Origin: a virus
Taxonomy: Duplodnaviria > Heunggongvirae > Uroviricota > Caudoviricetes
Reading direction: 5' to 3' (one strand)
Virus record (IMG/VR): IMGVR_UViG_2585427764_000003
DNA length: 19,081 nt
Position numbers and translations under genes: made by a program
The notes under the pieces: model-generated
The model's database searches: none
What the model was told of the DNA's origin: nothing
What the model saw: the letters and a program-made list of their open reading frames with translations, nothing else
Part shown: positions 1 to 19,081 of the stretch, one piece after another
Layout: every line of letters begins with the position of its first letter
Numbering within the stretch: position 1 is the first letter of the stretch

Positions 1-1145
1 GACGATGCGGCAGCCGTTTTTGAGGATTCTGCGCTGGTTTCCGACGCTTTCGCGTTCGTTTCGGATGTCTTCGCTGCGGAAGCTGACCTCGCTGCTGCGC
101 TGGCCTGCTCAGTGGCTTCGCCAGCCTTCGTTGTGGCTGTTGAAGCGGATGATGCGGCGCTTTCTGCCGATTTTCCGGCGGCGGTGGCACTGGCTGAGGC
201 CTGCCCGGCACTTGTTGACGCGGCGCTGGCAGACGACGCAGCCGCTGTTTTTGAGCCTGCCGCAGCCGAGGCGCTCTGTCCCGCTGCCGTTTCAGAAGAC
301 CTGGCGTTTGTCTCAGACGTCTTTGCCGCCTTCGCGGAATTGCCTGCCGCCGTTGCCGAGGAAGCGGCACTACTGGCGCTTGATGATGCGTTCGTTTCTG
401 ATGATTTCGCTGCCTCTTTTGAGGCCGCCGCATCCCGGGCTGAGGTGGCTGCTTCTGACGCCTTCGTGGTCGCGGCGGATGCAGAAGTGGCTGCTGATTG
501 TTGTGACGCTGCCGCATTCGTTTCTGACGTTTTCGCCGCACCGGCACTGGTAGTTGCCGCGCTTTTTGAGGACTCTGCAGCAGCAGCACTTTTTGCTGCT
601 TCACGGGCCTTTGTCGATGCCGTTCCTGCGCTGGAAGACGCTGACTGAGCCGACGACGCGGCCTGTCCGGCTGACGTGCTGGCTGCGCGTGCTGAGCCTG
701 CAGCATCAGTCGCATGGGTTGCCGCCTCACGGGCTGATGTGCTGGCATCGCTGGCTGACTTCTTCGCGGCTGCCGTGTTCTGTGCCACCGCGGACGCGTT
801 ACGCGCCACCTCTTCCACCATCAGCTCAAAACGGCGCAGTGCCTCCGGACGGGCATCATCCTCCGTCATGGCACCGAGAAAATCATTCAGCGTACCGGGC
901 CGGGAATCTTCATACACGGTGATGGTCCCGGCATGTGACGGCGGGAATCCCTCCACCAACAGAATAACGCTGTACTGCCCGTACTCAACGTCCATGCTGT
1001 AACGCCCGGCTTCATCCGGATTTTCTGAGGCCAGCGTGTTCACCACCACCGTGGTGCTGTTACGTTTTGCTTTCAGCTGGATTGTGCAGTTCTGTACCGG
1101 TTTTCCTGTGCCGTCTTTCAGTACACCTGAAATCTTTACTGCCAT
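1..1145 (-). CDS. stf: Side tail fiber protein Stf, N-terminal ~380 codons; ORF continues beyond the window start (3' end not in window)
   Basis: Minus-strand translation from ATG at 1143-1145 reads MAVKISGVLKDGTGKPVQNCTIQLKAKRNSTTVVVNTLASENPDEAGRY..., then Ser/Ala/Thr-rich repeats (KTSETNA, SAAT); frame stays open to position 1. Matches lambda Stf (orf-401) N-terminus as recalled. The lom-stf gap of 64 nt matches lambda. Confidence 0.85.
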   Translation of the reverse strand, partial: MAVKISGVLKDGTGKPVQNCTIQLKAKRNSTTVVVNTLASENPDEAGRYSMDVEYGQYSVILLVEGFPPSHAGTITVYEDSRPGTLNDFLGAMTEDDARPEALRRFELMVEEVARNASAVAQNTAAAKKSASDASTSAREAATHATDAAGSARAASTSAGQAASSAQSASSSAGTASTKAREAAKSAAAAESSKSAATTSAGAAKTSETNAAASQQSAATSASAATTKASEAATSARDAAASKEAAKSSETNASSSASSAASSATAAGNSAKAAKTSETNARSSETAAGQSASAAAGSKTAAASSASAASTSAGQASASATAAGKSAESAASSASTATTKAGEATEQASAAARSASAAKTSETNAKASETSAESSKTAAAS

Positions 1146-1156
1146 ATTCACCCCAC

Positions 1157-1183
1157 AAAAAAGCCCGCCTGAACCGGCGGGCT
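1157..1183 (-). terminator. Intrinsic terminator-like hairpin downstream of lom and upstream of stf
   Basis: Plus strand has AGCCCGCC(1162-1169), loop TGAACC, GGCGGGCT(1176-1183), preceded by A6 (1157-1162). On the minus strand this is an 8-bp GC-rich stem followed by U6. Confidence 0.6.
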
Positions 1184-1209
1184 GTCATAACACTGTGTTA
1201 CCTGGCTAA

Positions 1210-1809
1210 TCAGAATTTATAACCGACACCCACGATGAAACCGTCAGTGCGCCAGTCACCACTGCCGGAGCCTTCATAAGCAATATCAATGGCCACGGAT
1301 TCGGTCGGGTTAAACTGCACGCCAGCCCCCCACGCCAGAGACGTGTTGCTGTGGCGACCGTCATCACTTCCGGTCAGCACATCGTGCGTTTTCCCCTTGT
1401 TGTCAGTTACGCGAAGATAATCCCCGGAGAAAGTCGACACACGGCTGTAAGCTACACCCGCCATCGCATACGCGCTGAACCATTCATTCACGCGCACAGA
1501 CGGCCCCGCCATTACGCTGAACCAGCGGTTACGAACGGAATCTTCATGCCAGCGGGTATCGCTGTAACGGGTCAGCTGGCGATTCTTGTCTCCTGCATAG
1601 CTGAATGACGTCACCAGCCCCAGTGTGTCCGTAAACTCATAACGGTATTTCACGTTAATCCCGTTCAGATCATCACTGCCGGGGACGTTCGTCGAGGCAT
1701 GAAGATACCCCGCGCTCAGCGTGGACTGATGTTCAGACGCCCATGCAGGCGCACCGGATACGGCCAGACAAATGGCTGCGGACAAAATTGCTGCACAAAC
1801 TTTACGCAT
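1210..1809 (-). CDS. lom: Lom outer-membrane protein (Ail/OmpX/Lom family), lysogenic-conversion moron
   Basis: 199-aa ORF MRKVCAAILSAAICLAVSGAPAWASEHQ...GFIVGVGYKF with signal peptide and C-terminal aromatic residue typical of beta-barrel OMPs; near-identical to lambda Lom as recalled. SD GAGAGG lies upstream of the ATG. Confidence 0.9.
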   Translation of the reverse strand: MRKVCAAILSAAICLAVSGAPAWASEHQSTLSAGYLHASTNVPGSDDLNGINVKYRYEFTDTLGLVTSFSYAGDKNRQLTRYSDTRWHEDSVRNRWFSVMAGPSVRVNEWFSAYAMAGVAYSRVSTFSGDYLRVTDNKGKTHDVLTGSDDGRHSNTSLAWGAGVQFNPTESVAIDIAYEGSGSGDWRTDGFIVGVGYKF

Positions 1810-1832
1810 AATTACCTCTCGCTTTTCTGCAA

Positions 1833-1857
1833 TAAAAAAGGCGTCATTCCTGACGCC
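1833..1857 (-). terminator. Intrinsic terminator-like hairpin between the J 3' end and lom
   Basis: GGCGTCA(1840-1846), loop TTCC, TGACGCC(1851-1857), flanked by an A-run on the plus strand (U-run on the minus strand, 1832-1839) and CTTTATT on the other side; possibly bidirectional. Confidence 0.55.
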
Positions 1858-1879
1858 CTTTATTGGGGTTATAAATATT

Positions 1880-4800
1880 TCAACGAATACTGATGCCGGA
1901 AGCGGCTTTTTTGGTCACAATCACCGTACAGTCGGTGATATTGCCTGCCCCCTGATTGCCTTTCTGGAAAATCTTAAACTCCAGAGTGACGCTTCCCCTG
2001 CCACTCGGCATATCAATAACTGCACTGTAACTACCGGGAATGGCCCCTTTAGTTTCTCTGGATGCGATTAATACGCCGTTTTTGCGAACTTCAAAACCAT
2101 AACCCGTGTATCGCGTGCCTCCTGGGTTATTTCCGCTCCCCGGATCGTCATACGCTATACCGTTAAAAATAATGGGCGGAATAATAATCTGGCGGTCAAA
2201 GTTATGATCATCGCTGATGGTGACTGTAACCGTACCGTTTGGTGTTTCCGTGTTACCCCACGTACCGACTTTTTTCGGGAAGGCTTTTGATACAGCTTTA
2301 ACGAAATCTCCTCTGACCTGGGTCGCCTCCAGCATGCCCTTAATCGTACAGTTCTGGTTAATCGTGACATTGTTGAGCGTTCCTGAGTTCGCATTCACAC
2401 TGCCACTGATATCCGCATTTTTCGCCGTCAGTCTCCCGTCTGATGTCAGGGAAAATACCGGAGGACTGCCACCGCTGGTAATGGTGGGTGCCGTCAGGCG
2501 TTTCAGGAACACTTCATTCATGAATATCTGATCGCCCTGACCAACAAACATCGGCTTTGTGTTGCCATTCGCAGGATTAATCATCGCAATCCTGTCTGCT
2601 GCCAGCAGCACCTGACTCTGCATGCCGTCAGGGGTGTTCTCAATACTGGGGCCGATACCCGCGATATAATGTTTGCCGTCTTCGGTCTGCTCAATTTTGA
2701 CGCCCCACATGGCATTTTATTTATCGTTGGCGTCTTTCCACTCTTTCGATGACTCGTTTATTCTGCTGGCGTTATCCTCCGTCAGCTCGACTTTTTCCTG
2801 CCCACAGCTCCTGAGCCAGATGGGTTTTCCCTATCTCGCCTTTGAAAAAATCCAGATAGCCTGATGCATCATCACTCGGCTGACCGACAGCCTCCACGAA
2901 TGCCGATTTGCCAACGGTGTTCACACTGCGAACGTAAAAATAATAATCATGGCCCGGTTTGATATTGATACTGGCGGCTATCCAGTACAGTGCCGTACCA
3001 AGATAACGGGCTGTGGTTTCAACCTGCCTGATATCCGCAATCCGCTTTTCCGAGAACCAGAACTCAAACTGTACCGTCGGGTCATAAACGGCAAGATGCG
3101 GCGTGGCGGTTATCTGAAAATAGCCCGGCGTCAGCTCAATCCTCGACGGTGCTGCCGGTGCGGCAATCCGGAACGATACCGACGCCGGATCGCCCTGCTG
3201 CCCCCACGCATTTACCGCCCGGACTGTCAGCCTGTAGTTCCCCAGCGCCAGTTGCGTGAAGCGGTATGTGGTTTCCGTCGTCCGGGCCGTGCTGACCAGC
3301 CGCTCACTGCCGTCATCCGCTGTTACGGTCAGGCGGAGCATGAAGCTCACGCCCTTCACCACCTTCGGCGTGTCCCAGCGGGCCAGCACCTGATATTCCC
3401 CGCTGCCTGCGGTGACTTCGGCGGTCAGGTGCTGCACCGCTGGCGGCGTGACACCATTCACCGTGCCGCTCTGGTCGCCGTCAAAGTGCGCCCCGTTATC
3501 CACGATGGCTTCTTTTTCCGGTACATGCTGCACGGCAGTGATGGCATACGTGCCGTCATCGTTCTCACGGATACTCACACAGCGGAACAGGCGCTGGCGC
3601 AGCGTCGGCAGCTTAAGCCCCCACACGCTGTATTCAGCAACACCGTCAGGAACCCGGCTAACTTTTACCTTCACGCCGTCGGTGACGGACTGGACCTCCA
3701 CGCTGACCGGATTGCCACTTCCGTCAACCAGGCTTATTAGCGTGGTACCGGAGGATGGCAGCGTGATTTCACGGTCGAGCGTCAGCGTCCGGGTCTGGCT
3801 GTTCACAGCTAGCACGCGCCCGCCGATGCTGATCCCCGCATAGTCATCATCGCAGATTTCAATGACATCCCCCGGTACATGGCGAAGCCCTTCCGCACCC
3901 ACGCTGAAGTCCACGGTCTGCGTTTCCAGCAGTTCCGTTTTAATCAGCCACAGCCCGGCGCGGTGCGCCTGCCCCCGTCTGGTACAGCCAAAGGCATCCA
4001 TCTTCGTGACATTACGACCGTAACGGGCAATGGCCTGCGTATCTTCAACAAGCTCTGTCGCCGTCTCCCAGCCGTTGTTCGGGTCAATCCAGTTCACCTC
4101 AACGGCATTATGGCGGTCTTTCAGGGCGCTGAAACTGTAGCGGAACGGCGCGCCATCATCCGGCATCACCACATTACTGCGGTTATAGGCCCACACCTTA
4201 TCCGACGGTCGGTCCTGCACGAACGTCAGCGTCTGCCCGTTCCATACCGGCATACAGCGCATCGCCGAGCAGAAATCACTGAGCACATCCCACGCCTTGC
4301 GCTGTGTGGTCAGGTACGCATTACAGGTGATGCGCGGCTCCGTGCCGCCAAAGCCGTCCGGCACTGACTGGTCGCAGTACTGGCCGATGACATACAGCGC
4401 CCATTTATCCACATCCGCCGCACCAAGACGTTTTCCCATGCCGTAGCGCGGGTGGGTCAGCATATCCCACAGACACCAGGCCATGTTGTTGCTGTATGCT
4501 GGTTTTAACGTTCCGTCCCAGATACCACTGTATTGCCGCGTCTGCGGGTTATAGTTCGACGGCACCTGCAGAATGCGCCCGCGCAGATGATAATTACGGC
4601 TCACCTGCTGGCTGCCGAACTGCTCCGAGTCCACCTGCACGCCGATCAGTGCCGTGTTCGGGTAGCACTGTTTCACATCGATAATTTCGGTGTATGACGA
4701 CCAGAGCGTTTTGTTCTGCAGCTGGTCTGTGGTGCTGTCCGGCGTCATCCTGCGCATCCGGATATTAAACGGGCGCGGCGGCAGGTTATCCACCACCACC

Positions 4801-5297
4801 GAGGCCAGATACTGCGAGGTGGTTTTGCCCTTAATGGTGATGTCTTTTTCCGTCACCCAGCCACCATTACGCTGTATCTGAACCAGCAGGCGGACTTCCG
4901 ATGGATTCCTGTCCCCCTTTGAGGTGGTTTCCACCAGTGCCTGTACACCGAAGGTAAAGCGCAGACGGTCGATGTTTGCCGACGTGATGGTCCGGGTGAT
5001 CGGCGTGTCATATTTCACTTCTGTACCGAGCACCGTCTCGGAGCCGGAGGATTCAAATCCCTCCGGCGGTGTCTGCTCCTGCTCACCGGCCCGGAACACC
5101 ACCGTGACGCCGGATATATTGGTATTCCCCTCACTGTCCAGCACCGGCGTACTGTTCAGCAGCACGCTTTTTAATCCATCCACCGGACCTTCAACCGGCC
5201 CTTCGCTGATGGCATCGATCACACTCAGCAGCTGCGTGGACTTCAGGTTGTCCTTCGCTTCGCGCGGGGTATGCCCCTTACTGCTGCCTTTACCCAT
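1880..5297 (-). pseudogene. J: Tail tip/central fiber host-specificity protein J, disrupted; two ORF fragments 2772..5297 (841 aa, N-terminal) and 1880..2710 (276 aa, C-terminal)
   Basis: N-terminal ORF begins [24 protein letters not shown] (lambda J start). The two fragments are in different frames (top coordinate mod 3 = 2 vs 1). In the downstream frame the sequence reads ...[36 protein letters not shown] with TAA at 2717-2719. An apparent +4 nt insertion lies near 2799-2809. Confidence 0.8.
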
Positions 5298-5357
5298 TCC
5301 TCACGCTCCATAAACGACAAAACCGCCCGGAGGCGGTTTCACATAAAACATTTTGCA

Positions 5358-6029
5358 TCAGCGACCAATCACCACAACCTGACCACCATCCCCTTCGTCT
5401 GCCGTGCTGATCTCCTGAGAAACCACGCGTGACCCCACGCGCATTTCACCGTACAGAACAGGCAGAACATTGCCCTGGGCAACCATGTTATCCAGTGAGG
5501 AGAAATAGGTGTTCTGTTTGCCGTTATCCGTTGTCTGTGTACGGGGAGTTCTGGCTTTCGGTGCAAGCATCTGCGCCACACCACCGAGCACCATACTGGC
5601 ACCGAGAGAAAACAGGATGCCGGTCATACCACCGGCCCCAATGGCTGCCCCCCATGCTGCAAGGGTGGCTCCGGCGGTAAAGAATGATCCGGCAATGGCG
5701 GCTGCTCCCAGGACAATCTGGAATACACCACCTGACTTGGCCCCGGCGACTCTGGGAACAATATGAATCACAGCGCCATCAGGCAGAGTCTCATGTAACT
5801 GCGCCGTTAATCCGGACGTGCTGACATCCTGCCCGGCAATCCGTACCTGATACCAGCCGTCGCTCAGTTTCTGACGAAACGCCGGGAGCTGTGTGGCCAG
5901 TGCGCGGATGGCTTCAGCCCCCGTTTTCACACGAAGGTCGATGCGGCGGCCAAATCGTTGCAAATCCCCGTAAAGGCAGATGCGTGCCATTCCCGGTGAC
6001 GCCAGAGGGAGTGTGTGCGTCGCTGCCAT
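5358..6029 (-). CDS. I: Tail assembly protein I
   Basis: 223-aa ORF MAATHTLPLASPGMARICLYGDLQRFGRR...GGQVVVIGR, same length as lambda gpI; overlaps K by 103 nt as in lambda; 60-nt gap to J as in lambda. Confidence 0.92.
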   Translation of the reverse strand: MAATHTLPLASPGMARICLYGDLQRFGRRIDLRVKTGAEAIRALATQLPAFRQKLSDGWYQVRIAGQDVSTSGLTAQLHETLPDGAVIHIVPRVAGAKSGGVFQIVLGAAAIAGSFFTAGATLAAWGAAIGAGGMTGILFSLGASMVLGGVAQMLAPKARTPRTQTTDNGKQNTYFSSLDNMVAQGNVLPVLYGEMRVGSRVVSQEISTADEGDGGQVVVIGR

Positions 6030-6670
6030 TTGTCGGTGTACCTCTCTCGTTTACTCAGTTGTTCAGGAATATGGTGCAGCAGCTCACCGTCACCACAGTA
6101 AATGGCGGCATGATTCGGCACCGATGAACCAAAACAGCACAGCAGCACATCGCCCGGTTGTGCCGCTGACAACGGCACCTGATACAGCCCTGTGGCCTCC
6201 AGATTATCCAGATAGAGATTCTGACCGTGACGCCACCAGTCATCCTCGCGATGAAAATCCGGCATCTCAATCCCCGCCAGATGATAAGCATCCCGGAACA
6301 GTGTGTAACAGTCCGTCACACCGTGCTCAAAGCGCCGCCCGGTGAGATGCGGCACACAGCGGAACTTATGAATCGTCCCCCGGCAGACCAGCCACCACGG
6401 CAAATCACTCTGCACCTGCAGCCGCCGGTCAGCCTCACTCAGCCAGGGCAGACCACCGGGGTGGCTGTGGACCAGCGCCACAATCTCACCCTGCATTTCT
6501 GCCTGCAGCCAGTCTTCCGGCGACATACGGAAATACGCCTCCGGCTCACCGGAGATATTCACGCAGGGGAAATATCTTTCCCCCTCCGGCGTGCTTACCA
6601 CGAAGCCGCACGACTCCGCTGGCGCACATCGCCGGGCGTGCGCCAGAATCGCTGATTCTGTCTGTGTCAT
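5927..6670 (-). CDS. K: Tail tip assembly protein K (MPN/JAMM-like plus NlpC/P60-like region); start codon uncertain: full ORF 247 codons from 6670, classical 199-codon K would start at the internal Met at 6526
   Basis: ORF MTQTESAILAHARR...; JAMM-type motif HSHPGG...SEAD; C-terminal Cys/His-containing region. The 199-aa version corresponds to lambda K coordinates as recalled. Confidence 0.85.
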   Translation of the reverse strand: MTQTESAILAHARRCAPAESCGFVVSTPEGERYFPCVNISGEPEAYFRMSPEDWLQAEMQGEIVALVHSHPGGLPWLSEADRRLQVQSDLPWWLVCRGTIHKFRCVPHLTGRRFEHGVTDCYTLFRDAYHLAGIEMPDFHREDDWWRHGQNLYLDNLEATGLYQVPLSAAQPGDVLLCCFGSSVPNHAAIYCGDGELLHHIPEQLSKRERYTDKWQRRTHSLWRHREWHASAFTGICNDLAAASTFV

Positions 6671-6675
6671 GGGAT

Positions 6676-7374
6676 TTACTGCGAAAGTTTGTTAATGGAA
6701 AGGAAGCCGCCAAAGTTGCCGACGTTATTGCGGAACTTACAACCGCTCAGGCATTTGCTGCATTTATCCTTCGTGATATCGGACGTTGGCTGGTCATATT
6801 CATCCGCGACAGCCGGACCGCTATAACCGCACTCGTCACCGCGATAGGTCCAGGTGCAGGTGTTAGCCAGCATGATACGTCCCGGAAAAACGGCGCCATC
6901 CGTTTCCGTCGGCGTGGACAGTACAAAGGAGGCACTCACCGCGCTCAGTTCGCTGCACTGCTCAATGCGCCAGCGGCTAATCACCTCCTGCTCCGGATCG
7001 GCGTCGCTGTTTCCGTTGACGAAGTTCACCGCATCCAGAAAACGGGCGTAAACCTTACGCCGGACCACCGTTCCGCCGACCAGACTCTGCATATCTTCCG
7101 CCATCCCGGTGACCATGCCATACAGGTTAGAAACCGTCAGCGTGGGGCGCGTACTGGTGCCTTTGCCATTCAGTTCGAAACCACTCCCCTGAATGGGATA
7201 CGGCTGATACTGTCGCCCCTGCCAGGTGACCGGCTCACCTTTTTCGTTCTGCTCATTACAGAAAAAATAACGTTCTCCACCGACCTCTGTCAGGTCGATT
7301 TCCCATAGCACCACGCTGGCCGACTGCTCCGCACGGGTGCATTCATTCAGTGTTTCCTGCCGGATATCCTGCAT
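6676..7374 (-). CDS. L: Tail tip protein L
   Basis: 232-aa ORF MQDIRQETLNECTRAEQSASVVLWEIDLTEVGGERYFF... with C-terminal Cys cluster (CSKCLSGCKF); length equals lambda gpL; 1-nt overlap with the M stop (TGATG). Confidence 0.92.
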   Translation of the reverse strand: MQDIRQETLNECTRAEQSASVVLWEIDLTEVGGERYFFCNEQNEKGEPVTWQGRQYQPYPIQGSGFELNGKGTSTRPTLTVSNLYGMVTGMAEDMQSLVGGTVVRRKVYARFLDAVNFVNGNSDADPEQEVISRWRIEQCSELSAVSASFVLSTPTETDGAVFPGRIMLANTCTWTYRGDECGYSGPAVADEYDQPTSDITKDKCSKCLSGCKFRNNVGNFGGFLSINKLSQ

Positions 7375-7703
7375 CAGTTCACCACCTGTTCAAACTCTGC
7401 GCTGAACTCAACACGCAGCATACTGACCCGCGACGACCATTTTGCGCAGGTCACCTTTATCTGCCGCCACTCATAAGGCGGTGTCCACAGAAAGGATTTC
7501 CAGCCCCCGTGCTCTTCCAGAAACGACTCCAGTACCGTGGCCTCCTCACGGGGGACAGAAAGCGTCACGCTGTACGTTTTCAGGTTGGCATTCAGCCCGG
7601 CAGGCGCTCGCTGGGAATAGCCATCACCAAAGCGCACCTTTCTTACAGAAGGGACCGAAGCCACATCCATACCGGGTTTCACTTTCCAGCGGAAGGTCTT
7701 CAT
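7374..7703 (-). CDS. M: Tail tip protein M
   Basis: 109-aa ORF MKTFRWKVKPGMDVASVPSVRKVRFGDGYSQRAPAGLNAN...; same length as lambda gpM; ATGA overlap with the H stop. Confidence 0.92.
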   Translation of the reverse strand: MKTFRWKVKPGMDVASVPSVRKVRFGDGYSQRAPAGLNANLKTYSVTLSVPREEATVLESFLEEHGGWKSFLWTPPYEWRQIKVTCAKWSSRVSMLRVEFSAEFEQVVN

Positions 7704-10261
7704 CGTCCACCTCCGGAGAACAGGCCACCATCACGCATCTGTGTCTGAATTTCATCACGGGCACCCTTGCGGGCCATGTCATACACCGTCTTCAGAGCAG
7801 CCGGACCTATCTGCCCGTTCGTGCCGTCGTTGTTAATCACCACATGGTTATTCTGCTCAAACGTCCCGGACGCCTGCGACCGGCTGTCTGCCAGACTGCC
7901 CGGTGTACCGACATAACCGCCGGTGGCATAGCCGCGCATCAGCCGGTAGAGATTCCCCACGCCAATCCGGCTGGTTGCCTCCTTCGTGAAGACAAATTCA
8001 CCACGGTGAACAATCCCCGCTGGCTCATATTTGCCGCCGGTTCCCGTAAATCCCCCGGTCGCAAAATGGAATTTCGCAGCAGCTGCCTGAATGGCTGTAC
8101 CGCCTGACGCGGATGCGCCGCCACCAACAGCCCCGCCAATGGCGCTGCCGATACTCCCGACAATCCCCACCATTGCCTGCTTAAGCAGAATTTCTGTCAT
8201 CATGGACAGCACGGAACGGGTGAAGCTGCGCCAGTTCTGCTCACTGCCGGTCAGCATCGCCGCCATATTCTGTGCAATACCATCAAAGGTCTGCGTGGCT
8301 GCACTTTTAACCTGCGACATACTGTCCGTGGCGCTCTCTTCCCACTCACTCCAGCCGGACTTCAGGCCTGCCATCCAGCTCCCGCGAAGCTGGTCTTCAG
8401 CCGCCCAGGTCTTTTTCTGCTCTGACATGACGTTATTCAGCGCCAGCGGATTATCGCCATACTGTTCCTTCAGGCGCTGTTCCGTGGCTTCCCGTTCTGC
8501 CTGCCGGTCAGTCAGCCCCCGGCTTTTCGCATCAATGGCGGCCCGTTTTGCCCGTTGCTGCTGTGCGAATTTATCCGCCTGCTGCGCCAGCGCGTTCAGG
8601 CGCTCCTGATACGTAACCTTGTCGCCAAGTGCAGCCAGCTGGCGTTTGTACTCCAGCGTCTCATCTTTATGCGCCAGCAGGGATTTCTCCTGTGCAGACA
8701 GCTGGCGACGTTGCGCCGCCTCCTCCAGTACCGCGAACTGACTCTCCGCCTTCCACAAATCCCGGCGCTGCTGGCTGATTTTCTCATTTGCTCCGGCATG
8801 CTTCTCCAGCGTCCGGAGTTCAGCCTGAAGCGTCAGCAGGGCAGCATGAGCACTGTCTTCCTGACGATCGCCCGCAGACACCTTCACGCCGGACTGTTTC
8901 GGCTTTTTCAGCGTCGCTTCATAATCCTTTTTCGCCGCCGCCATCAGCGTGTTGTAATCTGCCTGCAGGATTTTCCCGTCTTTCAGTGCCTTATTCAGTT
9001 CCTCCTGACGGGCGGTATATTTCTCCAGCGGTGTCTGCAGGCGTTCGTAAGCCTTCTGTGCCTCTTCGGTATATTTCAGCCGTGACGCTTCGGTATCGCT
9101 CTGCTGCTGCGCATTTTTGTCCTGTTGACTCTGCTGCTCAGCCTTCTTTCGGGCGGCTTCAAGCGCAAGACGGGCCTTTTCACGATCATCCCAGTAACGC
9201 GCCCGCGCTTCATCGTTAACAAAATAATCATCCTTGCGCAGATTCCAGATGTCGTCTGCTTTCTTAAACGCAGCCTCTGCCTTAATCAACATCTCCTGCG
9301 CGGTATCAGGACGACCAATATCCAGCACCGCATCCCACATGGATTTGAATGCCCGCGCTGTCCTGTCTGCCCAGGTCTCCAGCGTGCCCATGTTCTCTTT
9401 CAGGCGGCGGGTCTGGTCATCAAACCCTTTCGTCGCGGCCTCGTTCGCCGCCTGCAATGCCCCGGCTTCTTCGCCGGAACGCTGCAACTGAGCAACATAC
9501 GCAATCTGCTCCGCCGTCACGTTATGGAACTGGCGCGCCATCGCTGTCAGCCCCGACGTCGGGTCAGTGGTCAGCTTCCCGAAGGCTTCAGCGACCTTGT
9601 CCACCTCCACGCCGGATGCAGAGGAGAAACGCGCCACACTCTGGCTGATGGACGCAATCTGAGCCTCACCGCTTACCCCCGCCTTAACCAGTGCGCTGAG
9701 TGACTCGCTGGTCTGGTTAAACGTCAGCCCTGCCGCCTGCCCGGCTCTGGACAGGACCAGCATACGATCTGCCGTCAGCCCGGCCTGATTGCCGGAAAGG
9801 ACCAGCGTTTTGTTGAAATCGGACAGGGTTGAGTTGCCCTGATACCAGGCATACGCCAGCGCACCGGTCGCCACCGCCAGCGAGGTGGCCCCGACCATCG
9901 GCAGGGTGATCGCACCGGCAAGCACCCTGAACATGGGGATCATCCCGCCGAAGGAGTCCTTCACCTGACCCCCCTGTTGCAGCAGGATCAGCCACGGACT
10001 CTGCTCGCCTGCAAGCTGCGTGGCCACGTCGGTGAACTGCGCAGGCAGCATACGCATGGCGGCTTTATACTGCCCGACGGAAATTCCCGCTTTCTGTGCA
10101 GCCAGCGCCTGCCGGTTCATCGACTGTTCAACGACTGCCGCTGTTTTTTTCGCATCACTTTCCGTACCGGAAAAATGACGCCTGACTCTGGCCATCTGCT
10201 CGTCAAATCTGGCCGCATCCAGACTCAAATCAACGACCAGATCGCCTACCGGTTCAGCCAT
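7700..10261 (-). CDS. H: Tail tape measure protein H
   Basis: 853-aa ORF MAEPVGDLVVDLSLDAARFDEQMARVRRHF... with long coiled-coil central region and Gly-rich C-terminus; same length as lambda gpH. Confidence 0.93.
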   Translation of the reverse strand: MAEPVGDLVVDLSLDAARFDEQMARVRRHFSGTESDAKKTAAVVEQSMNRQALAAQKAGISVGQYKAAMRMLPAQFTDVATQLAGEQSPWLILLQQGGQVKDSFGGMIPMFRVLAGAITLPMVGATSLAVATGALAYAWYQGNSTLSDFNKTLVLSGNQAGLTADRMLVLSRAGQAAGLTFNQTSESLSALVKAGVSGEAQIASISQSVARFSSASGVEVDKVAEAFGKLTTDPTSGLTAMARQFHNVTAEQIAYVAQLQRSGEEAGALQAANEAATKGFDDQTRRLKENMGTLETWADRTARAFKSMWDAVLDIGRPDTAQEMLIKAEAAFKKADDIWNLRKDDYFVNDEARARYWDDREKARLALEAARKKAEQQSQQDKNAQQQSDTEASRLKYTEEAQKAYERLQTPLEKYTARQEELNKALKDGKILQADYNTLMAAAKKDYEATLKKPKQSGVKVSAGDRQEDSAHAALLTLQAELRTLEKHAGANEKISQQRRDLWKAESQFAVLEEAAQRRQLSAQEKSLLAHKDETLEYKRQLAALGDKVTYQERLNALAQQADKFAQQQRAKRAAIDAKSRGLTDRQAEREATEQRLKEQYGDNPLALNNVMSEQKKTWAAEDQLRGSWMAGLKSGWSEWEESATDSMSQVKSAATQTFDGIAQNMAAMLTGSEQNWRSFTRSVLSMMTEILLKQAMVGIVGSIGSAIGGAVGGGASASGGTAIQAAAAKFHFATGGFTGTGGKYEPAGIVHRGEFVFTKEATSRIGVGNLYRLMRGYATGGYVGTPGSLADSRSQASGTFEQNNHVVINNDGTNGQIGPAALKTVYDMARKGARDEIQTQMRDGGLFSGGGR

Positions 10262-10688
10262 ACCGGACTCCTCCTGCGATCCCTTCTGATACTGTCATCA
10301 GCATTACATCATCCTCCGTCATGTCCGCCACATCCGGGGAAGCGGGGATAACTTCATTCCCGTCCGGGCCAAAACGAACGCCTCCGGCAAGCCCTGCCGC
10401 TTTCTGCATCAGCACATCATCTTCAGGCTCTTCGTCAGCCTCACGCCGGTTCAGCAAACTGAAATCCAGCGGATGCATATCCGGATCGCTGAAAAACAGG
10501 CTGAGCACGGTGTACGTCAGCCCGGAAAAGTGCATATCCAGCAGAACATCATGAAAATAATGGGTACTGTAAAAGCGGTGCCAGTCGGCATACTCCGTGG
10601 ATGACATCCCGGCAAGCATGGCACGCCAGTCGGGTCGCCCCATCTCACGCGCCAGTTTCAGGGCAAAACTCAGCTCACCGTCGAACAC
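10254..10688 (-). CDS. T: T segment of the tail assembly chaperone G-T fusion (expressed only via programmed -1 frameshift from G)
   Basis: ORF (V)FDGELSFALKLAREMGRPDWRAMLAGMSS... starts at the slippery site and overlaps the H start by 8 nt as in lambda. Confidence 0.85.
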   Translation of the reverse strand: MFDGELSFALKLAREMGRPDWRAMLAGMSSTEYADWHRFYSTHYFHDVLLDMHFSGLTYTVLSLFFSDPDMHPLDFSLLNRREADEEPEDDVLMQKAAGLAGGVRFGPDGNEVIPASPDVADMTEDDVMLMTVSEGIAGGVRYG

Positions 10689-11092
10689 TTTCCCGCAGAA
10701 ACAGGCTCTGCAGGCCCGGCGTCCTCTGCCTGTTCAGGGGCATCATTCACCACAAACTCATACATACCGGACAGCCGGTACACCACGTTTTCAGCATGAG
10801 AAATTGCCTCTGTGGGCCAGGTGGTAAGCACTTCCTGCTCAATCTGTTTAACGGCTTCATTCATGGACGGCATCTGCGTCTTCTGCGGATGGTTATGCCA
10901 CAGGGACATCGCCACCAGAAACGCGCCGGTTCTGATGGCGTCTTCCACAGTAAACTTCCGGTTGCTGTCTGACTCCGCCTGTTCTGCCTGCCGTTTCATC
11001 AGGGCGAGATGCTCAATGCGCTGCAGGGCTGACAGTTCAGAAAGCGTGACGGTCACACCGTTATGTTCAAATGATTCGGTTTTCAGGAACAT
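10670..11092 (-). CDS. G: Tail assembly chaperone G
   Basis: 140-aa ORF MFLKTESFEHNGVTVTLSELSALQRIEHLALMKRQ...AGKCSTVS; same length as lambda gpG; 15-nt gap to V as in lambda. Confidence 0.92.
   Translation of the reverse strand: MFLKTESFEHNGVTVTLSELSALQRIEHLALMKRQAEQAESDSNRKFTVEDAIRTGAFLVAMSLWHNHPQKTQMPSMNEAVKQIEQEVLTTWPTEAISHAENVVYRLSGMYEFVVNDAPEQAEDAGPAEPVSAGKCSTVS
10688..10694 (-). other. Programmed -1 ribosomal frameshift slippery heptamer GGGAAAG (G to G-T)
   Basis: Plus strand CTTTCCC at 10688-10694 is GGGAAAG on the minus strand, located 5 codons before the G stop codon, exactly where the T frame opens. Confidence 0.8.
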
Positions 11093-11107
11093 CGCTGACT
11101 CTCCGGA

Positions 11108-11848
11108 TTAACTGTCGGTGACGGTGATTTCTGCAACCACAGCAAGTTCACCATTACCGGATACAACCGGAATGTTGACCTTGCCTGCAGCAACACCTTT
11201 CACGGTGATGGTCATACCACTGACCGACACGGTGGCTTTTGTTTTATCCGCAGACACCGCACGAAAGCTCTTGTCGGTTACGCCCTCCGGCTGGAAGGCC
11301 ACGGTCAGCGTGGTGCTCTGCCCTTTCACCACCGAGGTGCTGGCAGGCGTCACGGTCATGCCGGTTGCCGCTGTTACCGTGCTGCGATCTTCTGCCATCG
11401 ACGGACGTCCCACATTGGTGACTTTCACCGTGCGGGTGATCACTTCCTTCGCCGTCACCGCCTTACCGATACTGCTGACCCAGCCACGGAACACATCGAC
11501 CGTGCCGTTCGGGAAGCGGATTTTATAGGCACGGGTATCCCCTTCATTAAACCACGCCAGCAGCGCCTGCTGCCCCTGCTCTCCGGGCATCCACGCCAGC
11601 GTGAAGCTGGTATCTCCGGCAGATTTCTGCCCCTGCCCGGTCGCAGTCCAGTCCGCATCTTCATCATCGAGATAGCTGTCGTCATAGGACTCAGCGGTCA
11701 GTTCGCCGGGCGTCAGGTCTTTAACTTTAGCCAGACGCGACCAGTCAACGTCTGAAAGCGGGTTCGCATAAGGGTCACCGTTCCCCTTATAAACCCACAG
11801 TGTGGTCCCGGCCCCTTTCACCGGCATTACTGGATTTGGTACAGGCAT
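11108..11848 (-). CDS. V: Major tail tube protein V (with C-terminal Ig-like domain)
   Basis: Product from [22 protein letters not shown]... (246 aa). The ORF-track start at 11878 is an upstream in-frame extension that would overlap U; a start at 11848 gives the 7-nt U-V gap seen in lambda. Confidence 0.9.
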
Positions 11849-11855
11849 ATCGTCC

Positions 11856-12251
11856 TCACATTTCATAGGTAATGACATAAGTCAGATCGGCTGAACTCCA
11901 CAGGCCCGCATCATCGTCGCGCCGGTAGTCATAGCCACTGGCCACCATACTGGTGATCAAATCTGACAGTGCCGGGACATCGCTCATCACCGGATAAATC
12001 CGGGACTCCATCCACGAATCCAGCTCTGAATCCGGCACCTGAGCAGGCAGGAAAACTTCAATATGCAGCTCCGCCTGCCAGGTATCGCTGTCCAGCTCTT
12101 CGCCCGTGTATTCAGCGCCGGTGAGATAAACGGCAATTGCCGGAAAATCCGCCTCATCAAAAACAGCGGGGCGACCATCAAAAAGCGTCGCCCCGGTGTC
12201 ATGCTTCTCCAGTGCATCCAGTACGGCTGCACGGAGTTCAGTATGTTTCAT
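11856..12251 (-). CDS. U: Tail terminator protein U
   Basis: 131-aa [51 protein letters not shown]...; same length as lambda gpU. Confidence 0.92.
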
Positions 12252-12826
12252 CGCTTTATTACCATTCTCAGTTGATGCTGCAGCGCATAGCCCAGCTCTT
12301 TCGGAAGACGTTCACGCCGTATCCGCTCAATATTTTGTTTAAACGCCGTGGTCAGCGGCACCGCCATCGGGATTTTCACCACATCAATGGGGTAACGGTT
12401 TTTCCCGGCCACACGCTGCATGACATGCCACCGGCCATTTTTCAGTTGCTGAATAAACGCGCCGGGAATACGACGGTTACCCACCACAAGCACGCTGCCG
12501 CCACCTTTCAGGGATGAACGCTGCCCCTTTTTACGACGCCTGCGGCGCGAAAGGACAACCCGCGCATTACCCAGCTTGATTACGGGCAAATCCCCCCGGT
12601 TAACTTTGATTCTGGCCTGCGGATTTTTGACCGTGGCCCTTTTCAGCCTGGCCCTTTCCTTTACCAGTTTCCGGCGTACCTTTGTCTCACGGGCAACCTG
12701 TGACGCCGACTGCGATATCGCGGATGAAGCAACGCGGTTAATGGCCATTGCGGCGGCACCAGGCACCGCCGTTTTGCTGATACGGCTGAGGTTTTCAACG
12801 GCCTGCTCAAGACCTTTTATGGCCAT
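12248..12826 (-). CDS. Z: Tail completion protein Z
   Basis: 192-aa ORF MAIKGLEQAVENLSRISKTAVPGAAAMAINRVASS...; same length as lambda gpZ; ATGA overlap with U. Confidence 0.92.
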   Translation of the reverse strand: MAIKGLEQAVENLSRISKTAVPGAAAMAINRVASSAISQSASQVARETKVRRKLVKERARLKRATVKNPQARIKVNRGDLPVIKLGNARVVLSRRRRRKKGQRSSLKGGGSVLVVGNRRIPGAFIQQLKNGRWHVMQRVAGKNRYPIDVVKIPMAVPLTTAFKQNIERIRRERLPKELGYALQHQLRMVIKR

Positions 12827-12837
12827 ACATCCCCCTT

Positions 12838-13191
12838 TCAGCGGCGACGGTTAACGGCAGGCGGCACGCCACGCCCAAGCCAGAGATGACAGCTTCCGCC
12901 ATCATCCGGCGAAATCCGGTCCACCCAGAAGTTTTCCTCGCCGATGGTCAGTGTGTCTCCACGCCGCAGCTGCCGCACATCATCAGTCCGGACAAACAGG
13001 GACGGGCTGGAGCCTTCAACGCGCACCCCCTGTCCGGCATAGCTGATATTTTCAGGGTCATCAAAAACACCACGTATCACAGCACCGGACAGCTCACCGG
13101 ATGTCATGGTGGCTGACGTTCCCATGTACCCGCGTATCGTTTCATCGGCGCGGGCAATGGCAGCATCGAACAGGTTATCGGAATCAGCCAC
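12838..13191 (-). CDS. FII: Head-tail connector protein FII
   Basis: 117-aa ORF MADSDNLFDAAIARADETIRGYMGTSATMTSGE...GRGVPPAVNRRR; 11-nt gaps on both sides as in lambda. Confidence 0.92.
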   Translation of the reverse strand: MADSDNLFDAAIARADETIRGYMGTSATMTSGELSGAVIRGVFDDPENISYAGQGVRVEGSSPSLFVRTDDVRQLRRGDTLTIGEENFWVDRISPDDGGSCHLWLGRGVPPAVNRRR

Positions 13192-13202
13192 AGCGCCTCC
13201 CG

Positions 13203-13598
13203 TTATTGCATTCTGGCCAGGCCATGTTCTGTCATTTCGGCTGCCACACCGGCAGAGACACGAAACGCCGTTCCCGGCAGCACAAATGCCACAGCCTCAT
13301 CCCGCGTGGCGTGAAGTGCATCAGTATGCAGCGTCACCAGTGCCACGACCGTGACCAGAGCAGCCGTATCAATCACGGTATCCGGCTGCGCTGATACCAC
13401 CTCATTTTCATGTCCGGTCAGCGCATTTTCCGGGCTGACAGATGTGTCCTGACCAGCAGCGTCATCCGTGTCATCAAGCTCCTCTTCCAGCTCTGCCACA
13501 CGGAGTGCCAGTTCTTCTTTCGTCCCCGTCAGGCTGACATCACGGTTCAGTTGCTCACCCAGCACCTGAAGACGGGCAATCAGTTCATCTTTCGTCAT
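13203..13598 (-). CDS. FI: DNA packaging / head completion protein FI
   Basis: Product from MTKDELIARLQVLGEQLNRDVSLTGTKEELALRVAELEEELDD... (132 aa). The ORF-track start at 13637 is an upstream extension; a start at 13598 gives the 41-nt E-FI gap of lambda. Confidence 0.88.
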   Translation of the reverse strand: MTKDELIARLQVLGEQLNRDVSLTGTKEELALRVAELEEELDDTDDAAGQDTSVSPENALTGHENEVVSAQPDTVIDTAALVTVVALVTLHTDALHATRDEAVAFVLPGTAFRVSAGVAAEMTEHGLARMQ

Positions 13599-13639
13599 AG
13601 ACTCCTCCACAGAGAGAAAATGGCCCCGAAGGGCCATGA

Positions 13640-14665
13640 TTACGCCAGTTGTACGGACACGAACGCATCAGGGTCAGCCAGCAGCATCAGCGGTGCTGAC
13701 TGAATCATGGTGAACTCACGCGCCGGATCGCCGGTGGTCACCCAGTTTTTCGGGTAGCGGGCAGAGGCGTTAATACCTTCGCGCTGTGCGTCCGCATCCT
13801 GAATGCAGCCATAGGTGCGCAGACCGCGTGCCTGAGTGTTCCCCAGCACCATCGTGTTGTCCGGAAGGAAGTTCTTTTTGACGTCGTTTTCCACGTACTG
13901 TCCGGAATACACGACGATCGCCGTATCGCCATACATCCCCTTATAGGACACCGCTTCGCCCAGGTCTTTTACCGCTGTCTCCAGCTCGGAATTAGAGCCG
14001 CGACGGGTATCCAGCTTCTCCTTGACGGCTTTGAAGGAACGGAACAGCGCCCAGCCTTTCGGATCAAACACGATGATATTCACCACTCCGCTGGCGTTCA
14101 GCGCATAGGCTTCGATATCGTCGGTCGGGTCATACGTGGACTTGTCACGCTTGCTCCACTCCGTACCACCGGACTGTGTGATGTTGTTCGCCGCACTGCG
14201 GCCCATATCCACCTCAACCGGATCGAAGGCTTCACCGGTCATGGTGTATTTGCCCTTAAGCACAGCAGAAACTGCCTGCATCTCTTCGACCTGAGCAATG
14301 GCCAGCTCTTCGTCTCGCATGTTCTGCATGATGATGCGACGGCGGCGGTAAGCCGGGTCCGCCAGATTCTGCGGATCTTCATCCGGCAGGCGACGCAGGG
14401 TCATCTGCGGATTCACCTCATGCTTCGGCTTGACATATCCCGGTGTAAATTCAGAGGTGGAGCCGCCACGGGAGCGGATAACCTCACCGGAAACAATCGG
14501 CGAAACGTACAGCGCCATGTTTACCAGTCCCGGAATTTGTGAGAGATAGACTTTCTCCGTGGTGAAGGGATAGCTCTCACGGAAAAAGAGACGCAGAAAC
14601 AGCGGATCAAACTTAAATTTCTTCTCATTTGCCGCCAGCAGCTGGGCGGTTGTGTACATCGACAT
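13640..14665 (-). CDS. E: Major capsid protein E; own ATG at 14663-14665, but the reading frame is open upstream into C (no stop between C and E)
   Basis: 341 codons MSMYTTAQLLAANEKKFKFDPLFLRLFFRESYPFTTEKVYLSQIPG...DPDAFVSVQLA, near-identical to lambda gpE as recalled. Forms the 3' part of the 830-codon track ORF 13640..16132. Confidence 0.9.
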   Translation of the reverse strand: MSMYTTAQLLAANEKKFKFDPLFLRLFFRESYPFTTEKVYLSQIPGLVNMALYVSPIVSGEVIRSRGGSTSEFTPGYVKPKHEVNPQMTLRRLPDEDPQNLADPAYRRRRIIMQNMRDEELAIAQVEEMQAVSAVLKGKYTMTGEAFDPVEVDMGRSAANNITQSGGTEWSKRDKSTYDPTDDIEAYALNASGVVNIIVFDPKGWALFRSFKAVKEKLDTRRGSNSELETAVKDLGEAVSYKGMYGDTAIVVYSGQYVENDVKKNFLPDNTMVLGNTQARGLRTYGCIQDADAQREGINASARYPKNWVTTGDPAREFTMIQSAPLMLLADPDAFVSVQLA

Positions 14666-15977
14666 AAAAAAATCCCGTAAAAAAAAGCCGCACAGGCGGC
14701 CTTTAGTGATGAAGGATGCCGGGTTACCTGCAGCCAGCGGTGCCGGTGCCCCCTGCATCAGACGATCCAGCGCAGTGTCACTGCGCGCCTGTGCACTCTG
14801 TGGTGCAGCTGCCAGAATGCGGCGGGCCGTTTCCACGGTCATACCGGGGGTTTCTGCCAGCACGCGGGCCTGTTCTTCGCGTCCGTGAGCCTCCTCACAG
14901 TTGAGGATCCCCATAATGCGGCTGTTTTCTGCCGCAACCGCAGCGGTGATCTGCGCGTTCACGTCCGGCTGCGCCGCGCTGGCGTTTTCGCCCTCCGTCG
15001 CTGGCACCACGTCAGTAACGTCAGTCTGCGAAGCAGTGGCTGAAACAGTTGTTGATTGAGTCTCTTTGGTCATTCGCCCTCCTGAGAGACGGGATTTACG
15101 CGCATCCAGTGCATCACGCATGACGGTGATCGCATCGGTGCTGTTAACAAGTTCATCAGCCAGTCCGACATCAATGGCCTCCTGACCGCTGTACACTGCA
15201 GCCTCGGTATCCAGCACAGCCTGCACAGACAGGCCGGTATATGCCGACACCTTCTGCGCAAACATCTGGCGGGTTGCGTCCATCCGGGACTGCAGTGTCT
15301 CCCGGACGTCATCCGGAAGATGGCTGTAGGGATTGCCATCCACCTTATGGCTGCCGCTGTAAATCAGCGTGATTTCCACCCCCTGTTTCTCCAGGGCAGC
15401 ACCGTAATTACTGTGAGCCATCATGACGCCGATGGAGCCTGTCCGGGCGGTCTGCGTGACCAGACGCCGGGAGGCGGCACTGGCAAGCAGCTGACCTGCA
15501 CTGCAGTTCATGTCGTTGGCCAGCGCCCATACCGGTTTTATGTCTCGCACACGGGCGATGATGTCAGCGCAGTCAAATGCCCCCGCCACCATTCCGCCTG
15601 GCGTGTCCATATCGAGCAGAATGCCGTCCACCATCGGGTCGCTGGCAGCCTGTTGCAGACGGGCGATAATGCCGTTGTAACCGGTCATCCCCGAGTACGG
15701 CTGCAGCGCCCGCGTCCGGCTGACCAGCGTGCCGGACACCGGCAGCACGGCGATGCCGTTCATGACCTGATAACTGCGGGCCTGTCGTGGCCCGTCATCA
15801 TTACCGGATAACGCCAGCGTCGCGGGTGCCTCTCCGGCAGTCAGGCTGTCACCGGACACCGCATCCGTCAGGCGGCTGATCCCCAGCTGGCCTGCAAGCG
15901 CACAAAAGAAAACCCGCGCATAGGCGGGTTCAAGCATCAGCGGCTCATTAAAGGCCATACTGGCAATATGCGGGAGA

Positions 15978-15997
<20 letters not shown>
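14666..15997 (-). pseudogene. C: Head protease/minor capsid protein C with embedded scaffold Nu3, 3'-truncated (about 428 of 439 codons, no stop) and fused in frame to E through a 16-codon linker
   Basis: GTG start at 15995-15997 preceded by SD AGGAGG; 20-nt overlap with the B stop as in lambda; product VTAELRNLPHIASMAFNEPLMLEPAYARVFF...APLAAGNPAS then FITKGRLCGFFLRDFF then MSMY (E). The interval between C start and E start is 1332 nt here versus 1717 nt in lambda as recalled. Confidence 0.8.
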
Positions 15998-18594
<2,597 letters not shown>

Positions 18595-19081
18595 TTTAAA
18601 CCGTCTGGTCTGTTTCCTCCGGCTCTACAAAAATAATGTCCATCATTTTTAATGGACACTATCGTATGAAACACCGGACCTGGATCACTGAAGCTTTACG
18701 TCTTCACTTTGAAGAACATTTACCCCGGGTTGTGGCCGGGCGTCGCCTGGGTGTACCAAAATCAACAGTTTGTAGTATGTTCGTGCGCTTTCGGAGAGCT
18801 GGCCTTTCGTGGCCTTTGCCCGCAGGCATGTCGGAGCAGGAACTTGATGCCTGCCTTTACGGACAATTTTCCACGGTACCAGTCGTACGTCCTGAAAGCA
18901 CCGTTATATCCGAAGCCCCCGTGGTAAAAAAACGTCCCCGGCGGCCCAACTTCCCTTATGAGTTTAAAATCGCCTTAGTGGAGCAGTCACTGCAGCCCGG
19001 AGCCTGTGTGGCGCAGATCGCCCGGGAAAACGGAATCAACGATAACCTGCTCTTCAACTGGCGCCATCAATACCGGAAAGG
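18595..19081 (+). mobile_element. Partial insertion-sequence-like element (left end and start of transposase gene); continues beyond the window; family not determined
   Basis: Lambda homology on the minus strand stops at about 18590-18640; immediately beyond lies a plus-strand ORF with a transposase OrfA-type HTH signature. Exact terminus and inverted repeat could not be defined from the sequence alone. Confidence 0.55.
18666..19081 (+). CDS. Transposase OrfA-like HTH protein, N-terminal part (ORF open at window end)
   Basis: Frame from ATG 18666 is open to 19081: MKHRTWITEALRLHFEEHLPRVVAGRRLGVPKSTVCSMFVRF...KKRPRRPNFPYEFKIALVEQSLQPGACVAQIARENGINDNLLFNWRHQYRKG. The segment EFK..V..S..PG..V..IAR..G.....LF.WR.QY resembles IS3-family (IS2 InsC-like) and IS66-family TnpA HTH domains. 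Not in the ORF track because it has no stop in the window. Confidence 0.6.
   Translation, partial: MKHRTWITEALRLHFEEHLPRVVAGRRLGVPKSTVCSMFVRFRRAGLSWPLPAGMSEQELDACLYGQFSTVPVVRPESTVISEAPVVKKRPRRPNFPYEFKIALVEQSLQPGACVAQIARENGINDNLLFNWRHQYRK

Follow-up and report, generated by a model that had tools for sequence, protein, structure and literature searches.

Genes and domains at the J locus

The window analyzed here, meaning the whole 19,081-nt stretch of DNA, is contig JORX01000030.1 from the draft Escherichia coli 6-537-08_S3_C2 assembly (GCA_000713415.1). When searched with lambda proteins by tblastn, it was found to carry a lambda-like prophage's late genes, which lie on the minus strand and are arranged as in lambda (A', W, B, C, E, FI, FII, Z, U, V, G, T, H, M, L, K, I, J, lom, and stf), and the closest phage overall was PhiR34_1, at 97–98% identity. 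The tail proteins other than J had been described in the initial annotation as nearly identical to those of lambda, and this was borne out by tblastn, which gave 97–100% identity for Z, U, V, G, H, M, L, K, and I. Within the gene for the tape-measure protein H, ~185 nt (9091–9276) gave no alignment to PhiR34_1 at the BLAST threshold used, yet H matched lambda H at 98.6% identity along its full length of 853 aa; we therefore regard this stretch as a small mosaic patch in H.

J occupies positions 1880–5297 on the minus strand, 3' of Z-U-V-G-T-H-M-L-K-I and 5' of lom and stf, which is its position in lambda-like tail modules. However, the single open frame of ~1130–1165 codons expected for J is absent here, and the gene is instead divided into two ORFs of 841 and 276 aa. 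The N-terminal 841-codon ORF (2772–5297, minus strand) encodes the hub and FNIII/Ig domains together with the first part of the helical shaft, and its last 10 residues are frameshifted. The 276-aa ORF (1880–2710, minus strand), which is the stretch quoted in the initial annotation, begins with the central straight fibre, a beta-prism stem formed by residues 1–117 (2360–2710), and ends with a module that we assign below to the 434 (h434) type of receptor-binding domain (1880–2359), comprising the 159 last codons and the stop codon at 1880–1882.

Pfam searches detected FNIII-A_GpJ, Phage-tail_3, Ig_J, and Ig_J_second in the 841-aa ORF, followed in the 276-aa ORF by Phage_Tail_Tip (PF09327; residues 1–111) and Ig_GpJ_C (PF12421; residues 140–275, approximately positions 1886–2293 on the minus strand; E = 3e-26). 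The two ORFs together thus hold, in this order, the six Pfam families of lambda-like J, all above gathering scores. By domains and synteny, J belongs to the lambda-like tip attachment proteins (central tail fibres); what it lacks is an intact frame.

Downstream of J lies lom (1210–1809, minus strand), encoding an Ail/Lom outer-membrane protein of 199 aa (Pfam Ail_Lom, E = 1.5e-122), and beyond it the 5' portion of stf, the side tail fibre gene (1–1145, minus strand), which runs off the contig end and matched lambda orf-401 residues 1–285 at 87% by tblastn. Lom is 46% identical to lambda Lom, while its length of 199 aa and its position 3' of J match the lom of 434 and PhiR34_1 (600-nt genes). 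Since length and position are the same in these phages, the J receptor-binding domain and lom may travel together as a single mosaic block.

Divergence and identity of the J end

We compared both ORFs with lambda J (NC_001416) by BLASTP. The 841-aa ORF was 97% identical to lambda J residues 1–831, while the 276-aa ORF was 54% identical to residues 862–1132, and this figure was unevenly distributed. The stem (residues 1–117) reached 78.6% identity with lambda J 862–978 and 90.6% with mEp332, whereas residues 118–276 (NQNCTIKG..., positions 1883–2359) showed only 37.4% identity with lambda J 980–1132, with several indels. The same contrast was seen in the nucleotide alignment, where mismatches to lambda were sparse down to ~2384 and dense from ~2360 to the stop codon, with ~50% identity per 150-nt block. 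The initial annotation had proposed that the last ~150 residues of J differ substantially from lambda, beginning at position 2350; the last 159 aa do so, at 37.4% compared with 97% for J 1–831, and the boundary was right to within ~10 nt, given that mismatches become dense from ~2360. High identity to lambda J 980–1132, which would have spoken for a LamB-type end, was looked for and not found (61 identities in 163 columns, or 37.4%).

The overall layout of the lambda domain was nevertheless kept, as had also been proposed. In addition to the Ig_GpJ_C match, an AlphaFold model of the J end had block-mean pLDDT values of ~75–95 over the receptor-binding domain (the stem, which folds only as a trimer, was modeled poorly), and the top PDB matches of the modeled domain were A8 gpJ, both closed (9WCA) and open with OmpC (9WCB), and lambda gpJ, both closed (8XCK) and open with LamB (8XCJ). 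A8 gpJ was the best solved-structure match for the J end by sequence search as well as by fold. From the alignment and the model, the strand framework of the 434-type domain is predicted to be kept relative to lambda, with changes in sequence and length mainly between the predicted strands, the expected route to altered porin specificity.

The 159-aa block was 96.9% identical (154 of 159 aa) to residues 979–1137 of the J protein of phage 434, with five differences (N158D, R238G, I247V, Q249H, and G254R in the numbering of the 276-aa ORF). At the nucleotide level, the 471-nt 3' end of J was 97.2–97.5% identical to 434 and lambda h434 imm21, 98–99% identical to several Stx2 phages, and 100% identical to Kati, ev243, mEp332, PhiR34_1, PhiR42_1, PhiR68_2, and phiSTEC1575-Stx2k. 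The amino acid block was likewise 100% identical in the J proteins of mEp332, PhiR34_1, and E. coli AF39. In lambda h434 imm21, J follows lambda sequence to ~nt 2130 and 434 sequence beyond it; this switch lies upstream of the block, so the classical h434 host-range allele, the provenance of which is given in PMC9119081, contains exactly this domain. Judged on sequence, the J end is a member of the 434-type receptor-binding domains.

The closest known systems can be ordered around this assignment. Phage 434 J (OL657226, UMO75286.1) and the h434 allele in lambda h434 imm21 (OM418627) share with the window the type of receptor-binding domain and a 199-aa lom 3' of J. The 434 J (1137 aa) is of the same length as here and, as here, departs from lambda at ~residue 979; it differs in being intact, whereas J in the window has an mEp332-like stem and a private, broken shaft. 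The receptor-binding domains of mEp332 (PV340541), PhiR34_1 (PV340559), Kati, ev243, and phiSTEC1575-Stx2k are 100% identical to the one here in both nucleotides and amino acids, and from position 2675 to the J end, mEp332 differs from the window by 14 nt mismatches, none of them below 2457. Lambda J itself (P03749; structures 8XCK and, with LamB, 8XCJ) belongs to the same family, with the same domain order and Ig-like receptor-binding fold, but its receptor-binding domain is only 37.4% identical and its receptor is LamB. The A8 gpJ chimera (9WCA; 9WCB with EDL933 OmpC; PMC11338833) has a J end of natural origin, from an E. coli prophage, which retargets lambda particles to OmpC. Its receptor-binding domain is ~42% identical to that of the window, such that the fold is common but the allele type is different; among the relatives, P0111 and P0119 are of the A8 type. 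We also searched for Eligo's second OmpC chimera, 1A2, as a possible 434 type, and DNA and peptide strings found no match in the supplement of PMC11338833, possibly on account of line breaks in the PDF.

The receptor of phage 434 is OmpC, and lambda carrying the 434 J binds OmpC, not LamB (PMC11101478, PMC3509688). OmpC was also shown by knockout and complementation to be needed by an EHEC siphophage with a predicted tail fibre resembling the 434 and lambda central fibres (PMC12502783). In an intact J, the Ig-like, trimer-forming domain would be located distally on the central tail fibre, with three copies forming a knob, and, by analogy with relatives, the bottom loops of the domain would insert into a trimeric porin from the extracellular side. 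In 434 and the lambda h434 hybrids, the domain directs adsorption to OmpC instead of LamB. In lambda, receptor binding spreads the knob, a twist runs up the stem and shaft, and the tail tip opens (PMC11101478). On the strength of the 97% identity to 434, the swapped J end most likely specifies a receptor other than LamB, namely OmpC.

It could still be that the five differences from 434 lead the domain to bind a receptor different from OmpC, or restrict it to certain alleles of OmpC. One or a few substitutions in the lambda J receptor-binding domain can extend host range, e.g., to OmpF (cited in PMC11101478), and A8 and 1A2, both natural gpJ receptor-binding domains, differ in the range of OmpC alleles they use (PMC11338833). 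Yet the domain is 96.9% identical to that of 434, this allele prevails among phages able to plate on K-12 hosts (e.g., mEp332 and PhiR34_1, which are kept on MG1655), and we found no evidence for another receptor. We found no published receptor assay for the phages with the identical domain (mEp332, the PhiR phages, Kati, and ev243). We consider a different receptor quite unlikely and retain OmpC, although the five residues may reflect an allele tuned to particular OmpC variants, an idea that is not new in principle.

The initial annotation had viewed the J end as a localized mosaic replacement that may specify a different receptor. That it is a replacement holds, in the form of a 434/h434-type swap, but the swap is not unusual, and the fragment sits in an interrupted J. 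Comparison with J proteins of known receptor use, as had been suggested, identified a block of the type used by an OmpC user, and one that is identical to several sequenced phages. The J-end block is thus already known and is no novel variant.

We also examined how the block is joined to the rest of J in other phages and prophages. The exact 159-aa block was present in 30 of the 149 relatives from the protein search, and both shaft motifs were represented among the relatives: the identical block was joined to several kinds of upstream segment, among them the short lambda-type helical shaft (intact example, AF39) and the long mEp332-type shaft, ELWTQIDNGQLAPDLAEIRTS (intact example, mEp332). 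Other receptor-binding domain types, the A8 type included, were joined to the same stems as the 434-type block, and the shared boundary of these swaps was a conserved 17-residue motif. The swap boundary here, at approximately lambda residue 979, is near the point that engineers have used, since OmpC-directed lambda particles were made by grafting at lambda residue 964 (Brodel et al. 2024, PMC11338833). Among 5,426 complete E. coli genomes, 2,113 (~39%) contained matches to the 434-type block, with 565 records at 99% identity or more, and a single genome may hold up to 17 J-like places. To judge from these joins, the 159-aa block is a recombination cassette that is set on differing upstream J segments in many E. 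coli phages and prophages.

The break in J and the state of the prophage

To locate the interruption, J from the window was aligned with lambda, 434, mEp332, and E. coli AF39 using MAFFT. The shaft was of the mEp332 type down to ~2803 and then of the lambda/434 type, out of frame, which places a frameshift and recombination junction in the alpha-helical shaft at 2792–2805 (minus strand). At this junction, the window has 4 nt more than lambda, 434, and AF39 (GTGG, 2802–2805), a difference that can equally be written as a single additional A within the A5 run at 2792–2796. Because the junction is out of frame, the upstream J frame ends at a TAA at 2772–2774 after ten wrong residues. A second lesion, another TAA at 2717–2719 (minus strand), stands in the downstream frame, 25 codons past the junction and 3 codons 5' of the ATG of the 276-aa ORF, at a position occupied by TGG (Trp, ...DKWNAMW...) in lambda, 434, and AF39. 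Both lesions fall in the helical shaft, which in the lambda gpJ structure separates the FNIII domains from the beta-prism stem (PMC11101478). The J proteins of the mEp332/PhiR34_1 group, in contrast, are intact, with 1165 aa and a helical shaft ~28 aa longer; the shaft in the window is mostly of the short lambda type and out of frame. The junction of mEp332-type and lambda-type shaft, followed by the TAA, splits J as encoded here and separates the receptor-binding domain from the hub.

Programmed frameshifting across the break was considered and rejected: the sequence contains no canonical slippery heptamer, slipping by -1 leads into the wrong frame, and translation would in any case end at the TAA.

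Since the 276-aa ORF is complete from ATG to stop and is deposited in GenBank as a protein of its own (KEN18727.1), it might be read as an independently translated gene for a free fibre-plus-receptor-binding protein, e.g., a decoy or a superinfection-exclusion factor. However, its ATG (2708–2710) is an internal Met of J, conserved in the ...NAMW... of every intact J aligned, and the 15 nt upstream (gataaataaaatgcc) hold no Shine-Dalgarno-like sequence. The split form, represented by KEN18727.1 and KEN18728.1, was also found on this contig only among 2,965 cluster members. The internal Met start, the missing ribosome-binding site, and the single occurrence led us to reject independent expression, and we give this reading hardly any credence; the two ORFs are better taken as parts of one interrupted J.

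The sequence around the break was not found elsewhere. A 39-mer over the frameshift and a 33-mer over 'SRINESSKEW' had no exact match in the GTDB species genomes, nor did the 33-mer have one in IMG/VR. A megablast search of 2640–2900 against complete E. coli genomes and phages gave full-length identities of at most 87%, and when the conceptually repaired segment was compared with 5.8 billion proteins, the best match was 90%, with 'RINESS' and 'ELWAGK' in no match. Relative to AF39, the nearest relative, the window carries eight substitutions within ~50 nt (2715–2765; CTGGAG to ATAAAC, TTT to TCA, and TGG to TAA), half of them G-to-A, while the flanks are the same as in AF39. The cluster may represent a patch derived from a J lineage not yet sampled, or else local decay or an error in the consensus.

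Lesions are also present in other parts of the prophage. At the end of the window, ~18570–19081 matches one end of an IS66-family element (tnpA accessory gene region) at 98.7–99.4% identity; this element is common in E. coli, both in chromosomes and on plasmids. This IS66-like end adjoins the terminase gene A at residue 370, leaving A interrupted or truncated. The portal gene B is frameshifted at 16663, where one G of GGGAAAGGCTG is lost compared with PhiR34_1, splitting B into parts of 306 and 204 aa; the 1-nt loss may reflect genuine decay or an error in the draft assembly. Also compared with PhiR34_1, a 385-bp deletion (window 14665–14715) has removed the decoration gene D entirely, together with the D–E spacer and the final codons of C/Nu3. 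As a consequence, C (aa 1–428) and the major capsid protein E (aa 1–341) now share one frame (ORF 13640–16132, minus strand; ~785–830 codons) with no stop between them. The window as a whole is 96–98% identical to phages of the mEp332/PhiR34_1 group, from which it thus differs in having no gene D and a broken portal gene.

These lesions bear on whether J might be intact in the real genome, its frameshift and stop being artefacts of a short-read draft in which, for example, overlapping reads from several lambdoid J paralogues with long and short shafts garbled the consensus, so that the strain would carry a working 434-type J. Several features are compatible with such an error. The contig comes from a draft whole-genome shotgun assembly and ends in repeated sequence (the IS66-like element and stf), the J frameshift can be described as a single extra A in a run, and sequencing error could account for both this extra A and the G missing from a GG in B. 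Moreover, the ~90-nt stretch that holds both lesions (2715–2805) matches no other sequence found, and up to 17 J-like places occur in E. coli genomes. Nevertheless, the change from TGG to TAA takes two adjacent substitutions, the eight substitutions cluster in the same 50 nt, and the two sides of the junction have no k-mer in common for an assembler to cross. The remainder of the 19 kb is clean, at 96–100% identity to relatives, and neither the 385-bp deletion of gene D nor the IS66-like element at terminase A is a sequencing error. An intact J thus seems improbable to us, and the identity of the receptor-binding domain is unchanged even if J is intact.

As encoded in the contig, J is a pseudogene, and the break is probably real, given that the same prophage carries three further lesions. 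The IS element and the 385-bp deletion, not being sequencing errors, speak for a decaying prophage, which a decayed J fits, and we infer that the lesions arose biologically and are not draft-assembly errors. With J split by a frameshift and a stop, the receptor-binding domain cannot be attached to a tail and has no function in situ; and with J interrupted alongside at least three other disabling lesions, the domain as encoded here cannot set any host range. Together, these results very probably identify positions 1880–2359 as the 434-type (h434) receptor-binding cassette of J, located in a J pseudogene of a defective prophage.

Significance for lambdoid host range

The h434 host-range module has been known since the 1960s–70s, and the locus described here has little significance beyond annotation, being a textbook case of the modularity of host range in lambdoid J. 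For annotation, KEN18727.1 and KEN18728.1 are halves of one J pseudogene, and the prophage is defective. For this reason, it would be wrong to count the locus as either a functional phage or evidence for a new receptor specificity.

A decayed prophage may nonetheless act as a reservoir. The 434-type cassette is itself intact and is flanked by conserved J stem sequence and lom, and although the idea is not new in principle, we suggest as a tentative and rather doubtful possibility that the cassette might be rescued by homologous recombination, by which an infecting lambdoid phage would shift its receptor from LamB or FhuA to OmpC.

Follow-up and report, generated by a model that had tools for sequence, protein, structure and literature searches.

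A 386-bp deletion fuses the protease/scaffold and capsid genes of a lambda-like Escherichia coli prophage, probably as a by-product of prophage decay

Several groups of tailed phages encode protease, scaffold and capsid protein in a single gene. In gp5 of Pseudomonas phage MD8 (693 aa) and its relatives, the protease/scaffold part matches lambda gpC by HHpred (PMC8508860), and single protease-scaffold-capsid genes are also present in Microbacterium phages of Cluster EE, for example gp5 of BurtonThePup, and in other small actinophages (PMC7302621). Further phages with such single-gene fusions are the Arthrobacter AN, AX and FE phages, the Gordonia CW and DM phages and Rhodococcus RRH1 (PMC8508860; PMC7302621). 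In HK97 and T5 the scaffold forms an N-terminal (delta) domain on the capsid protein itself (PMC5155283, PMC8508860). In lambda, the full-length genome is not stably packaged when gpD is missing (PMC3185693, citing Sternberg and Weisberg 1977). The covalent C-E adducts X1 and X2 of lambda are now treated as possible artefacts after unsuccessful attempts at their identification (PMC3224144, citing Medina et al. 2010).

Here we describe a lambda-like prophage of E. coli 6-537-08_S3_C2 in which protease, scaffold and capsid protein form a single uninterrupted ORF, as seen from Pfam domains and translation. The DNA analyzed, hereafter the window, is the whole 19,081-bp contig JORX01000030.1 of draft assembly GCA_000713415.1; a literature search with the isolate name gave no match. 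The order of parts, protease followed by scaffold followed by HK97-fold capsid protein, is the same as in the MD8-like and actinophage fusions. However, those genes are conserved across viable phage groups, in which they are the sole capsid gene, and encode a capsid domain of Mu- or HK97-like type, whereas the fusion in the window is a one-off in a dead prophage, has a lambda-E-like capsid domain and, unlike its counterparts, keeps a separate start for E. The coordinates of all features are collected in Table 1.

Table 1. Features of the chimeric gene and of the damaged neighboring genes in the 19,081-bp window
Feature	Position	Strand	Basis or remark
C-E chimeric ORF, 785 aa + stop	13640..15997	(-)	gpC(1-428) + 16-aa linker + gpE(1-341)
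gpC part, residues 1-428	14714..15997	(-)	98.1% identity to lambda gpC (tblastn)
Nested Nu3 (scaffold) frame, residues 1-190 of 201	14714..15283	(-)	tblastn
Linker FITKGRLCGFFLRDFF, 16 codons	14666..14713	(-)	D-E intergenic spacer, translated
Complete gpE CDS + stop codon	13640..14665	(-)	97.9% identity to lambda gpE, residues 1-341
Deletion junction, one C assignable to lambda 5700 or 6086	14715..14715	(-)	BLASTN and base-by-base comparison
D-E spacer hairpin resembling a terminator (stem GGCCGC / GCGGC, loop CTGT), then T-run	14679..14704	(-)	RNA folding
Portal gene B, broken	15981..17578	(-)	One G lost at ~16662; ORF ends after 306 aa
Terminase large-subunit gene A, 3' part (lambda residues ~370 to 641)	17778..18582	(-)	BLASTN, tblastn; cut by insertion element
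IS66-family element end, tnpA side; contig stops inside element	18583..19081	(+)	
Tail-tip gene J, broken into two ORFs (841 and 276 aa)	1880..5297	(-)	4-nt insertion and in-frame TAA

The ORF listing gives this frame as 830 codons (13640..16132, minus strand), counted from the first upstream GTG. The 45 codons upstream of GTG 15997 do no more than overlap the last stretch of the portal gene, and it is GTG 15997 that is equivalent to the lambda C start, in the same Shine-Dalgarno context as in lambda. From this start the gpC part runs to ...PLAAGNPAS and differs from lambda gpC at eight positions (42, 55, 58, 66, 260, 277, 325, and 389). A Peptidase_S49 domain (PF01343) covers residues 150 to 297 of the chimera with 150.5 bits against a Pfam gathering cut-off of 24.9, and the motif NCSAG within it holds Ser166, which we take to be the nucleophile serine of lambda gpC. 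The native gpC C terminus, which is shared with Nu3, and the stop codon of C are gone from the chimera, the 11 residues DAVNDLLNTPV being deleted. The internal Nu3 ATG (15283) sits in the same context as in lambda. The gpE portion (MSMYTT...VSVQLA) matches Phage_cap_E (PF03864) over chimera residues 449 to 783 with 238.1 bits, spanning profile positions 1 to 328 of 329. E's own ATG (14665) and the upstream sequence ACGGGATTTTTTT are still present, and the 30 nt before this ATG match lambda save for a run of eight T residues (T8) in place of seven (T7). The in-frame fusion thus leaves every catalytic and structural domain of C and E intact, an observation that runs counter to decay.

BLASTN comparison of the reverse-complemented window with lambda returned two collinear blocks, lambda 1832-5700 (98.3% identity) and lambda 6086-18471 (96.7%), which abut at window position 14715. 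Base by base, the window reads ...CCCGGCATC|CTTCATCACTAAAGG... at the junction, and the junction-spanning sequence is GGCATC|CTTCATCAC. The missing segment is 386 bp long and corresponds to lambda 5701-6086 or, equally, to 5700-6085, with a microhomology of 1 nt; an identical 386 bp is missing when E. coli 101EVA, the closest complete relative, is taken as the reference. Given the lambda coordinates (C 4418-5737, Nu3 5132-5737, D 5747-6079, E 6135-7160), the loss comprises 11 codons at the end of C/Nu3 with the C stop, then the C-D spacer, the whole of D, and 7 nt past D. A tblastn search with lambda gpD found no D homolog anywhere in the window, which also disposes of the idea that D had moved to another place within it. 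The absence of gpD is shared with D-defective mutants of lambda, but in these C, Nu3, and E remain separate normal genes.

A first-pass annotation of this DNA, made from sequence and lambda coordinates, had described much of this arrangement, and most of its description stands: the 830-codon ORF with C from GTG 15997, the 16 linker codons and a complete E; the lambda positions of C, D, and E, which agree with the reference, so that a C-to-E distance of about 1332 nt is not a feature of lambda as well; the loss of about 11 C/Nu3 codons, the C stop, D, and a few nucleotides; the derivation of the linker from retained sequence upstream of E; and the survival of the E start codon with its upstream sequence. 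The microhomology check that it had proposed gave the single shared nucleotide reported above, and the D homolog whose presence in the interval it had named as contrary evidence was not found there by tblastn. Two of its statements needed amendment. The deletion of about 385 bp is right as a net change, the distance from C start to E start being 1332 nt in the window (-385 bp), but the event itself removed 386 bp and the remainder is a T7/T8 difference, as both the lambda and the 101EVA comparisons show. The one-gene protease-scaffold-capsid polypeptide holds as a 785-aa ORF, but a Nu3-E product of 547 aa is predicted as well.

The T7/T8 difference lies in the T-run that follows the spacer hairpin, which has eight T residues in the window (14679-14686) and seven in both lambda and 101EVA. 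On a T7 background the 386-bp deletion would be out of frame, and the C-E fusion frame therefore depends on the eighth T. The T8 allele is also carried by a prophage of strain Z1002 that has D, and about one-third of the best matches among complete E. coli genomes have a 647-bp span in place of 646 bp, which agrees with T8. Since T8 is thus a preexisting natural allele of D-containing prophages, one deletion suffices for the fusion, and the parental prophage most likely carried T8 beforehand. The phase shared with the E ATG is open across the 49-nt leader, and there is a stop in one of the other two phases. An in-frame and open fusion has, by our estimate, odds of roughly 1/3 x 0.5, or ~15%; with a phase chance of about 1 in 3 for a random deletion that ends in this spacer and with 16 random codons remaining open about half of the time, the in-frame result is unremarkable. 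Seen from the other side, a neutral lesion would give an in-frame fusion in only this minority of cases, which is a point counter to decay. Chance is not at issue for the deletion itself because the deletion rests on direct comparison with thousands of relatives.

The linker is a translated terminator-like hairpin with its T-run. Folding of 81 nt of RNA containing the hairpin gave -20.9 kcal/mol (z = -2.0). A terminator scan of the window omitted it, the rule of the scan being one that extends the stem into the T-run.

We searched for the C-E junction with a 52-nt query that has 26 nt on each side, less than the 28-nt megablast word, so that seeding is possible only across the junction. None of 5,426 complete E. 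coli genomes contains the junction, the query giving there just six 28-nt matches, all to the C side, and it was found in none of 50,697 phage records, nor in GTDB species-representative genomes, JGI metagenome contigs or IMG/VR viral contigs. Among the same 5,426 genomes, 3,039 have both flanks with D in between. The closest complete relatives, the prophages of 101EVA and T43, match the window at 99.7% identity across 5.4 kb, and their genes Nu1, A, W, B, C, D, and E are all intact and in the same order. An exact-protein look-up placed the 785-aa fusion on this one contig only. The fusion is thus not conserved among related phages or prophages in any of the collections searched, and the combination of intact relatives at 99.7% identity with a junction absent from these collections argues that the deletion is recent and private to one lineage. 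An origin in an engineered lambda vector or a laboratory D deletion was considered and rejected, as the DNA is 96.7 to 98.3% identical to lambda versus 99.7% to wild prophages and the strain is a wild isolate.

A junction known from a single draft contig could also be a product of assembly, the 386-bp gap being absent from the real chromosome and created, for example, by the collapse of several lambdoid prophages in the draft. The window is a complete 19-kb draft contig with repeats at both ends (an IS66-family element and a tail-fiber gene), each of its lesions is unique to it, and an E. coli genome can hold up to 5 to 8 copies of the head region. The junction flanks, however, are clean and 99.7% identical to the intact relatives, and the breakpoints share one base, which gives a k-mer or overlap assembler no common stretch by which to bridge the two sites. 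Comparable deletions are moreover found in independent data sets, as described below. We therefore regard an assembly artefact as unlikely and consider a real deletion in the chromosome of this strain further.

The rest of the head module is damaged as well. An IS66-family element breaks gene A, for the large terminase subunit, and the portal gene B carries a -1 frameshift that changes lambda AAAGGCTGA to AAAGCTGA; a search for sister genomes with the exact truncated portal protein led back to this contig only. The portal frameshift has a GGGAAAG heptamer, the one also found at the G-T slippery site, but its phase does not suit a canonical -1 shift, and we take it as a coincidence. The 4-nt insertion and the TAA that split J both sit in an aberrant stretch of ~130 nt (about 2669-2802) whose best match among complete E. 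coli genomes is 86.5%. This stretch looks like a mix of two J alleles, and it makes local consensus errors in the assembly conceivable. Intact by tblastn are W, FI, FII, and the genes from Z through I. The regulatory region, Q, the late promoter and the remaining genome lie outside the window, and with them whatever bears on expression or on complementation in trans.

Damage to terminase, portal, D, and J alike would leave the prophage unable to produce infectious particles, irrespective of the fusion. The first-pass annotation had called the head module almost certainly nonfunctional on the strength of the C-E lesion and the loss of gpD, whose role in stabilizing fully packaged heads is established (PMC3185693, citing Sternberg and Weisberg 1977); with the frameshift in B and the IS66 interruption of A, the case is stronger than it claimed. 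Two points on which it drew for context have held up less well. X1 and X2 were presented as normal lambda biology, a view now in doubt (PMC3224144). Both these adducts and the product of the window are covalent C-E polypeptides, but X1 and X2 were proposed to arise posttranslationally from processed fragments, whereas the joint in the window is genetic. The description of the module as unusual in form was overstated given the natural single-gene fusions of other phages (PMC8508860, PMC7302621) and the C::E, C::L, and C::U chimeras that we report next.

We compared the 785-aa fusion with 1.84 billion representative proteins and inspected the best 150 matches, at 230 bits or more. No natural full-length protein joining C-like and E-like domains was among these 150. 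A word-indexed protein collection clustered at 90% identity files the fusion under a 341-aa gpE representative, where near-identical fusions would stay hidden. The matches do include other chimeras of the same genes: P0017 is C(1-385)::E(242-341), on a 5.8-kb contig that is heavily deleted elsewhere too; P0019 is C(1-~430)::L(75-232); P0020 is C(1-417)::U(13-131); and P0025 and P0029 are C and E with internal deletions. Like the fusion in the window, the C::E, C::L, and C::U chimeras are deletion products of the sort known from decaying lambdoid prophages of E. coli, but they are truncated remnants, whereas the partners in the window are near complete (428/439 and 341/341 residues) and retain the full protease-scaffold-capsid architecture. 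Chimeric ORFs formed by deletion in these head genes thus arise repeatedly as by-products of prophage decay, or now and then of assembly.

Taken together, these data make it probable that the in-frame C-E fusion is a by-product of decay in this lambda-like prophage. Several independent inactivating lesions are present in essential neighbors (A, B, D, and J), and near-identical relatives, 101EVA and T43, have kept the intact ancestral order. A single illegitimate and essentially homology-free deletion of 386 bp would have taken the end of C/Nu3 together with the C stop, D, and the 7 nt after D, so that the C frame now reads through the spacer into E without a stop codon and a chimeric gene is created. 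Transcription of the late operon, if there is any, would yield a predicted gpC-linker-gpE protein of 785 aa (84.8 kDa). As the internal Nu3 start is intact, a Nu3-linker-gpE protein of 547 aa (59.7 kDa) is also predicted, and the retained E start would give plain gpE of 341 aa. Since heads would be impossible with a frameshifted portal, IS66 in terminase A and no D, the chimera is best seen as an unselected, pseudogene-like remnant.

The chimera could instead be a functional gene, expressed as a protease-scaffold-capsid polyprotein that either self-assembles or acts in a dominant-negative manner on the heads of superinfecting lambdoid phages. The fusion is in frame, its S49 domain, Ser166 and Nu3 start are intact and E is full length, and the tail genes from Z to I are intact too. 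The one-gene design works in other phages (PMC8508860, PMC7302621), and HK97 and T5 have their scaffold built into the N terminus of the capsid protein (PMC5155283, PMC8508860), an arrangement that the predicted Nu3-linker-E product would resemble, with the protease likewise encoded upstream. The delta domain of HK97 and T5, however, is an evolved one that is removed by the protease, whereas the Nu3 part in the window is without its last 11 residues and the linker, merely the translated hairpin and T-run, has no known cleavage site. The head module around the fusion is not otherwise functional, portal, terminase, and J being broken in the same prophage and D absent. The junction is known from one contig only, no natural full-length protein with C-like and E-like parts is among the best 150 matches in 1.84 billion representatives, and flanks that are 99.7% identical to those of intact relatives leave almost no time for selection. 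Nothing in the evidence points to selection or function of the fusion, and we consider such a function very improbable. The more specific case, in which the chimera is expressed, for example through Q from a superinfecting phage, and gpC-E or Nu3-E co-assembles into shells or blocks incoming lambda-like heads, is likewise very improbable. If expression and co-assembly did take place, the locus would be a natural snapshot of genes like MD8 gp5 arising in one deletion; if the expressed product were dominant-negative, it would be a defense built from a broken head gene against incoming lambda-like phages.

Read as ordinary prophage decay, the C-E chimera represents one more decay route for lambdoid prophages and no new biological system. 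It also illustrates that an automatic annotation, here 'clp protease family protein' for a 785-aa product (GenBank KEN18741.1), can conceal a chimeric pseudogene. Because one deletion turns the lambda protease/scaffold, decoration, and capsid genes into the one-gene form, a single mutational step separates the two architectures. The chimera may therefore serve as a natural one-step model for the origin of protease-scaffold-capsid polyprotein genes such as those of MD8-like phages and small actinophages, and it is a ready-made construct for asking if lambda gpE tolerates a covalent scaffold, as HK97 and T5 do.

The positions of the two breakpoints offer a further observation. In the intact sequence the left breakpoint is the center of the palindrome GGCATC-T-GATGCC, and the right breakpoint is 11 nt upstream of the spacer hairpin. 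A deletion mediated by microhomology or repeats was discarded, as one base is shared at the junction and the CATC/CATC match close by lies off the junction actually used. The breakpoint positions are compatible with help from secondary structure in the deletion, which on these positions is suggestive only.

The portal gene B carries a lesion of its own. A single G has been lost, so that lambda GGGAAAGGCTGA reads GGGAAAGCTGA here, and this one-nucleotide deletion cuts the portal protein to 306 amino acids. The heptamer GGGAAAG lies immediately upstream of the lesion and is identical to the G-T slippery site at window position 10694. We considered this heptamer as a canonical −1 frameshift site, for which the phase is wrong, and we regard its presence at the lesion as a coincidence.

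Features of the window outside the C-E fusion
Feature	Position (nt)	Strand	Remark
Region diverging from lambda, 3′ of J	1-2326 and 1210-1809		
Tail-tip gene J	1880-5297	minus	
Aberrant stretch of ∼130 nt within J	2669-2802	minus	
T-run 3′ of the D-E spacer hairpin	14679-14686		T8
Portal gene B	15981-17578	minus	lesion at ∼16662
IS66-family element, tnpA side	18583-19081		inserted in terminase gene A, ∼codon 370

The tail-tip gene J is also interrupted. Compared to lambda J, 4 nt have been inserted into the aberrant stretch and a TGG of lambda is replaced by an in-frame TAA; J is thereby broken into open reading frames of 841 and 276 amino acids. No near match to this stretch was found in 5,426 complete Escherichia coli genomes, the top full-length identity being 86.5%, while the sequence flanking it is at least 99% identical to that of strain 101EVA, the closest complete relative. 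The stretch resembles a mixture of two J alleles, which could stem from genuine mosaic decay or from an error in the local consensus of the draft assembly.

Beyond this stretch, the C-terminal portion of J shares only 57% identity with its lambda counterpart and the Lom-like gene only 46% with lambda Lom, and the contig end falls inside a gene for the N-terminal part of a tail fibre (stf). The divergent region past J is 99.7 to 100% identical to other E. coli prophages (C2, STEC309, and 101EVA), which is ordinary lambdoid mosaicism.

The contig also terminates within the IS66-family element, so that Nu1, cos, and the 5′ portion of A are not necessarily lost and may be located on a different contig. 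The exact junction between A and the insertion element was absent among the best matches in complete E. coli genomes.

Rearranged sequences were also encountered outside the window. A 5,758-bp Logan contig (SRR25477397) holds an independent, extensively deleted lambda-like head/tail region encoding, in order, a portal fragment, a C(1-385)::E(242-341) fusion, a 68-amino-acid FI fragment, a shortened tape-measure gene, M, and L. The search of representative proteins with the 785-amino-acid fusion returned an 844-amino-acid database protein composed of lambda H(1-387), the region upstream of C, and complete C, all 100% identical to the lambda parts; the protein stems either from laboratory lambda that has been rearranged or from a public data set that was assembled incorrectly.

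The T-run beyond the D-E spacer hairpin, a homopolymer adjoining a terminator-like hairpin within the late operon, varies in length among E. coli lambdoid prophages, with T7 in lambda and 101EVA and T8 in the window and in strain Z1002, whose prophage still contains D.

Follow-up and report, generated by a model that had tools for sequence, protein, structure and literature searches.

Why does terminase gene A of this lambda-like prophage stop short near the right end of the window, and where is its 5′ part? The window (the whole stretch of DNA analyzed, 19,081 nt) ends in sequence that the initial annotation took for an insertion sequence (IS), marking either a simple insertion or an IS-mediated deletion of the prophage left arm. 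We show here what the IS is, exactly where it joins A, that it is flanked by a duplication of its target, and that an uninterrupted A can be reconstituted. Very probably, an ISCro1-like IS entered A by simple transposition with an 8-bp duplication, and the missing half of the gene is explained by a contig break. By this account, an IS66-family element of 2,699 bp would have transposed into A after nt 1121, with the IS genes pointing opposite to A. It would have duplicated 8 bp of target (A nt 1122–1129) and removed no DNA, and the other half of the locus would lie on a separate contig of the same assembly.

The minus-strand open reading frame (ORF) that contains the remnant of A (17778–18674, 298 aa) is made of two parts:

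17778–18582, minus strand: 3′ fragment of the terminase large-subunit gene A, comprising A nt 1122–1926, that is codons 375–641 (267 residues) and the stop.
18583–18674, minus strand: fortuitous read-through frame of 31 IS-derived codons up to a GTG at 18674; not part of a gene.

The 267 homologous residues bear out the earlier reading that likeness to lambda gpA is confined to the C-terminal ∼270. The codons upstream of 18582, into which the frame had been seen to run on without likeness to A, are IS sequence. Pfam model PF20454 (GpA_nuclease) matched the fragment with E = 1.4e-55, over profile positions 55–286 of 294 only. What remains is most of the nuclease domain; the ATPase domain and the first ∼53 residues of the nuclease domain are missing. 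(In a full-length gpA relative, the ATPase domain spans residues 47–285 and the nuclease domain 322–600.) As first described, nu1, cos and the ATPase domain are all absent from the window. Strain H8 has an intact A to which the fragment is 99.9% identical; over W plus the A fragment, H8 and the other closest intact relatives likewise reach 99.9%.

The junction was placed to the nucleotide. Three copies of the IS from unrelated contexts align with the window from G18583 onward (GTAACCGGCTCATTTAAACC) and diverge before it, and intact terminase genes of other strains align up to 18582 and no further. A boundary had been suspected at about 18590–18640; it exists, between 18582 and 18583, a few bases to the left of that interval. 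gpA is split inside its nuclease domain, at residue 374/375, and the prophage therefore cannot make a functional terminase. When the 298-aa ORF was looked up in protein records, none was on record.

On the other side of the junction, three features were recognized:

18583–19081, plus strand: left 499 nt of a 2,699-bp ISCro1-like IS66-family IS, ending at the contig end.
18583–18607, plus strand: left terminal inverted repeat (IRL), starting GTAA; 17 of 25 positions equal the reverse complement of the right end (GTAAGCGACTCG...).
18636–19081, plus strand: 5′ part of tnpA, encoding the IS66 accessory protein TnpA; 148 of 225 codons, with an alternative conserved start at ATG 18666.

The 499 nt show zero mismatches against complete copies in NZ_CP027312 (E. 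coli 2013C-3181) and in plasmid p1ColV5155. These reference copies are 2,699 bp long and carry tnpA (225 aa), tnpB (115 aa) and tnpC (523 aa). The window itself contains only the start of tnpA, and the three-gene order tnpA-tnpB-tnpC with a DDE_Tnp_IS66 transposase is established through these 499-nt-identical copies. In RefSeq (PGAP), copies identical to this one have a transposase named 'IS66-like element ISCro1 family transposase', from which we take the name ISCro1-like. Members of the IS66 family have terminal inverted repeats beginning 5′-GTAA. Here the repeats are imperfect, with IRL (GTAACCGGCTCATTTAAACCG) and the reverse complement of IRR (GTAAGCGACTCGTCAGAACCG) identical at the 17 positions given above. 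Duplications of 8 bp also flank six other copies of the IS. ISCro1 was first named in Citrobacter rodentium ICC168. In that strain it is an expanded IS66-family element with 24 copies (PMC3072379), and it has also been described in the afa promoter region of E. coli ST131 (PMC8764528). The order tnpA-tnpB-tnpC, the GTAA-initiated inverted repeats and the 8-bp duplications of ISCro1 agree with the element in the window, whereas length differs: 2,824 bp for the ISCro1 element of PMC8764528 and 2,699 bp for the copy measured here. Scanning of 18400–19081 for promoters revealed no sigma-70-like promoter.

The element had been thought perhaps to belong to a less common group. Among 5,426 complete E. 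coli genomes, 1,760 contain matches to the IS part alone; these occupy 5,442 places, chromosomal as well as plasmid-borne, and identical sequence occurs in contexts as unrelated as T6SS genes, gsp genes and ColV plasmids. The element is an ISCro1-like member of the IS66 family, already known and very common in E. coli, and the insertion itself is ordinary.

These matches also bear on a second reading of the boundary, in which the sequence upstream of 18582 would come from another lambdoid terminase or packaging module and the plus-strand ORF would be a phage gene. Lambdoid prophages are highly mosaic, and several rearrangements separate the window from its nearest relatives, as such a boundary would predict. 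Yet an IS identical over the 499 nt occurs in unrelated settings on chromosomes and plasmids, and the ORF, far from resembling a phage gene, passes a curated model for IS66 TnpA (NF038385; see below). Together, the identity across contexts and the NF038385 match refute a mosaic boundary, to which we assign practically no probability. Membership of the IS3 family (OrfA/OrfB) was also considered for this ORF and rejected, its scores with the IS3 and IS2 models being far below their cutoffs (27.7 bits versus 160 for transpos_IS3, NF033516, and 31.7 versus 229 for the IS2 repressor TnpA, PRK09413).

With NCBIfam model NF038385 (IS66_access_TnpA), the plus-strand ORF scored 212.9 bits (cutoff 150; E = 2.8e-63; residues 3–138). 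PGAP and the collection's gene caller both start tnpA at 18636, 10 codons before ATG 18666, while many 214-aa homologs begin at the position of that ATG. Over the part present in the window, TnpA does not differ from WP_001339397.1; clustered at 90% identity, this protein falls in a group of 2,424 sequences. The OrfA-type helix–turn–helix (HTH) that the initial annotation saw in the ORF running from 18666 to the window end corresponds to PF01527 (HTH_Tnp_1), at residues 92–137 numbered from ATG 18666. In a comparison of 24 homologs (52–90% identity), residues 14–61 (225-aa numbering) are strongly conserved and are followed by a variable linker and then by the conserved HTH_Tnp_1 block.

A second HTH-like segment had been proposed farther upstream. 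This segment, GRRLGVPKSTVCSMFVRFRRAG, sits inside the strongly conserved N-terminal block. Given the alignment of the 24 homologs, AlphaFold2 confidently modeled an N-terminal three-helix module with helices at 16–25, 31–38 and 42–54 plus a helix at 67–75 (pLDDT 83–91; 225-aa numbering), then a disordered linker, then a second three-helix module at residues 108–147 (pLDDT 82–86). The proposed segment coincides with helix 2, turn and helix 3 of the first predicted module. Pfam gave only sub-threshold HTH hits to this module (HTH_23, E = 0.061), and a Foldseek search of the TnpA model against the PDB returned no significant match (best E = 0.11), the top hits that were checked being HTH proteins. 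Thus, a second HTH in the N-terminal module is plausible and structurally supported, short of proof; such a module is standard in this TnpA subfamily.

The extension that carries this module is, as noted at the outset, longer than the N-terminus of IS2 or IS3 OrfA proteins. It had been read as a possible sign of a rare group, which does not follow: with NF038385 itself covering residues 3–138, a long N-terminal extension is the normal form of this TnpA subfamily. The protein shares the PF01527 HTH_Tnp_1 module with IS3/IS2 OrfA proteins and differs from them by its additional conserved N-terminal helical module. The element as a whole also differs from IS3/IS2, being a three-gene IS that lacks the IS3-type frameshift arrangement. 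By contrast, the protein itself belongs with the long-form NF038385 TnpA proteins, scoring above the curated cutoff with only 148 of its 225 codons in the window. Going by family annotation, TnpA would bind DNA in an accessory or regulatory role and have two HTH modules, TnpB would be an accessory protein and TnpC the DDE transposase.

Is the IS the true edge of the prophage, as the initial annotation supposed? The window corresponds exactly to one whole draft contig, JORX01000030.1 (19,081 bp; assembly GCA_000713415.1). What lies at its right end is a break in the assembly, within a repeat, and not a prophage edge; the window lacks the 5′ part of A because the contig stops there. The IS is probably multicopy in this genome, and the short-read assembler could not cross it.

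A simple insertion with an 8-bp duplication makes a specific prediction for the other side of the IS, namely a reciprocal junction product consisting of gpA residues 1–376 followed by 36 residues from the IS right end (412 aa). A first set of eight predicted 412-aa alleles gave one exact protein match, which belongs to a prophage lineage at att-lambda and not to this genome. A second set, built with the N-termini of the closest intact relatives (H8 and others), gave three more exact matches. One exact 412-aa match is encoded on JORX01000098.1 (5,513 bp), which belongs to the same assembly; this companion contig, with its right-hand junction, recurs in a sister assembly. In homology searches, a 109-aa chimeric query retrieved only short fragments and unrelated ORFs reading into the IS end, and the 412-aa query found no 412-aa cluster representative; P0123 shows the predicted junction.

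JORX01000098.1 carries, in order, an IS21 istB fragment, holin, lysozyme, Rz, a DUF1398 gene, the cos 12-mer GGGCGGCGACCT, nu1, A nt 1–1129 and the IS right end. The IS part comprises 350 nt with zero mismatches to the reference copy and encodes the C-terminus of the IS66 DDE transposase (PF03050, PF13817). The initial annotation had suggested looking beyond the window for the resumption of cos, nu1 and the 5′ end of A; all are here, joined to the IS right end.

The duplicated target is represented in the window by one copy:

18575–18582, no strand assigned: left copy of the 8-bp target-site duplication, reading CTTCAGCA on the plus strand and TGCTGAAG in the sense of gene A.

On JORX01000098.1, the same 8 bp, TGCTGAAG, directly precede the IS right end (L029 5156–5163). 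When the two parts of A were joined, minus one copy of the repeat, they gave a 1,926-nt ORF of 641 codons with zero internal stops, which differs from the intact A of strain H8 at 11 nt. The rejoined gene unites GpA_ATPase and GpA_nuclease in one protein of ∼641 residues; as it stands, the gene is disrupted. The first proposal, that an IS interrupts A, is thereby upheld, with its inverted repeats (GTAA, 17/25), DDE transposase and target-site duplication on both sides all present.

These findings can be set against a deletion next to the IS, or recombination between IS copies, that would have carried off the start of A together with nu1, cos and the remainder of the prophage, leaving the IS as the true prophage edge. 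Nothing beyond the IS is visible in the window itself, and such losses have precedents: in the att-lambda lineage, loci L006 and L007 as well as two complete genomes, ET881 and SW071610, lost DNA from within or next to the IS up to tail-fiber genes. But in the same assembly the IS right end is joined to A nt 1–1129, nu1 and cos and shows the matching duplication; an intact A results when the two halves are put together; and the window end is simply the contig end. We therefore consider a deletion very unlikely. Of the two origins first entertained for the IS at this place, simple insertion stands and deletion falls. In agreement, several complete genomes have the same IS simply inserted in gene A, neither half of which is lost.

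It might also be argued that the A/IS junction is a chimeric join made by the assembler, given a short-read draft contig that ends in a repeat. The exact 36-nt junction gave zero hits in GTDB species-representative genomes, and a junction search in 5,426 complete E. coli genomes gave two-piece hits only, which represent the IS elsewhere in A; the left junction is thus exactly present in neither collection. However, the junctions at two independent contig ends complement each other, fall at the same nucleotide and share an 8-bp duplication, which an artefact would not create, and the right-hand junction recurs in the sister assembly. A chimeric join is, we conclude, extremely improbable.

For the favored simple transposition, the linkage of JORX01000030.1 and JORX01000098.1, which are unjoined in the assembly, rests on their matching position, orientation and 8-bp repeat and on the exact reconstitution of A. 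We infer that the middle 1,850 nt of this IS copy are intact. Because this portion is unassembled at this locus, internal deletions are conceivable; such deletions are seen in locus L007.

At its other end (L029 1–439), JORX01000098.1 breaks off within an IS21-family istB that lies just upstream of the holin gene of the prophage. The late region of this prophage is therefore interrupted or bordered by a second IS.

Lesions are found elsewhere in the window as well. Portal gene B is split by a 1-nt indel (16592–16658) into a 306-aa N-terminal ORF (16658–17578) and a 204-aa C-terminal ORF (15978–16592), both on the minus strand; close relatives have an intact 533-aa portal. By comparison with relatives, a 385-bp deletion at ∼14715 has taken out the head-decoration gene D together with the final 12 codons of C. 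The protease/scaffold gene C is thereby fused in frame to the major capsid gene E, giving a minus-strand ORF at 13640–16132 (785–830 aa) with Peptidase_S49 and Phage_cap_E domains. Among the top-listed complete E. coli genome matches, none has the C–E deletion junction as a single piece, and all retain D. The tail-tip gene J (1880–5297, minus strand) is broken into ORFs of 841 aa and of 276 aa (tail-tip fiber and C-terminal receptor-binding domains), with a stop at ∼2772. An intact lom (Ail/Lom, 199 aa) follows J at 1210–1809. With A split by the IS, B frameshifted, D deleted with a C–E fusion, and J interrupted, the prophage is defective.

How often does this IS enter A? The same IS interrupts A in six other independent settings, with target repeats that start at A nt 354, 771, 975, 1033, 1299 and 1122. 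All seven insertions share one orientation, which is uninformative, as the searches could join pieces in that orientation only. Four of the settings are the E. coli strains 2013C-3181, 98232, ATCC 43896 and ETEC 120899, which resemble the present case in IS, orientation, 8-bp duplication and retention of both A halves, and differ from it in position (A nt 354, 771, 975 and 1299). Another came to light when a 264-aa version of the minus-strand ORF was looked up. It lies in ERR1681728 (Logan; L003 1–120), where a prophage 99.8% identical to the window over 14715–18582 has the same IS in the same orientation, with the target starting at A nt 1033. This insertion is 89 nt further upstream in A than that of the window, and D is present; it is another independent insertion.

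Position 1122 is common only to this genome and the att-lambda lineage (loci L006, L007, L008–L016 and L018/L019, the last two from ET881 and SW071610). The cryptic prophage of that lineage has the order ybhC, int′ rusA quuD porin lysis nohD A′::IS ... tfa dgcX ybhB bioA. On its contig L007, both IS junctions are preserved, with TGCTGAGG on both sides (3909–3916 and 6081–6088), and the A fragment differs from that of the window by 2.2% (8/363 nt). Each lineage has its own base in both copies of the repeat, giving TGCTGAAG in this genome and TGCTGAGG in the att-lambda lineage. Since the lineage-specific base is in both copies, two independent insertions are more parsimonious than one ancestral event, and the repeat sequences suggest that A nt 1122 was probably hit independently in the att-lambda lineage.

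At least three different, nested deletions have eroded the IS of the att-lambda lineage and the DNA at its left-end side. These join IS remnants or the 363-nt A fragment to tail-fiber or tail-fiber-assembly genes (L006 4485–4558; L018 ∼12121–12909; L007, which lacks IS positions 149–315 and 2042–2407). IS-associated deletions thus do occur at this site in other strains. Separately, many E. coli proteins (e.g. P0179–P0224, 601 aa) fuse ∼350 N-terminal residues of gpA, including the ATPase domain, to a tail-fiber collar domain (PF07484), which suggests that a deletion joining A to tail-fiber genes may be widespread in other cryptic prophages.

Does the double hit at nt 1122 reveal a preferred target? 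By our own estimate, one coincident pair among seven events, with uniform choice in A, has a chance of ∼1% (21 pairs/1,926 positions). Yet even a modest sequence preference of the IS would make the coincidence unremarkable. The left flanks of many unrelated IS copies (L020–L023, L001, L002 and window 18572–18582), into which BLAST alignments extend ∼10 nt beyond the IS end, share a loose ..TTAGC/..CAGCA-like motif, and several duplications within gene A read nnnTGAnn in the sense of A. These hint at a weak target preference. That the ∼10-nt likeness reflects a longer IS end was considered and rejected, since the flanks show no more than a weak ..AGC-like bias. A nucleotide-level hot spot for ISCro1-like elements in lambdoid gene A (nt 1122–1129, in two alleles ∼2% apart) is conceivable on these data, and we propose it tentatively, with more doubt than belief.

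The finding matters little beyond annotation. A gene cut at a window edge beside an IS in a draft assembly is first of all a contig break, and the missing half is recoverable by predicting the reciprocal junction product. To our knowledge, target choice in the IS66 family is poorly defined, and the same-site double hit offers a small lead on it. If the hot spot is real, then together with the five further independent insertions in A it would suggest that this IS family prefers certain targets, by sequence or by structure. It could also reflect recurrent selection for terminase knock-outs during prophage domestication.
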